From: Candidatus Onthovivens sp.
GTDB taxonomy: Bacteria > Bacillota_I > Bacilli_A > RFN20 > CAG-826
Assembly: GCA_035270825.1 (NCBI GenBank)
Contig: DATESL010000004.1
Location: 118,854 to 182,853 of the forward strand
Reading direction: 5' to 3'
Length of the DNA stretch: 64,000 bases
In this document: positions 1 to 64,000 of the stretch, piece after piece
Layout of the letters: every line of letters starts with the position of its first letter
How positions within the stretch are numbered: position 1 is the stretch's first letter
Program-made: the position numbers and the translations under genes
The notes under the pieces: generated by a model
Told to the model about the DNA's origin: nothing
What the model saw: the letters and a program-made list of their open reading frames with translations, nothing else
The model's database searches: none

Positions 1-1928
1 TTTCGATTGGAATTAACTAAGTCAGCAAATTCATCGACAACAACGACTATAATTGGCAAAATATCTAGTTTCTTTTCTTTAGCGACTTTATTATATGCAT
101 CTAAGGAATCAACAGCATATGTCCTAAGAAGTGAATAACGATCATCCATAATTTTGCATAATTCTTCCATGACATCACAAATAATATCAACATCAACAAG
201 TGGTGGACACATTAAATGTGGAACCTCATTGTATTTAGTAAACTCAACTTGCTTAGGGTCAATTAGAATAATTTTAAGACTATCAGGTGATGAACGCATT
301 AAAAATGACATTAAAACTGAGTGAATAAAAACGGTTTTTCCACTTCCAGTTGTTCCTGCAACCATTAAATGTTTTTCTTCAATCATACTTAAATCAACAA
401 AATTACCAGAAATATCTTTTCCACAACAGAATTCATCATATGGCGCTTTTTTATCGTTCAAATGTTTTAAACAATCCTTAAAGTTCACCATTGTGGCATT
501 TTTATTTGGAATCTCAATTCCACTAGTTGATTTCCCAGTAACAATAGGAACAAGTCTGGCAGGAGCTCCATCCAAACGTCTAGAAATATCATTCATATAT
601 TTATCGAAATCTTTAATTGAATAACGGCTTTCAATTTCAATATCGTATCGCGTGACACTAGGACCAATTGTGTGTCCAACAATTTGAGAATGTAAATTAT
701 AATCAATAAAAGCTTGATTCATAATTTCGGTTCTTTGTTTACAAATTTTCTCGTTTTCTTCTGAATTTACCTGACTTTTTCTATCAACAAGTAAATCAAT
801 AGAAGGAAGAGTATAAATAATTTTTTCTTTTTTCTTTTTAATTACTTCACGTTCTGGCGCACTTTCAAGTTCTTTTCTTATATCAATTGGACTAACTGGG
901 GTCAATTCAACAAAATTAACTTGAGGATCCATATGTTTATATTTATTAGAAAAATCTTCATCTAGTTTTGGAGTTGAAACAGGTTGAAAATTAGATGTCT
1001 CTTGAAAATTATCTTCAAGAACGTTGTCTGTATAATATTCATCAACAACTCTAAATTTTGCTTTTGTTAAAATTTCTTCATTATGATTACGAGGAACATA
1101 AACAGATTTATTCTCTCTTTTGTATGTTTCTTCTTGAATATTAGCTTCTTCTATTTTTTGAATAATCTTTTCTTGATCTACAATATCAACATTTCCTTCT
1201 TGGTTAACTTCAATATTAGGTACTTCTGTTTCTTCCAAGGAATTAATTGTTGTTGTCGTGTAAATCACATCTTTGGCTTGTGAATAATAATCAGTTTGTG
1301 CACTATGAATATTAATTTGACGATAATCTTTAGCTACATAAAAGAACTTAATAACAGGCTTGTAGAGTAAGAAAACAGCCCCTATTGATAATAAAACAGA
1401 TCCAATAATGTAGGAACCAATATAAGTCATTCCACTATTGATAATAGCTGTAAATAGCATTCCGATTAACCCACTATTTTTCTCTAAACTGATATTAGGA
1501 AAATTACTGGAGTTTAAAACAGTATTATTGAAAATTTCAGTAAAATTCGTAAATGTTAAATACTTAGTGATTGTTCCACTCTCATCTGTAGTAATTGTAG
1601 CCGCATTTGAAACGATGATCATAACGCCTAAAACAAAAAGAACTACACCTAAAATCCATATATCAAAATGAAATTTCTTTCTTTTTGTATAGAAAATCAG
1701 TGATAAACCATACAGAAAGAGGATTAAATAGACTAAATAGGTAAACAAGCTTCCAACAAAGAAAGCTGTAATCCAAGTAAAGAACTTAGAAATATAAATA
1801 AAATAATCCCAATTAGGAACATTTGCTAGATTTAAAGCCAAATAACAAGAGAATAAACAGATAAAAATACCAATAATAAAACGAACATTATTCTTGGTAA
1901 TTTTTAAATTTTTAAAGTAGTCTCTCAT
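1..1928 (-). CDS. ftsK: DNA translocase FtsK/SpoIIIE. The N-terminal and motor part is present; the C-terminus runs off the left window edge.
   Basis: Absent from the ORF track because there is no stop inside the window. My minus-strand translation from the ATG at 1928 gives MRDYFKNLKITKNNVRFIIGIFICLFSCYLALNLANVPNWDYF (TM region). Near the edge the same frame reads VAGTTGSGKTVFIHSVLMSFLM...LKIILIDPKQVEF...LPIIVVVVDEFADLV, i.e. Walker A and the DEFADL Walker B of the FtsK motor. Start and edge codons are in the same phase. Confidence 0.85.
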   Translation of the reverse strand, partial: MRDYFKNLKITKNNVRFIIGIFICLFSCYLALNLANVPNWDYFIYISKFFTWITAFFVGSLFTYLVYLILFLYGLSLIFYTKRKKFHFDIWILGVVLFVLGVMIIVSNAATITTDESGTITKYLTFTNFTEIFNNTVLNSSNFPNISLEKNSGLIGMLFTAIINSGMTYIGSYIIGSVLLSIGAVFLLYKPVIKFFYVAKDYRQINIHSAQTDYYSQAKDVIYTTTTINSLEETEVPNIEVNQEGNVDIVDQEKIIQKIEEANIQEETYKRENKSVYVPRNHNEEILTKAKFRVVDEYYTDNVLEDNFQETSNFQPVSTPKLDEDFSNKYKHMDPQVNFVELTPVSPIDIRKELESAPEREVIKKKKEKIIYTLPSIDLLVDRKSQVNSEENEKICKQRTEIMNQAFIDYNLHSQIVGHTIGPSVTRYDIEIESRYSIKDFDKYMNDISRRLDGAPARLVPIVTGKSTSGIEIPNKNATMVNFKDCLKHLNDKKAPYDEFCCGKDISGNFVDLSMIEEKHLMVAGTTGSGKTVFIHSVLMSFLMRSSPDSLKIILIDPKQVEFTKYNEVPHLMCPPLVDVDIICDVMEELCKIMDDRYSLLRTYAVDSLDAYNKVAKEKKLDILPIIVVVVDEFADLVNSNR

Positions 1929-1995
1929 AATGTTTATTATATAAAAAATACTGCTTAATATCTACAATAAACTTTACAAAAATTTAGATTGTTTA

Positions 1996-3684
1996 TTAGT
2001 TTACAATGATCACGTTAGGTTTAACTAAAGGATTTCTATTATTTGATTTTAGTAGAAATTTAGTAATTTCTTGGTTGATTTGTAGTTCTAAAACTTTTGT
2101 ATTGAAATCTTTTGTTTCAAAAGACCATTTATTAATACGTTCAACAAACATTTTTGTTAACTCTTTTAACATGACATCAGAATCCTTATCTTTCAAGAAT
2201 AAAAATCCTCTCATTTGAATATCTGGTCCAGCAACAATTTCTCTTTTGCTCTTCGAAACGGCACATCCTAAAACGACTACGCCATCTTTTCCAAGTCTTG
2301 TTCTATCAGAAATAATCTCAGTCACCACATCTCCTACTCCAATTCCATCAATCATCATATCGCCAACCATAATTTTATTATTTGTATTAAAATTAATTTC
2401 AGCTCCGTTTTCGTCAATGTTAATCGTTTGTCCATTATCGAGTAAGAAAATATTAAAATGTGATAAACCAATATCCATATCAAAAGCTAATTTAGCATTA
2501 GCTAATAAATCAACATAATATCCTTCAATTGGTAAATAGTATTTTGGTTTTAAAAGAGATAAAAGCATTTTTAGATCTTCTTCAAAAGCATGCATTTTAG
2601 GTAATAATTTACGAGAAACGTTTTTAACTTTACAATTTGTTCGATAAACTTCATCAAGTGCAGAAATAGCAATAACTTCATTTGAATCAGATGCAGGAGC
2701 AGCAAAAAGAAAAGTATCTCTGGCTGTTAATCTAATTTGTCTATTTTCATTTTCATTATTTGCTAAAATAGAAACTTTTTCATAAATTCTTTCGTTTTCA
2801 TCAATCATTACGATAACAAGTTCACTCTCTTTAACACGTAATACATTATCTATATCAACAATATCTTTAAAACCTGAACTATCAATATTGCCATAAGCAT
2901 TCATATCATATACAGCTTGAGATTCCTTATCGTAAAGAAAAACCTTCTTCTTATGAACTTTACAAGCATTAAATACTTCTGAGATATGATATAAATTATT
3001 ACTATTAAGAGCAATAAACACTCTTCCTTCAGCTTCTTTAAAAGCTTGTTCAATATAAGGAGTTAACTTATGACGAGGAGCACAATATCCGCTCATTTGG
3101 CTATTTACAGACTCTGCAAGTAAAATTAAAGTATTTCTTTCAGCTATTTTAGCAAGAGCGTTTAAATCTAATTTAAAGAATTTATCATTAGAATATTCAA
3201 CAATAAAATCACCACTATAAACAATGTTTCCTAATTGCGTTCTAATTGAAAACCCACAAGTTGAAGGCATTGATGAGCAGGTTGAGAAAAAATCAAATTG
3301 ATAACCACCAATTAATTCAATAGATGGTAAATTAAAAAGATGGAAATCATATTTATTTTCTTGTTGATAGAGTTTTGAAAATTCTTCTAAAAATTTAGCA
3401 GTTACTGAACCACAATAAATTGGAGCAGGTGCTACTTTATAAATATATGGGATGGCACCAAAGGAATTCTTTTTAGCTTTTGGTAGAATATAAGCTTTGA
3501 TGCGATCTTTATTATCTTTAAGGTAACTAAAATCACCAATAATAAAATCAATTCCTGGTGTACTTTTTGTAGGATATTTAAATCCAGCACCAATTACAAA
3601 AATATTGTCATTGATTTCAATGCAATATAAATCTTTCCCTTGTTCATCAAGGCCACCTAAGGCTAAAATCTTTATTTTGTCCAT
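1996..3684 (-). CDS. Ribonuclease J family protein (RNase J2-like) with all metallo-beta-lactamase metal-ligand motifs substituted
   Basis: The 562-aa ORF is collinear with Firmicute RNase J (LALGGL..GK, GNIVYSGDF, LLKPKYYLPI.G, C-terminal domain). However, IDAG is IGAG, HGHEDH is PKAKKNS (3463-3483), TTHSIPDS is STCSSMPS, and PIHGEY is PIEGYY. Confidence 0.85.
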   Translation of the reverse strand: MDKIKILALGGLDEQGKDLYCIEINDNIFVIGAGFKYPTKSTPGIDFIIGDFSYLKDNKDRIKAYILPKAKKNSFGAIPYIYKVAPAPIYCGSVTAKFLEEFSKLYQQENKYDFHLFNLPSIELIGGYQFDFFSTCSSMPSTCGFSIRTQLGNIVYSGDFIVEYSNDKFFKLDLNALAKIAERNTLILLAESVNSQMSGYCAPRHKLTPYIEQAFKEAEGRVFIALNSNNLYHISEVFNACKVHKKKVFLYDKESQAVYDMNAYGNIDSSGFKDIVDIDNVLRVKESELVIVMIDENERIYEKVSILANNENENRQIRLTARDTFLFAAPASDSNEVIAISALDEVYRTNCKVKNVSRKLLPKMHAFEEDLKMLLSLLKPKYYLPIEGYYVDLLANAKLAFDMDIGLSHFNIFLLDNGQTINIDENGAEINFNTNNKIMVGDMMIDGIGVGDVVTEIISDRTRLGKDGVVVLGCAVSKSKREIVAGPDIQMRGFLFLKDKDSDVMLKELTKMFVERINKWSFETKDFNTKVLELQINQEITKFLLKSNNRNPLVKPNVIIVN

Positions 3685-3699
3685 ATTTATCCTACCTTT

Positions 3700-4248
3700 T
3701 TACTTATTTATTATTATGGTCTTTAATAATTTGTTATCTACATTATATAGAGAAACAATATTTTTTTCATCATTAAAAATCATAAATGTTTTATCTTCAT
3801 GAATTTTTGGAAGTGTTATGCTTCCTGGATTAAGAAAATATACTCCTTTTTCCTCTTCTAGTTCATAAACATGAGTGTGTCCTTGAATATAAACATCACC
3901 TTTTCCAAGAGGAAATGAGTCTTTAGTGAATAAATCACCATGAGTTAAGTAGAAATTGATTTCATTAATTTCTACTTTTAAAGAATCAAAAAAAGGAATA
4001 TTGAAAACAACTTCATCAATGCGGGAATCGCAATTCCCGCGAATGATGATTAATTTATCTTTATATTCCCTTAAAATTTCTGTAACTTTTTTTGGATTAT
4101 AATCATCAGGCACAATATTTCTTGCTCCATTATAATTAATATCCCCTAATATCATAATTTTTTCAAATTGATAAAAAGCATTAAGTTCTACAATTTTTAA
4201 AGCGGCTCCAAGCGAACCATGAATATCACTGACAATTAAATAATTCAT
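3700..4248 (-). CDS. YfcE/MJ0936-family metallophosphoesterase
   Basis: Motifs SDIHGS, LGDINYNG, GNCDS, THGD and GHTH occur in the canonical calcineurin-like order. 182 aa. Confidence 0.8.
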   Translation of the reverse strand: MNYLIVSDIHGSLGAALKIVELNAFYQFEKIMILGDINYNGARNIVPDDYNPKKVTEILREYKDKLIIIRGNCDSRIDEVVFNIPFFDSLKVEINEINFYLTHGDLFTKDSFPLGKGDVYIQGHTHVYELEEEKGVYFLNPGSITLPKIHEDKTFMIFNDEKNIVSLYNVDNKLLKTIIINK

Positions 4249-4251
4249 AAA

Positions 4252-6588
4252 CTATTTACGGTTAAAAAATGATCTTTTCTTAGGTTTTTCTTCAACAACT
4301 TCTTCAACCTTTGGTGCTTCTTCCTTAACGATAGGAGCTGGAGCAGCTTTTTCAGAATAAGAATCACGACGATTGTTATTATATGGTCTTCTAGAATCTC
4401 CACGATAATTTGAACTTGGTTTATATTCTCTACGTGGTCCTTGACTTGAACCGTGATTATCAGAATCGCCTTCTTTTCTTTCAACAAATTCTTTATGTGA
4501 AAGCTTGATTTTTCCATGATCATCAATACCAATAACTTTAACTTTTAAAGTATCGCCTACTTTACAAATTGCAGTTGCTGATTCAACAAAACCATGAGAA
4601 AGTCTTGAAACATGGCATAAACCTTCTTTATTACCAAATAATTTAACAAAGCAGCCATAATCTTCAACGCGAGTAATGACTCCTTCAAATTCTTCACCTT
4701 CTTCAACAATACGAGCAATATCCATCACAAAAGCTTGTGCTTTTTCAATCATTAACTTGTTTGTATGATAGATAGTAACAGTGCCTTCATCATTAATATC
4801 AATTTTAACATGATCACATTTATCAATAATATCGTTAATGACTTTACCGCCACTACCAATAACTTCTTTAATTTTATCTTTTTCAATTGTGAAACTGACA
4901 AATTTAGGAGCATATTCACTTAATTCTTCACGTGGAACACTAATTGTTGCTTCCATAACTTTTCTAATTTCAGCACGTGCTTTATTAGCTTGAGCTAAAG
5001 CTTCACGTAAAATTTCTTTAGAAATACCTTTAATTTTAATATCCATTTGAAGAGCAGTAATCCCTTTACTCGTTCCAGCAACTTTAAAATCCATATCACC
5101 AAAGTGATCTTCTAAACCTTGGATATCAGTTAAAATTGAGTAAGGATGATTACCATCTAAAGGTCCAGAGGTAATTAAACCCATTGCAATTCCACTAACT
5201 AATCCCTTAATTGGAACACCTGCGGCCATTAAAGCCATACAGGAAGCACAAATTGAAGCTTGGGAACTTGAACCATTTGATTCAACAACTTCTGCCACAC
5301 ATCTAATAGTATATGGAAATTCTTCTTCAGTAGGTAAAACATAACTTAGAGCTCTTTCACCTAAAGCACCATGACCGATTTCTCTTCTCCCAGGTGTGCC
5401 CATTCTACCAACTTCACCAACTGAGTAAGGTGGGAAATTGTAATGATGCATCCAGCGTTTGGAATCTTCTGGTGATAATGACTCAATAATTTGTTCATCG
5501 TTTTTAATTCCTAATGTACAAATAGAAATTGCTTGAGTTTGTCCTCTAGTAAATACGGCACTACCATGAGTTCTAGGTAATAAATCAATCTCAGCAAATA
5601 ATGGTCTAATTTCATCAATTTTACGACCATCAGGTCTAATTTTTTCTTCAGTAATTAATCTTCTTACTTCTTTTGCAATTAAGCCTTCTAAAATATCATT
5701 AACCATTAACATAGTCATTTTATGATCTTTTTCTTTAGCATATTCACGATCATCATAATCTTCAATAATTTCATTTTTAATTGCATCAATTGCATTTTGT
5801 CTTTCTAATTTATCAAAAATAGAAATTGCTTTGACTAAACGTTCTTCACAACGACCTTTAATGTCATTAAGCATTTCTTCACTTGGTTCAAATAATTTAA
5901 TTTCTCTTTTTGCTAAACCAATTTCTTTAATAATCTCTTCTTGGAATTCACATAATTTTTTAATTGCTTCATGACCAAACATTAAAGCTTCTAACATATC
6001 TTCTTCACTCACCTCATTGGCACCAGCTTCAACCATGTTAATAGCTTCTTTGCTTCCACCAACAGCTAAGATTAAATCAGAGTTTTCTCTTTGTTCAACG
6101 GTTGGGTTGATAATAAATTGACCATCAACTCGACCAACATAAACACCAGCAATTGGACCATCAAAAGGAATATTGGAAACTCCTAAAGCTAAGGAAGCTC
6201 CAAACATTGCAGTCATTTCTGGGGTGGCGTCTAAATCAACACTCATTACAGTGTTAACAATTTGTACTTCATTTCTAAAACCTTCACTAAACATTGGTCT
6301 AATTGGACGATCAATTAAACGAGCAGTTAAGGTTGCATGTTCTCCTGGACGACCTTCTCTTCTTAAGAAGCCTCCTGGAATACGACCCATAGCATATTGT
6401 TTTTCTTCATAACCAACGGTTAAAGGGAAAAAATCACCCTCTTTTGGATTATCACTACAGCAAGCTGTTGATAAAACGACTGTGTCGTTAAGTCTAACTA
6501 AAACGGCACCATCTGCTTGTTTTGCAATTTGTCCATTTTCTACAATGAGTTTTTTTCCATAAAACTCCGTCTCAAATACTCTTTTCAT
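4252..6588 (-). CDS. pnp: Polyribonucleotide nucleotidyltransferase (PNPase) with an extra basic, low-complexity C-terminal tail
   Basis: Two RNase PH domains (GRREIGHGALGERAL, FGDMDFKVAGT), then KH (GSGGKVIN) and S1 (GVITRVEDYGCFVKL). 778 aa, followed by a tail of about 75 aa rich in R/K/S/N/P. Confidence 0.97.
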   Translation of the reverse strand: MKRVFETEFYGKKLIVENGQIAKQADGAVLVRLNDTVVLSTACCSDNPKEGDFFPLTVGYEEKQYAMGRIPGGFLRREGRPGEHATLTARLIDRPIRPMFSEGFRNEVQIVNTVMSVDLDATPEMTAMFGASLALGVSNIPFDGPIAGVYVGRVDGQFIINPTVEQRENSDLILAVGGSKEAINMVEAGANEVSEEDMLEALMFGHEAIKKLCEFQEEIIKEIGLAKREIKLFEPSEEMLNDIKGRCEERLVKAISIFDKLERQNAIDAIKNEIIEDYDDREYAKEKDHKMTMLMVNDILEGLIAKEVRRLITEEKIRPDGRKIDEIRPLFAEIDLLPRTHGSAVFTRGQTQAISICTLGIKNDEQIIESLSPEDSKRWMHHYNFPPYSVGEVGRMGTPGRREIGHGALGERALSYVLPTEEEFPYTIRCVAEVVESNGSSSQASICASCMALMAAGVPIKGLVSGIAMGLITSGPLDGNHPYSILTDIQGLEDHFGDMDFKVAGTSKGITALQMDIKIKGISKEILREALAQANKARAEIRKVMEATISVPREELSEYAPKFVSFTIEKDKIKEVIGSGGKVINDIIDKCDHVKIDINDEGTVTIYHTNKLMIEKAQAFVMDIARIVEEGEEFEGVITRVEDYGCFVKLFGNKEGLCHVSRLSHGFVESATAICKVGDTLKVKVIGIDDHGKIKLSHKEFVERKEGDSDNHGSSQGPRREYKPSSNYRGDSRRPYNNNRRDSYSEKAAPAPIVKEEAPKVEEVVEEKPKKRSFFNRK

Positions 6589-6662
6589 ATTCTTTCTTTC
6601 CTTTTTATATATTGTCTTATTTTATAACTTTTTGCCTCTAAATGCTAGGTAATTAATTTAAT

Positions 6663-6691
6663 AAAAAAACTTCCTCTTGGGAAGTTTTTAA
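6663..6691 (-). terminator. Intrinsic terminator/processing hairpin between rpsO and pnp
   Basis: Stem aacttcc (6668-6674) / ggaagtt (6680-6686), with an A run on one side and a T run on the other. Confidence 0.6.
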
Positions 6692-6698
6692 TTTTTAC

Positions 6699-6968
6699 TT
6701 ATTTTCTTAATCCTAAAGCTGCAAGTATTTTAATATATGCGTCTCTATCGATAGATTCTAGATATTTTAGTAATGATTTACGTTGTCCAACAAAGATAAG
6801 TAATGCACGTCTAGCACGGTGATCTTTGTCATTTGCTTTTAAGTGTTCAGCAAGATTTTTAATTTCTTCTGTTAATAAAGCAATTTGAACTTCACAACTA
6901 CCAGTGTCTTTAGCATTTTTACCAAATTGTTTAACAATTTCAGCTTTTCTAGTTTTGTTAATAGCCAT
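6699..6968 (-). CDS. rpsO: 30S ribosomal protein S15
   Basis: MAINKTRKAEIVKQFGKNAKDTGSCEVQIALLTEEI... I chose the internal ATG at 6968, which gives 89 aa and is preceded by AAGGAGAAAAAG. The 33-codon N-terminal extension in the ORF track is not S15-like. Confidence 0.95.
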   Translation of the reverse strand: MAINKTRKAEIVKQFGKNAKDTGSCEVQIALLTEEIKNLAEHLKANDKDHRARRALLIFVGQRKSLLKYLESIDRDAYIKILAALGLRK

Positions 6969-7114
6969 CTTTTTCTCCTTTATTTGAATTCGCTTTAAAC
7001 GTTGGTAAAGGTTGGAGTATCCTAAATCAAAGTATAAAGTACGCTTAATATTGTATAAATTTATCACCTTAAAAGCAAGATAAACTTTTAAATCTTCTTA
7101 ATACTTAGTGATTA

Positions 7115-8020
7115 TTATAAAAAATACTTTCTTGCAGTCTCTTCATCATTTTCCATTGCTTTAATTAGTTCTTCTTTTGAATAAAATTTAATTTCACAAC
7201 GTAATAATTTATAAAAATCGATAAGAATTTCTTGATCATAAATATCTCTATTAAAATCTAAAATATATGTTTCAATAGTCATATTATTATTTTCATTAAC
7301 GGTTGGATTAGTCCCTATATTTGTTAAGGAATTATAAACCTCATCATTAATAATTGTTTTAGTGATATAGACTCCACACTTAGGAATTACATAATCATCA
7401 TTTAATTTGAGATTAGCTGTTGGGAAACCAAGCTTTTTTCCTAGCCCCTTACCCTTACAAACAACACCTTCTATGCGATATTGGCGCCCTAAAAGTAAGG
7501 CTGCTTCTTCCATTTCTCCGTTTTGAATGAGAAGTTTAATTGTCGATGAAGAAATTTTGCTTTTATCGAAATTACTTAAATAATTTACAACATTCACATT
7601 ATTAAATTGATCTTTTAAATAATTAACATCTCCTAAAGCCTGATGACCATATTTAAAATCCGGTCCACAAAAAATTTCTGCTGGATTAATTTTTTTTAAG
7701 ATTTTCTCTATAAAATCACCATAAGATAAATTCTTTAAATTATTATCAGTATTTAAAATAAAGACTTTACTAATTCCAAGTTTCTCAAAACGCTTAAGTC
7801 TTCTATTAAGAGAAGTTAAACATTGGTTTGTTTTCTTTAGCGGTTTATCAAATGTTAAAATTGCTAACTCATTATTAGACATATTTTTAGCTGAATTGAT
7901 TAAATAAACATGCCCAATATGCACTCCATCAAAATATCCAAGAATAAGTGCAAACTTCTTCTTGGTTTCAATAATATCAGAATAATCATTTAGATAGGTA
8001 ATTTCCATATTTTCACTCAT
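7115..8020 (-). CDS. ribF: Bifunctional riboflavin kinase / FMN adenylyltransferase
   Basis: N-terminal GYFDGVHIGH nucleotidyltransferase motif and C-terminal riboflavin kinase (GFPTANL ... GTNPT). 301 aa, in the conserved position upstream of rpsO. Confidence 0.9.
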   Translation of the reverse strand: MSENMEITYLNDYSDIIETKKKFALILGYFDGVHIGHVYLINSAKNMSNNELAILTFDKPLKKTNQCLTSLNRRLKRFEKLGISKVFILNTDNNLKNLSYGDFIEKILKKINPAEIFCGPDFKYGHQALGDVNYLKDQFNNVNVVNYLSNFDKSKISSSTIKLLIQNGEMEEAALLLGRQYRIEGVVCKGKGLGKKLGFPTANLKLNDDYVIPKCGVYITKTIINDEVYNSLTNIGTNPTVNENNNMTIETYILDFNRDIYDQEILIDFYKLLRCEIKFYSKEELIKAMENDEETARKYFL

Positions 8021-8073
8021 TTTTCTATTTTATTATTATATTACAAAATGTTAGTATTATTAAGGAGAAATAT

Positions 8074-9237
8074 ATGAAAGCAATTAGAATTATTTTAGCC
8101 TGTATTCGTAAGGCCGATAAAGATTTCAATTTCATTGAGAATAATGACAAAATTGTCCTTGGAATTAGTGGGGGCAAAGACTCAATGGCTCTTTTATATG
8201 CTCTTCATCTCTATAAAAAGTTTTCTATAAATAAATTTGAGATTTATCCAGTAATGGTTAATCTTGGCTTTCCCAATTTTGATCCATCCAAAATTCAAGA
8301 ATTCACTCGTAGTCTTGGTTATGAGTTAGAAATTGTTGATTCTAGTCATGTTTTTGGTATATTAAAAACCTATCAAGATAATAATCAGACTCCGTTATTA
8401 CCATGTTCAATTTGTTCCAAAATGAAAAAAGCCATCATTAATAAAGCCGCTCATAACTTAAATGTTAACAAAGTCTCCTTTGCTCATCATAAAAATGATG
8501 CGATTGAAACACTCTTTTTGAATCAAATTTATGGTGGTCGAATTGCTACTTTTTCACCTAAAATGTATTTAAGTCATGAAAAAATAAGCTTTATTCGTCC
8601 TTTGGTTTATTGTAATGAAAAAGATATTATTCGTTTAGTAAAAGAAGAAAAAATAACTGTAATGGGTTCTTCTTGCCCTAATGATAAATTCACTAAACGT
8701 CAAGACATCAAAGAAATTACTAATCAAATCGTTGAAAAATTCCCCTCTAGTGAGGAAAATTTTTTAACGATGCTCAATAATAAAGAGAAATTAGACTTAT
8801 TCTTTGATCATTTCGATCATAAAATTGATAAAAAGAACCTCAGTTATAAAGAAATTATCTCCATAAAAGATTACATTGAAGTAAAAAACTACATCAAGGA
8901 TTTAAAATTAACTAAAAGTGAAGCTGTTTATCAAATTTTTAAGTTGTTAAAACGAGGAAAGTTAGAAGGAGTCTTCTATATTTTGCAAACTAATCGCGAT
9001 TTTGTAATTGAAACTTATAAAATTAAAGATCCACAGAATTTAAAATTCTTTCTTTTAGATTTTTATTTTGAAATTTATCAAAAATATAATCCAACAACCC
9101 TTTTAGTTTATGTTAATAATGAAGATTTAGAAAAATTAAGTGGTTTAGACTACATAATAAAAAGGAAATTAAAGTCTAAAACCTTAATTTCCTTTAACTA
9201 TAATCCTAAAAACGCTTTAAAAGAGCTTATTCTTTAA
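8074..9237 (+). CDS. PP-loop ATPase of the TtcA/tRNA-thiolation family with an unassigned C-terminal domain of about 140 aa
   Basis: SGGKDS PP-loop and a CSICSKMKK cysteine motif. It lies on the opposite strand inside an otherwise minus-strand block. Confidence 0.65.
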   Translation: MKAIRIILACIRKADKDFNFIENNDKIVLGISGGKDSMALLYALHLYKKFSINKFEIYPVMVNLGFPNFDPSKIQEFTRSLGYELEIVDSSHVFGILKTYQDNNQTPLLPCSICSKMKKAIINKAAHNLNVNKVSFAHHKNDAIETLFLNQIYGGRIATFSPKMYLSHEKISFIRPLVYCNEKDIIRLVKEEKITVMGSSCPNDKFTKRQDIKEITNQIVEKFPSSEENFLTMLNNKEKLDLFFDHFDHKIDKKNLSYKEIISIKDYIEVKNYIKDLKLTKSEAVYQIFKLLKRGKLEGVFYILQTNRDFVIETYKIKDPQNLKFFLLDFYFEIYQKYNPTTLLVYVNNEDLEKLSGLDYIIKRKLKSKTLISFNYNPKNALKELIL

Positions 9238-9586
9238 TTTTATTCAAAGAAGTAATTTTCTCTTCTTCTCTTTTTAGTGCATCATCAACTTTTTTAAATT
9301 TATCATAACTATCATCTAAAATAAATTGAATCTCAGGAACTCGACGGGTGTTTAATTTAACACTCAAAGAACTTCTGACATATCCTCTTAATTTATTAAG
9401 TTTTTCTAAATTTTCTTTTGGATGAGCAAAAAAGCTCACATAAACTTTGGTATAACTTCGATCGCTAGAGACATCAATATCAGTAATTGTTAAGAAATCA
9501 ATATTTTCATTTTTAATCTCAAAAGTAACGATATCACGAATGTTTTTAGCAATTAATGCTTGTAATCTACCGTCTCTATTTTCCAT
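9227..9586 (-). CDS. rbfA: Ribosome-binding factor A
   Basis: [20 protein letters not shown]...ITDIDVSSDRSYTKVYVS. I prefer the start at 9586, which has GAGG 7 nt upstream. It overlaps the infB 3' end. Confidence 0.9.
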   Translation of the reverse strand: MENRDGRLQALIAKNIRDIVTFEIKNENIDFLTITDIDVSSDRSYTKVYVSFFAHPKENLEKLNKLRGYVRSSLSVKLNTRRVPEIQFILDDSYDKFKKVDDALKREEEKITSLNKIKE

Positions 9587-11429
9587 TTTCAACCTCAACC
9601 ATTTCATAGGTTTCGATTATATCGCCTTCATGAATATCATTGAAGTTTTCAATTTTAATACCACATTCAAATCCACTACGGGCTTCTTTAACGTCATCTT
9701 TAAAACGCTTTAAAGATTCTAATTTTCCTTCATAAATAATAATTCCAGCTCTTAAGACACGGCATAAAGCATTAGCTTTAATTGATCCATCAGTAACCAT
9801 ACATCCAGCAATTAAACCAACTTTAGTAACTTTAAAGACATTACGAACTTCTGCTTGTCCTTGGACTTTTTCAACTTCGTCTTTTTTAACTTTACCCTTT
9901 AATAAATCTTCAACATCCTCAATTAAAGCATAAATTATACGGTGTAATATAATACTGACACCATGTTCTTCAGCTAACTTACGAACTTGAGCACTTGGAC
10001 GAACACTAAATCCATAAATAATGGCATGTGAGGCGCTAGCAAGTAAAACATCAGATTCAGTAATTGCACCTGGTGCTGAACGAATAACGTTAATATTAAC
10101 TTTTTCGCTATTTAATTTTTCTAAACTACTTTTGACAGCTTCTGCACTTCCAGTACTATCTGCTTTAATTAAAAGTGTTAAGGTGAATTTTTGATTTTCA
10201 CTCATTTTATTATAAACTTCATCAATTGTTGAAATTCCTTGCGTTAAAGCACGTTCTTCCTCAACCTTCTTTTCTAATCTTTTTTGAGCAATTTCACGAG
10301 CTTGTTTTTCACTTGAAAAAGCCATAAACGATTCTCCAGCAAGTGGAACATCACTTAACCCAATAATACTAACGGGGGTGGATGGACCAGCAGTTTTTAA
10401 AATCAAATTATGTTCATTGGTCATACGACGAACTTTACCATAAGTTGTTCCAACAACAACGAAATCAGAACTTAAAAGCGTCCCATTTTGGACAAGAAGT
10501 GTAGCTTTTGGACCTTCACCCTTATCTAATTCAGCTTCTAAAACTGTTCCACTAGCGTATCTTTTAGGATTAGATTTTAATTCTAACATCTCTGATTGTA
10601 AGACAATACTTTCAAGAAGTTCTTTGATTCCTTCACGCTTTTTAGCACTAATTTTACAAATAATAACATCACCGTTATATTCTTCTGCAATAATATCATG
10701 AGCTAAAAGTTCAGTTAAAACTTTATCAGGGTTAGCACCTGGAACATCCATTTTATTAATTGCAACAATAACTGGTACTCCAGCAGCTTTAGCATGATCT
10801 ATAGCTTCAATTGTTTGAGGCATAACTCCATCATCACTTGCAACAACAAGGACGACAATATCGGTCACCTTTGCTCCACGACTTCTCATAGCCGAGAAAG
10901 CTTCATGTCCTGGAGTATCAATAAAGGTAATTTTTTTACCATTAATTGTTTTTTGATAAGCACCAATTTCTTGAGAAATACCACCAACCTCACTATCAAC
11001 AACATTTGAGTTTCTAATAGCGTCAATCAGGGTAGTTTTACCATGATCAACGTGTCCCATAACGGTAACAACAGGCGATCTTTCTAATAAATCTTCAGCT
11101 TTATCTTCAATATTCATCTTATCAAAGTCTTCGTCGGCAACAATCTCTTCTTTTTTGAAATCAAAACCATATTCAATACAAAGTTCACCAATTGTTTGGT
11201 CATCTAAGTAGTTATTAATAGTTACTAATTTCTTTTCTAAAAATAATTTTTTAATAATTTCGGCTGGTAAAACTCCTAATTGTTTAGCTAGTTCTCCCAC
11301 TGTTAAGGATTTAGTATAAACAAAGACACCCCCTTGAACTTTATTTAAGTTGGTTGTTTTTTGCGTTCCTTTTTTTGGAACATTTGATTCTCGAACAAAT
11401 TTCTTGTTACTGTTGTTAGCTCTTTTCAT
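9576..11429 (-). CDS. infB: Translation initiation factor IF-2
   Basis: G-domain motifs [18 protein letters not shown] and NKMD. 617 aa, in the nusA-infB operon context. Confidence 0.97.
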
Positions 11430-11446
11430 ACTTAACCCTCCCTTTT

Positions 11447-11707
11447 CTATTTTAATTTTAAAAATAACTTCATTCTCTCGTAAATTTCCTCATTTACTTT
11501 TGCCTCTAAAGCGCGATCTAAACAACGTGATTTAATGGCTACGTCAATTGCTTCAATACTTTTATGAATATAAGCACCACGTCCATTTGCTTTGCCACTG
11601 ATATCTAATAAGACTTCATTATTTGGTGTTTTAACAACACGAAATAATTCTTCTTTTGGATAAGATTTTTTTGTTGCTAAGCATTTTCTAATCGGAACTT
11701 TTTTCAT
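11447..11707 (-). CDS. ylxR: YlxR/RnpM (DUF448) RNA-binding protein
   Basis: Motifs PIRKCLATKK ... GRGAYIH. It lies between nusA and infB, as in Bacillus. Confidence 0.85.
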   Translation of the reverse strand: MKKVPIRKCLATKKSYPKEELFRVVKTPNNEVLLDISGKANGRGAYIHKSIEAIDVAIKSRCLDRALEAKVNEEIYERMKLFLKLK

Positions 11708-13449
11708 TATTTTTCCTCGTAGTAGTCGTCGCTATCGTATTCACTCCAATCTTCTTCAACTTCAATAACATCCTCGTTATCTAATTCTGCTAATTCTTCA
11801 GCAGTATAAATATCCATTTTACTGATGTTTTTCTTTTCTTCATCAGAAACTGGAATTTCTTCTTCGTAAACTTTCTTTTCAGTTTTCTTTTCGACTCTTT
11901 TCTTATAAGGCTTCTTATAATCATCACTTGGAGCATTGATTTTGTTTTTCTTTTCTTCTTCAAGCGCTTTTTCTAAAGATTCAAGTGTTGTCGTTGTTTT
12001 AACTTCACGAACTTCAGTTGGAACAACTTCTTCAACTATAGGAGTGGTTTCTTCTTCAATAACTACTGAAGTTTCGCCATCACTTGTTGTTTCATTAACA
12101 ATCTCCTCTTCTAAATCAACACCTTCATCCTCATCTTTATCAACAAATGATTCAGGGTTAATTTCAGCAACTATTTTTTCTTTTGATTTTAATAATTCTC
12201 TTTGACGAATTGATTCTTCTCTAAAGATTCTTCTTTCTTCTTCTTTGGTTTCAATTTCATCTTCAATTTGTAATTGTTCTAAAGTTGTGTAAGAAGTAAT
12301 GTTATTTTCTTCAAGCATTGTTTCATCAATAATGCGAATATCTTCTAAACCAGTTAAATCTTTGGCTAAGTTGACGTTTTGTCCTCTTAAACCAATTGCA
12401 AGTTTCATCGAATCAGCGGTAGTAATAACAACTGCTCTCTTATTTTCTTGATCGATATTAACTCCTAAAACTCTTCCAGGTTTTAAAATCTCACTTAAAT
12501 ATAAGCCAGTATTTGAATGCCATTGAACGATATCAATTTTTTCTTTTTCATCTTTTGCGTTTCCAAGTTGAGAAACAATTTTTTGAATTCTTTCTCCACC
12601 CTTACCAATACAAGCTCCGCTTGCATCAACGTTAGGATCGGTTGAATAAACAACTACTTTTGCTCTTTGACCTGCACGGCGAGCAATATCTTTAATAATT
12701 ACTGTCTTGTCATAAATTTCGTTAACTTCATTTTCAAAAAGTTTGCGTAAGAAATCTTTATGAGAACGAGAAACTTGAATTAAGGATGATTTTTTATCAT
12801 CTTTTCCAATTCCAACAACATAAACTTTAATAGGATCACCACTGCGATATTTTTCATCACCAATTAAATCCTTAGCTCCTAAAACAGCACTAGTTTTCCC
12901 AAGATTAACCATCACGATGTTACCATCAGCTTTTTCAACGGTTCCTGTAATAATATTGCCAATTTTACTCTTAAATGCTTCAAGAAGCATTTCCTTTTCA
13001 GCTTTAGCAATTTTTTGTTTAAAATTAGTAATAAAGCGAGTAACATCGCCTTTCCCTAATGTATCAAAATCAAATTCTTCCTCATAAAAATCACCTATTT
13101 TTAATTTAGCGTTTTTAAATTTAACATCCTTATTACTGATTTGGAGGAAATCATCAACGATATCATCCTCAGCAACAACTTCCCATTGATGAAAAACATT
13201 GATTTTTCCTGTTTTTAAATCAACTTCTGTACGGATATGAGCCGTAGGTAATTTTTCAATTTCCTTATTTAATGGATTGCGATCAACTGATCTTCTAAAT
13301 TTATTTGAAACGACTCTGAATTCATCTTCAAATTTCTTACCAACAGCAATTTGAAAAGACTCTTGAATTGCTTCAACTAAAAATTCATTACTTAATCCTT
13401 TTTTACTACCTAATTCGGTAATAGCTGCGACAAATGCTTTCTTATTCAT
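11707..13449 (-). CDS. nusA: Transcription termination/antitermination factor NusA with a long acidic C-terminal extension
   Basis: N-terminal domain, S1 (GNIITGTVEK) and two KH domains (GACIGKGGERIQ, IGLRGQNVNLA), followed by about 200 aa rich in E/D/K. Confidence 0.95.
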   Translation of the reverse strand: MNKKAFVAAITELGSKKGLSNEFLVEAIQESFQIAVGKKFEDEFRVVSNKFRRSVDRNPLNKEIEKLPTAHIRTEVDLKTGKINVFHQWEVVAEDDIVDDFLQISNKDVKFKNAKLKIGDFYEEEFDFDTLGKGDVTRFITNFKQKIAKAEKEMLLEAFKSKIGNIITGTVEKADGNIVMVNLGKTSAVLGAKDLIGDEKYRSGDPIKVYVVGIGKDDKKSSLIQVSRSHKDFLRKLFENEVNEIYDKTVIIKDIARRAGQRAKVVVYSTDPNVDASGACIGKGGERIQKIVSQLGNAKDEKEKIDIVQWHSNTGLYLSEILKPGRVLGVNIDQENKRAVVITTADSMKLAIGLRGQNVNLAKDLTGLEDIRIIDETMLEENNITSYTTLEQLQIEDEIETKEEERRIFREESIRQRELLKSKEKIVAEINPESFVDKDEDEGVDLEEEIVNETTSDGETSVVIEEETTPIVEEVVPTEVREVKTTTTLESLEKALEEEKKNKINAPSDDYKKPYKKRVEKKTEKKVYEEEIPVSDEEKKNISKMDIYTAEELAELDNEDVIEVEEDWSEYDSDDYYEEK

Positions 13450-13458
13450 ATTTTTCCC

Positions 13459-13920
13459 CTAAAATTTTATTGCTAATCTAGCACGATCAATATTTTCTTT
13501 TTCTAAAACAGCTTCAATACTACGTGTTTTTTCTTTATAGACAATTACTACTTCTTTCTCTGTGACACTCTTTAATGTTCCCTCTAAAGAATTCATTCCT
13601 TTGTAGGGATTAACTAAATGAACATTGACATATCTTTCAATATACTTATCAAGTGTTTCAATGGAGATCGGTTTTTCCGCCCCAAGAGATGAAACATCCA
13701 AAGTATAAGGAGTCTCAGTTTGATCGATTTGATCTAATAATTCCGATATTTTCTCACTAATATTGGTAATTTGTTCAATATTAATTGGATCATAGGAATC
13801 AACGACCACTTCTAAAATCAAGGTTTGACGTTCTTTTCTTTGCTTCAAAGAAGCCAGAAAATATCCTTCTTTTTTCAATAACTCACTAATATTTGTCTCA
13901 ATTTCATTTAAATTTTGCAT
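13459..13920 (-). CDS. rimP: Ribosome maturation factor RimP
   Basis: Conserved position upstream of nusA. I chose the start at 13920 (MQNLNEIE...), preceded by AGGAGG. Confidence 0.85.
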   Translation of the reverse strand: MQNLNEIETNISELLKKEGYFLASLKQRKERQTLILEVVVDSYDPINIEQITNISEKISELLDQIDQTETPYTLDVSSLGAEKPISIETLDKYIERYVNVHLVNPYKGMNSLEGTLKSVTEKEVVIVYKEKTRSIEAVLEKENIDRARLAIKF

Positions 13921-14099
13921 CAAATGCCTCCTATAAAAAAATAAGAATGCCAATTGGCACCCTTTAATTTTACTTAAACGATAACTTATTTTACCTAATT
14001 TACCACTTAAAAGTCAAGATTATATATATAAAGATTATAGAGGAATTATTATCAGGGATAAAGTCTTGTAAAAAAGCTTCCTAATGTTAGAATAAAAAT

Positions 14100-14525
14100 A
14101 TGAGAAGAGAAAAAAGTGTAGGTGCTGTAGTTTATAAAGTTGAAAATGGTCGGATTCTATTTCTTCTTGAACTAATGGGTCATGGCCACACTTCTTTGCC
14201 AAAAGGTCACATGGAAGGAAAAGAAACTGAGGTTGAAACTGCAACACGTGAAATTTTAGAAGAAACTGATTTAGATGTTACTATTGATAATCGTTTTCGT
14301 AAGGAAATTAAATATAATATTAATAAGGACGTTGTCAAAACAGTCGTCTTTTTTGTCGCTCGCTATGATGGTCATAAAAAACCAATTGATATTCATGACG
14401 AGGAAGTCTTATATTCATTTTTTATGCCTTTTGAAGAAGCTTTTAAAACATTAACCTTTGATAATGATAAAGATGTTTTAAAAGCAGCTTATGAGTATAT
14501 ATTAAAAAATCATCTAATTAATTAA
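14100..14525 (+). CDS. NUDIX hydrolase
   Basis: Nudix box GHMEGKETEVETATREILEETDL. 141 aa. Confidence 0.85.
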   Translation: MRREKSVGAVVYKVENGRILFLLELMGHGHTSLPKGHMEGKETEVETATREILEETDLDVTIDNRFRKEIKYNINKDVVKTVVFFVARYDGHKKPIDIHDEEVLYSFFMPFEEAFKTLTFDNDKDVLKAAYEYILKNHLIN

Positions 14526-15525
14526 CTTCACTTGGATAAGTCATTTTCCATTTTTTACGACATTTATCACATAATTTCATTACTTTTAATGTTTCAGATA
14601 ATGGCATTGAAGGGTTTTCCTTGAGCCCTTTTTTAATTGATTCATAAGTTTCGATAAATTCATATTCATAACCATTAAAATCATTAGTAATTTTAATTGA
14701 TTTAGCAAGTTCAAAGATGTTTTCATTGGCGCTTTTGCTACCTGAGGCAATTTTTTGATAAACATTAATTCTTTCAGGATTATTAATATTTTGAATTTCT
14801 AAATATCCATTTTCACCATAAATATAACCACTACGACTTGTGAATCCGTTCATTGTTGAATGTAAAAGAGCCATTTTATCGCCATAAACTAAATTAATTA
14901 TATTTATTTCATCCACTCCTTTTATAGACATTAAAGCTTCAGTATTAATCTTTTTATAATTATTGCCAAAAAACATTAAAGAAAAGTTTAGTGGGTAAAC
15001 GCCAACATCAAGTAAGGATCCTCCTCCCATTTCCGGCTCACGAATTCTTTCATGTCTTTTAATTGGATAACCTAAATTTGCTTCAATCAAATATGGTTTT
15101 CCTATTGTGTTTTCTTTTAATAAATCTTCAATAATTTTGCGTGATGGCATGTATCTTGTCCAGATTGCTTCAGCTAAAAATAAATTCTTTTCTTTTGCTA
15201 GTGCGATTACTTCGTTAGTTTCAACTGCGTTTAAACAAAATGCTTTTTCACATAAAACATGTTTATTATTATTTAGAGCTAATTTTATTTGTTCAAAATG
15301 TTTTGAAATTATCGTCGAAATATAAATTATTTCAATTTCTTTATCATTTACTAACTCTTCGTAAGTTTTATATGCTTTTTTAAAAGAAAATTGTTCCCTA
15401 AATTCCTCAGCACGTGAATAATCAGTTGCTGCACAACCATATAAAGTGTATTTTTCATTTAAATATACTAAAGTTTCAGCGGCCTTAGCTGCCATTTTCC
15501 CACAACCAATAAATCCAATGTTCAT
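14518..15525 (-). CDS. Gfo/Idh/MocA-family NAD(P)-dependent oxidoreductase
   Basis: N-terminal Rossmann motif IGFIGCGKMA and the EKAF motif (VLCEKAF). 335 aa. Confidence 0.85.
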   Translation of the reverse strand: MNIGFIGCGKMAAKAAETLVYLNEKYTLYGCAATDYSRAEEFREQFSFKKAYKTYEELVNDKEIEIIYISTIISKHFEQIKLALNNNKHVLCEKAFCLNAVETNEVIALAKEKNLFLAEAIWTRYMPSRKIIEDLLKENTIGKPYLIEANLGYPIKRHERIREPEMGGGSLLDVGVYPLNFSLMFFGNNYKKINTEALMSIKGVDEINIINLVYGDKMALLHSTMNGFTSRSGYIYGENGYLEIQNINNPERINVYQKIASGSKSANENIFELAKSIKITNDFNGYEYEFIETYESIKKGLKENPSMPLSETLKVMKLCDKCRKKWKMTYPSEVN

Positions 15526-15695
15526 AAATGATCTCCTTTTTAAGCTATTTATCTTATTATAATATAATACTTAATTAATTTAACTATCATTTCTAGATAT
15601 TTAATAAACACTTAAGATAGAAAGAATAAATATATCATAGAGTCTTTTCCTCTAAACAATAATATAGAGAACACATAAAAAGCACATGGACAAAA

Positions 15696-15719
15696 TAAAA
15701 ACACGATAGTTATCGTGTT
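15696..15719 (-). terminator. Intrinsic terminator downstream of tRNA-Gly
   Basis: Hairpin acacgat-agtt-atcgtgt, followed on the minus strand by a T run. A 25-nt stretch is identical to the one at 21012-21036. Confidence 0.7.
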
Positions 15720-15729
15720 ATATACTAAA

Positions 15730-15803
15730 TGGAGCATCAAACGGGAATCGAACCCGCATCCTTAGCTTGGGAAGCTAATATTCTACCACTGAACTATTGA
15801 TGC
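15730..15803 (-). tRNA. tRNA-Gly (anticodon CCC as I fold it)
   Basis: The reverse complement GCATCAATAGTTCAGTGGTAGAATATTAGCTTCCCAAGCTAAGGATGCGGGTTCGATTCCCGTTTGATGCTCCA folds into a cloverleaf: acceptor GCATCAA/TTGATGC, anticodon stem TTAGC/GCTAA, loop TTCCCAA, GTTCGATTC T-loop and encoded CCA. Confidence 0.8.
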
Positions 15804-15842
15804 ATACTTGTAATAATATCAAATAATTGTCATAATTAAAAT

Positions 15843-16523
15843 ATGAAATATGAAATAATACTTTTAATAATCGGACTAACTCTTTTTTTAGCTTTAGGAA
15901 TTATTGAATTAGTCTTTTGTTATCGTGAAAATGCGAAATTAAGGAAGATCTTCAAGTGTTTTTCAATCACGATTTTAGGAATAGTCCTATCAATTGTTTT
16001 TCCAGATAAACCATTTATTTATGTAGCGGCATTTCTTTATACAATTGGTGATTTTTTCTTAATATTTAAAGGTAAAAAGTATCTGACAATCGGAACCAAT
16101 TTCTTTTTATTAGCTCAGGTATCAGTAATAACTCAAATCATTATTTCTCTTAATCCAACTCTAGTTTTCACTGATTTTATTTATTTAATTATAATTTACT
16201 TGCTCTTCTTTACTCTTTTTAAAATTTTCTTTTATAAGAAGATGACGTTTAAATATTTTCTGCCAGCTTGTGGTTACTTTGCAATTCTGATTCTTGGCCA
16301 GTATATCTCGTTTCTTTATGCTTTAAAAACCAATTCTAATTATTTATTTTTAACTTCTCTTGGTTACACTATATTTATTTTTAGCGATCTATTTGTTTTG
16401 CGTCAAAATTTTGTCGTCACTAAACCACGAGAGGATTTCTTAATTATGTTAACTTATTACTTAGCTGTTGTGTTTGTTTTAATGGGATTAGTTTTTAGTT
16501 TTACTAATCTTTTTCTCTTTTAA
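15843..16523 (+). CDS. YhhN-family (lysoplasmalogenase-like) polytopic membrane protein
   Basis: About 7 TM segments and the YTIGDFFLI motif typical of YhhN/TMEM86. Confidence 0.6.
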   Translation: MKYEIILLIIGLTLFLALGIIELVFCYRENAKLRKIFKCFSITILGIVLSIVFPDKPFIYVAAFLYTIGDFFLIFKGKKYLTIGTNFFLLAQVSVITQIIISLNPTLVFTDFIYLIIIYLLFFTLFKIFFYKKMTFKYFLPACGYFAILILGQYISFLYALKTNSNYLFLTSLGYTIFIFSDLFVLRQNFVVTKPREDFLIMLTYYLAVVFVLMGLVFSFTNLFLF

Positions 16524-17189
16524 TAAAGTTTTAATATCAATAAATAGTGGTATCCCATAACTAATTAAACAAATTGAACCAATTAAAATGGCACAATTTT
16601 GAAAGAAAGTTACTTGGAAAATATTTATAATTGGATCTATACGATAATCAAAGAACCAGTTAGTTTTTGTTGGAAAAAATATTAAATGAAAAAAAGTAAA
16701 AGCGCCATTAAAGTCAATGAGTGCATAAATGGCTAAACATCCTCCAAAGACGAGTAAAATTAATGGAACAATCGAGAAAAATGATAATTTCTTGAATTTA
16801 ACAAGTTCAAAAACTCTAAATTTTAATAATGTTAGTAAAACTATTAATGAAGTAGCTGAAGCTCCCAAAAGGGAAAAATTGAAGATAAATAGTGTTCTTA
16901 CATCATAAAAATGCATCATTCCATCGTAAGTAAATGGTATTTTGCCTAGATCAAATGGTTTATTAAATATTAAAAAATCTAAAAGCAAATTATAGCTTTC
17001 TTTAATGTCTTCGACAGTTAGAGAAAGTCCGTTCCAATATTCTAAAACCTCCAAAACAAGTGTTGATTCAATATGAATATAATAGAAACCACGAATTAAA
17101 ATTGGTAAAGAAATACTAAAAGTTAAAATAAACAAGGTAAAAGACAAGCCAAGTAAAATATTTAAAGAATAGTTTCTTAATTTTATCAT
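16488..17189 (-). CDS. TIGR01906/DUF1461 integral membrane protein (the family of lipoprotein intramolecular transacylase Lit)
   Basis: Size, TM layout and the extracytoplasmic HFYDVRTLF motif resemble DUF1461. Recognition is from memory only. Confidence 0.5.
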   Translation of the reverse strand: MIKLRNYSLNILLGLSFTLFILTFSISLPILIRGFYYIHIESTLVLEVLEYWNGLSLTVEDIKESYNLLLDFLIFNKPFDLGKIPFTYDGMMHFYDVRTLFIFNFSLLGASATSLIVLLTLLKFRVFELVKFKKLSFFSIVPLILLVFGGCLAIYALIDFNGAFTFFHLIFFPTKTNWFFDYRIDPIINIFQVTFFQNCAILIGSICLISYGIPLFIDIKTLLKEKKISKTKN

Positions 17190-17190
17190 T

Positions 17191-18813
17191 TTATTTTAAA
17201 ACTTTAACGTCAATTTTCCCAACTAAAGTATGAGGAAATTTTTCTAAATAAACGATTTCTTTTGGTTTAGCGTAGGTACTGAGCCTATTTTCGATAGCAT
17301 TATTAATTTCCACATCATAATTTTTATTCTCAAAGTTTTTGTTTAATGAAACAAATAGTTTAATCATTGATCCTCTTTTTTCATCTTTAACTTCAGTCGC
17401 AGCACACTCAAAAATAAATGGTAAAGAAGAAACAATATTTTCAACCTCGCTTGGGAAGACAATAATTCCGTTGACCTTAATCATTCTTTTAATACGTTGC
17501 TTAAAATGTACATAACCATCTTCATCTACTGAACCAAAATCTCCTGTATGAATCCATTTCGTGCCGTCTTCGGTATGAAAGAAAACTTCATCGTTAATTT
17601 TTTTATTAGAATTATATCGATATCCATTCATTAGTGATTCACCACTCACACAAATTTCTCCATCGATATTTGGTGGTTGCATTACTCCCTCATCATTAAA
17701 CACTTGAATATTAATATTATATAATGCTTTGCCAACAGTTCCTGCTTTTTTAAAATCTTTGGTATTTACAGCACAAACCGTGACAGTTTCAGTTAATCCA
17801 TATCCTTCAAGTAAGCGAGTGGTTGATCCAATTGCTTCAAAACGAGCATTAAAACGAGCAAGGAGTGATTCGGAAACAAAGTCACCACCAATATAACAAG
17901 CCTTCAAGTTTTCAAGGATTTTTCCAGAGAATCCTTTGTTTTTTAAAAGGGCTTCATAAAGAGTAGGAACCCCGATAATATAATTTAATCTTTTCTTTTT
18001 AAGATGTTTAACTGTATCTTTTGCACTAAATTTTGGCATTAAAATATTACAAGTTCCATTAAAAAATTGTAAATGAATTCCAACTGTTAAACCAAAACCA
18101 TGGAACATTGGAAGAACACTTAGCATATATTGAACTTGCCCTTGTTTAAAATCTAGAACATTTTCATCGTTAGTTGCCAGTGCATTAATAGAAAAACTGC
18201 TTAAAGCAATAGTTTTTGCTTCCCCAGTTGTTCCACCACTATGAAGATAAAGAGCATCTTTAAAGAAATCCTTTTGATATTTCTTTAATGGTTTGCCTTC
18301 AAAAAACTTTTGTTCATCAAAATAATCTCTTTTTAAATATGTTAATTTTTTAGCATTTAATTTACGATAAGCAAATCTAACTATTGGTAATGCTTCTTTT
18401 GCAGGACAAACTGGAACAACAGTGATTCCTTTTTCCTTTAAAGATTCCATTTCATCATAACTTGTATCTAAACAAAATAAAATTTTAGAACCTACTTTGT
18501 CTAAAATAGCCTCTATTTGTTCTCTTTTAACAAGTGGGTGAACTAAATTTGCTATCGCCCCAATTTGATTAATGGCATAAAATAAGAAACAAGCTTGAGG
18601 AATATTAGGTAAGCAAACGGTGATAACATCATTTTCCTTAAATCCCATTTTTAAAAAGTTATTTGCAAAAATATTAATGTGTTTTAACAAATAATCATAA
18701 TTATAAAAACGATTCATATAATGATAAGCACGACGATTAGGATATTGCTTTGCTGAGCGATAAACGGCTTGAAATAATGTTTGTTGTTTTCTTTCTAAAT
18801 CATAATAATTCAT
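17191..18813 (-). CDS. AMP-dependent acyl-CoA/acyl-ACP synthetase (ANL superfamily)
   Basis: AMP-binding motif HSGGTTGEAKTI, plus GYGLTET and TGD...DEDGY. 540 aa. Confidence 0.85.
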   Translation of the reverse strand: MNYYDLERKQQTLFQAVYRSAKQYPNRRAYHYMNRFYNYDYLLKHINIFANNFLKMGFKENDVITVCLPNIPQACFLFYAINQIGAIANLVHPLVKREQIEAILDKVGSKILFCLDTSYDEMESLKEKGITVVPVCPAKEALPIVRFAYRKLNAKKLTYLKRDYFDEQKFFEGKPLKKYQKDFFKDALYLHSGGTTGEAKTIALSSFSINALATNDENVLDFKQGQVQYMLSVLPMFHGFGLTVGIHLQFFNGTCNILMPKFSAKDTVKHLKKKRLNYIIGVPTLYEALLKNKGFSGKILENLKACYIGGDFVSESLLARFNARFEAIGSTTRLLEGYGLTETVTVCAVNTKDFKKAGTVGKALYNINIQVFNDEGVMQPPNIDGEICVSGESLMNGYRYNSNKKINDEVFFHTEDGTKWIHTGDFGSVDEDGYVHFKQRIKRMIKVNGIIVFPSEVENIVSSLPFIFECAATEVKDEKRGSMIKLFVSLNKNFENKNYDVEINNAIENRLSTYAKPKEIVYLEKFPHTLVGKIDVKVLK

Positions 18814-18828
18814 AATTTTCTCCTAAAT

Positions 18829-19740
18829 TTAAAAATTTAATTTAAAGCCTAAAGCTAAAAATAAAATAACATATAAAATAATAAAAACTACTTGATGGAT
18901 TATATAAACCCAAATGGTCTTTCTTCCAATAAAAAATATTGGTCTTGTAAACGCATTATTGATTCCTGGAACAAGAGATTTTTTCTCCTTAAAGACCGTT
19001 TCGCCAATAAAAGCACCAATAAAAATAAAACCAACATAAGGAAATATTGGAAAGAAATCAGCTCCATATCTTGTCGATCCAACAATTGATCCAAAAATCA
19101 CTTCAAGCCAACTTTTTACATCAGTTGGAGGAATAGCGGACTCAATGCTGCCATAGTAACCAAAACCAACTCCCAAAGAAACAAAAATAATCCCAAGAAG
19201 GAGGGCTATATATTTCCAAATATTTTGATGATGTTCTTTAAATGCTTTTCGCGATAAAAAATTCAAAAATGCGTAAATTATGATTGAAAGTCCAAAACAA
19301 GACATAACTCCAAAAGGAATAAATGTATTTTCAAACCCAGGAATCAAAAGTGAAGCACCCAGTGTTGCAAAAGTAATTACCAAACCAAAACCTAAGGCAT
19401 ATGATCCTCTTTTAAAATTAGATTTAGATAAATAACAGCTAATTCCTGACAATATAAAGAAAATTGCAATAATAATTAATCTAATATAGTGACGAAATTC
19501 ATTTCCATAATAAAAATTAGCACCCTTCAACCAACCCTCTAACCAAGAAGGGTTATCAGGAGAGTATGGATTAAATCCAAACAAAATTGTAATTATTCCT
19601 CCAAAACGTGATGTCATATCCCACATAAAGTGGTCCATACACATTAAGATTATGCAAATACCTCTAATTAAGTCAATTTCATGAATTCTCTCACGAATTG
19701 GCTTCTTTTGTATAAGGGCTTTTTCTTTTATCATATTCAA
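18829..19740 (-). CDS. DUF1624 (heparan-alpha-glucosaminide N-acetyltransferase-like) membrane acyltransferase-family protein
   Basis: N-terminal EIDLIRGICIILMCMDHF signature and a polytopic layout. Confidence 0.65.
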   Translation of the reverse strand: MNMIKEKALIQKKPIRERIHEIDLIRGICIILMCMDHFMWDMTSRFGGIITILFGFNPYSPDNPSWLEGWLKGANFYYGNEFRHYIRLIIIAIFFILSGISCYLSKSNFKRGSYALGFGLVITFATLGASLLIPGFENTFIPFGVMSCFGLSIIIYAFLNFLSRKAFKEHHQNIWKYIALLLGIIFVSLGVGFGYYGSIESAIPPTDVKSWLEVIFGSIVGSTRYGADFFPIFPYVGFIFIGAFIGETVFKEKKSLVPGINNAFTRPIFFIGRKTIWVYIIHQVVFIILYVILFLALGFKLNF

Positions 19741-19809
19741 CTATTTTACCACAATAGAGTAAAAAATAAAGCACTAAATATTTTGTTAAAACACGACCAT
19801 TAAGCCATT

Positions 19810-20370
19810 TATTTAGAACTTCAGATAAGTGTAAACATTTAAGAACTTTAAATGAGAAAGAATGAATTTTTCTTATAAATTTACTTAATTTAAGTGAAGA
19901 AAATAGACTTAATTATTCAAAATGGATAAAAAAATTGGGTACCACAGAGGAAATTAATCCGATATAAGTAAAATAATTTAATTATTTTATTACTTGTTCA
20001 ATACCCAATTTAAATTAAAAATAATGAAAAATATATTTATTGGAAAAATAAAAAATAGTGCAGATCCTGTGAGATTTCTCACATTTCATATTATTTCTAA
20101 TACTATCGAATTCAACACTAATTATATAATAATATTAGTTTTGTTTCATTGTGTCAATGTTTATTTTACAAATATTTCTTATATTTAAGTTATTGTGGTT
20201 ATATTTTTTAAAAATGGAGATAAATATGGTTAAAAAGGTATATTGCTTTGTAGTATTATGATTGGTTGTTTGTCGTTTACTAATCCTTTTTCATATGAGT
20301 GTATCATAGATAACTCTAATGTTTTGGATGATTTATTAGAAGTAAAATTTGATTTTTATAAAATTTAAAG
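19810..20370 (+). repeat. Copy A (decayed) of a tandemly duplicated small-gene cassette of about 0.5-0.65 kb
   Basis: 19841-19990 aligns with 20486-20630 (aagaactttaaat...ttcttataa.tt..cttaatttaa...cttaatta...). 20261-20340 aligns with 20762-20840 (attggttgtttgtc.tttact.atcctttttcatatgag). Copy A carries an in-frame TGA and a frameshift. Confidence 0.75.
20226..20368 (+). pseudogene. Frameshifted, truncated paralogue of the small lipoprotein gene at 20729-20965
   Basis: The ATG at 20226 runs into TGA after 11 codons. The +1 frame continues MIGCLSFTNPFSYECIIDNSNVLDDLLEVKFDFYKI*, matching LIGCLSFTDPFSYERIIDSSHVLDDLLEDD of copy B. Confidence 0.6.
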
Positions 20371-20454
20371 TTTAAATTCAAAAAAAAGATAGTTATTTTG
20401 TCTACCATGTTTATACTAATTTAACTAAAAATCAATTTATAAAAGAGAATCTTT

Positions 20455-20965
20455 TACTTAAAGATGGTGATTATTTTAGAAATTTAAGAACTTTAAATAA
20501 GAAAGAAAAAATTTTTCTTATAAGTTTGCTTAATTTAAAAGATGAAAATAGGCTTAATTATGATAAATGGTTAAAAAAAATTGAGTACAACAGGTGGAGA
20601 ATTAACTCCTGTAAGTAAAATAAATCAATTACTTTGCTTACGTGTTCCATACTCAATTTATTTAAATTATATTAAAAATAATTTTATTTGTCAATGGTTT
20701 CAAATTTTTATTAATTTAGGAGGTGTTTATGATAAAAAAAGGATTGTTTTGTTTTATTTTAATTGGTTGTTTGTCCTTTACTGATCCTTTTTCATATGAG
20801 CGTATCATAGATAGCTCTCATGTTCTTGATGATTTATTAGAAGACGATAACTTTAAATTAGATTTTAGGTCTGGTCTTTATGATTTTAATTTGAAAAATG
20901 AAATTAAGCTGGTTCATGTTGCTGAGTATAATTATCAATCGAAAATACAGCAGGAAAATATGTAA
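20455..20965 (+). repeat. Copy B of the duplicated cassette
   Basis: It contains an 80-codon open frame (20376-20618) ending ...FRNLRTLNKKEKIFLISLLNLKDENRLNYDKWLKKIEYNRWRINSCK* that has no in-frame ATG. It also contains the small lipoprotein ORF. Confidence 0.7.
20729..20965 (+). CDS. Small predicted lipoprotein (78 aa), function unknown
   Basis: AGGAGG sits 5-6 nt upstream of the ATG at 20729. Signal peptide MIKKGLFCFILIGC has lipobox LIGC. The ORF-track start at 20723 is a GTG two codons upstream. Confidence 0.5.
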   Translation: MIKKGLFCFILIGCLSFTDPFSYERIIDSSHVLDDLLEDDNFKLDFRSGLYDFNLKNEIKLVHVAEYNYQSKIQQENM

Positions 20966-21011
20966 ACATATTCTTGATACACTTGATACAGATTTTGGAA
21001 GACTTAAGAAT

Positions 21012-21036
21012 AAAAAAACACGATAGTTATCGTGTT
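21012..21036 (-). terminator. Intrinsic terminator downstream of the tRNA-Asn/tRNA-Glu pair
   Basis: aaaaacacgatagttatcgtgttat is identical to the element after tRNA-Gly. Confidence 0.7.
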
Positions 21037-21046
21037 ATTTGTACTT

Positions 21047-21123
21047 TGGTGACCCGTACGGGATTCGAACCCATGAATGCATGCGTGAAAGGCATGTGAG
21101 TTAAGCCACTTCTCCAACGGGCC
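21047..21123 (-). tRNA. tRNA-Glu (UUC)
   Basis: Reverse complement GGCCCGTTGGAGAAGTGGCTTAACTCACATGCCTTTCACGCATGCATTCATGGGTTCGAATCCCGTACGGGTCACCA, with anticodon loop CTTTCAC. Confidence 0.85.
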
Positions 21124-21134
21124 ATCTAATAAAA

Positions 21135-21209
21135 TGGCGCTGACTAAAGGATTCGAACCTTCAACCGATCGGTTAACAGCCGATTGCTCTACCGTTGAGC
21201 TAAGTCAGC
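21135..21209 (-). tRNA. tRNA-Asn (GUU)
   Basis: Reverse complement GCTGACTTAGCTCAACGGTAGAGCAATCGGCTGTTAACCGATCGGTTGAAGGTTCGAATCCTTTAGTCAGCGCCA, with anticodon loop CTGTTAA. Confidence 0.9.
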
Positions 21210-21279
21210 ACCTATTACGCATAAGCGCTTAAATAATATATCATGCTTTTAGATTAAAAAGCAACAATAATTTATTAAA

Positions 21280-21507
21280 TTAGACAATCTTTTTTTCAAT
21301 CGTCTTTAGCAAATCACCAACTGTTTTAATGTCCTTGGTATCATCAGTTTCAAAACTAATATCAAATTTTTCTTCTAAGTCTAAAATAAACTCAACAACA
21401 TCTAACGAATCTAAGCCGTAGGTCGCAAGAGTATCTTCTTCTTTTAACTCTTTAATGTTAAGAGATTTCTTCATTAACTCTTTGATTTCTTCAATTTTTG
21501 TTGCCAT
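21280..21507 (-). CDS. acpP: Acyl carrier protein
   Basis: 75 aa. Phosphopantetheine attachment motif GLDSLDVVEFILDLEEKFD. Confidence 0.85.
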   Translation of the reverse strand: MATKIEEIKELMKKSLNIKELKEEDTLATYGLDSLDVVEFILDLEEKFDISFETDDTKDIKTVGDLLKTIEKKIV

Positions 21508-21548
21508 TATAATTACCTCGTATAGACTATTTTATCACATAAAAAGAA

Positions 21549-21576
21549 TTAAAAAAAGAGAGTAAAACTCTCTTTT
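21549..21576 (-). terminator. Intrinsic terminator ending the Tad-like operon
   Basis: Stem aagagagt (21556-21563) / actctctt (21567-21574), followed on the minus strand by a T run of 7. It starts right at the pilin stop codon. Confidence 0.7.
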
Positions 21577-21796
21577 AATTAAATGATATTAAATCGATTT
21601 GACTAAACTCATTTTCACTATTCTTTTCAGAATTTTCTTGGGTTGTTGGTTTATTAAGTTCAGTCCCAGCACTTGTAATGTTATTAGCAACTTCATTAGC
21701 TTTTGTTGAAAAAGCTTGATATAAAACTCCCGCTACAACTGAAAATATTGCTAAAACTAAAACTACTCCTAAAATTTGTCCCTTAATTTCTGCCAT
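21575..21796 (-). CDS. Flp/type IV pilin-like small protein (candidate major pilin)
   Basis: 73 aa. AGGAGG lies 8 nt upstream. The sequence reads MAEIKG then QILGVVLVLAIFSVVAGVLYQAF (a 6-aa charged leader ending in Gly, then a hydrophobic helix of about 22 aa), followed by a polar tail. It is the last gene of the ATPase/platform operon. Confidence 0.6.
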   Translation of the reverse strand: MAEIKGQILGVVLVLAIFSVVAGVLYQAFSTKANEVANNITSAGTELNKPTTQENSEKNSENEFSQIDLISFN

Positions 21797-21810
21797 TAAA
21801 TGATCCTCCT

Positions 21811-22164
21811 TTAATTATAAATACTTATAACAGCATATCTTTTTATATTTATATTGATGGTTTCATGAGCCATGATGAGTGGCTGATACTTCGAACTCAG
21901 ATAATATTCAAAAATATCTCCTTTCTTATACGCACTGATATCGGGGTTAACCTCAATTAAATAAACATGATAATTTTCTTCAGCATATTTTTTTAAGTCT
22001 GCTGAAATTTGAGCTTCTTTTGAAATTTTATAGCTAATGTATGTGCTTAATGAATCTAGATTAGAGTAATTAAGTTGGATTAAAACAACATCTACTCCAA
22101 ACATAAAAGCAAAGAAGATAATAAATATTGATAGTATTGTTCCAATTTTAGAACCCATTAGCAC
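21811..22164 (-). CDS. TadE-like minor pilin/pseudopilin candidate
   Basis: The N-terminus M(L)MGSKIGTILSIFIIFFAFMFGVDVVLIQ resembles the TadE N-terminal hydrophobic motif (..E/x-F-A-L-x-x-P..LFG-I-V-D/E). 117 aa. Confidence 0.5.
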   Translation of the reverse strand: MLMGSKIGTILSIFIIFFAFMFGVDVVLIQLNYSNLDSLSTYISYKISKEAQISADLKKYAEENYHVYLIEVNPDISAYKKGDIFEYYLSSKYQPLIMAHETININIKRYAVISIYN

Positions 22165-22834
22165 TATCTCCTAATAAACCAACAACACAATAAACAATTA
22201 AAAGCATAATAATTCCACTGCCAACAATTGAAAAAATATTAATATTCTCAAAAACTTTGGTTCTTTGGTTAGAACGAAAGGTTTCATTAGTATTTTTAAA
22301 GTTCTCAAAAATGTTGATAAATTGATTTAGATAAATATTTGAATTGCCGCAATTGGTGATTTCATATAAAGAAATCATCACTTCTTCAATTGTTTTATTT
22401 TTAAAAGAAGCAGAAAAATTAATAAATGGGGTGATTGATTTATCATTATCAATTTCTTCAATCAAGACATTAATTTTTTCTTTCATTTTATCACTAGCAA
22501 ATTCAACGATAGAGCAAAGCGAAGTATAAACATTTTGCTCATTATAAAGATAAATTCTAAGATATGAGAAAATCTCAATAAATTCATCGTTTAATTTCTG
22601 TTCAATTTCAAGTTCCTTTTTCGAATATCGATAGAAAAAAACATAGTTGGTTGTTGCTAAAAATATTGCTCCCATTGCCAGGTAAATGATGTTCTTAGTC
22701 AGGAATATTATGAGAATGCATGTTACCAATACTATTGTATTTATAGTTCCTAAGAACATCATTTCTTTTTTGTAGGAAAGTCCTAGACTTTCAATTCTTC
22801 TTTTTAGATTTTTCATCTTTAAAATCTCCTTCAT
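22148..22834 (-). CDS. TadC-like inner-membrane platform protein (T2SSF-type architecture)
   Basis: Two N-terminal TMs, a helical cytoplasmic region of about 120 aa, and a C-terminal TM pair. It is a paralogue of the upstream gene. The real start may be MKNLKRR at 22816. Confidence 0.55.
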   Translation of the reverse strand: MKEILKMKNLKRRIESLGLSYKKEMMFLGTINTIVLVTCILIIFLTKNIIYLAMGAIFLATTNYVFFYRYSKKELEIEQKLNDEFIEIFSYLRIYLYNEQNVYTSLCSIVEFASDKMKEKINVLIEEIDNDKSITPFINFSASFKNKTIEEVMISLYEITNCGNSNIYLNQFINIFENFKNTNETFRSNQRTKVFENINIFSIVGSGIIMLLIVYCVVGLLGDSANGF

Positions 22835-23522
22835 TTACAAATCTCAAATCAAATAAGCGATTGAGATAGAGGAATAAAAACCCAATAAAAACTAAGAAAA
22901 AGAAGAAAACGCCATATTTGTAAAAATCCATTTTTAAGATTGATTGATAAAAAATAGATAGTGATATTTGCACAATAATTAAAATAACAATTGTTAAAGT
23001 CCATAAAATGAAGAATTCAATAAAGTGCATCTTTGCACTCTTTTTAAAACTTTCTAAGGAATTTTCAATCTTACGACTATCAAAGATTAAGAGCTGAGCA
23101 ATTTGTAAGATATTCCCACCATTATAGTTATATTGATCAATAAGTTTTAAAAAGACCTCAAAAAGATTTAAATTAAAATAGTCTTTTAGATATTTAATTT
23201 TTTCTTCAATTTGTAAATGTTCGATCGTTTCAACCTGAGCTTTTAGTTCCTTAGAAAAAGAATCTTCAATATGATTAAAGGTATTATTTAAAGAATTATT
23301 GACGCTTAATGTAATAATAAAATTATTGATAAAGGAAATACATTCATGTGTTCTTTTATCAATTTTGGCATATTTTCGATATTTCCTTTCAACGAAGAGA
23401 AAAAAGAATAAATTAAAAATTAAAAACAAGACTAAAGTCATAATTAAATCACGAACTGTATAGTAATAAATACCACTCAGTAATATTGTGACGCTTAGAT
23501 AGATTAGAGATCGTTTAATCAT
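22791..23522 (-). CDS. TadB-like inner-membrane platform protein (T2SSF-type architecture)
   Basis: Same 2 TM + helical domain + 2 TM layout. The ...NGGNILQIAQLL... segment is in the position of the T2SSF conserved Gly. Confidence 0.55.
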   Translation of the reverse strand: MIKRSLIYLSVTILLSGIYYYTVRDLIMTLVLFLIFNLFFFLFVERKYRKYAKIDKRTHECISFINNFIITLSVNNSLNNTFNHIEDSFSKELKAQVETIEHLQIEEKIKYLKDYFNLNLFEVFLKLIDQYNYNGGNILQIAQLLIFDSRKIENSLESFKKSAKMHFIEFFILWTLTIVILIIVQISLSIFYQSILKMDFYKYGVFFFFLVFIGFLFLYLNRLFDLRFVNEGDFKDEKSKKKN

Positions 23523-23525
23523 AAT

Positions 23526-24581
23526 TTAAAACACTCCTATGGGCTCTAAGAGCCATTCGTTATTAAAATTTAGGAAATTTTCACTACTTAAATTAAGTTC
23601 TTTTTCAAAATCACTTGGAAGTTCAAAATAAGTACTTGGGTATTGATAAAGACTGTAATATTTGTGTTTAAAATTAGTACCGATTTCGTTAATAAATCGC
23701 GAGATACTTCCATCTTCATTAACTCTTTTTTTCACATAAATTAGTATTTTAAAGTGATCATAAATATCAAATAAAACTTCTTTGAATTTCAAGTTATCGT
23801 TCGAAATCATGCACATTCTTGCCATTCTTTGATACATATAATCGGCTTGTTTAGCATGAAGAGTTGTAATTGTTGGATGCCCTGTCATGGCCCCATTTAA
23901 AATAGAAATCATTTCTTTTCCTCGCGATTCACTAATAACTAACCAATCTGGGTTACTTCTCAGAGCATTTTTGATCAATGCTTCAAAATTAATATTAGTT
24001 CCGTCACGAATCAACCATGTTTGTAAATCAATTTTGCCATCAAGAAAACTCACATCTAACTCATCAACATTATCAATTACAATTACTCGTGTATTTTCAT
24101 TAAAGATTGTTAGTAAATATTTTTGAAATTCAGTTTTTCCACTACTTGTTTCGCCGCCAATTACAACAGATAGTCTATTTTTGATAAATAAATTAATTAG
24201 TTTTAAACATTTTTTTGTAACGAAGCGTGAATCGGCGTCAATTCTTAGTTTATCACTGCTAATACGAATGGAAAAATTAATAGCTTGTTCTCTACTTTTT
24301 CTTGAAATAATTGGATGAGTCGCATTAATTCGATATTTGCCACATGAGATATCTAAAATCGGGTTGGAGAGATTAAACTGAGAATCGCTCAAGTTACCAA
24401 TTTGACGAATAAAATCAAAGGCTTCTTTTTGATCTATTTTCATTCGGGCTTTAGTTCTTCCTTTATAATTATCTTGATAAAAAAGATCTTCGCCATTAAA
24501 TGAAATATCTGTTATATCGCTAACATCAATAAGTGGTTTTAAAAAGCTTGTCTCAATAAATTCAATTAATTGATTATTCAT
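23526..24581 (-). CDS. TadA/CpaF/VirB11-family secretion ATPase
   Basis: Motifs: ITDISFNGEDLFYQD (N-terminal domain), Walker A GGETSSGKTE, Asp box RVIVIDNVDEL, Walker B DWLVISESRGKE, His box GHPTITTLHA. 351 aa. Confidence 0.85.
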   Translation of the reverse strand: MNNQLIEFIETSFLKPLIDVSDITDISFNGEDLFYQDNYKGRTKARMKIDQKEAFDFIRQIGNLSDSQFNLSNPILDISCGKYRINATHPIISRKSREQAINFSIRISSDKLRIDADSRFVTKKCLKLINLFIKNRLSVVIGGETSSGKTEFQKYLLTIFNENTRVIVIDNVDELDVSFLDGKIDLQTWLIRDGTNINFEALIKNALRSNPDWLVISESRGKEMISILNGAMTGHPTITTLHAKQADYMYQRMARMCMISNDNLKFKEVLFDIYDHFKILIYVKKRVNEDGSISRFINEIGTNFKHKYYSLYQYPSTYFELPSDFEKELNLSSENFLNFNNEWLLEPIGVF

Positions 24582-24583
24582 AA

Positions 24584-24991
24584 TTAAACAATTGTCCCCC
24601 TATCAATTTTAAAAGAAATATAACCATCAATTTTATAATCTAGATAATAATTAGCAACAACTCTAATTTGAATGGCATCTGGACGAGTTGAGAGATCAAT
24701 CACATAGTCTTCATTTTTAAATTTAAAATACTTATAACCAATTTTATAAGAACTAATCTTATTTTGAAAAATATATGAAAAATATTTTTCGATATCTTTT
24801 TCTAGATTGTCTTTTAAGAAGTAAAACACTTGTCCATCCTCGTCTTTTGTTCCTCTTGTAACATTGTTTTCTAAAATTGAGGTTGGAATATTATATAAGG
24901 CACGATTAAAACTCATACCAGTCGTCGAAATTACTAAGGTGACTAGGGTCGTACCAACAATTGTTAATGAGAAAAATAATGGGGCAATCAT
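24584..24991 (-). CDS. Membrane-anchored protein of the pilus operon (possible TadF/minor-pilin-like); function unknown
   Basis: Single N-terminal hydrophobic helix MIAPLFFSLTIVGTTLVTLVISTTG, then a beta-rich domain of about 110 aa. It is translationally coupled on both sides. Confidence 0.4.
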   Translation of the reverse strand: MIAPLFFSLTIVGTTLVTLVISTTGMSFNRALYNIPTSILENNVTRGTKDEDGQVFYFLKDNLEKDIEKYFSYIFQNKISSYKIGYKYFKFKNEDYVIDLSTRPDAIQIRVVANYYLDYKIDGYISFKIDRGTIV

Positions 24992-26067
24992 TAAATAATA
25001 ATCTCCTTTAATAATTCATCTTCAATTGGTTCTTTAATCTCGCCAACAATATCGAATTTTCCTTCATTTGGATTTTCACCAAAAATAAATTTTAAATATA
25101 TTTTTAATGTATATGAATACTGACCAAAGTTTTTCAATTCAATTTCATACTCGGTTTCTTTATGTGCTGCTTCTTCTTCAAAAGGGAAATAAAGTAAACC
25201 CTTACTATAGAAACGCTTGCCTGGCTCGCCCTTATCTAGAAAACTCATATTAGTTAAATAGTCAATATAGTAGGGCAAACTAAAGTTGATATCGCAACTT
25301 CGTAAACTAAAATCAACATCAACTGGGATGATGGGTCGATAATTGCTGACATCAGAATAAAGAATATATCGCAAACCATTATACTTTTTCATGACATATA
25401 GTCGTGGTTTACATGTCTTATAGTCAAAATTTAGTCCGTCTTGATAAAGATGAAATTTTAAACCTAGGTTATTGAAATCAATATGAGAATACTCTGGAAT
25501 ATAGTTAATAAGATCAAAGTTATTTAAAATCAAAATATCACCAGAAATAATCGCTAACCCCTCTTGATAGAGAAAATAATGTGGTAAAAACATTTGTTTT
25601 TGCGTCAAAACAATTTGGTTTTCCACAATTGGTAAAAAAAGCGGGACGCGAAAAAGAATCATATCAAGCTCGCTATAATTTCCCTTGACCCGACATTCAA
25701 ATTCAACTTCTCCATAAACTTCACTTCTTGGAACCATCAGGTGATAGGTAAAATAGTCAAAATGATAAAGAGGTGCAACAACTTTTTCTGTCTTTATAAG
25801 CTCCTTTTCTTTATAGAAATTAAAGTAAATATCTGGAACAGTTTGAGGAGAAGCATCGCGGAAGGTAAAAATTTGTGAATAGGAAAAATAGCTTGACTTA
25901 CTGATATATTGATTGAACTTATCTAATTTAATTTCCCAAGTCGTATCAAATTCAAATTGACGATTAGTAGCACTAATTATCGAACGCTCGTTATTTTGTG
26001 CTCCATTAAAAACAAGTGATGGTATAAATGAAAATAATATTAAGAGTTTTGCTAGTATTTGGAACAT
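24991..26067 (-). CDS. Secreted or N-terminally anchored protein, first gene of the pilus operon; function unknown
   Basis: Signal-like N-terminus MFQILAKLLILFSFIPSLVFNGAQ. 358 aa, Tyr/Phe-rich, with no motif I recognise. Confidence 0.4.
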   Translation of the reverse strand: MFQILAKLLILFSFIPSLVFNGAQNNERSIISATNRQFEFDTTWEIKLDKFNQYISKSSYFSYSQIFTFRDASPQTVPDIYFNFYKEKELIKTEKVVAPLYHFDYFTYHLMVPRSEVYGEVEFECRVKGNYSELDMILFRVPLFLPIVENQIVLTQKQMFLPHYFLYQEGLAIISGDILILNNFDLINYIPEYSHIDFNNLGLKFHLYQDGLNFDYKTCKPRLYVMKKYNGLRYILYSDVSNYRPIIPVDVDFSLRSCDINFSLPYYIDYLTNMSFLDKGEPGKRFYSKGLLYFPFEEEAAHKETEYEIELKNFGQYSYTLKIYLKFIFGENPNEGKFDIVGEIKEPIEDELLKEIII

Positions 26068-26160
26068 GATTTTCTCCCTTCACTAACAAGATTGCAAGTT
26101 TTTCTAAAAGTTTGGTATATTAATTTTTACTTTCTGAAAAAAATGTATTAGAATAACCAT

Positions 26161-26697
26161 ATGATTATATTAGTTGGCCCTAGTGCAAGCGGAAAAACAG
26201 AGATTGCCAAAGCCTTAGTGGCTCTTTTTGGTTTCAAAAAGTTTGTCACCTCTACGACTCGTTATATGCGTGAGGGGGAAAGAGATGGGGTCGATTATAA
26301 TTTTTTAAGCGTTGAAGCTTTTAAAAAGAAAATTGAGAATAATGATTTTATTGAATATGTTTGTTATAACGGACATTACTATGGAACTGAGAAACGTAAT
26401 ATTGATAATATGACAGTCTTAATTGTTGAAAAAAACGGCCTCTTAGAATTCTTAAAACTTAAAGATCCAAATATCATTACTTATTATTTAGTTAGCGAAC
26501 CAGAAATCTTAGAAAAACGAATGATTATCCGTGGCGATAAACCCGAAAATATTAAAATTCGTGTTGAAAATGATAAAATTGATTTTGATCGTTCAATCAA
26601 AGAAAAAGTTGATATGATAATAAATACAACGAGCAATACAATTCTTGATTTAGCCTTGCTTGTATATAATGATTATAAAAAAAGAGTTAAGCTTTAA
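26161..26697 (+). CDS. Guanylate kinase-family protein
   Basis: P-loop GPSASGKTE, plus TTRYMREGERDGVDYNF and YYGT. 178 aa, so shorter than a typical Gmk. Confidence 0.7.
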   Translation: MIILVGPSASGKTEIAKALVALFGFKKFVTSTTRYMREGERDGVDYNFLSVEAFKKKIENNDFIEYVCYNGHYYGTEKRNIDNMTVLIVEKNGLLEFLKLKDPNIITYYLVSEPEILEKRMIIRGDKPENIKIRVENDKIDFDRSIKEKVDMIINTTSNTILDLALLVYNDYKKRVKL

Positions 26698-26701
26698 AGG
26701 C

Positions 26702-27979
26702 TTAACTCTTTTTAATTGTCTTAATTCGAACCTTAATTTTTTCAACAGTTCTTTTATCGATTGCTAAAACTTTAATTACTAAGTTTTTATAATTGATGAC
26801 TTGACCAACTTTAGCAAATTTATCATCGAGTAATTCAATAATAAACCCTCCAATAGTAATATATTCAGTATCAATTTCTTCATAATCTAAATCAAATAAA
26901 TCGAAGAAATCTTCTAAATTCATCTGTCCATCAATAATGTATGTTCCATCTTTTGCTCGATGGAATGGTTGTTCTTTATCGTCTGTTTCATCCCAAATTT
27001 CACCAACAATTTCCTCTAATATATCTTCTAATGTGACGATTCCTTCAACTCCTCCATACTCATCAAGAATAACCGCAAAAGAAACTTTTTTAGCTTTAAA
27101 TTCTCTTAAAATATCGTTGATTTCAGTTGAACGAGGGAAATAAAGCGGAGTTTTAATAATTGAACGTAAATCGATATCTTTTTCAAGAAGCTTTAATTCA
27201 ACCAAATCTTTAACATAAATAAAACCTAAAATATTATCAATTGATTCCTCATAAACCGGGATACGTGAATGAATATAAGTTTCATCATCAAGTAAAATTT
27301 CTTCTAATTCATCTTCAATATCAATAGCGTATAAATCGACTCGAGGAGTCATAATTTCATAAGCTTCAGTATTGGCATAGATAATAGTTCCTTTAATAAT
27401 TTCTTTTTTATCATTATCAATTAACCCCTCAAACTCTAATTCTTTAGCCATTTCCTGTAATTCTTTATCGGTTAAAACTAAATCTTTAACATTATGAGTA
27501 AAGGGATAACTTAAACCTCTTCCAATCAAAGAAAAAATATAAGTTAAAGGCGTAAATATTATTGTAAATAAATATACTGGATAAGCAAATATTAAACTTG
27601 AACGGAAAGAATAGACTTTAACAATTGATTTAGGAATAATTTCCCCAAAAATTAATAAAAGTCCTAGTAAAGAAAATGATCCAATAGTTGTTGCTAGACT
27701 TTCATCATATTGGAAATTAGTAGCAATTAAAATGGCTAAAACAGTTACAATTGAGGTTGCTCCAATGTTAACAAGGTTATTTCCAAATAATAAAGTTGCA
27801 ATTGTTTTTTCATAGTTTTTTGTTAATTTAATAGCAATCTGACAGCTTTTAGAAGGTTTAAGTGCATAGTGAGCCTCTAAACGAGCAAGCGAAACAGAGC
27901 TAAAAGCCATATCCGCACTTGAAAAGAACATTGAGAAAATTAATAAGATAGCAATAACTATAAAATAAAGAGTATACAT
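26702..27979 (-). CDS. CNNM/HlyC-CorC family transporter (DUF21 + CBS pair + CorC_HlyC)
   Basis: Four-TM DUF21 N-terminus, a CBS pair (IMTPRVD...), and a C-terminal GGFIIELLDDKFAKVGQVI CorC transporter-associated domain. Confidence 0.85.
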   Translation of the reverse strand: MYTLYFIVIAILLIFSMFFSSADMAFSSVSLARLEAHYALKPSKSCQIAIKLTKNYEKTIATLLFGNNLVNIGATSIVTVLAILIATNFQYDESLATTIGSFSLLGLLLIFGEIIPKSIVKVYSFRSSLIFAYPVYLFTIIFTPLTYIFSLIGRGLSYPFTHNVKDLVLTDKELQEMAKELEFEGLIDNDKKEIIKGTIIYANTEAYEIMTPRVDLYAIDIEDELEEILLDDETYIHSRIPVYEESIDNILGFIYVKDLVELKLLEKDIDLRSIIKTPLYFPRSTEINDILREFKAKKVSFAVILDEYGGVEGIVTLEDILEEIVGEIWDETDDKEQPFHRAKDGTYIIDGQMNLEDFFDLFDLDYEEIDTEYITIGGFIIELLDDKFAKVGQVINYKNLVIKVLAIDKRTVEKIKVRIKTIKKS

Positions 27980-29037
27980 TATAATTTCTCCTCCTTATCT
28001 AATTCAATATCACCAACAAGTTCTTCTAAAACATCATCCATTGTTATCATTCCAATAACTTTTTGTTCTTTATTTTTAACAAAAGCGATGTGAGTCTTAT
28101 AAGTATTAAATCCTTCAAAAATTGTATCAATTTTATCATTATAATTAACAAAGTAAGGGTCATTAATCACATCATAAATATTAAAATGAGGATCGTGAAA
28201 ATATTCTTTAAAGTATTGGCGAATAGTTAAAACACCAATAATATTATTGATATTCCCCTCATAAACAGGAATTCTTGAATAAGTTGTATTTAATAACATT
28301 TTATTGAGTTTTGTTGCTGTCATATTTTTAATATTAATCGCTACCATACTCTCAATTGGAGTTAAAACTTGATCAACATTAATACGGTCAAAATAAAAAG
28401 CCTTTGCTAATATTTCTGATTCGTTATTTTCTAAAATACCTGAGATTTCCACTTCTTTAGCAGCAATTTTAAACTCATCTTCGGTCAAGCTGAGTTCTGG
28501 TTTAATACGGAATACCTTTTTGATTAAAAAAAGTAGTCCTTTAAAGATAATGACAATTGGATAAAAGATTATATATATAATAAAAAGGATATAAGATAAA
28601 AAGGAAGCCATTTTATTTGGAATAGCCTTTGAAATAAATTTTGGCAACATATCACCAAAAAGATAAACTATGGCAGTCATGATTAAAGTAGAGATTATAG
28701 AAATTGTATCATTGTCTAAATTATAAGCTCCTAATAAATTGAGAAATAAAACAGTTGAAATCGAGGAAGAAACGACAGCTACAAGGTTATTTCCAATCAA
28801 CCCAGTAATTAAAAAGTCATCGTATTTATTAATAACAAAAGAGACAAGTTTTCCTGTAAAACTCCCTGCTTCTTTACGAACTTTAAAATGAAACTTATTG
28901 CAATTGGCAAAAGAATTTTCGGAAGCACTAAAGAGAAAACTTCCAATAATACATACCAATATTATTACTATTTGTACAATAACATTCGAGTTATTGACGA
29001 CAACTTCATTTAAAACCTGCGACGGTATATCTTCCAT
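27979..29037 (-). CDS. DUF21 + CBS-pair membrane protein (CNNM-like, lacking the CorC_HlyC C-terminal domain)
   Basis: Paralogue of the downstream gene. It ends straight after the second CBS motif (MITMDDVLEELVGDI). Its stop overlaps the next gene's start. Confidence 0.8.
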   Translation of the reverse strand: MEDIPSQVLNEVVVNNSNVIVQIVIILVCIIGSFLFSASENSFANCNKFHFKVRKEAGSFTGKLVSFVINKYDDFLITGLIGNNLVAVVSSSISTVLFLNLLGAYNLDNDTISIISTLIMTAIVYLFGDMLPKFISKAIPNKMASFLSYILFIIYIIFYPIVIIFKGLLFLIKKVFRIKPELSLTEDEFKIAAKEVEISGILENNESEILAKAFYFDRINVDQVLTPIESMVAINIKNMTATKLNKMLLNTTYSRIPVYEGNINNIIGVLTIRQYFKEYFHDPHFNIYDVINDPYFVNYNDKIDTIFEGFNTYKTHIAFVKNKEQKVIGMITMDDVLEELVGDIELDKEEKL

Positions 29038-29103
29038 TTACATCTCCTAATTGCATAGAATTATATAAAAACTTCAGAAAAAAAGCAACATTTTTTATTG
29101 CTT

Positions 29104-29691
29104 TTATTTATTTCCTCTTTTAATTTGATGGCAATGACGGCAACGTGGCTCATAACTTTCCATGGCACCAATTAAAATAATAGGATCACTATCCTTAGCT
29201 GGAACTCCATCAATTAAGCGTTGAGTTCTAGTAGCCTCTTTTCCACATACCAAGCAAATAGCAGTCAGTTTGGTAACATATTCAGCTTTTGCTAATAAAT
29301 TAGCAGTAACCATAAAGGGATCGGCTTTAAAATCAGTATCGAGCCCAGCAACAATAACTCTAATCCCACGATTTGAAAGAGTATCAATAACAGAAATAAT
29401 TCCTTCATCAAAAAATTGTACTTCATCAATACAAATTGCATCAATTTCAGGTGTAATATATTTTAAAATATCCGCTCCTTTAGAGATTGGAAGTGCTTGA
29501 TAACTACGTTTTTGGTGCGAAACAATCTCTTCTTCGCTATAACGGTCATCGATGATTGGTTTAAAGACTAAAAAATTCTTTTTAGCATAAATTAATCGAT
29601 TAATTCTTCTTAAAAGTTCTTCACTTTTACCAGCAAACATCGGTCCGCAGATTACTTCTAAAGAACCGCCAATATGATCTTCATGTCCCAT
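29104..29691 (-). CDS. tdk: Thymidine kinase
   Basis: Motifs [18 protein letters not shown] and CxxC...CRHCH zinc motifs. I chose the start at 29691 (MGHEDHIGG), with GAGG upstream. The ORF-track N-terminal extension is not Tdk-like. Confidence 0.92.
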
Positions 29692-29957
29692 TATTTTTAC
29701 CTCAATACTAGAAAAATTATATATGAATAAAATATAAATTAAAGTCTTGTTTTTTCTTTCCTTTTCAATCGTCAATTTTGCCACTTTCTTTTATCTAAAT
29801 AACTACTAGAAATCAACTAAACTAAGACAAATTTCTTTATATTAAGAAGATATTAATATTTGCTTAAGATTTAGAGTTAAAAGATTATAAAGTTGTTCTT
29901 TTTCTTTAATAAATGTTTAAGATTGATTATAATAGCATAGTAAAGGAAAGAGAAAAA

Positions 29958-30938
29958 ATGGCAAAAGTTCACGGTTCAAATATAGCAATTATATCATTAG
30001 GTTCTAACGACAATTTAGCAAAGGAAATTGCTAAAGGTTTAGGAGTCAAATTATTAGATGTTTCGATCGCATGTTTCGCTGATGGAGAGGTTAATATCGA
30101 TGTCAAAGAAACGGTTAGAGGTCATAATGTTTTTGTTGTTCAATCTACTTCTTTCCCAGTTGATGAAAATTACATGAAGTTATTTATTATGATTGATGCT
30201 TTAAAAAGAGCCAGTGCTAAAACCATCAATATCATCATGCCTTACTATGGCTATTCAAGACAAGATCGCAAAGCTGGTCCTCGTCAACCAATTAGTGCTA
30301 AATTAATGGCTGATTTATTAACTACAGCTGGAGCAACTCGAGTCCTTGCAATGGATTTACATGCTGCTCAAATTCAAGGATTCTTCGATATTCCAATTGA
30401 TGGATTAGAGGCAACTCCGATCTTTGTTAATTACATTTTAAAGAAGAAATTTAAGGATATTGTCATTGTTTCTCCAGATCATGGTGGAGCGAAAAGAGCT
30501 AGTAAATATGCAGATTATTTAGGTAATGCGCCATTAGCAATTATTGATAAACGCCGTCCAAAACCAAACGTTGTTGAAATTAATGCTTTAATTGGTGATG
30601 TTAAAGATAAAACTGCAATTATTGTTGATGATATGGTTGATACAGCAGGTAGTTTAATGGCTGCTATTGATACTTTATTAAAGGCTGGAGCTAAGGAAGT
30701 CTACATGCTTGCAACTCATGGTATCTTATCTGGATCAGCAATTGAAAGAATTCAAAATTCAAAATTAAAGAAGTTAATTATTACTAATACAATTGAACAA
30801 CCTATTGAAAAACAAATTGATAAAATTGAAGTTTTAAGTGTTGCTAAGATATTCACATACGCTATTTTAAATATTATTGATAATAAATCTCTATCTTATC
30901 TCTTTGGATATTCAGAAGATAGTGATTTCAATGATTAA
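29958..30938 (+). CDS. prs: Ribose-phosphate pyrophosphokinase
   Basis: Motifs YYGYSRQDRK, DLHAAQIQGFF and VDDMVDTAGS. I chose the start at 29958 (MAKVHGSN). Confidence 0.93.
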   Translation: MAKVHGSNIAIISLGSNDNLAKEIAKGLGVKLLDVSIACFADGEVNIDVKETVRGHNVFVVQSTSFPVDENYMKLFIMIDALKRASAKTINIIMPYYGYSRQDRKAGPRQPISAKLMADLLTTAGATRVLAMDLHAAQIQGFFDIPIDGLEATPIFVNYILKKKFKDIVIVSPDHGGAKRASKYADYLGNAPLAIIDKRRPKPNVVEINALIGDVKDKTAIIVDDMVDTAGSLMAAIDTLLKAGAKEVYMLATHGILSGSAIERIQNSKLKKLIITNTIEQPIEKQIDKIEVLSVAKIFTYAILNIIDNKSLSYLFGYSEDSDFND

Positions 30939-30951
30939 AAGGAGGAATGAT

Positions 30952-31491
30952 ATGCATTTAGTTAATGATTTAAAAAAGATTCTTTTCACAAAAGAAGAAA
31001 TTATGGATAGATGTGTTTCTTTAGGTAAAGAAATTACTAAAGATTATAAGGATAAAGACTTACTGCTAGTTGGAGTCTTAAAAGGAGCGATTCCTTTTAT
31101 GATTAATCTTGCTTCAAATATTGATTTATATGTTGCTGAAGACTACATCCAAGTTTCAAGTTATGTTGATAATAAATCTTCAGGTCGAGTTAATTTACGT
31201 AAAGATATTGATATTGATATTCATGGTAAAGATATTTTATTGGTCGATGATATTATTGATACTGGTTTAACTTACAAATTTGTTCGTGAATTATTATTAG
31301 CAAAAGGTGCAAATAGTGTTGAAATGGTCGCTTTATTATCTAAAAAAGCTCATCGTCAAGATGAGATTAAATGTCGCTATATTGGTTTTGAAATCGATGA
31401 TCAATTTGTTATTGGTTTTGGTCTTGACTATAACGACCGTTATCGTAACTTAGACTGCATCGGGATAATTGATGAAAATTTAATTAAATAA
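30952..31491 (+). CDS. hpt: Hypoxanthine-guanine phosphoribosyltransferase
   Basis: PRPP motif ILLVDDIIDTGLT. I chose the start at 30952, preceded by AGGAGG. 180 aa. Confidence 0.9.
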   Translation: MHLVNDLKKILFTKEEIMDRCVSLGKEITKDYKDKDLLLVGVLKGAIPFMINLASNIDLYVAEDYIQVSSYVDNKSSGRVNLRKDIDIDIHGKDILLVDDIIDTGLTYKFVRELLLAKGANSVEMVALLSKKAHRQDEIKCRYIGFEIDDQFVIGFGLDYNDRYRNLDCIGIIDENLIK

Positions 31492-31505
31492 TTAATGATT
31501 ACAAA

Positions 31506-31542
31506 TAAAAAAACTAGGTTAAATAATAACCTAGTTTTTTTA
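31506..31542. terminator. Bidirectional intrinsic terminator between hpt and the acetyltransferase gene
   Basis: Stem actaggtta (31513-31521) / taacctagt (31527-31535), flanked by an A run and a T run. Confidence 0.75.
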
Positions 31543-31556
31543 TTTATCTTGAAATT

Positions 31557-32165
31557 TTAAAGTTCAATTTTACGATCCTTATAATAATAGAGACGGTCGC
31601 GTTCACCGATCTCACGGATTACTCGACATGGTGTGCCAAAAGCAACAACATTACTTGGAAGAGATTTTGTCACAACACTTCCAGCTCCAATGACCGTGTT
31701 ATCACCAATTTCTACTCCTGGTAGAATAACACTATTAGCTCCAACCCATACATTTTTACCAATTTTAACTTCAATATTAAACTCATAACCTTTTGATCGA
31801 AGTTCTGGTTCAATTGGATGAGCAGCTGTAACAACTGTTACATTTGGACCAAAAAGAGTGTTATCTCCAATATAAATATTGGCATCATCAACTAAAGTTA
31901 AGTTAAAATTACCATAAACATTATCCCCTAAATAAACATGAGCTCCCGCCCAGTTTGAATGAAATGGAGCTTGAAAATAACAATTTTTACCTAATTTAGC
32001 AAACATCTTCTTCATTAATTCTTGACGTTTTTGACTTTCTCCTGGACGAAGTTGATTAAAATCATAAAGAATTTCAAATCTTTTTTGTTGTTCTTCTAAT
32101 ATTTCATCATTTATTGAATTATATAAAGAACCATCTAAAACCATTTTTAGCGTACTTTCTTTCAT
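31557..32165 (-). CDS. maa: Maltose/galactoside O-acetyltransferase (left-handed beta-helix, hexapeptide repeat)
   Basis: N-terminal Mac domain (MLDGSLYNS...) and hexapeptide repeats (IGDNVYGNFNLTL, IGKNVWVGANSVILPGVEIGDNTVIGAGSVV). Confidence 0.85.
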   Translation of the reverse strand: MKESTLKMVLDGSLYNSINDEILEEQQKRFEILYDFNQLRPGESQKRQELMKKMFAKLGKNCYFQAPFHSNWAGAHVYLGDNVYGNFNLTLVDDANIYIGDNTLFGPNVTVVTAAHPIEPELRSKGYEFNIEVKIGKNVWVGANSVILPGVEIGDNTVIGAGSVVTKSLPSNVVAFGTPCRVIREIGERDRLYYYKDRKIEL

Positions 32166-32169
32166 TTTT

Positions 32170-33204
32170 TTATCCTACTTTTGCTTTTTTACAAGTTTGA
32201 TTATATCCATAATGGATAATTTTTTTCTTTAAGTATTTAAAGATAAACCAAGGAACAACCGTGTAATATGAACGATATCGAAGGAAGTAATACATTTTTT
32301 TATCTTTAGCTTTAATTGATGCAAAGTGTCTTTTAACATCATTGAATTGTTCTTTTAAATTACGATCACCAAGAACAATAAAAGCAATAGTAACAATATT
32401 AACAACATTTAAAGCATGCTTTAAATAATTCCTTTTCCAACGAGGTAACTTCTTAATATCTTCATATTTAATTGCATCAATCATCAAATTCATTACAATT
32501 AATTGTTGATTGTAGCGCTTAGAAAAATTTGTAATATTAATTGATTGATCACTTCTGCCAATAAAATATGAATAAAGATCAACATCTAAATAATAGACAA
32601 TTTTTGAAATAATTAATGGCTTGTAAGCAAAATAATTATCAACATAAAAACAATGTTTTGGTAAAATTACTCCTGATTCAATTAATATATCACGGCGAAA
32701 AATCAGTGAATGCATTAAAATCATTTTAGAAAAATGCATTTTAGTAATTCGATTCCAATCAACAAAAGCATTTGGTTTGATATGTTTATCATAGCTTGAA
32801 ACATTTTTTGTTCCATCAATTGCATGATCATAAACAAAATTACAAATATAGGCATCAGGAGAAAGTCCTTCTTTTAGATGCTCTTTAATTGTCTTTAATA
32901 ATTTTAAATAACCATTCTTTAATAAATGGTCATCACTATCTACAACTTTGTAATAAAGACCAGTTGAATGAGCTAATCCCTGATTAACCCCTTCACCATG
33001 ACCCATATTTTCTTGATCAACAACTTTGACAATACTTGGATATTTTTTTTGATAATCTCTAGCAATCTCTAAAGTTTTATCAGTTGAACCATCATTAATA
33101 ATAATAATTTCAACATCTTCGCCTCCAACAAGCAAAGAATCAATACATTGTATTAAATATCCTTCACTATTATATGAAGGAACTCCAATTGATAAATATT
33201 TCAT
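32170..33204 (-). CDS. Family 2 glycosyltransferase
   Basis: Motifs GVPSYNSEGYL...IIINDGSTD...VVDSDDH (GT-A fold, DxD). Confidence 0.8.
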   Translation of the reverse strand: MKYLSIGVPSYNSEGYLIQCIDSLLVGGEDVEIIIINDGSTDKTLEIARDYQKKYPSIVKVVDQENMGHGEGVNQGLAHSTGLYYKVVDSDDHLLKNGYLKLLKTIKEHLKEGLSPDAYICNFVYDHAIDGTKNVSSYDKHIKPNAFVDWNRITKMHFSKMILMHSLIFRRDILIESGVILPKHCFYVDNYFAYKPLIISKIVYYLDVDLYSYFIGRSDQSINITNFSKRYNQQLIVMNLMIDAIKYEDIKKLPRWKRNYLKHALNVVNIVTIAFIVLGDRNLKEQFNDVKRHFASIKAKDKKMYYFLRYRSYYTVVPWFIFKYLKKKIIHYGYNQTCKKAKVG

Positions 33205-33218
33205 AATTAATCCTTTTT

Positions 33219-35669
33219 CTATAATTTATTATTCTTTTTTAAAAGTTTTTCGTTCTTTTTTGCTTCTTTCTTGGCTTTTAAAAAAGCACTTAAACCTTTA
33301 AAGAAATGACCATTAAACATCGTAATTAAACCATTTAATTCACTCCAAGTGATTAAACCATTCGTCATACGAGCAATTCCTCGCATTGGTTGATGTAAAA
33401 CACCCATAATCATTTCATTTGCTTTGGCTGTTTTGCCAGTCATTTTTAAAAATTTAATACTCTTACGAATGACAAAGGAGAAGAAACGACCACTCCACCC
33501 TCTGGCATATTGTAAATCATTTATTGTCGTATTGTAACTTACTTTGATACGATTCTTCTTTAAAAAATCATGAGTCGCTTTAGGAATTTCATGTCCAAGT
33601 AAAATTCTAAACTCTTCATCACTAACATTATCAACTCTTCCGCGATAATAAGATGGAATTAACATCTTATTATAAGGATTAGGAGCTAGAGTTCCTTTAT
33701 CTTCTAAAGATGAACATAATCTTATATCATTTGATGATGCTCCAACATAAATATTATATAGAGCTTCTTCAATTTCAAACTTATTAGTTTTAATATTAAA
33801 ATAACGGAATGTGTATTCATCAAAATCAATATGAACATCAACTGAACTATGACCTTTTATAAATACTTTTTTAAATCCCTTTAGTTCTTTTAATGGACGG
33901 AATATTTTTGTATTAATTCCGCCAACATATAATTGAACAATTTCTTTCCCGTCAATTTCACTTATATTACTAATTTTAAAATCAACTCCCTTTGATGTGA
34001 CTACTAAATCACTATATTCAAATTTTGAATAACTTAAACCATAGCCAAAAGGATATTTAACTTCAACAGCATCAGTTTCATAGTAGCGATATCCAACATA
34101 TATTCCTTCACGATATTCAGCAGTTTTTTCACTACCAGGAAAGTAATTTTTCGAGGAAGTATCATGATATTTATAAGGAAAAGACTCCGCTAATTTCCCA
34201 CATGGATTACTACGACCAGTCAAGATATTTAAAGTAGCACGAGCTCCTGCTTGGCCTCCTAAATAACTTAATAAAATAGCCTCAGCCTCATCAGCCCATG
34301 ATAATTTTACAGGCGAACCACAATGAATAATCGTAACAACTTGATGGCCAGCATGAGCGAGTGCGTAAGCTAGTTCTTTTTGGTTGTTAGGGAAATTAAT
34401 ATTGGCACGATCTAAGCCTTCAGCTTCAGTTACTTCATCTAATCCACAATAAAATAAGATAACATCTGCTTTTTTGGCTAACTCCATTGCTTTTTTAAAG
34501 AGTTTTTTATTTCTTTTTCCATAACGAGTAAAGCCTTGTTCATAACCAATAAAATCTAATTCTTGATAGTCTTTAATTACATCTAAAGTTGATTCAAGTT
34601 TGGTTGGATTAACTTGACTACTACCGGCTCCTTGAAAGCGAACATTTTTAGCAAAATCACCAATAATAGCGACTTTTGTATTATTTTTTAATGGTAGAAT
34701 ATTGCGATGATTCTTCAATAAAACCATACTTTCTTGAGCAATTTCCATTGCTAATTGATGATCTTTTTCAACATCGATTACTTCTTCAACATCGCTCTTT
34801 TTTAGACGTGTTTCATGAGCTAAAGTAATGATTTGATCAATATTTTTATCTAAAACTGTGCTAGCTAATTTACCAGTTAAAACGGCTTCTTCAACCTCTT
34901 TTACAGTATCTTTACAGTTTGGCATTTCAAGAGCGTTATAAGCTTCAAGTCCTAAAATACGATCATTTTCACCGCCCCAATCAGTGACAACCATCCCCTC
35001 ATATTTCCATTCATTTCTTAAAATGTCTTTTAATAAATGCATATTTTCATTAGTATGAGTTCCATTTAATAAGTTATAACTTGACATAATTACCTTTGGA
35101 TTTGATTCTTTTATTGCAATTTCAAAACCTGTTAAATATATTTCACGCATTGTTCTTTCATCAACAATTGAATCAATTGTCATTCTTTTTTCTTCTTGAT
35201 TGTTACAAGCAAAATGTTTTAAACAAGCTCCAACTCCTTCTGACTGAATTCCTCTAACATAGGCTGCAGCCATCTTTCCACTTAAATATGGGTCTTCACT
35301 AAAGTATTCAAAATTACGTCCACAACGTGGATTTCTTTTAATATTTAGTCCTGGACCTAATAAAACATTAACTCCTAAAATTCTTGATTCTTCACCTAAT
35401 AATTGACCAAGTTTTTCTGCCATTTCTAAATCCCAACTTGAAGCAACCGTCACGGCTGTTGGAAAACAAGTTGCTGGGATAGAAGGATTCAAACCTAAAT
35501 GATCGCCAAATTCTTCTTGTTGTTTACGAACTCCATGAGGCCCATCAGAGAAACAAATACTTGGAATATCATGAGCAGGAATATCTTGTGAGTCAAAAAA
35601 AGTTTTCCCACTAGTTAAAAGAGCTTTTTCTTCAAGTGTCATTTTTGAGATTAATTCTTTGTTTTTCAT
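33219..35669 (-). CDS. GH3 beta-glucosidase/xylosidase, canonical domain order, cytoplasmic
   Basis: Motifs RNPRCGRNFEYFSEDPYL, KHFACNNQE, nucleophile region GMVVTDWGG, and FGYGLSYSKFEY (Fn3-like). No signal peptide. Confidence 0.9.
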   Translation of the reverse strand: MKNKELISKMTLEEKALLTSGKTFFDSQDIPAHDIPSICFSDGPHGVRKQQEEFGDHLGLNPSIPATCFPTAVTVASSWDLEMAEKLGQLLGEESRILGVNVLLGPGLNIKRNPRCGRNFEYFSEDPYLSGKMAAAYVRGIQSEGVGACLKHFACNNQEEKRMTIDSIVDERTMREIYLTGFEIAIKESNPKVIMSSYNLLNGTHTNENMHLLKDILRNEWKYEGMVVTDWGGENDRILGLEAYNALEMPNCKDTVKEVEEAVLTGKLASTVLDKNIDQIITLAHETRLKKSDVEEVIDVEKDHQLAMEIAQESMVLLKNHRNILPLKNNTKVAIIGDFAKNVRFQGAGSSQVNPTKLESTLDVIKDYQELDFIGYEQGFTRYGKRNKKLFKKAMELAKKADVILFYCGLDEVTEAEGLDRANINFPNNQKELAYALAHAGHQVVTIIHCGSPVKLSWADEAEAILLSYLGGQAGARATLNILTGRSNPCGKLAESFPYKYHDTSSKNYFPGSEKTAEYREGIYVGYRYYETDAVEVKYPFGYGLSYSKFEYSDLVVTSKGVDFKISNISEIDGKEIVQLYVGGINTKIFRPLKELKGFKKVFIKGHSSVDVHIDFDEYTFRYFNIKTNKFEIEEALYNIYVGASSNDIRLCSSLEDKGTLAPNPYNKMLIPSYYRGRVDNVSDEEFRILLGHEIPKATHDFLKKNRIKVSYNTTINDLQYARGWSGRFFSFVIRKSIKFLKMTGKTAKANEMIMGVLHQPMRGIARMTNGLITWSELNGLITMFNGHFFKGLSAFLKAKKEAKKNEKLLKKNNKL

Positions 35670-35826
35670 AAATTGGTCTCCTGTTTTTAATCAAAATTGT
35701 CATTAAAAATGATTATAATTTTACATTAAAATTATACTATAAAATAGAACAAAAATACACCCCTAAATCATCGACAAATTATAGAAATAATCGCTAAAAA
35801 ATGATAAAATAATCTTGGAGAAACTT

Positions 35827-38214
35827 ATGAAAAAAACTAACTTTAATAATAACTGGCAAGTACGTCACTTATCCGAAAATGAACCTTATAAAATTGTTAA
35901 TTTACCTCATGATGCAATGCTTGATGAACCTCGCAATGAAAAAGCACTTGGAGGATTAAATATCTGTTATTTTGAAGGTAAAGACTATGAATATATAAAG
36001 GAATTTATGATTGAAAAAGATCACTGTTTCGAAAAATACATTTTTGAGTTTGAAGGTGTTTATAATCAAGCTGAAGTTTATATTAATGATCAAAAATGTA
36101 TTTTTTGGCCTTATGGATATTCAAACTTTTATGTTGACGCTACAGACTATCTAAAAATTGGAGAAAAAAATATAATTCGCGTCATTGCTCATAATAGCAA
36201 ACAACCAAATTCAAGATGGTATTCAGGAGCTGGGATTTATCGTAATGTTAATTTATATACTTCCTCTTCTAAGGATTATCTTTTATTAAACGGAGTAAAA
36301 ATAAAAACTCTTTCAATAAATCCTGCAATTATCGAGGTACAAATCTTGACAAGTAGTGATGGAAACGTTCGTTATGAAATTTATGATGAAAATAATAATG
36401 TGATCATCTCTGATGATGTAAAAACTACTAATAAAATACTAACTTTGCAAAAAGAAATTAAAGATCATCAATTATGGAATGTTTTAGATGCTCATCTTTA
36501 TACTTTAAAAGTAAATTATGGAAATGATGAAGTAAGAGAAACTTTTGGAATTAGAGTCTTAGAATATTCAAAAGAGGGTTTCTTTATTAATAATCAAAGT
36601 GTATTAATAAAAGGGGCCTGTGTTCATTCTAATTTAGGAATTATTGGCGCTTACACCTATAAAGATGTTGAAGAATATTTCCTAAATAAGTTATTAGAAA
36701 CAGGTTATAATGCAATTCGCAGTGCTCATAATCCACTTTCTAAATCTTTTTTAGAATTATGTGACCAATATGGAGTGCTTGTTTTAGATGAATTTGTTGA
36801 TTGTTGGTATATACATAAAACAAAATATGATTATGTGAATTATTTTCCAGAATTTTATAAAAAAGATCTCTTTAATATGGTTGAAAAAGACTTTAACCAT
36901 CCTTCTGTAATTGGTTACTCTCTTGGTAATGAAGTTGGAGAAACTTCTCAAGAAAAAGGTATTTTATTATTAAAAGAAATGAATGATTATGTTAAATCTC
37001 TTGATTCAACTCGTTTTGTAACATGTGGAATTAATATCTTTTTTAACTATTTAACTTATTTAGGTTTTGGTCAATACAGTGATAAAAAAGCTGAAAAGGA
37101 AGAACAAAAAGCTATTAATAACCTAAAGAGCAAAAAGAAAAAGAAAGCAGTTGGTAGTGAGTTTTTCAATAACTTAGCTGGGATGTTTGGCGATGAATTT
37201 ATGAAAACAATGGCGACTTTACCAGGTTGTGATAAACAAACAAAAAAAGCATTTGCTCAAGTTGATGTTGCTGGTTATAACTATGGAATAAAAAGATATA
37301 AAAAAGATTTGAAAAATTATCCAGAACGTTTAATTTTAGGAAGCGAGACATTTTGTAATGATACTTATAAATTTTTAGAACTAGCCAAGACTAATTCACG
37401 AATTATTGGTGATTTTGTTTGGGCTGGAATTGATTATATGGGCGAGGTTGGTGTTGGAAGTTGGGAATATAGCGACTACGCCACTAATTTTACTAAGGAT
37501 TTAGGTTGGATTAGTGCAGGAAGCGGACGAATTGATCTTACTGGAAAACTACTAGGTGAAGCCTTGTATACTAAAGTTTGTTTTTTTTCTAGTCTAAAAC
37601 CTGAAATTTGTGTTGTTCCTGTCAATCATACTTTTGATAAACACTCTCCTTCAGCCTGGAAAATGAGTAATGCCTTAAACTCTTGGTCTTTTAGAGGATA
37701 TGAAAATAAAATTGCTAAGATTGAGATTTATTCCTGTGCTCCTTATATTGAATTATTTTTAAATGATAAGAGTTTAGGAATTAAAAAAACCAAAGAAAAT
37801 ATCGCCAAATTTAAAACTAAATATCAAAGTGGTATCTTAAAAGCTGTTGCTTTAGATTCAAATAAAGTTGAAGTTGCTTCTTCTTATCTAGAATCAGCCG
37901 CTAAGGAAACAATTCTTACCATCGAGGAAGAAAAAAATTATTCGAATTATAATAATTTAAAATTCATTCGTTTTTCCTTTACAGATCATAATAAAATCAT
38001 TAAACCATTAGAAAAAGCTGATATTGAATTAGAAATTAGTGGCGGAAAACTAATCGCTTTTGGAAATGGTTGCCCCTTTAATATAGATGGTTATAGAAAA
38101 AATAAAACATTTACTTATTTTGGAGAAGCATTCGCAGTTATTCTAAAAGAAGATGAAATAGTGACCATCAAGGCTACAACTTCTAATAAAACTTACACTT
38201 CATCATTTAAATAA
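35827..38214 (+). CDS. GH2 glycoside hydrolase (beta-galactosidase/glucuronidase-like)
   Basis: The NLPHDAM.., sugar-binding, Ig-like and TIM-barrel regions (NAIRSAHNP, GNEVGE) are present. I chose the ATG at 35827, with GGAG 6 nt upstream, rather than the TTG at 35815. Confidence 0.85.
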   Translation: MKKTNFNNNWQVRHLSENEPYKIVNLPHDAMLDEPRNEKALGGLNICYFEGKDYEYIKEFMIEKDHCFEKYIFEFEGVYNQAEVYINDQKCIFWPYGYSNFYVDATDYLKIGEKNIIRVIAHNSKQPNSRWYSGAGIYRNVNLYTSSSKDYLLLNGVKIKTLSINPAIIEVQILTSSDGNVRYEIYDENNNVIISDDVKTTNKILTLQKEIKDHQLWNVLDAHLYTLKVNYGNDEVRETFGIRVLEYSKEGFFINNQSVLIKGACVHSNLGIIGAYTYKDVEEYFLNKLLETGYNAIRSAHNPLSKSFLELCDQYGVLVLDEFVDCWYIHKTKYDYVNYFPEFYKKDLFNMVEKDFNHPSVIGYSLGNEVGETSQEKGILLLKEMNDYVKSLDSTRFVTCGINIFFNYLTYLGFGQYSDKKAEKEEQKAINNLKSKKKKKAVGSEFFNNLAGMFGDEFMKTMATLPGCDKQTKKAFAQVDVAGYNYGIKRYKKDLKNYPERLILGSETFCNDTYKFLELAKTNSRIIGDFVWAGIDYMGEVGVGSWEYSDYATNFTKDLGWISAGSGRIDLTGKLLGEALYTKVCFFSSLKPEICVVPVNHTFDKHSPSAWKMSNALNSWSFRGYENKIAKIEIYSCAPYIELFLNDKSLGIKKTKENIAKFKTKYQSGILKAVALDSNKVEVASSYLESAAKETILTIEEEKNYSNYNNLKFIRFSFTDHNKIIKPLEKADIELEISGGKLIAFGNGCPFNIDGYRKNKTFTYFGEAFAVILKEDEIVTIKATTSNKTYTSSFK

Positions 38215-38232
38215 ATGAAACTAAAAACAAAT

Positions 38233-38258
38233 AAAAAGACCTCAGAGAGGCCTTTTTT
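38233..38258. terminator. Bidirectional terminator between the GH2 and transporter genes
   Basis: aaaaagacctc-aga-gaggcctttttt; the stem has one mismatch. Confidence 0.6.
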
Positions 38259-38326
38259 ATGTATACTTTGGAGGATACCTAATTCAGTTGTACTTTATAA
38301 TTTTTCATAAAGTACTAATAAGAAAT

Positions 38327-40081
38327 TTATTTTTTCTTATTCTTATTTTTACGAGCTAATTTCTCTTGATACTTAGCTTCTTCAGTTATGAAATCTAAAT
38401 TTTTCTTTGTGCATTTTTCTTTTAATTCTTTAATGCGATTTTCTTCTTCTTCCTTTTCAGCAGCTGCTTGTTCAAGAATTAATCTTTCAGCTGGTTCAAT
38501 CCAAACTTCATTGTTAGCTAAGGCTCTTTCTTTTTGACGAGCAACAATTTGTAATTGTTCACTTTCAAGATTCTTTTCGACAGTAAAGAAGATAATTAGA
38601 ATTGCACAAATTGCATAAGCAACTGTTTCAACCCATAAATAGGAAATATTAATATTTGTTAAAACAGAACTATTTTGAACAAAAATTGTAGTAATTGTTC
38701 CATCCACATTAGTTGTTGTACTTAAAATTTCATTAGTAATATTTGGAGGAATAATTCCATCAATACTAGTAATTGGAGCAACATAACCACCAACACTTCC
38801 TTGTCCAAGTAATCCATTAAAGATTGCAGTACCAATTCCGGTTGCAGCCACCATGATTGAGGAATAGATTGACATCGTAATTCCATCGCATCGATAACCA
38901 TTTTTTGCTTCAAGATGATCTAATTCATCAGAAATTAAGGCTAAAATCATATAACATGCAGGGGCACTTCCTAAACATTTAAGAGCAATACCAATAGCAA
39001 CAATAATAACATTACTTCCACCAATTATAGCAACTACTCCACCAATAACCCCAATAATCATTCCAACAAAAGTAACAATTTTCTTACCAAATTTATTGGA
39101 TAAAGGCCAGACTATTAACGAAGCTAGAGCCATTGGAACAGCCCCAAGAACAGCAATCAAGGTTTGTGTAAAACCACTTCCGCCACTCCCAAGTCCCCAG
39201 AATGCATTGTCTAAACTGTATTCACAGAAATAAACCATCGAAAGATTTTTAATAGCTCCACTAAATTGAAACACTAAGTAGAAAATAATAATGATCCACC
39301 AGAATTTATCTTTACCAATTCCACTAAGTTGTTTTTTCATCGAAATTTTTTCTTGTGGAACAGTAGAATTAATTGTTTCTTCCGTAACTCTTTCACGAGT
39401 AAAATAATATTGAAGTAAAGTACAAATAAAAGTAACAACACCAACGCCAATAAAGGTAATAGTCCAACTAATTTGTGTTTTTAAAAATAAGGAAACAACA
39501 ATTGGGAAGACCATTGAGCCAGCTCCCATTACTGCTAAACCAGCAACGTTTGTAAAAGAAGCAAGTAATCCACGACTCTTTGAGTTACGAGTTGAAAGAG
39601 GGATTAAAGTTGAATTAGCAGTATTATATAAAGGATAAGCAACGGCATAATATAAGTTATAAGAAATTCCTAAGAAAATCATCTTTCCAATTAAATTATC
39701 AAATGGAACAATAAACATTAAAACGCAAGCCACACTTAAAACAATTGATGATAATAAGATCCAAGGACGAGCTTTACCTTGTTTTGTTTTTGTTTTCTCA
39801 ATTAATTGACCAACAACTAAGTTTCCAACAACAATTAAAATTGTTGATAAAAGTGGTAAAAGAGTTAAAAAAGTCGTTAAATGCTCAGAAGTAACTCCGG
39901 CAAAAAGAGTATCTGTAAAATATTTATTTAAAAATGATGTAAAGATTCCACTAGCAAGTAAAGCCCCAATTGGTCCAATAAAATAACCAAAAAACATTTC
40001 TTTAAACTTAACATTGGCCGATTTAATTCTAGTTTTAGTAATTCTTTGATCAAAGAATCCCTGTTTTGTTCCCTTATTCAT
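38327..40081 (-). CDS. Glycoside-pentoside-hexuronide (GPH/MFS) family sugar:cation symporter with a charged C-terminal tail
   Basis: About 12 TMs with a MelB/YicJ-like N-terminus (FGYFIGPIG, RPWILLS). The C-terminal tail of about 90 aa is a coiled, K/E-rich segment. Confidence 0.8.
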   Translation of the reverse strand: MNKGTKQGFFDQRITKTRIKSANVKFKEMFFGYFIGPIGALLASGIFTSFLNKYFTDTLFAGVTSEHLTTFLTLLPLLSTILIVVGNLVVGQLIEKTKTKQGKARPWILLSSIVLSVACVLMFIVPFDNLIGKMIFLGISYNLYYAVAYPLYNTANSTLIPLSTRNSKSRGLLASFTNVAGLAVMGAGSMVFPIVVSLFLKTQISWTITFIGVGVVTFICTLLQYYFTRERVTEETINSTVPQEKISMKKQLSGIGKDKFWWIIIIFYLVFQFSGAIKNLSMVYFCEYSLDNAFWGLGSGGSGFTQTLIAVLGAVPMALASLIVWPLSNKFGKKIVTFVGMIIGVIGGVVAIIGGSNVIIVAIGIALKCLGSAPACYMILALISDELDHLEAKNGYRCDGITMSIYSSIMVAATGIGTAIFNGLLGQGSVGGYVAPITSIDGIIPPNITNEILSTTTNVDGTITTIFVQNSSVLTNINISYLWVETVAYAICAILIIFFTVEKNLESEQLQIVARQKERALANNEVWIEPAERLILEQAAAEKEEEENRIKELKEKCTKKNLDFITEEAKYQEKLARKNKNKKK

Positions 40082-42653
40082 AGTTTTTCTCCTCTATTAA
40101 TATTTCTTTAATTTCATATTCACCACACTCAAGCTCAATTACTTCCTTACTTGGTAAGATTAATTGACACTGACTTCGTAATGGGACTTTAACTTTAATC
40201 TTAAATTCATTCCCTTCAATTTGATAAGCCATAGCAATTTCTCCATAAGGAGTAAGAGTTGAGGCCTTTACATAACTTAATTCAGTACTAATTTTTGGTT
40301 CAATCTTAAACTTTTGATAACCGGCACTGATTTTTTCAATTCCCGCTAATCTTTTATATAAGAAGTCTCCAACTGCTCCAGAAGCATAGTGATTGAAAGA
40401 AATCATTCCTCCAGTCCCATCTTCCTTTAAAACACATTTCCCATCTTCATCTAACCCATCATATTTTTCCCAAATTGTTGTCCCACCAACCTTAACAGCA
40501 TAAAGCCAAGAAGGACATTTAGTATTTAAGAGCATTTTCATTGCTTCATCAAAATATCCATTATCTGTTAAAGCAAAGAGGATATAAGGAGTTCCTGGGA
40601 ATCCAGTCCCAATACAATAATTATTTTTTCTAACTAAGGAGATTAAATTTTTTAAGACTGCTTCTTTTATTTTTGGACTTAGCATCTTAAAATATAGAGG
40701 TAAGACATATCCAGTTTGGAATTCATCTTTAATTTTCCCGTCTTTAGAAAGTAATTTATTTTCATAAGCTTCAGAAACTTTTTCTGCTAAATTGTAATAA
40801 TAAATAAAATCTTCATCTTTTTTCAATAATTTAGCAATCTTAGCAAGTTGATAACTAGTATTTTTTAAACTAGCAGTTGCAGTATATTTAGATCTTTTTT
40901 GCCATGCTGACATTTTATCAACATCAGGTGCAACCCAGTCCCCAAAATGAAGAGTTGATAGTGTATTCCAAATATATCTAGACTCACCAACACTCCCAAG
41001 TCTTGCCCAAAAAGCACAAGCATCAACATATTTTTTCATTGACTGATATGCTTCTTCTAAATAAATCTTGTTCCCACTTTTAGCATATAAAGCAAGAGGA
41101 ACATTTATTGAAGCATCGCCCCAAAATTCCACTGCTAAAACTGGCATTGTTGTTGGAAAACCATATCCTTGAGTAGGAATTGTGTTAGGAATTCCTCCAC
41201 TTTTTAACTGTTCAGAACGTAAATCAATTAACCATTTATCTAAAAATGATTCCATATCAAAATTAAAACAAGCGGTCTCAGAAAAAATTGAGATATCTCC
41301 AGTCCAGCCCATTCTTTCATCTCTTTGAGGACAATCAGTTGGTATTTCAACAAAATTTGATTTTGCACTCCAGATGATATTTTCTTGTAAACGATTTAAA
41401 AGTTTATTAGAACATTCAAAACGTCCAACTTGTTCGATCTCAGAATATAAAACATAGGCACTAATCTTAAAATCTTTAGCCTCAATTCCCTCGACACTAA
41501 TATAACGAAATCCCATATAAGTAAATTCTGGTGAATAGACTTGAGGACCTTCTTTACAAATATAACGAATTTGAGCTTTTGCAGTACGTAAAAGGGCGAC
41601 ATTTAAACGATTATTTTCTTCTAAAACCTCAGCATGACGAACGGTTATAAGCTGATTTTTATTTGCTTTAGTAATATTTAATTTAACAATTCCTGCAAAG
41701 TTTTGTCTAAAATCAAAAATCAAACGTCCTTGATCATCTTTACCAATAAACTTAGGTTTTAATTTTTCATGACGAACAACTTTTGGTCCATATTGAACAC
41801 TAATTCTAGGATTAATCTTAATTTTTTCAAGACTAGCAGAATGAAATTCTACTTTTTTTAAATCAATATTAGCATCAAATATTTCTCCATCATAAAATGA
41901 TGTTTCTAAATAAAGACTAGATAAACTTACTCCCCAAGACTGATCGGTTGTAATAACCTCTTTACTTCCGTCACTATATGTTAGATGAATCTCAGCAAGT
42001 AAAGCTTGACGAGGGGCACTTATTTTATTTTTACGAGTCATTGTAAAGGACCCAATGGCCCATCCTCCAGCCACAATAAAGGTTATATTATTACTATTAT
42101 TAGTTAATAAATTTTTAATATCATAAATTTGATATTGTAAATTATTTTCATAACTGGTAAACCCAGGTGCAAAATAAGCATTACCAACTTTTTGGTTATT
42201 AATATTTAAATTATAGATTCCTAAAGCTGTTGCATAGACTTTTGCTGCTACTAGTTTTTTACTAATTACTAAATCTCTAGAAAAAACCATAACTTTAGGA
42301 TCACTCTTTTTCTCCTTAAAATGATATGAACCATCACTAATCCATTTACCATCCCATGAAAGATCCATGAAACCAGTTTCTAAAATAAGCTTCTTTTGAT
42401 ATGTTAAATTGTTTTCATCAACAACTTCTAAAGTCACTTCATATTGACTAAAGGGTTTTAAAGATTTCCCATCATAAATACAATGTGTCAAATCTTTAAC
42501 GTCCTTTTTCCAATCTAAAAGGGAAATATATGCACTTTTAATTTTAGCTTTACGATCACTTGATTCAATAATAAAACTAAAACTTGGTCTAGAGTTATCA
42601 CTAAATGAAACAGTTTCAGTATTATTACATTTAAAATTTCTAATCTCTAACAT
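40074..42653 (-). CDS. GH78 alpha-L-rhamnosidase
   Basis: Motif DCPQRDERMGWTGD and the (alpha/alpha)6 region. 859 aa, no signal peptide. Confidence 0.9.
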   Translation of the reverse strand: MLEIRNFKCNNTETVSFSDNSRPSFSFIIESSDRKAKIKSAYISLLDWKKDVKDLTHCIYDGKSLKPFSQYEVTLEVVDENNLTYQKKLILETGFMDLSWDGKWISDGSYHFKEKKSDPKVMVFSRDLVISKKLVAAKVYATALGIYNLNINNQKVGNAYFAPGFTSYENNLQYQIYDIKNLLTNNSNNITFIVAGGWAIGSFTMTRKNKISAPRQALLAEIHLTYSDGSKEVITTDQSWGVSLSSLYLETSFYDGEIFDANIDLKKVEFHSASLEKIKINPRISVQYGPKVVRHEKLKPKFIGKDDQGRLIFDFRQNFAGIVKLNITKANKNQLITVRHAEVLEENNRLNVALLRTAKAQIRYICKEGPQVYSPEFTYMGFRYISVEGIEAKDFKISAYVLYSEIEQVGRFECSNKLLNRLQENIIWSAKSNFVEIPTDCPQRDERMGWTGDISIFSETACFNFDMESFLDKWLIDLRSEQLKSGGIPNTIPTQGYGFPTTMPVLAVEFWGDASINVPLALYAKSGNKIYLEEAYQSMKKYVDACAFWARLGSVGESRYIWNTLSTLHFGDWVAPDVDKMSAWQKRSKYTATASLKNTSYQLAKIAKLLKKDEDFIYYYNLAEKVSEAYENKLLSKDGKIKDEFQTGYVLPLYFKMLSPKIKEAVLKNLISLVRKNNYCIGTGFPGTPYILFALTDNGYFDEAMKMLLNTKCPSWLYAVKVGGTTIWEKYDGLDEDGKCVLKEDGTGGMISFNHYASGAVGDFLYKRLAGIEKISAGYQKFKIEPKISTELSYVKASTLTPYGEIAMAYQIEGNEFKIKVKVPLRSQCQLILPSKEVIELECGEYEIKEILIEEKNYE

Positions 42654-42677
42654 ACATCTTTTCCTTTCTTTTTAAAG

Positions 42678-42723
42678 AAAGAGACCTCAGTCAATAAATA
42701 TTATTTATTAATGAGGTCTCTTT
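42678..42723 (-). terminator. Long hairpin/terminator between the surface-GH3 unit and the GH78 gene
   Basis: 12-bp stem aaagagacctca (42678-42689) / tgaggtctcttt (42712-42723) with an AT-rich loop. Confidence 0.6.
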
Positions 42724-42732
42724 AAATTTTAA

Positions 42733-43218
42733 CTATTCTTTAATAGGTTTAAAGAAACACCCAACAACAACAGTTAACCAGCTTAATAGATAGAAGACAA
42801 AGCCAGTAATTGCTACATAAGCTGAACTTAAGTTAGCAGGAGTTTGAACTTCTTGAATAACGTCATCATTAGAAGCAAAGATATAAGCTAAACCTTCGGC
42901 TCTAGTGGTGATAAAGAAGATTAAGGAAATAATAAGGAGAATTGCCCCAGCGATTTTTAAGATCGAAACAGTTGGAGCAACTACTTTGTTAATTGTCCCT
43001 TCGAATTTGAATTGAGCTAAGACAATTGATCCAAGTAAGGCAATAAGTCCAAAGACTGAAAGTAAAACAACTTTTGATTCGTTAGTTCCTTGGAGATAAC
43101 CTTCAACACTACCGTTTACTGAATATAAGATAAAAGCAACGATACCTAATAATAAAGAAACAGCAATGATAAAGGAACTAATAGATTGTTTTTTAATAAA
43201 GTTTTTCATATTAATCAT
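42733..43218 (-). CDS. Four-TM membrane protein of unknown function, translationally coupled to the surface GH3
   Basis: 161 aa with four hydrophobic helices. Its start overlaps the GH3 stop by 8 nt. Confidence 0.5.
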   Translation of the reverse strand: MINMKNFIKKQSISSFIIAVSLLLGIVAFILYSVNGSVEGYLQGTNESKVVLLSVFGLIALLGSIVLAQFKFEGTINKVVAPTVSILKIAGAILLIISLIFFITTRAEGLAYIFASNDDVIQEVQTPANLSSAYVAITGFVFYLLSWLTVVVGCFFKPIKE

Positions 43219-46200
43219 TCTCCTTTTTCATTTGAAGAGCAATAAGGACACCCCAGGAAGCAAGAGCAACAGCACCAAGACTATAGGAAGTAATATTAAT
43301 TGCGTTTAATGCTAATTCCCATGATGGAGTAACAAATTTAGTAGAAATATTTAAGATAGCAGTATTTGCAAAGGCAAATAATTGATATTTCATAGCTTCA
43401 CGAGATAAATCAACAAGTTTTTGATCGTGTTTGACAGTTTCAGGAGATAAGTAACCCCAAGTTGCGTCAACACCACCATTTCCCATATTTAAGTGTGAGT
43501 TGTTACCAGCAAAGTCTGCCATTTGAGTAACACCTGCTAAGGCACATCCCTCTGGATTGAAGTAATATTTATTATTCATCATATCAGTAGAGATTAAACC
43601 ATCAAAGTTCCATTCTTTACGTAATAAATTTTGTAACATTCCAACGTGGTGAGAAGCATTGATAGCTCCGATTCTGTTAAATGCCACCATGACTCCCATT
43701 GAACGAGCATCTTCAATAGCGCCTTGGAAACCTCTTAAGTCTGTTTCACGGAATTTTTGTTCATTCATATAAACAGAGATTCCTGAACGGTTATGTTCTT
43801 GGTCATTAAATCCAATGTGTTTTGGAGCGTTTAATAAACCAAATTCATTTGAACCAACGATTAATTCACGTCCAAGAACGTTTGTTAACATTGGATCTTC
43901 TGATAAGTATTCAGTATTACGGCCATTATAAGGAGTTCTGTGATAATTTAAACCACCGCCCCAAATTTGGTATTGTTTAATCCATAAGCCAGTATTTCCT
44001 AAAATTTTACCCCAATCACGAGCCAATTCTGGGTTAAATGATGAACCAAGAAGAGTTTGTGAGTTAACAGCAGCTTTGAATTTTCCAGCTTCTGATTCAG
44101 GATCAACAAAGTATTTATCAACTTCAGCAGATTCGCCATTACCAGCAGATAATCTTTTACCATTGAATCCATTAGGACCATCATTTTGAGTGACGACTGG
44201 GTTTTCAATATTTGATAAAGTATCAGATTGTGAACCACCATGAGCAATTGCTCCTAATGCTTCTTCAGCAGGAATTGCATCAGCTAATTTATCCCAATAT
44301 GGATCATCAACACTTGTAATTTGATCATAGCCAATTTCAGTTGCAGAGAATTTAAGACCTTTGACGCCGTCAACGTTAGCAACGTTATCAGTATCTTTAA
44401 TTACATATTGTTGGTTACGTAATTCTTTTAACCATTCGTCTTTTTTAGGAGAATCAGCAATAGCAACAGTGTTTTCTTCTTTTGTGAAGTCAACTGGCCA
44501 TGTTCCTTTCCAATCAGATCTTGTTAAATGAGTAGAAGATCCTGGAGCATAATAGTTTAAGTCAGCATTATCAGCAACGTTGGTAATTTTTTCACCAGCT
44601 TCACTAACAGCATATGTAGTAGTATCAGTTTCACCAGCATTAATCCAAGTTTTAACAGCTTTTAAATCGCCTTTATTATCTGGAGTTAAATTTTGAGCAG
44701 TCATGATGTTATTTAAAGCTTCATGAGCACCATTTCCGGTTGCGAAGTAATATGTACCTGCATCCATAATATAGGTTTTAGCATTTGTATAGTCATAGCT
44801 AGCCATATATTTTGTAGGAATTGAGATTTCAACAACTTTAGTTTTTCCTGCTTCTACATCAACTTTAGCAGAATTTAAGAATTGAATTGCACTTTTTTCG
44901 ACTAAGTTTTTACGATCATAATCAGTATATGGTGATTGAACGAATAATTCAGCACGGAATTTTCCGTCTTTATCACTCTTATTAGTAATAGCAACTGAAG
45001 CGGTAATGTTTCCACTAACACGGTCTTCAACTTTAACACTTAATAATTCTTCACTATAATCTAAATAAGATAAACCATGCCCAAATGTATAATCAACTTC
45101 TTTAGCATAATCCCAGTTGCCAACATTTGTTGAACCAGCTTCAGATTTTGCATTATATGAAGGATTAGCAATTGCATCATAATAACGAGTTTCATAGTAG
45201 TTATAACCAGTATAGATTCCCTCTAATTGGTTTAAATATGTACCACCATTATAAGTTGCAGATCCACCAAATGAACCAGCAGCTTCATTAGTAATTGTTT
45301 GACCTGGCCATCTTGAATCGTTGAATTTAGCAACGTCTTTATAATCAGAGTAATGACCAAGACCAAAGTTTTCCATAGCTGGGGATGATGTTGAGGAAGT
45401 AGCATAAGTATCTGCTAAGGCTCCTGTTGGGTTAACGGTACCATCTAAAGCTTGAACAACACCTTTAAATTGGTAGTCATTAGGAATTCCAACATAAGCA
45501 ATTCCATCAACTTCATATTCACCTTCAGTTAAAGGTCCAACTTCGATTGTACATGAAGTATTTAATAAAACGACAACTTTTTTACAAGTAGCTTTAGCGG
45601 CTTTAACAACTGCTAATTCATCAGCGGAAAGAGCTAAAGGGTTTTTTCCTGTAGGTTTTCCGTCAACATCTAAAGCACTACCTGGCTTATAAGTGGTTCC
45701 TTCACCACCTGGACGGGAGAATGTAACGATACCGACTTCAGCATCAACTTTTTCTTCCCAACCTTGAGATTCAAATCCTTCACTAACGAAACGATTTGGG
45801 TTAACTTCATAAATTTTAAAATCAGTATAATCACCAGCAGCTTTGTTTGGTGAGTGAATATAGTTTCTAGTAATTTCACCAGTCCATGGATGAACTGATT
45901 CAGTATACTTTGAGAAAATATCTGCATAAATAGCATCAACTGTTGCATCAAGCTTAAATCCAGCGTCTTTTAAAGCTTGAGTTAATATGATTTGATCTTC
46001 ATTAAATGAAGCACTCATATAAGGCGAATAAGAAGCACCTCCAAAAACAGCAACTGGTGCAGTATTTTTTAGTGGGAGAACACCATTATCATTTTTCATA
46101 ATAACAGTTCCTTCAGCACCTTGTCTGACAGCAACATCTTTTGCTGCTATCATAAGTTCTTCTCCGGTCGAGTAAGATGACTCATACTTTACGTCTTCTG

Positions 46201-46351
46201 CGTTAGTGATATAACTCGATGTTCCAAAAACCCCATCGATTGTTGCTCTATATTCATTAACTAAGCCACCAGCACAAGTGGTAGCAAAGCCTATAGAGAG
46301 CAATAAGGCAGCAGCGCCAAGTACAAGATTGTTAAGTTTTTTTCGTTTCAT
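43211..46351 (-). CDS. Large surface-exposed GH3 glycosidase with reversed (permuted) domain order, an N-terminal lipoprotein-type signal and a C-terminal TM anchor
   Basis: Signal MKRKKLNNLVLGAAALLLSIGFATTC. The alpha/beta-sandwich and Fn3-like region (FGHGLSYLDYSEE) comes first, and the TIM-barrel catalytic region comes last (RTPYNGRNTEYLSEDPML, KHIGFNDQE, GLISTDM). The C-terminal helix is YSLGAVALASWGVLIALQMKK. Confidence 0.85.
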   Translation of the reverse strand: MKRKKLNNLVLGAAALLLSIGFATTCAGGLVNEYRATIDGVFGTSSYITNAEDVKYESSYSTGEELMIAAKDVAVRQGAEGTVIMKNDNGVLPLKNTAPVAVFGGASYSPYMSASFNEDQIILTQALKDAGFKLDATVDAIYADIFSKYTESVHPWTGEITRNYIHSPNKAAGDYTDFKIYEVNPNRFVSEGFESQGWEEKVDAEVGIVTFSRPGGEGTTYKPGSALDVDGKPTGKNPLALSADELAVVKAAKATCKKVVVLLNTSCTIEVGPLTEGEYEVDGIAYVGIPNDYQFKGVVQALDGTVNPTGALADTYATSSTSSPAMENFGLGHYSDYKDVAKFNDSRWPGQTITNEAAGSFGGSATYNGGTYLNQLEGIYTGYNYYETRYYDAIANPSYNAKSEAGSTNVGNWDYAKEVDYTFGHGLSYLDYSEELLSVKVEDRVSGNITASVAITNKSDKDGKFRAELFVQSPYTDYDRKNLVEKSAIQFLNSAKVDVEAGKTKVVEISIPTKYMASYDYTNAKTYIMDAGTYYFATGNGAHEALNNIMTAQNLTPDNKGDLKAVKTWINAGETDTTTYAVSEAGEKITNVADNADLNYYAPGSSTHLTRSDWKGTWPVDFTKEENTVAIADSPKKDEWLKELRNQQYVIKDTDNVANVDGVKGLKFSATEIGYDQITSVDDPYWDKLADAIPAEEALGAIAHGGSQSDTLSNIENPVVTQNDGPNGFNGKRLSAGNGESAEVDKYFVDPESEAGKFKAAVNSQTLLGSSFNPELARDWGKILGNTGLWIKQYQIWGGGLNYHRTPYNGRNTEYLSEDPMLTNVLGRELIVGSNEFGLLNAPKHIGFNDQEHNRSGISVYMNEQKFRETDLRGFQGAIEDARSMGVMVAFNRIGAINASHHVGMLQNLLRKEWNFDGLISTDMMNNKYYFNPEGCALAGVTQMADFAGNNSHLNMGNGGVDATWGYLSPETVKHDQKLVDLSREAMKYQLFAFANTAILNISTKFVTPSWELALNAINITSYSLGAVALASWGVLIALQMKKEND

Positions 46352-46367
46352 TATTTTCCTCCTTTGC

Positions 46368-46384
46368 TTAACAATGAATGTTCA
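46368..46384. promoter_or_regulatory. Candidate operator half-site pair (TTAACA-N5-TGTTCA) just upstream of the surface-GH3 RBS
   Basis: ttaacaatgaatgttca. It shares the TGTTCA/TGAACA hexamer with the sites at 46537 and 50242. Confidence 0.35.
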
Positions 46385-46536
46385 TAGATTTTGTCTATAA
46401 TTTTTAAATTCAATCACGAAAGAATTTAGCGTCTATTTTTTCGTTTCTGATTTAATTATTACATATTACATTGTAAGCGCTTACTTTGAAACATTGTGAG
46501 CACTTATTGATAAATAATCTTAAAGATAAATGCAAT

Positions 46537-46562
46537 TGTTCAAGTTTGAACATATTTAATCA
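46537..46562. promoter_or_regulatory. Candidate DeoR-type operator: perfect inverted repeat TGTTCAA-GT-TTGAACA followed by TATTTAATCA
   Basis: tgttcaagtttgaacatatttaatca. The 12-mer catatttaatca recurs exactly at 50246-50257. Confidence 0.45.
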
Positions 46563-46589
46563 TATTATCAAATTTGAAGAGCCTTTATC

Positions 46590-46630
46590 TAAAAAAAGAG
46601 ACTAGTCCTTTATTTTAAGACTAGACTCTC
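46590..46630 (-). terminator. Intrinsic terminator of the rhaBAD operon (the hairpin encloses the rhaD stop codon)
   Basis: The minus strand reads AGAGTCTAGTC-ttaaaataaag-GACTAGTCTCT followed by TTTTTTT; the stem has one mismatch. Confidence 0.65.
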
Positions 46631-47429
46631 TTAATGTGACCTTAAAATCGTCAGCTAAAACACGAAATTCATCACTTTTAATTGTTTGTTTTTTGCAACT
46701 TGTCATTGAAAGAACTTTTACTAAAATTTCTGCACTTTTTTCAGCGGTATCAATTAAACCAAAAGTGTTATCAAAATCAGAACCTGCACCAAATATTCCA
46801 TGATGAGCCCAAATTACTAGATCATAATCTTTAATGAGTTTTGATGTTTCAATAGCAATTTCTCTACCACCAGGAACCATCCATTTAACAACCCCAACTC
46901 CTTTTGGAAAAACAATTGGACATTCAGTTGCCATTTCCCAAAGTTCACGAGTAAAGACATCGTTTTCTAAAGGTAAAACAAAGGTTAAAGCAATAATGTT
47001 TGTTGCATGACAGTGATAAACAACACGGTATAAATCATTAGTAGTCTTTTTTAAGACTTCTAAATTCATCAAATGACTTGGAAGTTCTGAAGTTGGTCTT
47101 CCTCCATTAACTAAACCCCACACAATTTGGTATTTAGTTCCTGTTTCATCAAGTTTAATAATACAAATTGTATCTTCAGGATTGCTTTTAATATTCATAA
47201 AGAATTTTCCTGAACCAGTAACTAAAAAGTATTCATTTTTTAAGCTTGCAACTTCAGTTCCAATTTCTTGATATTCACCCTCTTTTAATTGATCTTTAAT
47301 TAAAGCTATTTCTGCATCTTTAATACGATAAGATAAATTACCACCATTGCGTTCATGCCATCCTTTATTATATCCGTTTTGACAAGTTTCTATAAACTTT
47401 TGGACAAATTGCGCCTCTAATACTTTCAC
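46602..47429 (-). CDS. rhaD: Rhamnulose-1-phosphate aldolase
   Basis: Closely collinear with E. coli RhaD as I remember it: GWHERNGGNLSYR, VTGSGKFF, PTSELPSHL, HCHATNIIALT, GLIDTAEKSAEILVKV. Confidence 0.95.
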   Translation of the reverse strand: MKVLEAQFVQKFIETCQNGYNKGWHERNGGNLSYRIKDAEIALIKDQLKEGEYQEIGTEVASLKNEYFLVTGSGKFFMNIKSNPEDTICIIKLDETGTKYQIVWGLVNGGRPTSELPSHLMNLEVLKKTTNDLYRVVYHCHATNIIALTFVLPLENDVFTRELWEMATECPIVFPKGVGVVKWMVPGGREIAIETSKLIKDYDLVIWAHHGIFGAGSDFDNTFGLIDTAEKSAEILVKVLSMTSCKKQTIKSDEFRVLADDFKVTLRESSLKIKD

Positions 47430-47431
47430 TT

Positions 47432-48685
47432 TTAATTACCTCTCTTATTTAAAACACGATTTTCATAAACGTGAATTTCTTCTAATGCATCTAAACCAAC
47501 TTTTTTATTTTCTAAATGACAGTAATAATCAAAAACCTTACCATAATCCATAGTTTTTAATCTTTCAGTTATAAACATACGGTCAGTGTAATTCCCATCT
47601 TTTTCAATTTTCTTTAAAAGTTCGGTTGGTTCTAATAAAGCTTTTAAAAGCGAAATAAGTGTTGAACGAACTCCCACTACCCAAGCCGCAATACGGTTAA
47701 TAGAAGCATCAAAGAAATCTAGACCAATTGAAGTTTTATCAATTAAATTATTACGAATTAAAGAACGACCAATTTCATAGAGTTCATCATCAAGAATAAC
47801 CACATGATCACTATCCCATCTCACAGGCCTGGAAACATGTAATAAAATATGATCAACAAATAAGGATACAGCACTGATTTTATCAGAGATTACTTCTGTT
47901 GGATGGAAATGTCCACTATCTAAACAAATAGCCATTTTGTTTGTAATAGCATAACCATAACAAAATTCATTACTTCCAACTGTATAAGCTTCTACTCCAA
48001 TCCCAAATAATTTTGATTCAATAGCATCAATATTATATTTATGATCGATTTTTTCACTATATATTTCATCTAAAGATTCTTTAAAACGAAGACGGGGAGC
48101 TAAGCGGTCATAAGGAATATCTTTATAGCCATCAGGTGTCCAAAGATTAGTCACACAAGGAATTCCTAGTTCTTTTCCAAAATATTCTCCAATTTTTCTA
48201 GATCTTTTACAGTGCTCAATCCAAAATTGACGAATTTCATCATCACTTGATGAAAGAGTAAAGCCGCTTTCGGCTTTAGGATGAGCGAACATTGTTGGAT
48301 TAAAGTCTAAGCCAATATGGTTCTCTTTTGCAAATTTTACCCATGATTTATAATGTTTTGGTTCAATTTGATCAAGTTCAATTTCCTCTGTTGTATCTAA
48401 ATAGGTTGAATGTAAATTTAATTTATATTTTCCAGGTAATAAGGAAAGAGCTTCTTTAATATCTTCCTTTAATTCCTCTGGAGTTCTGGCTCGACCTTTA
48501 TAGTTACCAGTTGTTTGAATGCCTCCGCTCAACTCTTTACCAAGTAAAAAGCCTCGAACATCATCGCCTTGCCAGCAATTAATAGAAATAGTAATTTTTT
48601 TTAAAGCTTCAATCGCTTTATCAGTATCAACACCCATCGCAGCATAGGCTTTTTTAACAATCTCGTATTCTTTTTCAATATTCAT
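47432..48685 (-). CDS. rhaA: L-rhamnose isomerase
   Basis: Motif ISINCWQGDDVRGF. 417 aa, in an operon with rhaB and rhaD. Confidence 0.93.
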   Translation of the reverse strand: MNIEKEYEIVKKAYAAMGVDTDKAIEALKKITISINCWQGDDVRGFLLGKELSGGIQTTGNYKGRARTPEELKEDIKEALSLLPGKYKLNLHSTYLDTTEEIELDQIEPKHYKSWVKFAKENHIGLDFNPTMFAHPKAESGFTLSSSDDEIRQFWIEHCKRSRKIGEYFGKELGIPCVTNLWTPDGYKDIPYDRLAPRLRFKESLDEIYSEKIDHKYNIDAIESKLFGIGVEAYTVGSNEFCYGYAITNKMAICLDSGHFHPTEVISDKISAVSLFVDHILLHVSRPVRWDSDHVVILDDELYEIGRSLIRNNLIDKTSIGLDFFDASINRIAAWVVGVRSTLISLLKALLEPTELLKKIEKDGNYTDRMFITERLKTMDYGKVFDYYCHLENKKVGLDALEEIHVYENRVLNKRGN

Positions 48686-48695
48686 GATTTACCTC

Positions 48696-50147
48696 CTATT
48701 TTGAATTGATCATTTGTAAATATTTAATATGTTGTTTTTGATAGTAAGTATTATCTTGAGGATGATACTTAACTTTCTTTGTATTAAGATCAAGAATTTT
48801 GCGGGCTTCTTTTAAGGAGCTAAATTCTTGATGATAAATAAATTGAGCGAGGGCATTCCCGTAAACTGTGGCCTCATCAAGACCTGTAATGACCTCAAGA
48901 TTTAAAATATTAGCAATTAGTTGGTTCAGTAAAGTTACATTAACTCCGCCCCCAACAATTATTAAGTTAGTATATTTTTTATTAGTTAAGGATTCTAAAT
49001 GTTGAATATTTTCTAAGTATTTAAAAGCTAAAGACTCATAAACTGAGCGAGCCATCTCACCAATTGTTAAATCGTGAATATATTGATTAGTTTTTTTAAG
49101 GAATAAATTAAATTTTTCAATCATTTTAAAAGGTGTTGAAAATACATCGTCATCAACATCAATAAAAACATTATTCTCCTTAACTGCAGTTGCTTCTTCT
49201 AAAATTTGAGCAAATGTAATGCTTGGATTAATTTTCTCATAATCTTTTTTAATTTCTTGAATAATAAAAAGACCAGCAATATTTTTTAAAAAACGAATTG
49301 TATCTTCTAAGCCAACTTCATTGGTAAAATTAGCCTCTAAAGTTTTTTTACAAATAAGAGGTTCTTCTAACTCCACTCCTAGTAATGACCATGTTCCACT
49401 CGAAAGATAACAGGAATCTTCATGTAAATTAATAGAAGCAATTGCGCTGGCAGTATCATGTGAACCAACCGAAACTACTTCTAATGGATAAATATTTAAT
49501 TTATCACAAAGCTCTTTGGTGATAAAACCAATTCTTTTTGAATGTTTAATTAATGGATTGATCTTAGATTCATCCAAATTAATATATTTTAAATTCTCTT
49601 TGGAGACTTCTTTTGTTAAAGGATTGTATAAAGCGGTAGTAGAAAAGTTAGTTATTTCACTAAATTTATTACCGGTTAAATAGAAATTAATTAAATCAGG
49701 AATTAAGAGAATACTCTCAAAATCATAATCTTTTTCACTATATAGTTGAAAAATAGTATTAAAATCCAGGTATTGAATACCAGAGTTTCTATAAATATCA
49801 AAATATTTGACTTTCTTAAGTAATTCATTAGCTGCTTTTTCATTACGTAAATCACGGTATCCAATTGGATTAGCGATTAATTTATCGTTACGATCTAATT
49901 TGCCATAATCAACAGCCCAGGTATCAACGCCAATACTTTTAATATCCTTATGTTGAGCAAGTGTTTTTTGAAGACCTTTTTCAATTTCGTTAAACAAGTG
50001 AGGAAAATTCCAGCATAAATGACCATCTATCTCTTCCATTCCGTTGAGAAAACGATATGTTTCTTCGTAAAAGAACTCACCCCTGCGATATTCAATTACT
50101 ATAAACCTGCCGCTAGATGCGCCAATATCTAATGATAATACTTTCAT
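48696..50147 (-). CDS. rhaB: Rhamnulokinase (FGGY family)
   Basis: FGGY N-terminus LSLDIGASSGR plus GVDTWAVDYG and a C-terminal GGG motif (IIVGGGVN). Context supports the call. Confidence 0.9.
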   Translation of the reverse strand: MKVLSLDIGASSGRFIVIEYRRGEFFYEETYRFLNGMEEIDGHLCWNFPHLFNEIEKGLQKTLAQHKDIKSIGVDTWAVDYGKLDRNDKLIANPIGYRDLRNEKAANELLKKVKYFDIYRNSGIQYLDFNTIFQLYSEKDYDFESILLIPDLINFYLTGNKFSEITNFSTTALYNPLTKEVSKENLKYINLDESKINPLIKHSKRIGFITKELCDKLNIYPLEVVSVGSHDTASAIASINLHEDSCYLSSGTWSLLGVELEEPLICKKTLEANFTNEVGLEDTIRFLKNIAGLFIIQEIKKDYEKINPSITFAQILEEATAVKENNVFIDVDDDVFSTPFKMIEKFNLFLKKTNQYIHDLTIGEMARSVYESLAFKYLENIQHLESLTNKKYTNLIIVGGGVNVTLLNQLIANILNLEVITGLDEATVYGNALAQFIYHQEFSSLKEARKILDLNTKKVKYHPQDNTYYQKQHIKYLQMINSK

Positions 50148-50241
50148 TTTGCTTCACTCTTGGACTTATCTTATCACATCCTTATAATTGAATATACTTT
50201 GTGATTAACTATTGATATTTAATTTTCAAAATAGTAAGATA

Positions 50242-50267
50242 TGTTCATATTTAATCAAGGTTGAACA
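50242..50267. promoter_or_regulatory. Candidate DeoR-type operator (TGTTCA-N14-TGAACA) in the rhaB/deoR divergent region, 4 nt from the regulator start codon
   Basis: tgttcatatttaatcaaggttgaaca. It shares the hexamers and the 12-mer catatttaatca with 46537-46562. Confidence 0.45.
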
Positions 50268-50270
50268 AAA

Positions 50271-51038
50271 ATGTATGATTTAGAAAGACAAGATAGAATT
50301 ATAGAAATTCTTAAAGAAAAAAATTCGATTAGCGTAAATAAGTTAGCTAATATCCTTTTTGTTTCGGGAGCAACAATCCGTCGAGACTTATCAAAAATGG
50401 AACAAAAAGGGCTTGTGGTCCGTACTTTTGGGGCAGTTATTTTAAACCCAAATCCATCTAACCGTGAGACTTCCTTTGAACTTCGTGAGAAAACAAATGT
50501 TGTTGAAAAAAGACTTCTTTGTCAAAAAGCAGCTGATATGATCATTGATAACACTTCAATCTTCTTTGATAGTTCTACAACTCTTTTGCACATTGTTCCT
50601 TATTTAAACAACTTCTCCAACTTAACAATCATTACTAATGGTCTTTTTATTGCCAATGAAATTATTACCAAAACTAAACATCGAGTGATTATTTGTGGGG
50701 GAGAGATCCAAGCTAATACCAACTCTATTTTAGGAGCTATTGCTTATGATTCATTAAATAATTTCCATGTTGATTTATCAATTGTTTCGACTGCAGGTGT
50801 TGTTTTGAAAAAAGATGAAGGTTTTAGCGAATCAACAGTTGATAGTGCAAAAATCAAAAACATTTTAGCTAAAAATGCTCAAAAAGTTATTTGTTTAGTC
50901 GACGCAACAAAAATTAACACCAACTCTTTATATAAATCAATTGAATTAGGTGATGTTGATGTTATTATTTCAACCTATGAGTTAACCAAAGAAGAAAAAG
51001 AACTATTAGAAAATAATAATATTCTTTATGTTAACTAA
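50271..51038 (+). CDS. DeoR-family transcriptional regulator
   Basis: N-terminal HTH (RIIEILKEKNSISVNKLANILFVSGATIRRDLSKMEQKGLV) and a DeoR C-terminal sugar-phosphate sensor domain. Confidence 0.9.
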   Translation: MYDLERQDRIIEILKEKNSISVNKLANILFVSGATIRRDLSKMEQKGLVVRTFGAVILNPNPSNRETSFELREKTNVVEKRLLCQKAADMIIDNTSIFFDSSTTLLHIVPYLNNFSNLTIITNGLFIANEIITKTKHRVIICGGEIQANTNSILGAIAYDSLNNFHVDLSIVSTAGVVLKKDEGFSESTVDSAKIKNILAKNAQKVICLVDATKINTNSLYKSIELGDVDVIISTYELTKEEKELLENNNILYVN

Positions 51039-52465
51039 TATCCAAAAATTCGATTACTATATGCTGACCAACTATAATCCAACTTATAATTATTAAGAAC
51101 TTCTTTTGCAACAAAGATGTTTGCTTTTGAATTTTCTAAAAGATTATTTCCAATAACTGTTGATGATGGTTTTAAAGCTAAGAGCTTAATTTTTTCTATT
51201 GAAGAAAAAGCGAATGAGGAATCATCAATTGAATGAATATTTGGAGCGATAACAAGTTCTTTTACTCTTTGCGAGTTTTTGAATAATTCTTTATCAAACG
51301 ATATTATTTTTTCATTTGCATAACTTGTTGGAAGATAAATTGTTTCTTTATCAAATTCTTTTTTTAAAGAATCAACATGCCATCCATTATTTCTTTTTTC
51401 ATAATTAAAATAATCAATATCCAAGGTATTTTCTTCGTATTCTTCTTCATTAATTAAAGGTGGTGGTTTTAAAGGATATGTTCCTAAAACCGGTGTACCA
51501 TCCCCAAATTCAATTTTTAATTCTTTTACTATATTAAGAGTATTTGTAATTGCACCACTTGCATTAAGATGATAATTTGTATCATAAAACCACTCATGAT
51601 CTAAAATAGAATCATGAGGGTTACCTAAAATATCAAACATTAATTCTTGATCAAGGAATTGGTAGTAGTTATCTAGTACTTTTGGATCACTATTTTCTAA
51701 GCTTAATTTGTTTGTTGACGCAAAACGATAATAAGTTTTTGCTCCTTTTGAACTGGATTTAGAGTTAAATTCATTTAAATATTTTATGAAGTCTTCGTTA
51801 ATAATTTCCTCGGAAAAAGAAACTAAATCTTGAGAATTATAATAATTATTCATAATATTATTATTTCTTTGAGGATAATCGATATCCCCAAATTTATTAA
51901 AAGATTTTACATTATAAACTCCCTCGGGATCAAGTTTTTCTCCTTTTGAATAAAGGTATTTTTCTCCAACAAAGTTTGGAAAATTAGCATATAGATTTGC
52001 TCTATTTTCAGAAGCAATTTCATTAACTAATTGAAAAGAACCATCAAGAGCCTTCCACATGTCTAAACCATTAAAATAAGTCGATAAAGTCTGTTCATGT
52101 TGTTCAGGAGAAAAAATTACAATATCATCATTTCTTAAGTGATTACCAACAATGTCTAACATTACTTTTGTACCAAGATTTGCATATAGTCCAAAATTAA
52201 CAACTTGATAATCATTAAAATTAAGTTCTATAAGATCACTTCTGATACCAAAAGGGACTGAGCTTCCTCCAACAATAATAATTCTTTTTCCATTCGTTTT
52301 CTTTAAACGTTCAACTTTTAATTTGAATCCACCATAAAAAGTATTATCAAACTGAGTTGGCAAATTAAGACCAACTCCAATTATAGAGCTTGGAATACTC
52401 ACTAAAATTAATAAACTAACAAGTGAGATAATTAAGGCATATTTATATTTCTTTAAAAATTTCAT
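51035..52465 (-). CDS. Membrane-anchored SGNH/DHHW-like (AlgJ/DltD-type) acyl-transfer partner fused to a C-terminal BspA-type leucine-rich repeat domain
   Basis: N-terminal TM, IIIVGGSSVPFG (Ser block) and WFYDTNYHLNASG (D..H block). The C-terminus has LRR_5-like repeats (VKELVIAPNIHSIDDSSFAFSSIEKIKL). Confidence 0.6.
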   Translation of the reverse strand: MKFLKKYKYALIISLVSLLILVSIPSSIIGVGLNLPTQFDNTFYGGFKLKVERLKKTNGKRIIIVGGSSVPFGIRSDLIELNFNDYQVVNFGLYANLGTKVMLDIVGNHLRNDDIVIFSPEQHEQTLSTYFNGLDMWKALDGSFQLVNEIASENRANLYANFPNFVGEKYLYSKGEKLDPEGVYNVKSFNKFGDIDYPQRNNNIMNNYYNSQDLVSFSEEIINEDFIKYLNEFNSKSSSKGAKTYYRFASTNKLSLENSDPKVLDNYYQFLDQELMFDILGNPHDSILDHEWFYDTNYHLNASGAITNTLNIVKELKIEFGDGTPVLGTYPLKPPPLINEEEYEENTLDIDYFNYEKRNNGWHVDSLKKEFDKETIYLPTSYANEKIISFDKELFKNSQRVKELVIAPNIHSIDDSSFAFSSIEKIKLLALKPSSTVIGNNLLENSKANIFVAKEVLNNYKLDYSWSAYSNRIFGY

Positions 52466-52467
52466 CT

Positions 52468-53940
52468 TTAAAATTCAAAGTAGATAAATCCACTTGCTCC
52501 ATATTGTGATAACTGATAAAACCAACCAATAGCAATAAAAACAATAATTAACATGTATAAAACATACTTCAATGATAACTTCGATAAATAAGCTCCACGT
52601 CCAACAATTAACGATTCATCCTCAAATTTAATTTGAGGAATCTTATTAATAAAAACTAAAAGAAGCGGACTAATAACTAATAAAACTGCCCTAAAATAGT
52701 TTAAATCAAGAACCTTAAATAAAGTTTCAACTCCTCCTTGATAGGAAGTAAAAATAACTTTAATAATATTGAATGCTTGATCAAGGTTATCACTGCGAAA
52801 AAAGATCCACGTAAAAGAAACAACACTAAATGTTAATAAAATCTTCAATCCTTTTATAATAATTGACGAGCTTTTTTCGCGATGAACATATTTATGATAT
52901 AGGGTTTCTCCAACAATAATTAAACCATTTATTAACCCCCAAATAACAAAATTCCATCTTGCTCCATGCCATAAACCGCTCACAAGAAAAACAATCATTA
53001 AATTAAAACAGGTTCGAATAATTCCAAACTTATTTCCACCAAGAGGAATATAAATATAATCCTTAAACCAGGTATTTAGTGTCATGTGCCAGCGACTATA
53101 AAATTCTTTAACACTTTGTGAGGTATATGGTGAATTAAAGTTTTCATGTAAATCAATACCCATTAATTTAGCACTCCCAATTCCAATATCGGTATACCCA
53201 CTAAAATCACAATAAATTTGGAAAGCAAAAAGAATTGTTCCAACAATATAAACTAAACCATTTTGATCATTAGAACTATAAGCTAAATTAACATAATTAC
53301 CAAGAAAATCGGCAATCAAAATCTTTTTGATAAAACCTTTTGCTAAATATTTTAAGCCCATAGTAACATTACTTGCTTCTAATTTTAAAGGATTAGTAAG
53401 TTGAGGAATTAAATCACTGCTTCTTTCAATTGGACCAGCCACTAGTTGAGGAAAAAAGACCACAAAAAGTGCATAATTTAAAACATATTTTTCAGCAATT
53501 ACTTTTCCTTTATAAACATCTATTACATAAGCCAAAACCTGAAAAGTATAAAAAGAAATCCCCATTGGTAAAATAATATCAAAACTTTTAAATTCAATAT
53601 TTAAACCAAATAGATTTAAAAAAGCTAATGAACTTCCATATAAAAAATCTAAATACTTAAAGACAATTAAAAGACCAACAATAATAAAAACAACACTTCC
53701 TAAAAAGAGTTTTTGAAATCCTTTTTTCTTTATTTTTGTTACTTTTAAAGCAAAAAAGTAAGTTAGTAGAGTTGTAAAAATAATTAAAGGTAGTAATAAA
53801 ACATTATAATATCCATAAAAAATATAAGAGGCAATTAAGAGTAAAGGAACCTTTAATTTATTAGGCATTATATAATATAAAAAGATAACTACTGGTAGAA
53901 ATATTAAAAATGCTAATGAATTAAAACTCATAATTGACAA
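52468..53940 (-). CDS. MBOAT-family membrane O-acyltransferase (AlgI/DltB-like)
   Basis: Polytopic, with the conserved FYSRWHMTLNTWFKDYIYIPLGGN and LVSGLWHGA histidine motifs. Confidence 0.9.
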   Translation of the reverse strand: MSIMSFNSLAFLIFLPVVIFLYYIMPNKLKVPLLLIASYIFYGYYNVLLLPLIIFTTLLTYFFALKVTKIKKKGFQKLFLGSVVFIIVGLLIVFKYLDFLYGSSLAFLNLFGLNIEFKSFDIILPMGISFYTFQVLAYVIDVYKGKVIAEKYVLNYALFVVFFPQLVAGPIERSSDLIPQLTNPLKLEASNVTMGLKYLAKGFIKKILIADFLGNYVNLAYSSNDQNGLVYIVGTILFAFQIYCDFSGYTDIGIGSAKLMGIDLHENFNSPYTSQSVKEFYSRWHMTLNTWFKDYIYIPLGGNKFGIIRTCFNLMIVFLVSGLWHGARWNFVIWGLINGLIIVGETLYHKYVHREKSSSIIIKGLKILLTFSVVSFTWIFFRSDNLDQAFNIIKVIFTSYQGGVETLFKVLDLNYFRAVLLVISPLLLVFINKIPQIKFEDESLIVGRGAYLSKLSLKYVLYMLIIVFIAIGWFYQLSQYGASGFIYFEF

Positions 53941-54047
53941 TCTTTCATTTCATAATCTTAGCAAATAGATTAGTAATTGCAAATAGTAAAGTAAAATAAG
54001 ACTTTCTAGACAAGTGAATTGTTGTTTGATAGTATTTTTAATTAACT

Positions 54048-55826
54048 ATGAGATTTAAATTAAAATATTTACGAAATCTTTCTTTAAGTATAATTACTTC
54101 TTTTTTAATTACCTCTTGTTCAATGGATTATCAAAAGATTAGAGAAAACTTTGTTTTAATTGAAAGTAATCCTTACTTAAAAGTTGATCAAAATAAAAAA
54201 ATGGTTGATGATAATTTTCAAGTTTCATTTCTTTTATCAATCCCTAAAAACGCTCAAATTCTTTCAATTAATTTTAATAATTATCATTTAAATACTCTCA
54301 ATAATCCTAAGGATGATAATCAATTTCTTAAGTTAGATTTATTTGATGTCTTTTATGATTTATATTTAGTAATTGATGTTAAATATTATCACCAACAAAT
54401 TGAATATGATCTTAATGGAGGTTATAATATTAACACTAATTCAAAAGAAAATATCATTCAAAATGTAGACAATATTCATTTCCAAACTAACACGATAATT
54501 GCAAATGAAATCCGCAAAGAAAACCACACTTTAATTGGCTTAGAAAATGAATTTATTTTCTCTTCATTAGGAGGCAGAATTAAATATAGTGATAATTTAA
54601 AACTTAAATTAGTGTACCGAGAAAATAGCCCACAATCATTATTTTCTTATAAAGTTACTAATAATAGTGCTCAAATAACTAATTACTATGGAAGTGAAGA
54701 AAGTCTTGTTATTCCAGAATTTATTGATGAATTTAAAGTAACTAAAATCATGGCTAATTCTTTTAAAAATCTTGTTCTAAAGGAGCTTATTTTACCTCCC
54801 TCAATAATAGAAATTGAAGACAATGCTTTTATAAATTTAATAGTCGATAATTTATATTTTTTTGATACTTTAAAAATTGTTAATGATCTTTCTTTTTCTG
54901 CAACTAAATTTAAAAAAATACACTTAAACACAGCGACAAAACCAGTTTTTAGTGGAACATATTTTGATACTTTTACTGATAAAATGGACCGTCTCATTTT
55001 AAATAAAGATAAACCTCAAATAGTCTTTGGAGGAGGCAGTGCCCAGCGCTTTGGGCTTGATTCAAAACTTATAAATCAAAACTTTAAAGACTATCAAGTT
55101 TCTAATTTGGGAGTATTTGCTTATGCCAATATGAAAACTCAATACGATACTATTTTTAACTATTTAAAGTCTGGAGATACTTTAGTTATTGCTCCAGAAT
55201 TTGATGCAATAAAAGAGCAAATTTCTTTTTCTACTTCTTTTCCAGTTGATTATTTTAAGATGATTGAGGGGAATTATAATTTGTTAACAGATCTGCCAAT
55301 AGAAGAATATACTCATTTCTTTTTAGCTTATCAGGAATATAAAACCCTAAAAGATTCATTAGTTCCTAAAGATTATTCAGTTTTTGCTTATTTCTTTGAT
55401 GAAGATAATAATTTTCTTGGAGAGAGAACTTATAATGATTATGGTGATTATATAGTTGATCGTCCAAATAACATTGAAGAAAAAGTCTTTGGGATTAAAA
55501 GAGCATCTTATAATAAAGATGATTTTCCGCTTTCTTATTTAGTTAACTTTAATACTTATTTTCAAAAATTCATTGATAAAGGAATTAAACTATATTTTGA
55601 TTATGCTCCCAGAAGCAAAATAAGTTTAACCCCCTCTTCTAATGCTCAATCAATTAAAGAATTAGATTTATATTTAAGAGAAAATCTTTTAATCCCTTTT
55701 GTTACTTCAATTGATGATAGTTTATTATCTCCCCTTTATTTTTATAATACTGATAATCATCTCTCAACTGAGGGAGTTAAAATCAGAACTGAAAAACTAA
55801 TTAAAAATTTAAAAGTGTATCTTTAA
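54048..55826 (+). CDS. Lipoprotein with a central BspA-type LRR domain followed by an SGNH/DHHW-like domain (paralogous to 51035-52465 but in the opposite domain order)
   Basis: Lipobox ITSC, LRR_5-like LVIPEFIDEFKVTKIMANSFKNLVLKELILPPSIIEIEDNAF, then IVFGGGSAQRFG and FYNTDNHLSTEG. Confidence 0.6.
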   Translation: MRFKLKYLRNLSLSIITSFLITSCSMDYQKIRENFVLIESNPYLKVDQNKKMVDDNFQVSFLLSIPKNAQILSINFNNYHLNTLNNPKDDNQFLKLDLFDVFYDLYLVIDVKYYHQQIEYDLNGGYNINTNSKENIIQNVDNIHFQTNTIIANEIRKENHTLIGLENEFIFSSLGGRIKYSDNLKLKLVYRENSPQSLFSYKVTNNSAQITNYYGSEESLVIPEFIDEFKVTKIMANSFKNLVLKELILPPSIIEIEDNAFINLIVDNLYFFDTLKIVNDLSFSATKFKKIHLNTATKPVFSGTYFDTFTDKMDRLILNKDKPQIVFGGGSAQRFGLDSKLINQNFKDYQVSNLGVFAYANMKTQYDTIFNYLKSGDTLVIAPEFDAIKEQISFSTSFPVDYFKMIEGNYNLLTDLPIEEYTHFFLAYQEYKTLKDSLVPKDYSVFAYFFDEDNNFLGERTYNDYGDYIVDRPNNIEEKVFGIKRASYNKDDFPLSYLVNFNTYFQKFIDKGIKLYFDYAPRSKISLTPSSNAQSIKELDLYLRENLLIPFVTSIDDSLLSPLYFYNTDNHLSTEGVKIRTEKLIKNLKVYL

Positions 55827-55845
55827 ACACTTTTTTTCAAAACAA

Positions 55846-55886
55846 ATAAAAAATGCAGAGATCAAAAAGATTTCTGCATTTTATTT
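55846..55886. terminator. Bidirectional terminator between convergent genes
   Basis: Stem atgcagagatc (55853-55863) / gatttctgcat (55869-55879) with one mismatch, flanked by an A run and a T run. Confidence 0.65.
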
Positions 55887-55924
55887 TTACCTTTAAACTA
55901 AAAGGAACTAACTATTTCTAAATT

Positions 55925-57436
55925 TTAAAGAGCAGTTTCTTTTAAAAGTTCTTCATGAGTTAAAGTAGCTAATTTCATAACTTTTGCTAAATCTAACCCT
56001 AAAGCTTCACAAAGACGAGTTCCATATTCCTTAGTTGCTAAGTAGCAATGTGCTAGGTGACGATATTTAATCTTTTCCTTAACCCCATTCATATTACGGG
56101 CAGTATTTTCAATTAAAAGAGCTTTTTTATCTTCACTCATTAAATTAAATAATAACCCGGCTTGTTCAAATGGATGATCAGTAGGATCATCTTTTGGATC
56201 AAAAGCCCAAACAACTCCCTCTAATTCCAGTGCTGGTTCCATTACCTCTGGCGTCGCCATCCATTCATTATATCCATTAGGAGTATAAGCAACTTTAGCA
56301 CCAAAATTACCATCTGTGCGCATATATCCATCACGACTATTGTCATTAACTGGAACTTTTGCCTTGTTAACTGGAATATGATTATAGTTAACTCCTAAAC
56401 GGTAACGTTGAGCATCTCCATAAGAAAACATTCTGGCTTGAAGGAATTTATCTGGTGAAAAACCAATTCCTGGAACAACGTGAGCAGGAGAGAAACCAGC
56501 TTGTTCAACTTCGGCAAAGTAGTTTTCAGGATTACGGTTAAACTCTAAAATCCCAACTTCAATTAATGGGAAGTCTTTATGATACCAAACCTTTGTAATA
56601 TCAAAGGGATTATATGGCATCTTTTTAGCTTCTGCTTCACTCATTACTTGAATACAAAGTTTCCATCTTGGGAATTCTTTTCTTTCAATAGCAGTGAATA
56701 AATCTCTTCCATGATAATCGCGGTCTTGACCTGCAATTTTTCCAGCTTCTTCATCCGTTAAATTTTTAATACCTTGCATTGTTTTAAAATGGAATTTAAC
56801 CCAAACACGTTTATTCTCCTTATTAATTAAAGAATAAGTATGAGAACCAAACATATCCATATTTCTTAAAGTAGCAGGAATCCCTCGATCTGACATTGTA
56901 ATTGTAATTTGGTGAAGAGCCTCAGGTAGCATTGTCCAAAAATCCCAGTTATTATTTGGATCTCTCATTCCAGAGCGTGGATCTCTTTTAACAGCTCGAT
57001 TTAAACCAACAAAATTATGAGCATCTCTAAGGAAAAAGACTGGAGTATTATTACCAACTAAATCCCAGTTTCCCTCACTTGTATAGAATTTAAGGGCACA
57101 TCCACGGATATCTCGCTCTGTATCAGCGGCTCCTCTTTCTCCAGCAACTGTTGATAAACGAGCAAAACATTCAGTAACAGTTCCTTTTTGTAAAACAGCA
57201 GCTTTAGTGTATTTAGAGATATCCTTAGTAATTGTTAAATGACCATAAACTCCCCACCCCTTAGCATGCATTCTTCTTTCAGGAATAACCTCACGGTTAA
57301 AGTGAGCCATCTTTTCAAATAACCAAACATCATTAAAAGTGGCTGGTCCTCTTTCTCCAGCGATAATAGTATTTTCATTATCTCCTACTAAGGCTCCAAC
57401 TTCGTTAGTTATCCTAACTTTCTTTTTTTCATCCAT
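55925..57436 (-). CDS. katA: Monofunctional haem catalase
   Basis: Motifs [34 protein letters not shown], and the proximal Tyr region [14 protein letters not shown]. 503 aa. Confidence 0.95.
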
Positions 57437-57678
57437 TATTTATTCTCCTTAAATATATTTTTATAATAAAATAAATTTATTATATTGAATCTTATTTATA
57501 ATTATAGGAATAATATTTGTCCTAGCATAGTTATATGCTTAAAAAGTTTATCTATTTATATTATAACTGATTGGAAGATTTATAGATATTAAATATAAAT
57601 TAAGATTTAATAAATTGCATTTATAGATTTTCCTATATTCAGCTTATTTTAACATACAAAAGATAACATAAAGTTAAC

Positions 57679-58638
57679 CTATTTAATCAATTCTATTAAA
57701 TCTCCATATCCTTCTTTTTCCATCTCTTCAAGAGGAATAAACCTCAAAGATGCACCATTAATACAATAGCGAACTCCATTAGGCGATTCTAAATCATTTA
57801 AAAAAACATGTCCTAAATGCGAATCTCCTTTACGGCTACGAACTTCAGTTCTAATCATTTGATGACTATCATCTTCTTTTTTAATAACAACTGTTTCTTC
57901 AAGTGGTTTGGAAAAACTTGGCCATCCACAACTACTTAAGTATTTATCACTTGAGGAAAATAATGGTTCACCAGTAACTATATCAACATAAATCCCCAAT
58001 TTATTAAAATCATAATATTTACTAGTAAATGGTCTTTCAGTCCCATTATTTTGAGTAACCTCATAAGATACCTTATCAAGTTCTTCCTTTATTTTTTCAT
58101 TCTCTGGTCTGACATATTTACTTGGATCAATTTTAGAATTAGCAAATAGATCAATTGCCTCTTTTGGAATATGACAATATCCTTGAGGATTTTTATCTAA
58201 ATATTTTTGATGATATTCTTCAGCTGCTACAAAGTTTTCAAGTTTTGAAAACTCAATAAAAAACTTCTGATATCTTCTTTTTTCAAGTTCTAAATATTTT
58301 TTAATTACCTCCTTACTTTTATCATCTATATAATATATACCTGCTTGATATTGGCTTCCAATATCATTTCCTTGACGATTTCTTTGTTCAGGATGAACAA
58401 CATAAAAATAAGCTGAAAGTAAAAATTCTAAGCTTACAATGCTAGAATCATAACTTACTTCAACTGTCTCTTTAAAATTAGTATCGCCTTTAGAGACTTC
58501 ATTATAGTTTGCTCTTGAAAGATCAGTTCCATTAGCATAGCCACTAATAGCACTACTAACTCCTTTAATTGAACTCATTAAGTGTTCAATCCCCCAAAAG
58601 CAACCTCCAGCTAGATAGACTTTATTCATATTACTCAT
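57679..58638 (-). CDS. msrAB: Bifunctional methionine sulfoxide reductase MsrA-MsrB fusion
   Basis: MsrA motif GGCFWG at the N-terminus; MsrB motifs CGWPSF and RYCINGASLRF at the C-terminus. I chose the start at 58638 (MSNMNKV), with GAGG upstream. Confidence 0.92.
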   Translation of the reverse strand: MSNMNKVYLAGGCFWGIEHLMSSIKGVSSAISGYANGTDLSRANYNEVSKGDTNFKETVEVSYDSSIVSLEFLLSAYFYVVHPEQRNRQGNDIGSQYQAGIYYIDDKSKEVIKKYLELEKRRYQKFFIEFSKLENFVAAEEYHQKYLDKNPQGYCHIPKEAIDLFANSKIDPSKYVRPENEKIKEELDKVSYEVTQNNGTERPFTSKYYDFNKLGIYVDIVTGEPLFSSSDKYLSSCGWPSFSKPLEETVVIKKEDDSHQMIRTEVRSRKGDSHLGHVFLNDLESPNGVRYCINGASLRFIPLEEMEKEGYGDLIELIK

Positions 58639-58823
58639 AATTTTACCTCTTATATAGAATAACACTTTTTGTTTATTCTATATAAGAAACGCTTTGAGAA
58701 TAGAATTATTCCAATCTTACTGACATATTTTCATAAAAATCGTTGGACTGTGCCTTTGGAACATTCTCACCAAATAAAATACTTTCGCCTTTTGCATGTT
58801 ATGGTAGGTGGTGGACACTTTTT

Positions 58824-59294
58824 TTACATTATAATTTTGGTATCAAAATACTTTTCTTGAAATTGAGTTTTCTTTTCAATTTCTTCTTTAGTAAGTGGGT
58901 AATTTTTATCACACACTACTAGTTTATCTTCAACATCATCATTTCTTATAATTATAGCTTTTACGATCCCTTCAAAATAATCCAAAGGTTCATTAACTCC
59001 GATTATATAAGCATCTTGTTCTTCATCATCTCTAGCTATAGTGTTTGGTAAAAAACCATAATTAACATTATATTTTATATCTTTATATTTTGGATGAATT
59101 GAACCAAGTGGTCTCTCAACTTTAACAAATACTTTTCTTCCCAAATAATCGATAATATTCATATTATCAAAAATTACCGATTTAACTTTTAATATAGATT
59201 TCTCCTTACAGTTTATCTTGTTTTTATCTCTATGAGTTTCATCGTGCTTATCTGCTTTTTTGTATGCAATTTTATTTGTATCTTTAAATATCAT
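58824..59294 (-). CDS. Inorganic pyrophosphatase-like small protein with a Lys-rich N-terminal extension
   Basis: The core VERPLGSIHPKYKDIKYNVNYGFLPNTIARDDEEQDAYIIG resembles the short PPase-like family. AGGAGG lies upstream of the ATG at 59294, which supports the long form. Confidence 0.6.
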   Translation of the reverse strand: MIFKDTNKIAYKKADKHDETHRDKNKINCKEKSILKVKSVIFDNMNIIDYLGRKVFVKVERPLGSIHPKYKDIKYNVNYGFLPNTIARDDEEQDAYIIGVNEPLDYFEGIVKAIIIRNDDVEDKLVVCDKNYPLTKEEIEKKTQFQEKYFDTKIIM

Positions 59295-59732
59295 AAAGCA
59301 TCCTCCTTAAACTATTAAAATGCACCAACATCATTAGTTTCAGCTTTCATAAAAATATTCTGAGATTTAAAACTTTCCTAAACACAAGACATAGTTTCTA
59401 AGCTCCTATTTAAGTCGTATTTAGATATTTATTAAGATATTTAAGTTTATCATAAAATAATTCAATTATTTATCATAAATTATTTTCGTTTTCAAATTGT
59501 ATAAAAAAGACAAATAAAAAAGTAACGGCAGCAAAACCAACTTAATGGCCAGCCAGCGTTATTATTTCTAATCACGCGCCTATTACTTTCTTATTAACTT
59601 AATCAGTTTAAATCATATTTGTCAATAAAACTTATTATAGATGCTATTTTATTTATGATATTATTGTAACAAATAGAAAAGTTTTGATAAATATGAATTT
59701 TTCATCAAGAAAGACTTTAAAACATAAATACT

Positions 59733-60962
59733 TTATTCAAAAACTAAAGAACCGTTATAATAAGCCTCAAAATCCTCTTCAACTAGAACAATGATTCCAT
59801 TTGCTAATTTATAACTGCCATTTGTCGAAATAGTATATCCAAAATTTCTACTTTCTACAAATGCATTATCATTTTCTAAATCAACCAAGTAACCACATTC
59901 AATACAATTACGGTATCTTCCAGTATCTGATGCACTAACAACATGTCCAGCTTTAATAGTTCTAACTACACCACAATTACATTTCTCAATATGTTTTGTA
60001 TTGTCATATTGAATCCATTGGTCGTTGTAGTGTGTATGAATTCCGCATCCACAATAGCGAAGTCCATTAATTATGTAATTATTAGAATGAGTTTCAGGAA
60101 TACTAGAAAAATTCAAAACTCCTACTTCTGCTATATAATACTTTTTATCACTAAGAAGTGTGTCATTTTCCGAACGATAAGTTCCATTATTTATATGAAT
60201 GCCTTTCTCATCGTAATAATAAGCAACTACTGAGTTATAATATTCTTTTGTATCGCCGGGATTGAGCCCGTAAACATGTAACATTACTGGATGTCCACTA
60301 TCTAATATAGATTTGACATATTGATCAAAACCATTAACAACATCACTATGTTTGTAGTTATCTTGCCCAAAGGATTTACTATCTTTAAAACTAAATTTTC
60401 TTTTATTTAATCCATATAATGAATCTAGCAATATGTTGTAGCTTCTCATATGAATAGAATCTAAATAAGTGTCTTTATAATTGTAATATTCATTATATAT
60501 ATTCATTAGATGCATCTGAAAATCATTATGCTTATTATCATTTATAAAATCTCTTAAAGAGATATCATCATGAATGTAATTTTGTCTTAAAACTCCTGGT
60601 GAATTTGCAATAGCAGCATTAAAACTATAAACATTTCCCTGACTTCTTTCATAAACATCTCTAATCATACTATCGTTCAAAAAGGTATCATAATAGGATA
60701 AATATTGAATAAAAGAGACGTATCCACAAGAATACCTAGAATTCATTGGTGAATAACTTGCAAAATTTTGAAAATAACTTTTCATGGAAAAATTCATAAG
60801 AGAGGGATTAATCGCTTTATTATGATCTAAAGAATTATTATGTATGCCTTTATTAATAGCTTCACTATCTGCTCCTGGAGACAAAGATTTTTCTTGAACA
60901 TTAAAAGTATCATGTTGATAAGAAGAAACGCAACATAAAGTAAATACCGCAACAAGACTCAT
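59733..60962 (-). CDS. Predicted lipoprotein with a possible papain-fold (C39-like) cysteine peptidase domain and a C-terminal Cys/His cluster; function unknown
   Basis: Lipobox-like FTLCC. YSCGYVSFIQYLSYYD (candidate nucleophile) and GHPVMLHVYG. The C-terminus reads YCGCGIHTH...HIEKCNCG...NCIECG. Confidence 0.35.
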   Translation of the reverse strand: MSLVAVFTLCCVSSYQHDTFNVQEKSLSPGADSEAINKGIHNNSLDHNKAINPSLMNFSMKSYFQNFASYSPMNSRYSCGYVSFIQYLSYYDTFLNDSMIRDVYERSQGNVYSFNAAIANSPGVLRQNYIHDDISLRDFINDNKHNDFQMHLMNIYNEYYNYKDTYLDSIHMRSYNILLDSLYGLNKRKFSFKDSKSFGQDNYKHSDVVNGFDQYVKSILDSGHPVMLHVYGLNPGDTKEYYNSVVAYYYDEKGIHINNGTYRSENDTLLSDKKYYIAEVGVLNFSSIPETHSNNYIINGLRYCGCGIHTHYNDQWIQYDNTKHIEKCNCGVVRTIKAGHVVSASDTGRYRNCIECGYLVDLENDNAFVESRNFGYTISTNGSYKLANGIIVLVEEDFEAYYNGSLVFE

Positions 60963-60967
60963 TAACT

Positions 60968-62089
60968 TTAATATTTTCTTTTTCTTGAATTTATCGCTCC
61001 CTCAGCTCTTTTTTTTATAATCTTAACTACTTGTTCATAATCATAAAATCCCATTTGAAAAAATTCATAGATTTCATCACTTACTTCAATAAAGGCTTTT
61101 TTAAAATCTTCTTTATGACTAGTAAAAACATCAAAATAAGGTATAGGATATATCTGATCAGCAAATAAATCTGGGTCCTCGTATTCAAGAGGATCATATA
61201 AATATCTAGGCAATACTATTAAATCTCTGGTTGCGTTTTTTATAACTCGAGCACTGCAAGCTCTCCCGTTTTCATTCACGAGACCAATTTTAGGACAAGA
61301 AAAAACACTTTTATCTTCATATTCACTACCAAAAGCATCAATTCTTAAACCTTGGAGTTGAAACATTTGATTCAATCGGATTTGGTTACTTCTTTCGGGA
61401 GATTCAAATTCATAAAACGTTGGAAATGAATTCTCATTTTTAAAAATTAATTCATAACGATTATAAATATGTATGTCTTTATTAATAATTTTATTCTGTG
61501 TGATATTTTCTAAAATAGTAGCTCTTTTACGCTTTGCACACATTGCTAATTGGAAATCACCAATCTGATATTTAATATCTTCAAGATCCTTAGCTACATA
61601 ATATTTAATGCCATCTTTTGAAATTTCTTTTGCCCTTTTAAATGCATAGTAGTGTTTACCATCAATAATAGAATCATCCTTATAAGGGCCAAAGTGATAA
61701 TTTTCTGCAAGATAACTACTTGAAGTATATTCCTCTTCCATCTCTCTAATTTGTTCACGATTACTTTCAATTACATCTGCTCTAAGATACACTAAATAAA
61801 ACTCTTCTTCAATTTCTTGATAGTCTGTTAAATAAGTTCTGATAGATGTCTCATTATCAGGGGTGTAATCAATATAATAACCCCCATCCCAGAGATATCT
61901 AAAAGGTTGTCCAGCTCCAAAAGTATTTAGCATATAAGTCAAATCGACACTCTGAAGTCCATTAATGACATTAGGATCGGTGGTTTCTTTAAGAGAACCT
62001 AGATTATTAAAACAACTAGAAAGTCCAATGACCATAGTAAACAATAATAACACCTTATTTTTCTTATTGTTAAAGGATAGATTTTTCAT
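60968..62089 (-). CDS. Predicted lipoprotein, function unknown
   Basis: MKNLSFNNKKNKVLLLFTMVIGLSSC (lipobox LSSC). I chose the start at 62089, with AAGGGGA 6 nt upstream. Confidence 0.6.
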   Translation of the reverse strand: MKNLSFNNKKNKVLLLFTMVIGLSSCFNNLGSLKETTDPNVINGLQSVDLTYMLNTFGAGQPFRYLWDGGYYIDYTPDNETSIRTYLTDYQEIEEEFYLVYLRADVIESNREQIREMEEEYTSSSYLAENYHFGPYKDDSIIDGKHYYAFKRAKEISKDGIKYYVAKDLEDIKYQIGDFQLAMCAKRKRATILENITQNKIINKDIHIYNRYELIFKNENSFPTFYEFESPERSNQIRLNQMFQLQGLRIDAFGSEYEDKSVFSCPKIGLVNENGRACSARVIKNATRDLIVLPRYLYDPLEYEDPDLFADQIYPIPYFDVFTSHKEDFKKAFIEVSDEIYEFFQMGFYDYEQVVKIIKKRAEGAINSRKRKY

Positions 62090-62300
62090 ATATTCCCCTT
62101 CCATATTTTATATTATCAAATCAATCTAAATAGAAAGATAATTCAATTAAATATGTACATCTTATTTAAATTATGTTGGTTTTAAATATAAAAGCAATTG
62201 ATTTATCAACAGTAAAATCTAAGTTTTCTAAGTAAAAATCCTATAAGAAGAAATATGTAGTTCTTAGACTGATCTTCTACTTAAATAATCATTCATCTTC

Positions 62301-62331
62301 GGCTAAGTCTTATATATAGGGCTAAGTCTTA
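62301..62331. repeat. Two direct copies of ggctaagtcttat, 18 nt apart
   Basis: 62301-62313 and 62319-62331 are identical. They lie in the non-coding stretch next to the integrase remnant. Confidence 0.6.
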
Positions 62332-62472
62332 TCTATTGAATTTTTCGATTACAAAATCCTTGATCTTTCATATTTATTAACTTTATTCTTTTAACTAAAT
62401 AAAAAGGTTTGATAAATTCTTTAATTATATCAAACCTCTAACTTTTCAATATGGTGGAAATCAATCAATAGC

Positions 62473-62598
62473 GAGCTCTACATTGTAGGATTTGATGTGA
62501 AAGTTAAACAGCTTTTACTTGGCCATACAAGCGTTGAAGTCAACTTTGAACACTATGTTGATGATAGAACTTTAATGAAAAAAAGATCGAAATTTTAG
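62473..62598 (+). pseudogene. C-terminal remnant of a tyrosine recombinase (phage-type integrase)
   Basis: The frame reads ...ELYIVGFDVKVKQLLLGHTSVEVNFEHYVDDRTLMKKRSKF*. It matches the integrase C-terminal pattern G-x-D/x-I/V-x-x-V/I-Q/K-x-L-L-G-H-x-S-x-x-x-T/N-x-x-x-Y. There is no upstream catalytic R-H-R region and no start codon. Confidence 0.5.
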
Positions 62599-62700
62599 AG
62601 AAAATTATCTCTTAAATTCCGACCCATGAACAAAACCCACAGCAAATCCACCAAAAAAAACATTGATGGTGGGCTATAAATTAGTATGTCTGGTGGAGAT

Positions 62701-63057
62701 GCGGAGAGTCGAACTCCGGTCCATATATAGCCCCACAAAGAGCCCTACAGTTTAGTAAATATTATTTATTTAACGTTTTAATCAACATTTACAAACTTTG
62801 AACGCGAGATATTTAATGTTTTCATTGCTGACCTAATATCTAAGCCATCACCTATCTTCTTTTTTTACAAACGGTCTTACAATAAGAAGCTAACATGTAA
62901 GGGTTCGCGCACAACCTCTAAAGAGATTTTAATACTGCACTAAGCAGCAAATGCGAGGTTTAATTGTCTGTTGCCAGATAATTGATTGTTGGTGTTTAAC
63001 GCCACCACACGACTGCTCTCTAAGCCAAACTATATATGTCGAAACCATAACATCCCC
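62701..63057 (-). ncRNA. ssrA: tmRNA (SsrA)
   Basis: The reverse complement starts GGGGATGTTATGGTTTCGAC and ends GGACCGGAGTTCGACTCTCCGCATCTCCACCA (tRNA-Ala-like acceptor/T-arm). The tag frame GGC AAC AGA CAA TTA AAC CTC GCA TTT GCT GCT TAG gives GNRQLNLAFAA* (62940-62975). Confidence 0.92.
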
Positions 63058-63096
63058 AGTGTTAAAATATTATCTTATCTTGTACTTAAAGTCAAT

Positions 63097-64000
63097 TTAA
63101 CTCTTTAAAGATGAAAGATCTTTAGGGGGTTCTTTTTTAAATTTAATCGGACTTGTATAAATATAAATTATAGAGATGGTCGTTACGATTATTTCTGAGA
63201 GTGGTAAAGCAATCCATACTCCGTTTAAATCAAGAACTAAAGGTAAAAGATAAAGGAAAGCTCCACTTAAAATAATTGATCTTAAAAGAGCAATTAATAG
63301 CGACATCTTCCCGCGCATAATTGATTGTAAATAATAAGTTGATAAGACACTAATTCCTAAAAACGGAAAAAGTAGAAAATATGGACGAATAATTGAGGGA
63401 GCAATTATTAAAGTATCAGGAGTCTTACTAACATCAATAAATAATCTAACAATCCCCTCAGGAAATAACTCTCCAATCACCATAAAGATCACCCCAAAGA
63501 TAATGACTGTAATTAAACCTCTTCTCCAAAAACTTTTAATTCTCTTTTCTTGCATGGCACCATAGTTTGCTGAAACTAGTGGTTGAATAGCTTGACCAAC
63601 ACCGGCAAAAATTGCCTGAAATAGCATTGAAATAGTCCCAACCACTCCATAAACTGCTAATGCTGATTCCCCGCCATATTTCATAATTTGATTATTCATT
63701 ACAATTGCTAGAAAGATCGTTCCAAGTTCTAAAACACTCGCCCCAAAACCAATAATTAATATTTTATATAAGGCTTTAAGTGTTTTATGTGGTAAAACTA
63801 AACGTAATTTACATTTCTTCCTAAAGAAATGAGTACTCATAATAAGGATTTGAATAATTGTTCCACTAACTGTTGCTAGGGCCGCCCCCTCCATCCCCAT
63901 ATCAAGAGGAAATACTAAAAACCAATCTAAAAAGATATTAATACATCCTCCAATTATCACTGCCCACATCACTAGTTTAGGAGCTCCATCATTACGAATA
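63097..64000 (-). CDS. MATE-family efflux transporter. The C-terminal part is present; the N-terminus lies beyond the right window edge.
   Basis: Polytopic, with MATE-like segments (GMEGAALATV.., GFGASVLELG, GQAIQPLVSANYGA). The frame stays open to position 64000, so the ATG at 63972 is internal. Confidence 0.8.
   Translation of the reverse strand, partial: IRNDGAPKLVMWAVIIGGCINIFLDWFLVFPLDMGMEGAALATVSGTIIQILIMSTHFFRKKCKLRLVLPHKTLKALYKILIIGFGASVLELGTIFLAIVMNNQIMKYGGESALAVYGVVGTISMLFQAIFAGVGQAIQPLVSANYGAMQEKRIKSFWRRGLITVIIFGVIFMVIGELFPEGIVRLFIDVSKTPDTLIIAPSIIRPYFLLFPFLGISVLSTYYLQSIMRGKMSLLIALLRSIILSGAFLYLLPLVLDLNGVWIALPLSEIIVTTISIIYIYTSPIKFKKEPPKDLSSLKS

Follow-up and report, generated by a model that had tools for sequence, protein, structure and literature searches.

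Is a protein that runs the full length of RNase J still a nuclease once most of its metal site has been replaced, and if it is not, what is it kept for? This question is raised by an rnjB-like gene at positions 1996..3684, on the minus strand, of the window, by which we mean the whole 64,000-nucleotide stretch of DNA that was analysed. The gene starts with ATG, a Shine-Dalgarno-like AGGTAGGA (3690..3697, minus strand) can be read from the sequence 5 nt upstream of this start codon, and the product is a 562-aa orthologue of RNase J2 without a metal site, referred to here as P0001.

A sequence-only reading of the window had proposed that the protein corresponds to RNase J over its whole length, and its matches to both the curated family model and solved chains uphold this. 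Residues 4-556 of P0001 cover positions 1-543 of the 546 in the RNase J model TIGR00649 with 328.5 bits (E 6e-98), a score that falls below the curated NCBIfam cut-off of 400 bits, which the intact RNase J1 of the same genome exceeds with 578 bits. By end-to-end homology P0001 has the architecture of the family, with a beta-lactamase, a beta-CASP and a C-terminal domain. RNase_J_C (57.9 bits) is both its strongest Pfam match and the only one above threshold; the beta-CASP model, at 24.6 bits, stays short of its cut-off of 27, and a Pfam match to Lactamase_B is absent at E≤1. Among solved structures in the PDB the best match is the staphylococcal RNase J2 from S. aureus and S. epidermidis (6k6w, 8yyk), which has the same three-domain fold; the RNase J2 chains 6k6w/8yyh are matched end to end (residues 4-557) at 274 bits, compared with 235 bits for B. 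subtilis J1 (3zq4) and 212 bits for other J1. With E-values of 1e-80 and better for its RNase J matches, the resemblance is not a product of chance.

The predicted structure leads to the same assignment. From an alignment of 93 sequences, AlphaFold2 produced a model with a mean pLDDT of 86.4 and a pTM of 0.74, only the segment 448-458 falling below a pLDDT of 50. When searched with Foldseek, this model aligned to the integrative RNJ2-RNJ1 model 9a5v with a TM score of 0.79-0.80, to RNase J crystal structures with 0.75-0.80 and to the shorter 6k6w chain with 0.89 when normalised to the target (rmsd 2.9). The interface residues D46, D446, D452 and R550 are conserved, D452 and R550 being the equivalents of D449 and R544 in B. 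subtilis numbering. In P0001 the RNase J fold is thus complete, and both its C-terminal dimerisation domain and the residues of the interface are kept.

The metal site is a different matter. We called ligands from HMMER and MAFFT alignments of P0001 with the intact paralogue of the genome and with PDB chains, counting seven canonical metal ligands: H, H, D and H in motif II, the His of motif III, the Asp of motif IV and the His of motif C. Six of the seven are replaced in P0001, the motif IV Asp being the one that is kept. The claim that every ligand had been replaced therefore stands for these six and fails for D159 of motif IV, and the motif B His, H365, is likewise retained. Five of the six motif changes that the sequence-only reading had listed were recovered by both aligners. 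IDAG has become IGAG (I31-G32-A33-G34), with G32 at the canonical Asp of motif I. TTHSIPDS has become STCSSMPS (S134-TCSSMPS), with S137 (3274..3276, minus strand) at the canonical His of motif III. LSDSTN has become LAESVN (L189-AESVN), with E191 at the canonical acidic position of motif A, and PIHGEY has become PIEGYY (P385-IEGYY), with E387 (2524..2526, minus strand) at the canonical His of motif C. The change of THGHEDHIG to PKAKKNSFG (P68 to G76) is also correct, as is the arithmetic that assigned P68-K69-A70-K71-K72-N73-S74 to nucleotides 3463..3483 (minus strand); motif II, canonically HxHxDH, hence reads K69-A-K71-K-N73-S74, and K69 and K71 stand in for its first two His. Two assignments had to be revised. 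HTSGHG had been paired with KMHAFE, which is the wrong register, as both aligners set H365 (in LPKMHA; 2590..2592, minus strand) on the motif B His, where it lies within MHAxEED, a J2-type context common to the J2 of the order. GNIVYSGDF had been taken as mere framework, but its Asp is D159 (3208..3210, minus strand), the metal-bridging Asp of motif IV. Of the ligand motifs I-IV and A-C that characterise an RNase J enzyme, only the Asp of motif IV and the His of motif B remain.

This pattern is shared by the relatives of P0001. K/R-x-K occupies motif II in all 29 other genomes of the genus in which the locus was read and in 76 database clusters that are 55-65% identical to P0001; across these 76 clade clusters the K69 position is Lys in 75 and Arg in one, and the K71 position is Lys in all. 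The remaining motif II positions vary more, with Asn at the N73 position in 56/76 and Ser at the S74 position in 43/76. At the S137 position the clade has Ala (54), Ser (16), Cys (5) or Thr (1), while the motif III His is present in all 43 outgroup J2 clusters, and at the E387 position it has Glu (64), Gln (7) or Lys (5), compared with Lys in 40 of the 43 outgroup clusters. D159 is invariant in clade and outgroup (76/76 and 43/43), and H365 is kept in 76/76 and 42/43, respectively. Only eight positions carry one fixed residue in the clade and another in the His-bearing J2 clusters. The most radical of these eight switches are the two from His to Lys, and 99 positions are conserved in both sets. 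Of the 562 positions, 82 are invariant in the clade, the median entropy per site is 1.0 bit, and conservation is highest in both halves of the beta-lactamase domain. Outside the metal site, P0001 is constrained in the same way as its ancestors were.

The identification of the protein as RNase J2, also proposed from the sequence, is supported by the PDB scores given above and by phylogeny, both of which group P0001 with J2 and not with J1. In a tree of 73 sequences, obtained by a quick maximum-likelihood search, the ligand-poor copies of the genus form one clade (SH-aLRT 100, stem 0.47) nested inside the J2 of the order, and J1 forms a separate clade with a support of 100. The neighbours of the gene, all on the minus strand, point the same way. 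Downstream is ftsK/spoIIIE (3..1928), which runs off the window (Pfam FtsK_SpoIIIE 115 bits, FtsK_alpha 58 bits), as the sequence-only reading had noted; that reading likened this position to that of rnjB in Bacillus, near the ftsK homologue spoIIIE. Immediately upstream is a metallophosphoesterase (3700..4248; Metallophos_2, Pfam 81 bits), followed by pnp for polynucleotide phosphorylase (4252..6588; Pfam RNase_PH, PNPase, KH and S1) in the same orientation, rpsO for ribosomal protein S15 (6699..6965; Pfam Ribosomal_S15, 105 bits) and ribF for FAD synthetase/riboflavin kinase (7115..8020; Pfam Flavokinase and FAD_syn). The order ribF-rpsO-pnp-(phosphoesterase)-rnjB-ftsK recurs in the sister genera G036 and G048, whose J2 is His-bearing; the metallophosphoesterase also sits between pnp and rnjB in G048 and G112, and the adjacency of rnjB and ftsK extends to G005 and G025, two genomes of another family. 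Within the stretch fetched around rnjB in G015, G016 and G020, pnp and ftsK were not seen as neighbours. The shared gene order and the nesting within the J2 of the order make the gene the positional and phylogenetic orthologue of rnjB in this order of small-genome uncultured Bacilli.

The source genome (an assembly of 764 kb in 32 contigs, 82% complete, with about 29% GC) also contains the second, motif-intact RNase J that had been suggested as something to look for. It is encoded on another contig (C30, 6168-7808) as a 560-aa J1 that passes the TIGR00649 cut-off with its 578 bits and carries IIDAG, HGHEDH, THS, GDF, DST, HSSGH and HGEY; HGHEDH is found in every one of the 28 J1 sequences compared across genus and order. 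A third, weak RNase J match in the genome is an unrelated 217-aa protein with a metallo-beta-lactamase fold. P0001 could in principle work independently of this J1, for example as an RNA-binding protein or as a scaffold for PNPase, which is encoded two genes upstream, or for RNase Y, which the source genome also encodes. Such a role would fit the co-orientation of rnjB with pnp, the gaps of only 3 and 15 nt between the genes and the absence of any terminator-like site on the minus strand between pnp and rnjB; a promoter scan was uninformative, with 45 sites against 46 expected. However, the order of pnp, rnjB and ftsK was inherited from relatives with a His-bearing J2 and so indicates nothing specific to the dead form. 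Since conservation extends to the C-terminal dimerisation domain and to the residues of the interface, and J1 and J2-like copies co-occur in those genus genomes that are at least 90% complete, we regard a role apart from J1 as quite unlikely.

The history of the loss can be followed through the order. RNase J matches were found in 120 of the 121 sampled genomes, mostly two in each. Within the genus, which consists of uncultured gut Bacilli with small genomes, 57 of 60 genomes contain a J2-like match whose identity is 56% or higher, two of these matches being cut by contig ends or gaps; one further genome has only a J2-like fragment of 91 residues at a contig end, and in two incomplete genomes (70% and 85% complete) J1 was present and a J2-like copy was not found. 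Named relatives at 58-60% identity include Candidatus Onthovivens merdipullorum as well as MAGs that carry the label Mollicutes or Bacilli, and one genus genome is identical at the rnjB locus to the Candidatus Onthovivens merdipullorum record. From other genera of the order we compared 47 J2 orthologues, 27 of them from the best-scoring loci and 20 picked among lower-scoring ones. Both of the first two motif II His are kept in 43 of the 47, but nearly all lack the last motif II His (replaced by Gln, Glu, Asn, Ser and others), and nearly all lack the motif C His (replaced mostly by Lys). Loss of one or both of the first two His has occurred independently in four more J2 of the order (G103, G066, G024 and G012). 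Given the order-wide loss of the last motif II His and the motif C His, the J2 of the order was already down to one site, in much the same way as B. subtilis J2, before the genus lost the remaining site once. We propose that an ancestor of the whole order would have lost these two ligands of the second metal site first, and that in the ancestor of the genus HxH would then have become KxK, with the motif II Asp changing mostly to Asn and the motif III His to Ala or Ser.

Loss of six ligands, a score under the curated family cut-off and non-synonymous evolution about one to three times as fast as that of J1 would all be expected of a decaying remnant on its way out of the genome. The selection data indicate otherwise. 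Nei-Gojobori dN/dS for J2 in the 17 closest pairs (dS 0.17-1.03) ranges from 0.021 to 0.145 with a median of 0.071, these pairs representing four groups of related genomes that are not independent and saturated distant pairs being ignored. The corresponding range for J1 in the same genome pairs is 0.006-0.090 with a median of 0.041, and non-synonymous changes are 0.99-3.0 times as numerous in J2 as in J1. The open frames are full-length, with no internal stop in any of the J2-like copies of the genus. The one copy that appears split (in L008) is broken by a run of 10 N in the assembly and not by a mutation. Likewise, the invariance of 82 positions among clusters that have only 55-65% identity to P0001 is difficult to reconcile with decay. 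A decaying gene is therefore extremely improbable, and the proposal that the gene is maintained holds: strong purifying selection acts on the J2 of the genus, which coexists with an intact RNase J1. Within the limits of what sequence can show, the selection and retention data refute the reading of the gene as a pseudogene.

What, then, is being maintained? The loss of the ligands indicates that P0001 is most likely without catalysis, and we think it probable that it is an RNase J2 that no longer cuts RNA and instead assists J1, either as a non-catalytic partner or as its specificity factor. In such a scheme the J2 of the genus would be the non-catalytic subunit of a J1/J2 heteromer, either stabilising J1 or steering it to substrates. 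This reading draws together the conserved C-terminal domain, the interface residues and published J2 mutants. The J2 of S. aureus pairs with an active J1, as P0001 would in the source genome, and its catalytic His are dispensable in vivo; the H76A-G-H78A mutant grows like the wild type, unlike a J2 deletion, from which a structural role was inferred (PMC3937233). The single Mn of S. aureus J2 is described as mainly structural in PMC11815676. Similarly, in B. subtilis, a preprint (bioRxiv 10.64898/2026.05.27.728192) reports that H76A in J2 leaves the half-lives of dacA and cheV unchanged while the contact mutant R544E acts like a deletion, and it calls J2 a specificity factor for J1 and likens the pair to CPSF73/CPSF100. 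This contact residue has its equivalent in R550 of P0001. For the RNase J of D. radiodurans, PMC4477667 states that the dimer needs the C-terminal domain and a site comprising Gly59, Asp61, Asp456, Gln476 and Glu477. With its interface residues conserved, P0001 would probably bind J1 and may affect its function.

At the interface we also observed that the J1 of the order lacks the Asp that pairs with R544 of J2 in B. subtilis, so that the J1/J2 interface may differ in detail. At the position of B. subtilis D449 there was no signal of a co-evolution in J1 that is specific to the genus, the Asp being already absent from the J1 of the order.

A separate observation, which runs against P0001 being purely a partner of J1, concerns the old pocket. 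The conservation of K69 and K71 equals that of the best-kept positions in the protein, and D159 and H365 are invariant, which indicates that the pocket is still constrained and may have a remaining chemical or RNA-binding role. Beside D159 and E387, the fixed Lys pair could form salt bridges, or a patch that binds phosphate, in place of a structural metal. It is conceivable, although unlikely, that the pocket was rebuilt, with K69/K71, D159 and H365 forming a metal-free phosphate clamp that holds RNA and chooses substrates for J1. The J2 groove would in that event hold the RNA 5' end or backbone, and in the boldest form of this idea it would cleave without metal.

A remodelled pocket that is still chemically active, making the protein a weak nuclease, could be imagined in two ways: metal-free, in which case D159 would act as the base and H365 as the acid while K69/K71 stabilise the phosphate, or with a single Mg or Mn ion held by the carboxylates D159, E387 and E191. 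The invariance or near-invariance of K69, K71, D159 and H365 in the 76 clusters, set against a median entropy of 1.0 bit, would be in keeping with either. There are also mechanistic precedents. In PMC4477667 the motif B His of the D. radiodurans enzyme is described as contacting the scissile phosphate and acting as a general acid, and PMC11815676 proposes for S. aureus J2 a mechanism without direct contact between metal and substrate. The latter relies on E166, at the motif IV position, and on H80, but the equivalent of H80 in P0001 is Asn, at a position that varies in the clade (N in 56/76). Moreover, E387 is replaced by Gln or Lys in 12 of the 76 clusters, mutation pressure in a 29% GC genome favours Lys in any case, and our literature search returned no active beta-CASP enzyme, RNase J included, that lacks the His cluster. 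We consider residual nuclease activity distinctly improbable, and a non-catalytic subunit of the J1/J2 heteromer remains our preferred reading.

Comparison with known J2 proteins shows how far the loss has gone. According to PMC11815676, staphylococcal J2 keeps H76, H78, H80, H144 and E166 and binds one Mn, whereas P0001 has K69, K71, N73, S137 and D159 at these positions and no His-based site. Motif II of B. subtilis J2 is partly degenerate, reading HGHDEN in the preprint (bioRxiv 10.64898/2026.05.27.728192), and the same six residues are found in the J2 of family f8 of the order. The B. subtilis protein keeps the first two His and a weak activity, whereas P0001 has neither His. Outside bacteria, CPSF100 with CPSF73 and IntS9 with IntS11 are ligand-poor paralogues that partner an active beta-CASP nuclease, as we read P0001 to do, an analogy already drawn for J1/J2 in PMC8501993 and in the same preprint. 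The eukaryotic proteins differ in that they are only distantly related and have no RNase J C-terminal domain, the Integrator and CPSF73 chains align to P0001 with a TM score of only about 0.5-0.56, and CPSF100 and IntS9 bind their active partners, whereas for P0001 we infer the J1 partnership from sequence.

The sequence-only reading had also presented a ligand-less J2 as an extreme case, but it is less unusual than that, since J2 copies poor in ligands are common. When 1.84 billion cluster representatives were searched without a profile, 6496 matches were obtained at E≤0.001. Among the best 150 of these and the query (151 rows), 59 rows have all seven ligands and 31, including three of the P0001 clade, have at least five of the seven changed; the underlying alignment was made in a fast MAFFT mode in which single positions in divergent rows may be off. 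In a careful alignment of nine rows, full-length ligand-poor J2-like proteins were found in Mesoplasma photuris (WP_031543288.1), a Spiroplasma endosymbiont (WP_342252449.1), a Bacillales MAG (MDR0831547.1) and four other lineages. The Mesoplasma, Spiroplasma and Bacillales proteins have six or seven of the seven ligands changed, most keep the J2-type motif B MHAxxED, and all three share 25-28% identity with J1 and about 28-33% with P0001. Their losses are independent, with other residues in motif II (N-P-S and K-V-S, for example), and in this comparison the fixed K-x-K pair is found only in the genus of P0001. Ligand-poor J2 has arisen on many occasions, not only in other genera of the order but also in Mesoplasma and Spiroplasma.

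Active:inactive pairs of beta-CASP proteins occur in several bacteria according to a 2021 review (PMC8501993, citing Callebaut et al. 2002), and our literature search found no description of a J2 without the His cluster in this lineage. On our reading P0001 is a further member of this known class of inactive beta-CASP partners and not a new class; the features specific to its clade are the fixed K-x-K replacement and the clean retention of the gene across the genus. With ligand loss in J2 recurrent and inactive partners already in print, it is a fairly ordinary case, and the automatic label 'ribonuclease J' overstates what such ligand-poor proteins are capable of. The genus can be regarded as a natural version of the laboratory mutation of the J2 catalytic His that is without phenotype, and the retention of J2 under strong selection after the loss of its site supports a mainly non-catalytic job for J2. 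Comparative data on ligand loss of this kind could help to map the surfaces of J2 that matter, such as those of the interface, groove and C-terminal domain.

Metal ligands of RNase J2 have been lost independently in other genera of the same order, namely at the gene loci L105 (genome G103), L118 (G066), L119 (G024) and L117 (G012), with replacement residues that differ. Species of genus g5 are mixed in this respect: the first two histidines of motif II (HxHxDH) are kept in the J2 genes L016 and L035 and are not kept in L118 and L119.

A small Metallophos_2 phosphoesterase gene (3700-4248, minus strand) sits between pnp and rnjB in the window, separated by 3 nt from pnp and by 15 nt from rnjB. 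Genomes G048 and G112 share this pnp-Metallophos_2-rnjB layout, which was not detected in genome G036 or at loci L005 and L007. The pnp gene itself (4252-6588, minus strand) encodes a PNPase of 778 aa, whose S1 domain ends near residue 699; the last ∼80 codons beyond it form a long, disordered-looking tail in which Arg, Ser, Lys, Glu and Pro are abundant. Overlapping pnp is a 95-aa ORF (4245-4532) that is probably spurious. The only terminator-like site in positions 1-8200 lies between rpsO and pnp (6665-6689), where a T-run comes directly after an 11-bp palindromic hairpin. RNA genes in the window include a tmRNA (62691-63057, minus strand, 126 bits) and three tRNAs (15733-15803, 21050-21123 and 21138-21209, minus strand).

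In B. subtilis, D449 of RNase J1 is reported to be the partner of J2 R544. The equivalent Asp is absent from J1 across the whole order (J1 genes L001, L066-L078 and L087-L100), where the corresponding stretch reads IDG-x-D-x-x-G and lacks the terminal Asp. Since the reported partner of R544 is missing, J1 and J2 may contact each other in a different way in this order.

Follow-up and report, generated by a model that had tools for sequence, protein, structure and literature searches.

A seven-gene operon in a 64-kb stretch of DNA from a Candidatus Onthovivens genome (hereafter the window) encodes, with a probability that we put at about 0.62, a minimal machine of the type IV filament (T4F) superfamily that stands alone. 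The clade in which we place it has not been described as such, and its other members would be blocks of the pLS20, pXO2 and pZB18 type. The initial annotation had called the locus Tad/Flp-like, a reading that is partly supported, being valid at the level of the superfamily only. The genes (g1 to g7 along the minus strand, from the ORF list) and two associated signals are the following.

24991-26067, minus strand: g1, 358 aa, candidate adhesin or cargo
24584-24991, minus strand: g2, 135 aa, DUF5411-like counterpart of pLS20 gene 36
23526-24581, minus strand: g3, 351 aa, T2SSE-family secretion ATPase
22791-23522, minus strand: g4, 243 aa, polytopic platform subunit 1
22148-22834, minus strand: g5, 228 aa (222 aa with the ATG at 22816 as start), polytopic platform subunit 2
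21811-22164, minus strand: g6, 117 aa (probably starting with MGSK at 22158), counterpart of pLS20 gene 40 and DUF4320-like
21805-21812, minus strand: Shine-Dalgarno AAGGAGG of g7, read directly; it overlaps the stop codon of g6 and precedes the ATG of g7 by 8 nt
21575-21796, minus strand: g7, 73 aa, a small, probably highly expressed pilin-like protein
21554-21576, minus strand: hairpin resembling an intrinsic terminator (10-bp stem, 3-nt loop, T-run), at the end of the operon

The ORF list agrees exactly with the seven co-directional minus-strand genes from 26067 to 21575 reported earlier. They are closely packed: g1 and g2 have 1 nt in common, and gaps of 2 nt and 3 nt separate g2 from g3 and g3 from g4. 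The overlap between g4 and g5 is 44 nt, or 26 nt with the ATG at 22816 as the start of g5, as implied by the recorded 222-aa product. A 17-nt overlap follows between g5 and g6, and then a 14-nt gap before g7. The very strong ribosome-binding site noted for the 73-aa gene was confirmed, as it is perfect and the strongest of the operon. The terminator noted after the last gene was also retrieved; its hairpin begins on the final base of the g7 stop codon, and the scanned region contains 8 terminator-like sites, where shuffled sequence leads one to expect 1.7. The GC content is 26-30% across the window, and that of the operon is no different from its surroundings.

The operon goes far beyond what chance would produce, because genome assemblies yielded 77 related loci, the gene order recurs in roughly 50-60 species, and dN/dS, taken over the seven genes in six pairs of species, ranges from 0.04 to 0.64. 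All seven genes evolve under purifying selection. The full architecture with its gmk and acpP flanks is present in about 60 of the 77 loci, where gene order and gene sizes are kept. In the recurrent arrangement, the ATPase gene, g4, g5, g6 and g7 are followed by acpP, with a divergent gmk upstream. The block keeps its place in the chromosome, between gmk and acpP, and is passed on vertically. The species that carry it are uncultured gut and rumen Bacilli, kin of Ca. Onthovivens. Separately, the PNPase is 76-79% identical to those of Ca. Onthovivens and related MAGs.

We then considered the ATPase, g3, the motor of the machine. It matches Pfam T2SSE (3.8e-20), which bears out the proposal of such an ATPase as the core of the operon, and the four motifs quoted for it are all found in its translation. 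Every NCBIfam match falls under its cutoff, the top scores being VirB11 and TadA family conjugal transfer-associated ATPase. The AF2 model (pLDDT 87) retrieved with Foldseek CpaF as best match (1.8e-22), and CpaF, FlaI and afGspE (about 1e-22 to 1e-21) came ahead of VirB11 (1e-19). The HMM of the ATPase family scored 212-279 bits against the ATPases of conjugative plasmids of Firmicutes. Outside that clade, CpaF tops the reference ATPases (126 bits), followed by afGspE (114), TrbB (87) and IncX3 VirB11 (63); the clade scores nearer to CpaF than to TrbB, and Gram-negative VirB11/TrbB (63-105 bits) are the most distant ATPases tested. Firmicutes conjugative plasmids also rank first in a tblastn search of PLSDB (25-34% identity, E down to 2e-41). 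A rough neighbour-joining tree, in which deep nodes are not resolved, groups the RFN20 and Firmicutes-conjugative ATPases with 92% bootstrap (100% with locus L076 added). The initial annotation had held that grouping with conjugative VirB11/TrbB would refute its reading of the locus. Such a grouping is not seen with the Gram-negative proteins, but it is seen, unexpectedly, with the Gram-positive plasmid 'VirB11'. We conclude that g3 belongs to the clade of Firmicutes-conjugation 'TadA/VirB11-like' ATPases.

The two membrane proteins, g4 and g5, are paralogous (hhalign 96.4%, E 1e-9), which upholds the earlier description of a split platform. The Pfam T2SSF profile, proposed as a check, fails on both window proteins when they are searched alone, and it has no direct match among 51 members of the g4 family. 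However, it is matched by 7 of the 48 members of the g5 family (best E 2.3e-5), a family of 428 clusters at 50% identity, and weakly but over the full length by the plasmid counterparts of g4 (E 0.04-0.19). The AF2 model of g5 (pLDDT 85) gives a consistent picture: nine of its ten top Foldseek matches are domains of GspF/EpsF/OutF, PilC and TcpE together with the GspF-like SpoIIIAB. The PDB matches, which concern cytoplasmic domains, have target TM-scores of 0.55-0.71 and probabilities up to 0.94, at E about 1. The pattern of a TM pair, a cytoplasmic domain and another TM pair stands for g4 but not for g5, whose sequence reads as a TM pair at the N-terminus, ~125 aa of cytoplasmic domain and a single long C-terminal hydrophobic stretch. 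In hhalign, g4 matched pLS20 gene 38 (84%), a 280-aa protein of the ICE-like locus L074 (94.6%) and a 277-aa protein of pXO2 (60%), while g5 matched 'FlaJ' of a P. larvae plasmid (98.1%), a 229-aa protein of L074 (98.7%) and a 249-aa protein of pXO2 (85%). Both are very divergent platform proteins of the GspF/TadC type with a GspF-like fold. For g4, which belongs as a very divergent member to the T2SSF type, the pLS20 counterpart is gene 38; g5 corresponds to pLS20 gene 39 and to 'FlaJ'.

Two further proteins, g2 and g6, are bitopic and not homologous to each other. The family alignment of g2 shows a TM helix at the N-terminus, a G-x-N-R motif and ~100 aa of ectodomain. It was compared by hhalign with the gene directly upstream of the ATPase in pZB18 (122 aa, 69%) and in pLS20 (gene 36, 30%, itself a match to Pfam DUF5411 at 1.4e-5), and with a 132-aa P. 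larvae protein encoded upstream of VirD4 (54%). It could possibly act in the initiation of assembly or as a minor subunit. The g6 family opens with M-[SG]-x-K-[IL]-[GSA]-LILS, continues as a TM helix and then shows ..Q..Y..LD. Its relatives by hhalign are pLS20 gene 40 (94.4%), 120-aa proteins of pXO2 (94.7%) and pZB18 (90.9%), and the DUF4320 protein of L074 (60%). The proposal that this 117-aa protein is TadE-like was not sustained: it fails Pfam TadE, and hhalign gives no likeness to TadE of Azospirillum (12% or less). A weak Pfam TadF match does occur in 5 of the 42 family members, and g6 is a candidate minor-pilin or pseudopilin-like subunit.

The product of g7 consists of a 6-residue leader, a hydrophobic helix of ~25 residues and a variable tail rich in S, T, N and E. 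The leader is MAEIKG in the window and MSEIKG in most relatives, followed in both by Q. Across 40 species, M1, E3, K5, L9 and F18 are invariant, and S2, G6, Q7 and G10 reach at least 90%. This leader looks like the archaeal class III type, with a putative cleavage between G6 and Q7: a FlaFind-type class III core is found in 37 of the 40 members and a weak match to Pfam archaeal Pilin_N in two. Its invariance, Glu3 included, is nevertheless not typical of cleaved leaders and counts against pilin processing. A similar leader, MSELKG, opens a protein of 118 aa encoded by the P. larvae plasmid module, whereas pLS20 genes 40 and 41 lack the Gly at -1, so the wider family is not uniform at this position. 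Profile comparison gave homology neither to Flp nor to pLS20 gene 41, and no curated pilin profile was matched above threshold by g2, g6 or g7. Of the earlier description of a pilin-like, Flp-like protein, the first half holds, given the leader, the helix and the ribosome-binding site, but the second does not, as the Flp Pfam profile fails and G-x4-[DE] occurs in 0/40 members, with neither the Flp G/XXXXEY motif nor Glu+5. We regard g7 as a candidate major filament subunit.

The first gene, g1, evolves fast (dN/dS 0.09-0.63). Its positional orthologues all have a signal-peptide-like N-terminus, and some have a lipobox; a C-terminal motif, YVNxxTxxMS...FYxP, is the only feature that they share. 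No Pfam family was matched by g1 and 49 orthologues, and a k-mer/HMMER search retrieved g1 itself alone. This gene holds the one CGG codon that was seen in the window. In plasmid modules, the same position is taken by large adhesins (Tie, SpaA-like).

Genes 36-41 of pLS20, uncharacterised and entered as unknown in the literature, share both gene order and homology with the operon, as do modules of pXO2, pZB18, the P. larvae plasmid and L074. In blocks of the pLS20, pXO2 and pZB18 type, a DUF5411 protein and a 'VirB11/TadA' ATPase are accompanied by a pair of membrane proteins, a DUF4320 protein and a small TM protein. To our knowledge, filaments have never been reported for pLS20-type systems, and current reviews describe Gram-positive T4SS without pili and without VirB11 (PMC8092201, PMC12857230); both points weigh against the filament reading. 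These modules adjoin genes for VirD4, VirB4, VirB6-like and TrbC/VirB2 proteins, whereas the RFN20 operon has none of these nearby.

We weighed four other explanations. The operon might form no free filament and act as a surface-assembly or export device, like a T2SS pseudopilus or the archaeal bindosome (Bas), that places g1 or Tie-type adhesins at the surface. We consider this unlikely, even though a gene for a secreted protein or adhesin always precedes the module (g1, Tie in pLS20, SpaA-like in pZB18, thioester/ChW in L074), g3 weakly matches the bindosome ATPase BasE, and pili of pLS20 donors are not reported. Furthermore, Tie is anchored without sortase, in a way that has found no explanation (PMC8092201). 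However, the basis of this explanation is gene neighbourhood only, there was no sign of binding-protein-like substrates that carry class III signals, and g7 resembles a polymerising subunit in its top translation signal, invariant hydrophobic N-terminus and hypervariable exposed tail.

That all close annotated relatives lie within conjugation operons, together with the top NCBIfam scores of g3, would suit a component, still working or in decay, of a conjugative T4SS, either an integrated element or split loci, in which g3 would energise DNA transfer as VirB11 does. Yet tblastn with queries from four such conjugative elements detected no VirB4, VirD4, VirB6, relaxase or VirB2 in the 64-kb window or the RFN20 loci. 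The identical gmk/acpP flanks, the intact genes under purifying selection, the uniform GC content and the distance to Gram-negative VirB11 and TrbB also make this explanation improbable.

We give similarly low credence to a DNA-uptake (competence) pseudopilus that would replace ComG in a reduced genome living on salvaged nucleotides. The operon has seven genes, as has comG, and the 6-residue leader ending in KG resembles that of ComGC. Flp-type pili are required for transformation in Micrococcus luteus. More generally, several kinds of type IV filaments mediate DNA uptake (PMC6668835). But g3 is far from ComGA (59 bits for a cutoff of 300), the g7 family lacks the F+1/E+5 pilin signature, ComEA, ComEC and ComFA were not recognised among the window ORFs examined, and the closest relatives act in DNA export rather than uptake.

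A canonical compact Tad/Flp (type IVc) pilus, made of tadA, tadB, tadC, a TadE-like pseudopilin and an Flp pilin with TadV encoded elsewhere, is very improbable: the platform divided over two single-domain genes like TadB/TadC, the short pilin-like product, the CpaF and TadF matches and the RefSeq name 'tadA' of the pLS20 homologue of g3 are outweighed by profiles of g2, g4, g5, g6 and g7 that reach 12% or less in hhalign against TadB, TadC, TadE and Flp of Azospirillum, by the missing Flp motif, by the separate ATPase clade, by the lack of TadZ/CpaE, CpaB and TadV in the operon and the window, and by vertical inheritance at a housekeeping site, when Tad loci are frequently transferred (PMC6668835). 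The reported lack of an A24 peptidase in the window was confirmed by a motif scan, Pfam on polytopic ORFs and tblastn with the Azospirillum prepilin peptidase, all of which came out empty, and none was found within ~8 kb of the operon in the 77 genomes, a result that also counts against our own filament reading.

The stand-alone T4F machine is best read as a minimal device for filaments or surface display that has been domesticated, apparently taken over by the chromosome from plasmids. In RFN20-lineage Bacilli, the link of the block to a T4SS core would have been either lost or never present. GTDB places Ca. Onthovivens in the order RFN20. Peptidoglycan is predicted to be absent from RFN20 families, and the host bacterium is probably wall-less. 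With no wall and no outer membrane, a secretin and wall-spanning parts would be unneeded. We infer filament assembly, pilin processing and the biological role of the operon along the following lines. A g3 hexamer would dock beneath the heterodimeric g4/g5 platform, and its ATP-driven movements would pull the abundant g7 out of the membrane. The hydrophobic N-terminal helices of g7 could then stack into a thin filament or a short pseudopilus, with assembly primed by the bitopic g2 and g6, and the fast-evolving secreted g1 may be shown on or beside the filament as an adhesin. The likely role of the operon is adhesion to the host, mucus, particles or other cells.

The operon consists of seven ORFs on the minus strand, lying between gmk and acpP and matching exactly the coordinates proposed in the initial annotation:

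24991-26067 (-), g1, secreted protein, 358 aa
24584-24991 (-), g2, bitopic protein, 135 aa
23526-24581 (-), g3, ATPase, 351 aa
22791-23522 (-), g4, membrane protein, 243 aa
22148-22834 (-), g5, membrane protein, 228 aa
21811-22164 (-), g6, bitopic protein, 117 aa
21575-21796 (-), g7, small protein, 73 aa

The tight spacing claimed for these genes was also retrieved. The genes g1 and g2 share 1 nt, the gaps are 2 nt (g2-g3), 3 nt (g3-g4) and 14 nt (g6-g7), and g5 overlaps g6 by 17 nt. The overlap between g4 and g5 is 44 nt, but shrinks to 26 nt if g5 begins where the recorded 222-aa product implies. The terminator said to follow the last gene is a stem-loop with a T-run (21576-21554) that begins at the last base of the g7 stop codon. 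The strong ribosome-binding site attributed to g7 is an AAGGAGG 8 nt upstream of its ATG, overlapping the g6 stop, and g3 contains all four motifs quoted for the ATPase (Walker A, Asp box, Walker B and His box).

Long ORFs appear with translation table 11, hence we consider the stop codons to be standard in the window. A Logan contig (ERR8110330_37780) differs from the window at only 4 of 3,994 bases. Its g4 of 275 aa and g5 of 175 aa, in the part equivalent to 22148-23522 of the window, might have been taken for a strain polymorphism, which we reject: the gene call read through the TGA stop of g4, as under genetic code 4. Public gene calls for this lineage should be checked for the same artefact. 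The CGG codon is absent from the 12,305 codons of 22 long ORFs of the window and occurs once in the operon, at codon 126 of g1. Since CGG was reported in 2026 to be reassigned from Arg to Trp in Onthovivens genomes (PMC13092985), this residue may be Trp and not Arg.

The PNPase of the window is 76-79% identical to those of MAGs named Ca. Onthovivens sp., Bacillales UBA4855 and rumen Bacilli. GTDB places Onthovivens in the order RFN20, and we use this name for the lineage of related uncultured gut Bacilli. We scanned one genome per species and retrieved 77 loci with a gene related to that of the g3 ATPase, almost all in MAGs of uncultured gut, rumen or faecal Bacilli, including Ca. Onthovivens. 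The architecture, as revealed by tblastn and ORF maps, is nearly fixed in about 60 of the 77. A gene for a secreted protein of 310-400 aa is followed by those for a bitopic protein (about 130 aa), the ATPase (about 352 aa), two membrane proteins (about 238 and about 223 aa), a second bitopic protein (about 113 aa) and a last product of 46-75 aa. The flanks are conserved as well, with acpP after the last gene and gmk divergent upstream. We then computed dN/dS by the Nei-Gojobori method for six species pairs. All genes stayed below 0.65, with values of 0.06-0.11 for the ATPase and of 0.07-0.21 for g4 and g5; the fastest to evolve were g1 and g7. The operon is a conserved, functional and vertically inherited chromosomal locus; it is neither a mobile island nor a chance run of ORFs.

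Some relatives show variations at the head of the operon. An additional gene for a soluble protein of 95-130 aa (g0) precedes g1 in many of them (L015:6286-6606 and about 37 other loci). It is absent from the window, where g1 faces gmk directly across 93 bp. Its product carries the conserved motif INNEFFYQDYPxWW and may be a regulator; a relationship with the pLS20 antiterminator ConAn1 was ruled out (hhalign 0.1%). Two of the relatives with the ATPases closest to that of the window have tandem ORFs of similar size (370-377 aa) at the position of g1 (L001:4918-6030 and 6102-7217; L002:5204-6337 and 6399-7532). These may result from a duplication of g1, which would suit the diversification of a surface protein.

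The annotated ORFs of the window are housekeeping or transport genes. Three other features of the window deserve mention. An imperfect direct duplication of about 645 bp (19808-21035, segments 80-88% identical) occupies an apparently non-coding region of about 1.3 kb between a gene for an HGSNAT-like acyltransferase and the genes for tRNA-Glu and tRNA-Asn. It matches no Rfam family, and each copy has one short ORF fragment with a lipoprotein-type N-terminus (…IGCLSFT[ND]PFSYE.IID.S.VLDDLLE; 20243-20368 and 20723-20965). A tmRNA gene lies at 62691-63057 on the minus strand (Rfam, 126 bits). The tag peptide predicted for it by ARAGORN, DGLDIRSAMKTLNISRSKFVNVD, is long and without the usual ...ALAA ending; the tag may be unusual, or the prediction faulty. 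Finally, at 15843-17189, a gene for a YhhN-family membrane protein adjoins one for the lipoprotein intramolecular transacylase Lit (Pfam, 6.5e-29). The latter implies lyso-form lipoproteins, which touches on the lipobox-anchored surface enzymes pointed out in the initial annotation.

Among the seven proteins, direct scans with Pfam and NCBIfam named only g3, a member of the T2SSE family of hexameric secretion ATPases (Pfam, 3.8e-20). Its scores are below the cutoff of every NCBIfam equivalog: 112 bits for TIGR02788 (cutoff 250), 79 for TrbB_P (305) and 59 for ComGA (300). A Foldseek search with the AF2 model (pLDDT 87) retrieved CpaF, FlaI and the archaeal afGspE with E-values of about 1e-22 to 1e-21, CpaF being the top-ranked solved structure, and VirB11 slightly further away (1e-19). 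The closest relatives were found elsewhere. A tblastn search of g3 against 72,556 plasmids (PLSDB) ranked first the conjugative plasmids of Firmicutes, with 25-34% identity and E-values down to 2e-41. Among these are plasmids of Paenibacillus larvae, the B. cereus group (pXO1 and pXO2 among others), Enterococcus (pZB18), Listeria, C. perfringens and B. subtilis. Far behind came CpaF of alpha-proteobacteria (1e-13) and VirB11/TrbB of Gram-negative bacteria (1e-7 to 1e-10). A single HMM built from the RFN20 ATPases gave the same picture, and its best-scoring PDB sequence was afGspE.

Scores, in bits, of the HMM of RFN20 ATPases
Plasmids and ICE-like loci of Firmicutes
P. larvae plasmid: 279
ICE-like locus of an uncultured Firmicutes MAG (L074): 276
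pZB18: 250
pLS20 (gene 37): 249
B. subtilis WH60A plasmid: 231
pXO2: 212
Other systems
Azospirillum CpaF: 126
afGspE: 114
HP0525: 105
Caulobacter CpaF: 95
FlaI: 91
C58 TrbB: 87
IncX3 VirB11: 63

In a neighbour-joining tree (314 columns, 100 bootstraps), whose deeper nodes lack resolution, the RFN20 ATPases are monophyletic (92%) and group with those of the Firmicutes conjugative elements (92%), then with a homologue from 'Mollicutes bacterium LVI' (100%). CpaF, the archaeal ATPases and VirB11/TrbB fall outside the clade of RFN20 and plasmids. Hence, g3 belongs to the 'VirB11/TadA' clade associated with conjugation in Firmicutes. The LVI homologue is part of a more distant form of the system, which occurs in complete genomes of 'Mollicutes bacterium LVI' (L076:6088-12013 in LVI A0039, CP136953.1; and L077). 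Besides the ATPase, which is 28% identical to g3, this form encodes a bitopic protein of 132 aa, a membrane protein of 663 aa that matches no Pfam family, another of 233 aa at the position of g5 and a protein of 114 aa whose N-terminus, MGEVQGS…, is g6-like.

The similarity with the plasmids extends to the neighbours of the ATPase. In pLS20, the gene for the adhesin Tie (768 aa) is followed by those for proteins of 66 and 120 aa, then by gene 36 (126 aa), gene 37 ('tadA'/VirB11, 402 aa), gene 38 (267 aa), gene 39 (245 aa), gene 40 (120 aa) and gene 41 (47 aa), with VirD4 and the VirB6-like p028 further downstream. The order and the sizes match those of the window operon (135-351-243-228-117-73 aa in the window against 126-402-267-245-120-47 aa). 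The collinear set comprises a bitopic protein of about 125 aa, the ATPase, two membrane proteins of about 240-280 aa, a bitopic DUF4320 protein of about 120 aa and a small TM protein. The same series is present in pXO2 and pZB18. The ICE-like locus encodes a thioester/ChW adhesin, a 126-aa protein, a DUF4320 protein (124 aa), the ATPase, membrane proteins of 280 and 229 aa, a TrbL-like protein and, two genes on, a VirB4-like ATPase. Overall, the module is carried by pLS20, by plasmids of the pXO2/pAW63 type, by the enterococcal pZB18, by plasmids of Paenibacillus, Listeria and Clostridium, and by ICE-like loci. Comparisons of profiles with hhalign matched g4, g5, g6 and, weakly, g2 with their counterparts. 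In Pfam, gene 40 of pLS20 matches DUF4320 and gene 36 matches DUF5411.

Profile comparisons (hhalign, %) of window-type proteins with plasmid and ICE-like counterparts
g4: pLS20 gene 38, 84; pXO2 277-aa protein, 60; L074 280-aa protein, 94.6
g5: P. larvae 'FlaJ', 98.1; L074 229-aa protein, 98.7; pXO2 249-aa protein, 85; pLS20 gene 39, 35
g6: pLS20 gene 40, 94.4; pXO2 120-aa protein, 94.7; pZB18 120-aa protein, 90.9
g2: genes in the position of gene 36, 30-69 (weak)

The membrane proteins g4 and g5 are paralogues (hhalign 96.4%, E 1e-9). They had been annotated as a split platform of the TadB/TadC type. Two paralogous genes, probably of a divergent GspF/TadC type, are indeed present, and the two-gene layout is common to both systems, but similarity to the profiles of TadB and TadC is absent (hhalign at most 12%). 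The Pfam profile T2SSF matches neither g4 nor g5 of the window, but it matches 7 of the 48 relatives of g5 (best E 2.3e-5), so that this assignment holds at the level of the family and of the fold only. The AF2 model of g5 (pLDDT 85) retrieved, in nine of its ten top Foldseek matches in the PDB, the cytoplasmic domains of OutF/EpsF (GspF), PilC and TcpE and the GspF-like SpoIIIAB. These alignments cover the whole domain with TM-scores of 0.55-0.71 on the target, but their E-values are weak (about 1). We count g4 as T2SSF-type because it is a paralogue of g5 and because its plasmid counterparts have T2SSF matches that are weak but full-length. The family and fold matches point to a very divergent platform of the GspF/TadC type. 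Searches of PDB sequences with the g4 and g5 family profiles found nothing, and an exhaustive profile search for the g5 family returned strong family members only, which gives the size of the family and no bridge to canonical TadC.

The window operon differs from the pLS20 module in its context. It lies on the chromosome between housekeeping genes and is inherited vertically. Both have a gene for a secreted surface protein upstream, but g1 is not a thioester or isopeptide adhesin. Using tblastn with queries from pLS20, the P. larvae plasmid, the ICE-like locus and pXO2, we found no VirD4, VirB4, VirB6-like protein (p028 in pLS20), TrbL, relaxase or VirB2 in the window or in any RFN20 locus; the operon also lacks VirB8, VirB1 and TrbC/VirB2. 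Over the stretches searched, it is therefore a homologue of the module and not a conjugation system, and the RFN20 module works without an adjacent secretion core, although T4SS genes may lie elsewhere in the genome.

The literature describes these plasmid genes differently. In pLS20-family plasmids, genes 36 and 38-41 are listed as 'unknown', gene 37 alone being assigned ('putative VirB11'), and the plasmids are said to encode no pilus components (PMC8557374). A review of 2025 states that Gram-positive T4SS universally lack VirB11 (PMC12857230). Hence, the type IV filament-like nature of the block of genes 36-41 is apparently undescribed in the literature searched. Literature searches returned nothing on DUF4320 and no paper combining RFN20 and pili.

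The small proteins are less easily classified. The N-terminus of g7 is nearly invariant across 40 species, M-S-E-[ILVF]-K-[GA]-[QS]-[IL]-L-G-[IV]-x-L (MSEIKG/QLLGIILVL in relatives), and M1, E3, K5, L9 and F18 never change. The tail is polar, rich in S, T, N and E, 15-40 residues long and highly variable. Of the 40 proteins, 37 fit a FlaFind-type class III core of the archaeal type (K-G/Q), and none fits the bacterial G-x4-[DE] with Glu+5. No curated pilin profile matches g7 above threshold, the matches to the archaeal Pfam family Pilin_N being marginal. Judging from its sequence, g7 is probably highly expressed, with a class III-like leader. It shows no similarity to pLS20 gene 41, to the 48- and 49-aa proteins of pXO2 or to TrbC/VirB2, which we rejected as homologues. 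The N-terminus of g6 is related and short (M-S-x-K-[IL]-[GSA], followed by a TM helix). Pfam TadF is matched by 5 of 42 relatives of g6, with E-values of 0.019 or weaker; its homologues are instead the DUF4320 proteins. In g2 the TM helix is right at the N-terminus, and the idea that g2 and g6 are paralogues was rejected. The protein g1 has a signal peptide, no recognisable domain and a single C-terminal motif common to its orthologues; none of 49 orthologues matches a Pfam family, and k-mer and HMMER searches retrieved no homologue.

There are hints that g6 and g7 have a common origin. On the P. larvae plasmid, the module encodes a 118-aa protein (L080:5548-5904) that starts MSELKGAIFSILIL and thus begins MSELKG. 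It carries the six-residue leader of RFN20 g7 on a body with motifs like those of g6 and DUF4320, although hhalign to the g6 profile gives only 27%.

We found no A24 prepilin peptidase in the 64-kb window, nor within about 8 kb of the operon in the 77 related genomes. The search combined a G-x-D-x-K regular expression in six frames (window and 77 loci), Pfam on the polytopic ORFs of the window and tblastn with the A24 protein of Azospirillum. The cleavage of g7 is uncertain because of this absence near the 77 loci, of the oddly invariant leader including Glu3 and of a Gly at -1 that is not constant in the wider family. On pZB18, a gene for an intramembrane glutamic endopeptidase of the CPBP family (L081:2656-3102) precedes the adhesin gene heading the module by about 0.85 kb; its product is a possible candidate for the processing of the small TM proteins.

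We read the operon as a minimal member, fixed on the chromosome, of a so far uncharacterised clade of type IV filaments that is otherwise embedded in Gram-positive conjugation operons. The parts conserved together are a T2SSE ATPase, two paralogues of the GspF fold, three small proteins with a hydrophobic N-terminal helix and, upstream, a hypervariable protein that is secreted. On the model of Tad, archaeal and type II secretion machines, an ATPase hexamer would drive the g4/g5 platform, which would lift g7 from the membrane into a thin helical filament or a short pseudopilus. In such a machine g2 and g6 might prime assembly, and g1 might be displayed as an adhesin. The fast evolution of g1 and of the tail of g7 fits surface exposure, and with it the proposed model. 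Tie is required for the liquid mating of pLS20, which is noted for its efficiency, and is anchored by an unexplained mechanism that does not involve sortase (PMC8092201). A role of the plasmid versions in presenting an adhesin would be consistent with this.

A surface-assembly role without a filament, as in the archaeal bindosome, is a serious rival. The model of a filament is weakened by the lack of a nearby A24 peptidase, by the invariance of the leader including Glu3 and by the inconstant Gly at -1, while the variable g1 and g7 tail fit its exposed parts. A broader and more speculative form of the filament model has a probability of about 0.3. The operon and the pLS20 36-41 blocks would constitute an unrecognised clade of type IV filaments in Firmicutes. 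Its plasmid version would be the 'missing' conjugation pilus or an adhesin-presenting filament, and the version of wall-less, RFN20-like bacteria a domesticated, core and vertically inherited surface filament. The subunits may need no A24 peptidase; MSEIKG with its fixed Glu3 might persist after maturation or be removed by a different intramembrane protease.

Among the known systems, Tad is the one named by the initial annotation, which read the operon as a Tad/Flp-like locus. The reading stands for a type IV filament-like machine, at the level of the superfamily, and fails for Tad/Flp itself. The resemblance to Tad (Caulobacter Cpa and the Azospirillum plasmid locus) includes a T2SSE ATPase with neither a tetracysteine motif nor the N-terminal extension of the PilB type, a platform split over two genes, a pilin or pilin-like protein that is very short, and accessory proteins that are small and bitopic. 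The canonical locus of the Azospirillum plasmid encodes Flp, a prepilin peptidase, CpaB, a secretin, CpaD, CpaE, CpaF, TadB, TadC, TadD, TadE and TadG. The window operon differs from Tad by lacking the G/XXXXEY motif, TadZ, CpaB, TadV, the secretin and TadD. The absence of TadZ/CpaE and TadV/CpaA, already remarked in the initial annotation, holds for the seven genes and their neighbours in the window and in the related loci. The ATPase clade is also distinct: CpaF of Azospirillum and of Caulobacter score 126 and 95 bits, versus 212-279 for the plasmids, and are separate in the tree. The RFN20 profiles give at most 12% in hhalign against TadB, TadC, TadE and Flp of Azospirillum. This, together with the lack of TadZ, CpaB and TadV, leaves the label valid for the superfamily only. 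In particular, g7 is not Flp-like (no G-x4-[DE] in 40 proteins, no Pfam Flp_Fap match, hhalign 1% with Azospirillum Flp), and g6 gives less than 1% with Azospirillum TadE.

The archaeal type IV pilus-like systems (Epd pili, the archaellum FlaI, afGspE and the bindosome Bas) resemble the operon in the class III-like N-terminus of most g7 proteins, the lack of Glu+5, a minimal gene set and the missing secretin. However, the host of the window is bacterial, no PibD, FlaK or EppA peptidase was found, and the archaeal ATPases have a long N-terminal domain (about 510 aa versus 351 aa for g3). The thin pilus of the IncI plasmid R64 is a functional analogue of the plasmid relatives, since it is a type IVb filament machine inside a conjugation region, and it promotes liquid mating (PMC12857230). 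It belongs to another clade of filaments (T4bP, with the PilQ ATPase, the fused PilR platform, the PilU peptidase and PilV adhesins) and to Gram-negative hosts. ComG resembles the operon in its seven genes, its monoderm host, a short leader ending in K-G and the lack of a secretin. Yet its platform ComGB is a fused two-domain protein, its pilins have the F+1/E+5 missing in g7 (no G-x4-[DE]), the gene order differs and g3 reaches only 59 bits for ComGA, against a cutoff of 300. Membership of Gram-negative VirB11/TrbB is contradicted by the sub-cutoff scores for TIGR02788 and TrbB_P and by the 87 and 63 bits of C58 TrbB and IncX3 VirB11.

If the proposed clade is real, a plasmid filament would explain both mating in liquid and the sortase-independent display of Tie. 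Current reviews describe Gram-positive conjugation systems as devoid of VirB11 and of pili. The holding of the pLS20 adhesin and the finding of recipients in liquid are now linked to a parts list of a type IV filament beside 'VirB11'. A stand-alone copy is under purifying selection at a housekeeping locus in a whole lineage of uncultured, probably wall-less gut Bacilli with reduced genomes, of which its product is likely to be a major surface organelle. Having six or seven genes, no secretin and nothing that spans a wall, it is a naturally minimal machine. Given the invariant six-residue leader and the lack of Glu+5 and of a nearby A24 peptidase, such pilin-like proteins may mature by an unusual route. 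The finding thus joins an organelle of a probably wall-less gut lineage to the question of how cells make contact in Gram-positive conjugation.

Follow-up and report, generated by a model that had tools for sequence, protein, structure and literature searches.

Tad (type IVc) pilins are all-helical proteins of 40–60 residues, and in the type IV pilins of bacteria the conservation of the glutamate at position 5 of the mature protein (Glu5) has been described as absolute (PMC10710030). An origin of Tad in Epd-like systems of archaea has been reported (PMC6668835), and some archaeal pilins are without Glu5 (PMC3875500; PMC10710030). In Bacilli, the gene for a prepilin peptidase often lies apart from the pilin operon, and that for ComC is usually outside it (PMC3244431). 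Glu5 is treated as universal in bacterial pilins, and the rules by which such pilins are found depend on it.

Here we analyse a 73-residue protein from a 64-kb stretch of DNA (the window, in its entirety). Both the family of this protein and the putative assembly genes beside it are unannotated, and the family is without the glutamate otherwise kept by bacterial pilins. We propose, with moderate confidence, that the operon closed by its gene builds a Tad/Epd-like type IV filament of which the protein is the major subunit. Its carriers, uncultured Bacilli of animal guts, are abundant and have reduced genomes, and to our knowledge almost nothing is known about their surface structures.

A small gene ends a conserved chromosomal operon

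The original prediction read an open reading frame as a candidate pilin gene; the frame, on the minus strand, is real, and our translation is identical to the one given there. It is a gene rather than a chance frame, because in 78 of 78 related loci with enough DNA the ATPase gene is followed, about 1.75–1.9 kb downstream, by a syntenic homologue, a word-index search returned 724 proteins of the family and an exhaustive profile search gave 356 clusters at 50% identity. The gene is the last of seven in an operon (26067..21575, minus strand; Table 1) that encodes, in order, a secreted protein, a bitopic protein, a secretion ATPase of the VirB11/TadA/archaeal type, two paralogous polytopic membrane proteins (B and C), a 114-residue protein with a similar leader and the 73-residue protein. 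A hairpin (21576..21554) immediately 3′ of the last stop codon is the sole minus-strand terminator-like site within 21200..26400, the 5.2-kb cluster.

The whole operon, with the same small gene, is kept in every one of these 78 loci, all of them in MAGs of uncultured Bacilli. The operon is chromosomal and flanked by housekeeping genes; its synteny with tdk, gmk and an acyl carrier protein gene is conserved. A search for RNA-seq runs found none; the DNA runs come from manure, biogas, food and gut metagenomes.

Table 1. Features of the operon and of its terminal gene (positions in the window)
Feature	Position	Strand	Remarks
358-aa protein with N-terminal signal peptide	24991..26067	-	highly divergent; lipobox in some homologues; no family match
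135-aa bitopic protein, N-terminal hydrophobic helix, no leader	24584..24991	-	no family match
Secretion ATPase, 351 aa, VirB11/TadA/archaeal GspE-FlaI group	23526..24581	-	Pfam T2SSE (PF00437), 3.8e-20
243-aa polytopic membrane protein B	22791..23522	-	paralogue of C
228-aa polytopic membrane protein C	22148..22834	-	paralogue of B
114-aa protein, start MGSKIG and hydrophobic helix	21811..22155	-	without Glu5; alignment A6
Ribosome-binding site AGGAGG	21805..21810	-	8 nt 5′ of ATG; read directly
Candidate major pilin gene, 73 aa	21575..21796	-	sequence, 78 syntenic homologues, predicted helix
Leader codons M-A-E-I-K-G (6 residues)	21779..21796	-	inferred cut after G6, before Q7
Intrinsic terminator-like hairpin, 10-bp stem and T-run	21554..21576	-	closes the operon

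The other proteins of the operon

The ATPase is the one operon protein with a family assignment; the other six have none. Against NCBIfam it scores 111.8 bits with VirB11, 95.1 with TadA-type, 73.8 with FlaI and 58.6 with ComGA models. A profile of its family scored 93.8 bits with VirB11, 88.7 with archaeal GspE and 70.5 with CpaF structures in the PDB, scores that do not place the family, and the single sequence gave its best score to the archaeal GspE of A. fulgidus.

Proteins B and C are paralogous (hhalign 93.9%) and are probably a TadB-like and a TadC/FlaJ-like platform subunit, respectively. Plasmid homologues of B score between 1.6e-7 and 8e-3, and its hhalign comparison with TadB (E = 0.076) is not significant. 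C aligns with a plasmid protein labelled FlaJ by PGAP (hhalign 96.9%; local hmmsearch 6e-21); FlaJ is here the annotator's name only, as no NCBIfam model matched these plasmid proteins. Among 86 scanned proteins of the B, C and 114-residue families together (58 of them members of B or C), three matched T2SSF (best E = 2.3e-4) and one matched Pfam TadF (E = 0.0014). Matches of B and C to UpsF and ArlJ were weak. The profiles of B, C and the 114-residue protein gave non-significant hhalign scores against proteobacterial TadB, TadC and TadE/F, references so thin (2–4 sequences) that this is not a fair negative, and they had no matches in the PDB. An AlphaFold model of C made without an alignment was unusable (pLDDT 49). 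The platform (T2SSF) homology of B and C, to which the weak sequence matches point, is putative.

The 114-residue protein is probably a minor pilin or TadE-like pseudopilin. Its family is better fitted by a start at the ATG at 22155 than at the GTG at 22164, and its plasmid homologues score between 5e-7 and 3e-4. Like the 73-residue protein it has a six-residue leader ending in glycine, and an acidic residue at +5 is absent from all 72 members of its family. From position and topology, the 135-residue protein may be an assembly factor or minor subunit; its matches to positional analogues on plasmids are marginal (E = 0.02–0.07). The 358-residue protein is a candidate surface or tip component. 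The order ATPase–B–C–E mirrors the tadA–tadB–tadC–(tadD)–tadE order of annotated Tad loci. None of the seven proteins has a domain of the TadZ/CpaE ParA-like ATPase, and the chromosomal operon holds no VirB4, VirD4 or relaxase gene.

A conserved leader and helix with a variable tail

The 78 loci yielded 76 distinct sequences of the 73-residue family, including that of the window. They begin M-[S/G/A]-E-[I/L/V]-K-G-[Q/S/T], and M1, E3, K5, G6 and F18 are invariant. The first residue after the leader (+1) is Gln in 69, Ser in four and Thr in three, and one His variant was seen besides these. Position +5 is occupied by Ile, Val, Leu or Met and +6 by Val, Ile or Leu; no member has an acidic residue at +5 (0/76) or the Flp motif G/xxxxEY, with Glu +5 and Tyr +6 (0/76; the slash marks the cut).

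Most of the architecture described in the original prediction holds: the six-residue leader MAEIKG, with Gln next after G6; the hydrophobic stretch, with at least 18 uncharged residues following G6 in 76 of 76 homologues; and the lack of both Asp or Glu at +5 and an EY motif. Its K-G/Q junction, whose loss among relatives would have spoken against a pilin, is kept as M-x-E-x-K-G/Q across the family, although Gln itself is found in 69 of 76. The polar tail is present, but it runs to 44 residues after the hydrophobic stretch, not about 35; and its excess length over Flp pilins belongs to the window homologue and those closest to it rather than to the family at large, the members of which are 45–79 residues long (median 63).

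Mean pairwise identity is 61% over residues 1–30 and 34% over the remainder, where the C-terminus is variable. This pattern is pilin-like and the reverse of that of a Sec signal peptide. Two loci (L029 and L033) have two tandem copies of the gene with the same N-terminus and differing tails. AlphaFold predicts one continuous helix over residues 3–45 followed by a disordered tail, with pLDDT above 90 for residues 11–40 and below 50 for 48–65; only residues 46–73 are predicted to be non-helical. As expected for a lone helix, Foldseek found no match for this model in the PDB. The single predicted helix matches the all-helical form of Tad pilins.

Searches against known pilin families

Neither of the pilin-signal models named for checking the original prediction matched. 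Flp_Fap (PF04964) was not matched by the window protein (E up to 1) and was absent from the 25 families listed for 50 homologues (E up to 10), and DUF361/Class_IIIsignal (PF04021) matched neither the window protein nor any of the 50. The PilFind rule (Imam et al. 2011) asks for [G/A/S]-x4-[D/E], then at least 14 uncharged residues, one N-terminal transmembrane helix and fewer than 350 residues. Both small families have the size and the single helix; the core of the rule fits 0 of 76 members of the 73-residue family and 0 of 72 of the 114-residue family.

Neither an N-methyl model nor any known non-pilin family in Pfam or NCBIfam was matched by the protein or its 50 homologues. Sub-threshold matches were to DUF6112 (6/50), LapA_dom (6/50), Pilin_N (4/50) and TsaT (8/50), none of them usable. 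The weak matches lean toward filament proteins, with Pilin_N (best E = 0.0026), UpsA, ComGC, GspH and GspI among them. Against PDB sequences the family profile gave nothing below E = 0.49.

The family resembles small all-helical pilins of 40–60 residues in size, at 45–79 residues including the six-residue leader. All 76 sequences have the class III signal layout, M-x(2,3)-K-G followed by at least 18 uncharged residues, and the gene lies near secretion ATPase and platform-like genes; judged by this layout, the family would belong to a broadly defined type IV filament superfamily.

A filament subunit or an uncleaved accessory

An A24 prepilin peptidase was found neither in the 64-kb window nor within 7–10 kb of any locus. 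The scan, which combined a relaxed motif with phmmer over 1,371 ORFs from the window and all loci, recovered both positive controls and nothing else. Because none is encoded near any locus, cleavage of the 73-residue protein after G6 is something that we infer from its sequence.

We hypothesize that the prepilin enters the membrane in an orientation that leaves its N-terminus cytoplasmic, and that a prepilin peptidase encoded elsewhere would cut off the M-x-E-x-K-G leader after Gly6. The exposed N-terminal Gln may become pyroglutamate, with loss of the N-terminal charge, which could explain why its partner Glu5 is dispensable. The ATPase, together with the paralogues B and C, would then extract subunits from the membrane, to be packed into a filament with the conserved hydrophobic helix as its core and the variable polar tail at its surface. 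From position and topology, the 114-residue, bitopic and secreted proteins may be minor, priming or tip components. In gut and manure habitats, such a filament would probably fasten its carrier to host material or other cells.

The reading of the protein as a candidate pilin in a Tad-like setting is supported. In its favour are the terminal position of the gene in an operon with a PF00437 ATPase and two paralogous membrane proteins, the conserved junction, the presence of the gene in 78 of 78 loci, the conservation pattern, the tandem duplicates, the single predicted helix, the leader in common with plasmid homologues of the 114-residue protein, the lean of the weak matches and the lack of a match to any known non-pilin family; a peptidase gene at a distance is normal in Bacilli. 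The Flp motif is missing and no curated pilin model was matched. Also against a pilin are the absence of an A24 peptidase from the window and the vicinity of the loci, the lack of Glu or Asp at +5 in 76 of 76 members and in 72 of 72 of the 114-residue family, the T2SSF link of B and C, which rests on weak matches and failed in hhalign against the thin TadB and TadC references, and an operon without a TadZ-like ATPase.

Several of these points would suit an uncleaved, single-pass membrane protein that makes no filament and is a fixed accessory of the ATPase and membrane-protein machine, for example an anchor or stator in a secretion or cell-contact apparatus akin to the VirB11 modules of Gram-positive conjugation systems. 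The absence of Glu5 and of a peptidase gene near any locus agrees with this, and the invariant cytoplasmic M-x-E-x-K-G could instead be where the ATPase or platform makes contact. Of the structures compared with the ATPase family profile, those of VirB11 score highest, and within the plasmid collection, which was the only annotated set that we searched, the nearest ATPases are CpaF/VirB11 proteins of Bacillota conjugative plasmids, beside VirD4, VirB4 and TrbC. The chromosomal operon, however, has no VirB4, VirD4 or relaxase gene and has housekeeping neighbours in conserved synteny. Filament subunits typically show what is seen here, a hypervariable exposed tail, tandem duplicates and one long helix, and the short, charged, glycine-ended leader ahead of a hydrophobic helix is the class III layout and recurs in a second protein of the operon. 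We consider the accessory rather unlikely.

The proposed archaeal-style junction

The original prediction read K-G/Q as a mark of archaeal, EppA-processed pilins, which is not supported as worded, and suggested that a bacterial Tad-like pilin keeping this junction would be an informative intermediate, here one between archaeal Epd and bacterial Tad pili. This evolutionary reading is compatible with the filament subunit that we favour and adds a claim of descent to it, a claim that we regard as improbable. Gln at +1 in 69 of 76 sequences, after a glycine-ended leader within the 5–13 residues of EppA substrates, does agree with it, as do the small, all-helical form of the protein, the precedent of archaeal pilins without Glu5, the weak Pilin_N and UpsA matches, the single ATPase sequence scoring best with A. 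fulgidus GspE and the reported derivation of Tad from Epd-like systems. EppA substrates, however, also retain Glu +5, which the family never has, and no DUF361/Class_IIIsignal match was found among 50 members. Gln at +1 is not invariant (Ser, Thr and His also occur), and in 118-residue proteins of pLS20-type conjugative plasmids of Bacillota the same leader, M-[S/G]-E-L-K-G, is followed by Phe or Ala. At the level of the family profile VirB11 stands above the archaeal ATPase, and every homologue found is bacterial. The M-x-E-x-K-G leader also resembles the Com pilin leaders of Bacillus; ComGC of B. subtilis has a short leader with Glu-Lys-Gly ahead of the cut.

Very unlikely is a Sec signal peptide of 29 residues from which a C-terminal signalling or antimicrobial peptide of 17–50 residues is freed: there is a charged N-region, a hydrophobic core, Ala-Phe at residues 28–29 in most homologues and a variable C-terminal part that in about half of them ends in [L/M][L/M]x[F/Y], but a signal peptide usually diverges more quickly than its cargo and here the supposed signal is the part that varies least (61% identity, against 34% elsewhere), with invariant positions; most homologues have Leu, Val, Tyr or Thr, and not a small residue, at position -3 from Ala28, the predicted helix passes the supposed cut site and continues to residue 45, and the operon has no peptide-processing, export or receptor gene. 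We rejected it on the conservation pattern.

A possible branch of the filament superfamily

Returning to the filament reading, we tentatively suggest that the operon belongs to an unclassified, Bacillota-confined branch of the type IV filament superfamily, a possibility that we think less likely than not. Such a branch would be chromosomal in uncultured, AT-rich Bacilli of gut, rumen and manure, and plasmid-borne in conjugative plasmids of the pLS20 and pZB18 types, where it might serve as a Gram-positive mating or aggregation pilus. Its M-x-E-x-K-G subunits would be without Glu5 and would be matured by a peptidase acting in trans or by a non-A24 enzyme.

A Glu5-free family of this extent (724 proteins, 356 clusters and every related locus read) suggests that Glu5-dependent rules miss real systems. 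It is also a natural case in which to ask what purpose Glu5 serves, the more so if Gln1 is pyroglutamate. Gram-positive conjugation systems are usually described as pilus-free; the leader in common with Bacillota plasmid modules hints at a related filament in Gram-positive conjugation, which, if true, would bear on plasmid spread in liquid culture.

Comparison with known systems

ComGC-type pilins also have a short leader, and ComC likewise lies outside the pilin operon (PMC3244431), but Com pilins have Phe +1, Glu +5 and a globular domain, and the window ATPase scores lower with ComGA than with VirB11. Archaeal PilA-type pilins (Pilin_N; Haloferax and Sulfolobus) share the absence of Glu5 (PMC3875500) and a continuous alpha-1 helix, and the Pilin_N matches of 4 of 50 members fall under every curated threshold; archaeal pilins are larger, with a C-terminal domain, and the hydrophobic helix is the one feature that would speak for common descent.

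The Epd pilins of Methanococcus maripaludis have a short, glycine-ended leader and Gln +1, the small ones measure 67–76 residues in total (PMC3875500), and their system has two single-domain platform genes (PMC6668835). They differ in keeping Glu +5, and the 73-residue family has no DUF361 match, no EppA-like peptidase nearby and only bacterial members.

Flp/Tad pilins are similarly very small (40–60 residues, against a predicted mature 39–73 here), all-helical and without a globular domain. The window gene, too, is at one edge of its operon, which encodes a TadA-like ATPase, two separate platform-like proteins in the order ATPase–B–C and a TadE-like small protein. Unlike Flp, the family has no Glu5-Tyr6 (compare the reference sequences from annotated Tad loci, G/VTAIEY of Photobacterium and G/ITALEY of Azospirillum), no Flp_Fap match and a leader of six residues rather than about 18–23, and the operon is without TadV, TadZ, CpaB and secretin genes.

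The last comparison is with the CpaF/VirB11 modules of plasmids, namely the pLS20-type plasmids of B. thuringiensis and P. larvae, E. faecium pZB18, Listeria pFV3 and a C. perfringens plasmid. These modules are set among VirD4, VirB4 and TrbC/VirB2 genes, whereas the window operon is chromosomal, and no homologue of the 73-residue protein was found in the five plasmid stretches read. They hold the closest ATPases in the plasmid collection (25–34% identity), adjoined by homologues of B, C and the 114-residue protein, and the pLS20-type 118-residue homologues of the last begin MGELKG/F or MSELKG/A, the same leader as that of the 73-residue family.

A seven-gene operon ending in a candidate pilin gene

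The ORF at 21575..21796 is on the minus strand, and its translation (MAEIKGQILGVVLVLAIFSVVAGVLYQAFSTKANEVANNITSAGTELNKPTTQENSEKNSENEFSQIDLISFN) is exactly that of the original prediction. Because the G+C content of the window is about 29%, short chance ORFs arise readily, and the reality of a 73-amino-acid ORF must rest on comparison; judged by the sequences of its relatives, it is a real gene. It is the last of seven closely packed or overlapping minus-strand genes, and the hairpin directly after it is the sole minus-strand terminator-like site in 21200-26400. The six operon proteins other than the ATPase have no match in Pfam or NCBIfam. Housekeeping genes for guanylate kinase and thymidine kinase lie on one flank; the other has a gene for an acyl carrier protein, and two tRNAs.

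Gene 1 is strongly diverged, with relatives 13-22% identical to the window protein; some homologues have a lipoprotein-type signal (LFSCG, FVCG) and some have Ser-rich stretches, and no family match was found. In more distant relatives (loci L047-L085, ATPase below ~50% identity) an extra, cytoplasmic-looking ORF of 100-140 amino acids with a recurrent ...INNEFF... motif precedes the operon, ~1.3-1.5 kb to the upstream side of the ATPase gene. The window lacks this ORF; there, guanylate kinase follows on the other strand. The 1.3 kb at 19741-21046 contain no long ORF. Two small ORFs within them both have a lipobox-like N-terminal segment (IGCLSFT[N/D]PFSYE[C/R]IID.S.VLDDLLE), which points to a small lipoprotein gene that was duplicated or has decayed.

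Features of the window, of related chromosomal loci (L001, L009, L029, L033) and of Bacillota plasmid stretches (L087-L091)
Feature	Position	Strand	Remark
Operon gene 1, 358 aa	24991..26067	-	N-terminal signal peptide
Operon gene 2, 135 aa	24584..24991	-	N-terminal hydrophobic helix, no leader
Operon gene 3, 351 aa	23526..24581	-	Secretion ATPase
Operon gene 4, 243 aa	22791..23522	-	Polytopic membrane protein B
Operon gene 5, 228 aa	22148..22834	-	Polytopic membrane protein C
Operon gene 6, 114 aa	21811..22155	-	Start MGSKIG, then hydrophobic helix
Operon gene 7, 73 aa	21575..21796	-	Candidate pilin
Ribosome-binding box AGGAGG	21810..21805	-	8 nt 5' of the gene 7 ATG
Terminator-like hairpin	21576..21554	-	10-bp stem and T-run, directly 3' of the gene 7 stop codon
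tRNA-Glu(ttc), tRNA-Asn(gtt)	21047..21209	-	Just downstream of the acyl carrier protein gene that follows the operon
tRNA-Gly(ccc)	15730..15803	-	
tmRNA gene	62691..63057	-	
Small ORFs with lipobox-like segment	20243..20368, 20723..20965	+	
Gene 1 homologues (examples)	L009:5375-6508, L001:5568-6683		
Tandem pilin ORFs, L029	~1838 and 2020 nt after ATPase gene		
Tandem pilin ORFs, L033	~1776 and 1979 nt after ATPase gene		
Leader-bearing 118-aa proteins	L089:3430-3786, L088:2548-2904		B. thuringiensis, P. larvae plasmids
Paralogue-like ORFs, 50-51 aa	L087:5026-5178, L087:9086-9241		pZB18
CPBP endopeptidase gene	L087:1-102		E. faecium pZB18
CPBP endopeptidase gene	L090:11584-12042		Listeria pFV3
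CPBP endopeptidase gene	L091:1025-1465		C. perfringens plasmid

Distribution of the family

Used alone in a word-index search, the 73-amino-acid query found only two clusters (47-48% identity), with a nearly identical N-terminus, a diverged tail and the synteny of the window. Homologues of the ATPase number about 1000 at 45-60% identity, and a scan with one genome per species yielded 80 ATPase loci, all from uncultured metagenome-assembled genomes of gut, rumen and similar samples, labelled Bacilli, Bacillales, Mollicutes, Erysipelotrichaceae or Candidatus Onthovivens. Operon architecture is alike in all loci, and a small ORF of the same type lies ~1.75-1.9 kb past the ATPase gene in 78 of the 78 with enough downstream DNA. 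Two loci (L029 and L033) each carry the pilin gene in two tandem copies that are identical in the N-terminal half and differ in the tail; the L029 copies differ at the first residue after Gly6 (+1), which is Ser in one and Gln in the other.

Searching with a 50-protein alignment returned 724 proteins without any Pfam domain, all unnamed or 'hypothetical' save for one JGI label, 'pseudopilin PulG'. An exhaustive profile search of 1.84 billion representatives gave 356 clusters at E <=1e-3; among the 150 listed, the match begins at residue 1 in 148, and the other two look like over-extended start calls. M-[S/G]-E-x-K-G was present in all 58 cluster sequences read. Metagenomes that contain DNA of the window organism are from manure, biogas, food and gut.

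Conservation and predicted structure

Across 76 distinct sequences of 45-79 amino acids (median 63), M1, E3, K5 and G6 are invariant, position 2 is Ser (67), Gly (5) or Ala (4), and position 4 is Ile (62), Leu (10) or Val (4). Gln follows at +1 in 69, with Ser in four and Thr in three (one His was seen outside the 76), so that the K-G-Q junction noted in the original prediction is conserved in homologues. Beyond it come L/I at +2, Leu at +3 (75 sequences), Gly (69), Ser (4) or Thr (3) at +4, I/V/L/M at +5, an invariant Phe at +12 and Phe at +23 (73 sequences). Neither Asp nor Glu occurs at +5 in any sequence, and in every one Gly6 is followed by 18 or more uncharged residues.

Mean pairwise identity is 61% for residues 1-30 versus 34% for the rest. 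This combination, a helix conserved at the N-terminus and an exposed part that is hypervariable, is what pilins show. A Sec signal peptide with secreted cargo would show the reverse, which makes a Sec-exported peptide highly improbable.

AlphaFold2, given a 30-sequence alignment, predicts one unbroken helix over residues 3-45, with pLDDT >90 at residues 11-40 and low confidence at residues 48-65. Foldseek found no match to this model, as expected for a lone helix. The C terminus is hydrophobic-aromatic in many homologues: 39 of the 76 end in [L/M][L/M]x[F/Y] under the strict pattern (LLTF, LLKF, LMKF), more do so when NLTF/DLTF are counted, and the window protein has DLISFN (21575..21600). Proteins with such an end are the longer ones and come from loci with the ATPase nearest that of the window; shorter, more distant homologues lack it.

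Comparison with described pilin families

The Flp motif G|xxxxEY occurs in no family member, as originally reported for the window protein, and the Flp_Fap model matched neither that protein nor the members scanned. Annotated Flp genes fetched for comparison read G|VTAIEY and G|ITALEY, with Glu-Tyr at +5/+6 where the pilin family never has it, and the TadE/F proteins beside them all have Glu at +5.

An archaeal EppA-type junction had also been proposed. Substrates of EppA have a leader of 5-13 residues ending in Gly, Gln at +1 and a conserved Glu at +5 (PMC3875500); the family shares the short Gly-ending leader and Gln+1, but lacks Glu+5, and the Class_IIIsignal model matched none of 50 members. 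The added evolutionary claim, that the protein is an intermediate between archaeal and Tad systems, is improbable. The PilFind core rule for Gram-positive pilins, [G/A/S]-x4-[D/E] plus 14 uncharged residues (PMC3244431), detects 0 of 76 pilins and 0 of 72 members of the 114-amino-acid family. Weak matches to Pilin_N (4 of 50, best E = 0.0026), UpsA (2 of 50) and ComGC, GspH and GspI (once each) lean towards filament proteins, though they are non-significant after multiple testing. By layout and context the family thus behaves like pilins, yet it belongs to no described pilin family.

Secretion ATPase and membrane proteins

The ATPase has a Pfam T2SSE domain (3.8e-20). Its NCBIfam scores are highest for VirB11 (111.8 bits), followed by TadA-type (95.1), TrbB (78.7) and FlaI (73.8), and far lower for ComGA (58.6), PilT (41) and PilB/GspE (25-30). 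The family profile scores Helicobacter VirB11 at 93.8 bits, another VirB11-like protein at 93.3, A. fulgidus GspE at 88.7, CpaF at 70.5 and FlaI at 62.8. These profile scores assign the ATPase to the VirB11/TadA/archaeal group and give no position inside it.

B and C are paralogous (hhalign probability 93.9%, E = 1.5e-7), which fits the TadB/TadC platform pair of Tad and Epd systems (Denise et al., PMC6668835). Direct matches to a T2SSF domain are weak: in a scan of 86 proteins, including 58 from the B and C families, the Pfam model matched 3 (best E = 2.3e-4), and NCBIfam gave two matches to UpsF and one to ArlJ/FlaJ. Alignment of B and C with TadB/TadC references of only two sequences each was non-significant, and the AlphaFold model of C, built from one sequence, could not be used. 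The operon encodes no TadZ, secretin or peptidase. A secretin is not expected in a monoderm.

Relation to conjugative plasmids

Within the plasmid collection, the ATPase is nearest to CpaF/VirB11 proteins from conjugative plasmids of Bacillota (25-34% identity, 100-160 bits), with hosts including the Bacillus cereus group, B. subtilis, Paenibacillus larvae, Enterococcus faecium, Listeria and Clostridium perfringens; proteobacterial CpaF, VirB11 and TrbB score lower (65-88 bits). In the five stretches read, homologues of B, C and the 114-amino-acid protein adjoin the plasmid ATPase, which lies amid VirD4, VirB4 and TrbC/VirB2 genes, and no homologue of the 73-amino-acid protein was present. Local hmmsearch of plasmid ORFs gave a best E value of 6e-21 for C, 1.6e-7 to 8e-3 for B and 5e-7 to 3e-4 for the 114-amino-acid protein.

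Two pLS20-type plasmids encode 118-amino-acid proteins that match the profile of the 114-amino-acid protein and start MGELKG|FILSLLLF and MSELKG|AIFSILIL, where Phe or Ala comes directly after the six-residue leader known from the window family. The recurrence of this leader on plasmid proteins argues that M-x-E-x-K-G is a functional signal common to Bacillota modules and not a chance N-terminus; the Phe or Ala after it argues that Gln+1 is a family trait outside the signal.

Several plasmids of Bacillota thus carry, within their conjugation regions, a Tad-like module made up of an ATPase, a pair of platform-like proteins and one small protein with a leader. Our literature search found no description of this module as a pilus system, and a 2022 review of conjugation in the Bacillus cereus group mentions a VirB11 homologue and not pili (PMC9673590). 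On pZB18, two paralogue-like ORFs, one annotated and one not, flank the module; both have a polar N-terminus, a single hydrophobic helix and the end ...FFKNMI or ...FFQNKMI, and that at L087:9086-9241 sits where the pilin gene sits in the window.

Prepilin peptidase

The peptidase search covered 1371 ORFs, each 100 amino acids or longer, from the window, 86 chromosomal loci and the plasmid stretches. Hydrophobic proteins were checked for a relaxed form of the A24 active-site motif, and phmmer was run with two real peptidases; only these two positive controls were recovered. Polytopic membrane proteins of the window belong elsewhere (YhhN, Lit, acyltransferase, MFS, MBOAT and MatE matches). In Bacilli the gene for ComC is commonly separate from the pilin operon (PMC3244431), so the absence of a peptidase from these loci is not decisive, but it leaves cleavage after Gly6 as an inference. 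That the protein is instead an uncleaved membrane accessory of a VirB11-type machine seems unlikely to us. On three plasmids a CPBP-family intramembrane endopeptidase gene lies a few kb from the CpaF/VirB11 module, and these stretches carry no A24 peptidase annotation.

A candidate Tad/Epd-like filament

The 73-amino-acid protein is probably a major pilin that has lost Glu5 and that builds a type IV filament of the Tad/Epd-like kind. Glu5 of most type IV pilins forms a pair with the N-terminal charge on an adjacent subunit. We hypothesize that Gln1 cyclises to pyroglutamate, which would leave no N-terminal charge to neutralise and render Glu5 dispensable. Against this rationale, the residue at +1 is Ser or Thr in 7 of the 76 sequences, and M. 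maripaludis pilins retain Gln1 and Glu5 together.

Tad pilins resolved by cryo-EM have 40-60 residues, are wholly helical with an unbroken alpha-1 and lack a C-terminal domain (PMC10710030), in agreement with the single helix predicted for the window protein. As a kind, type IV filaments built from short helical pilins are already known. What appears to be undescribed is a pilin family with Gln1 and a six-residue leader but no Glu5, its wide occurrence in one lineage of uncultured Bacilli from the gut, the unannotated seven-gene operon that encodes it, and a leader held in common with Gram-positive conjugative plasmids.
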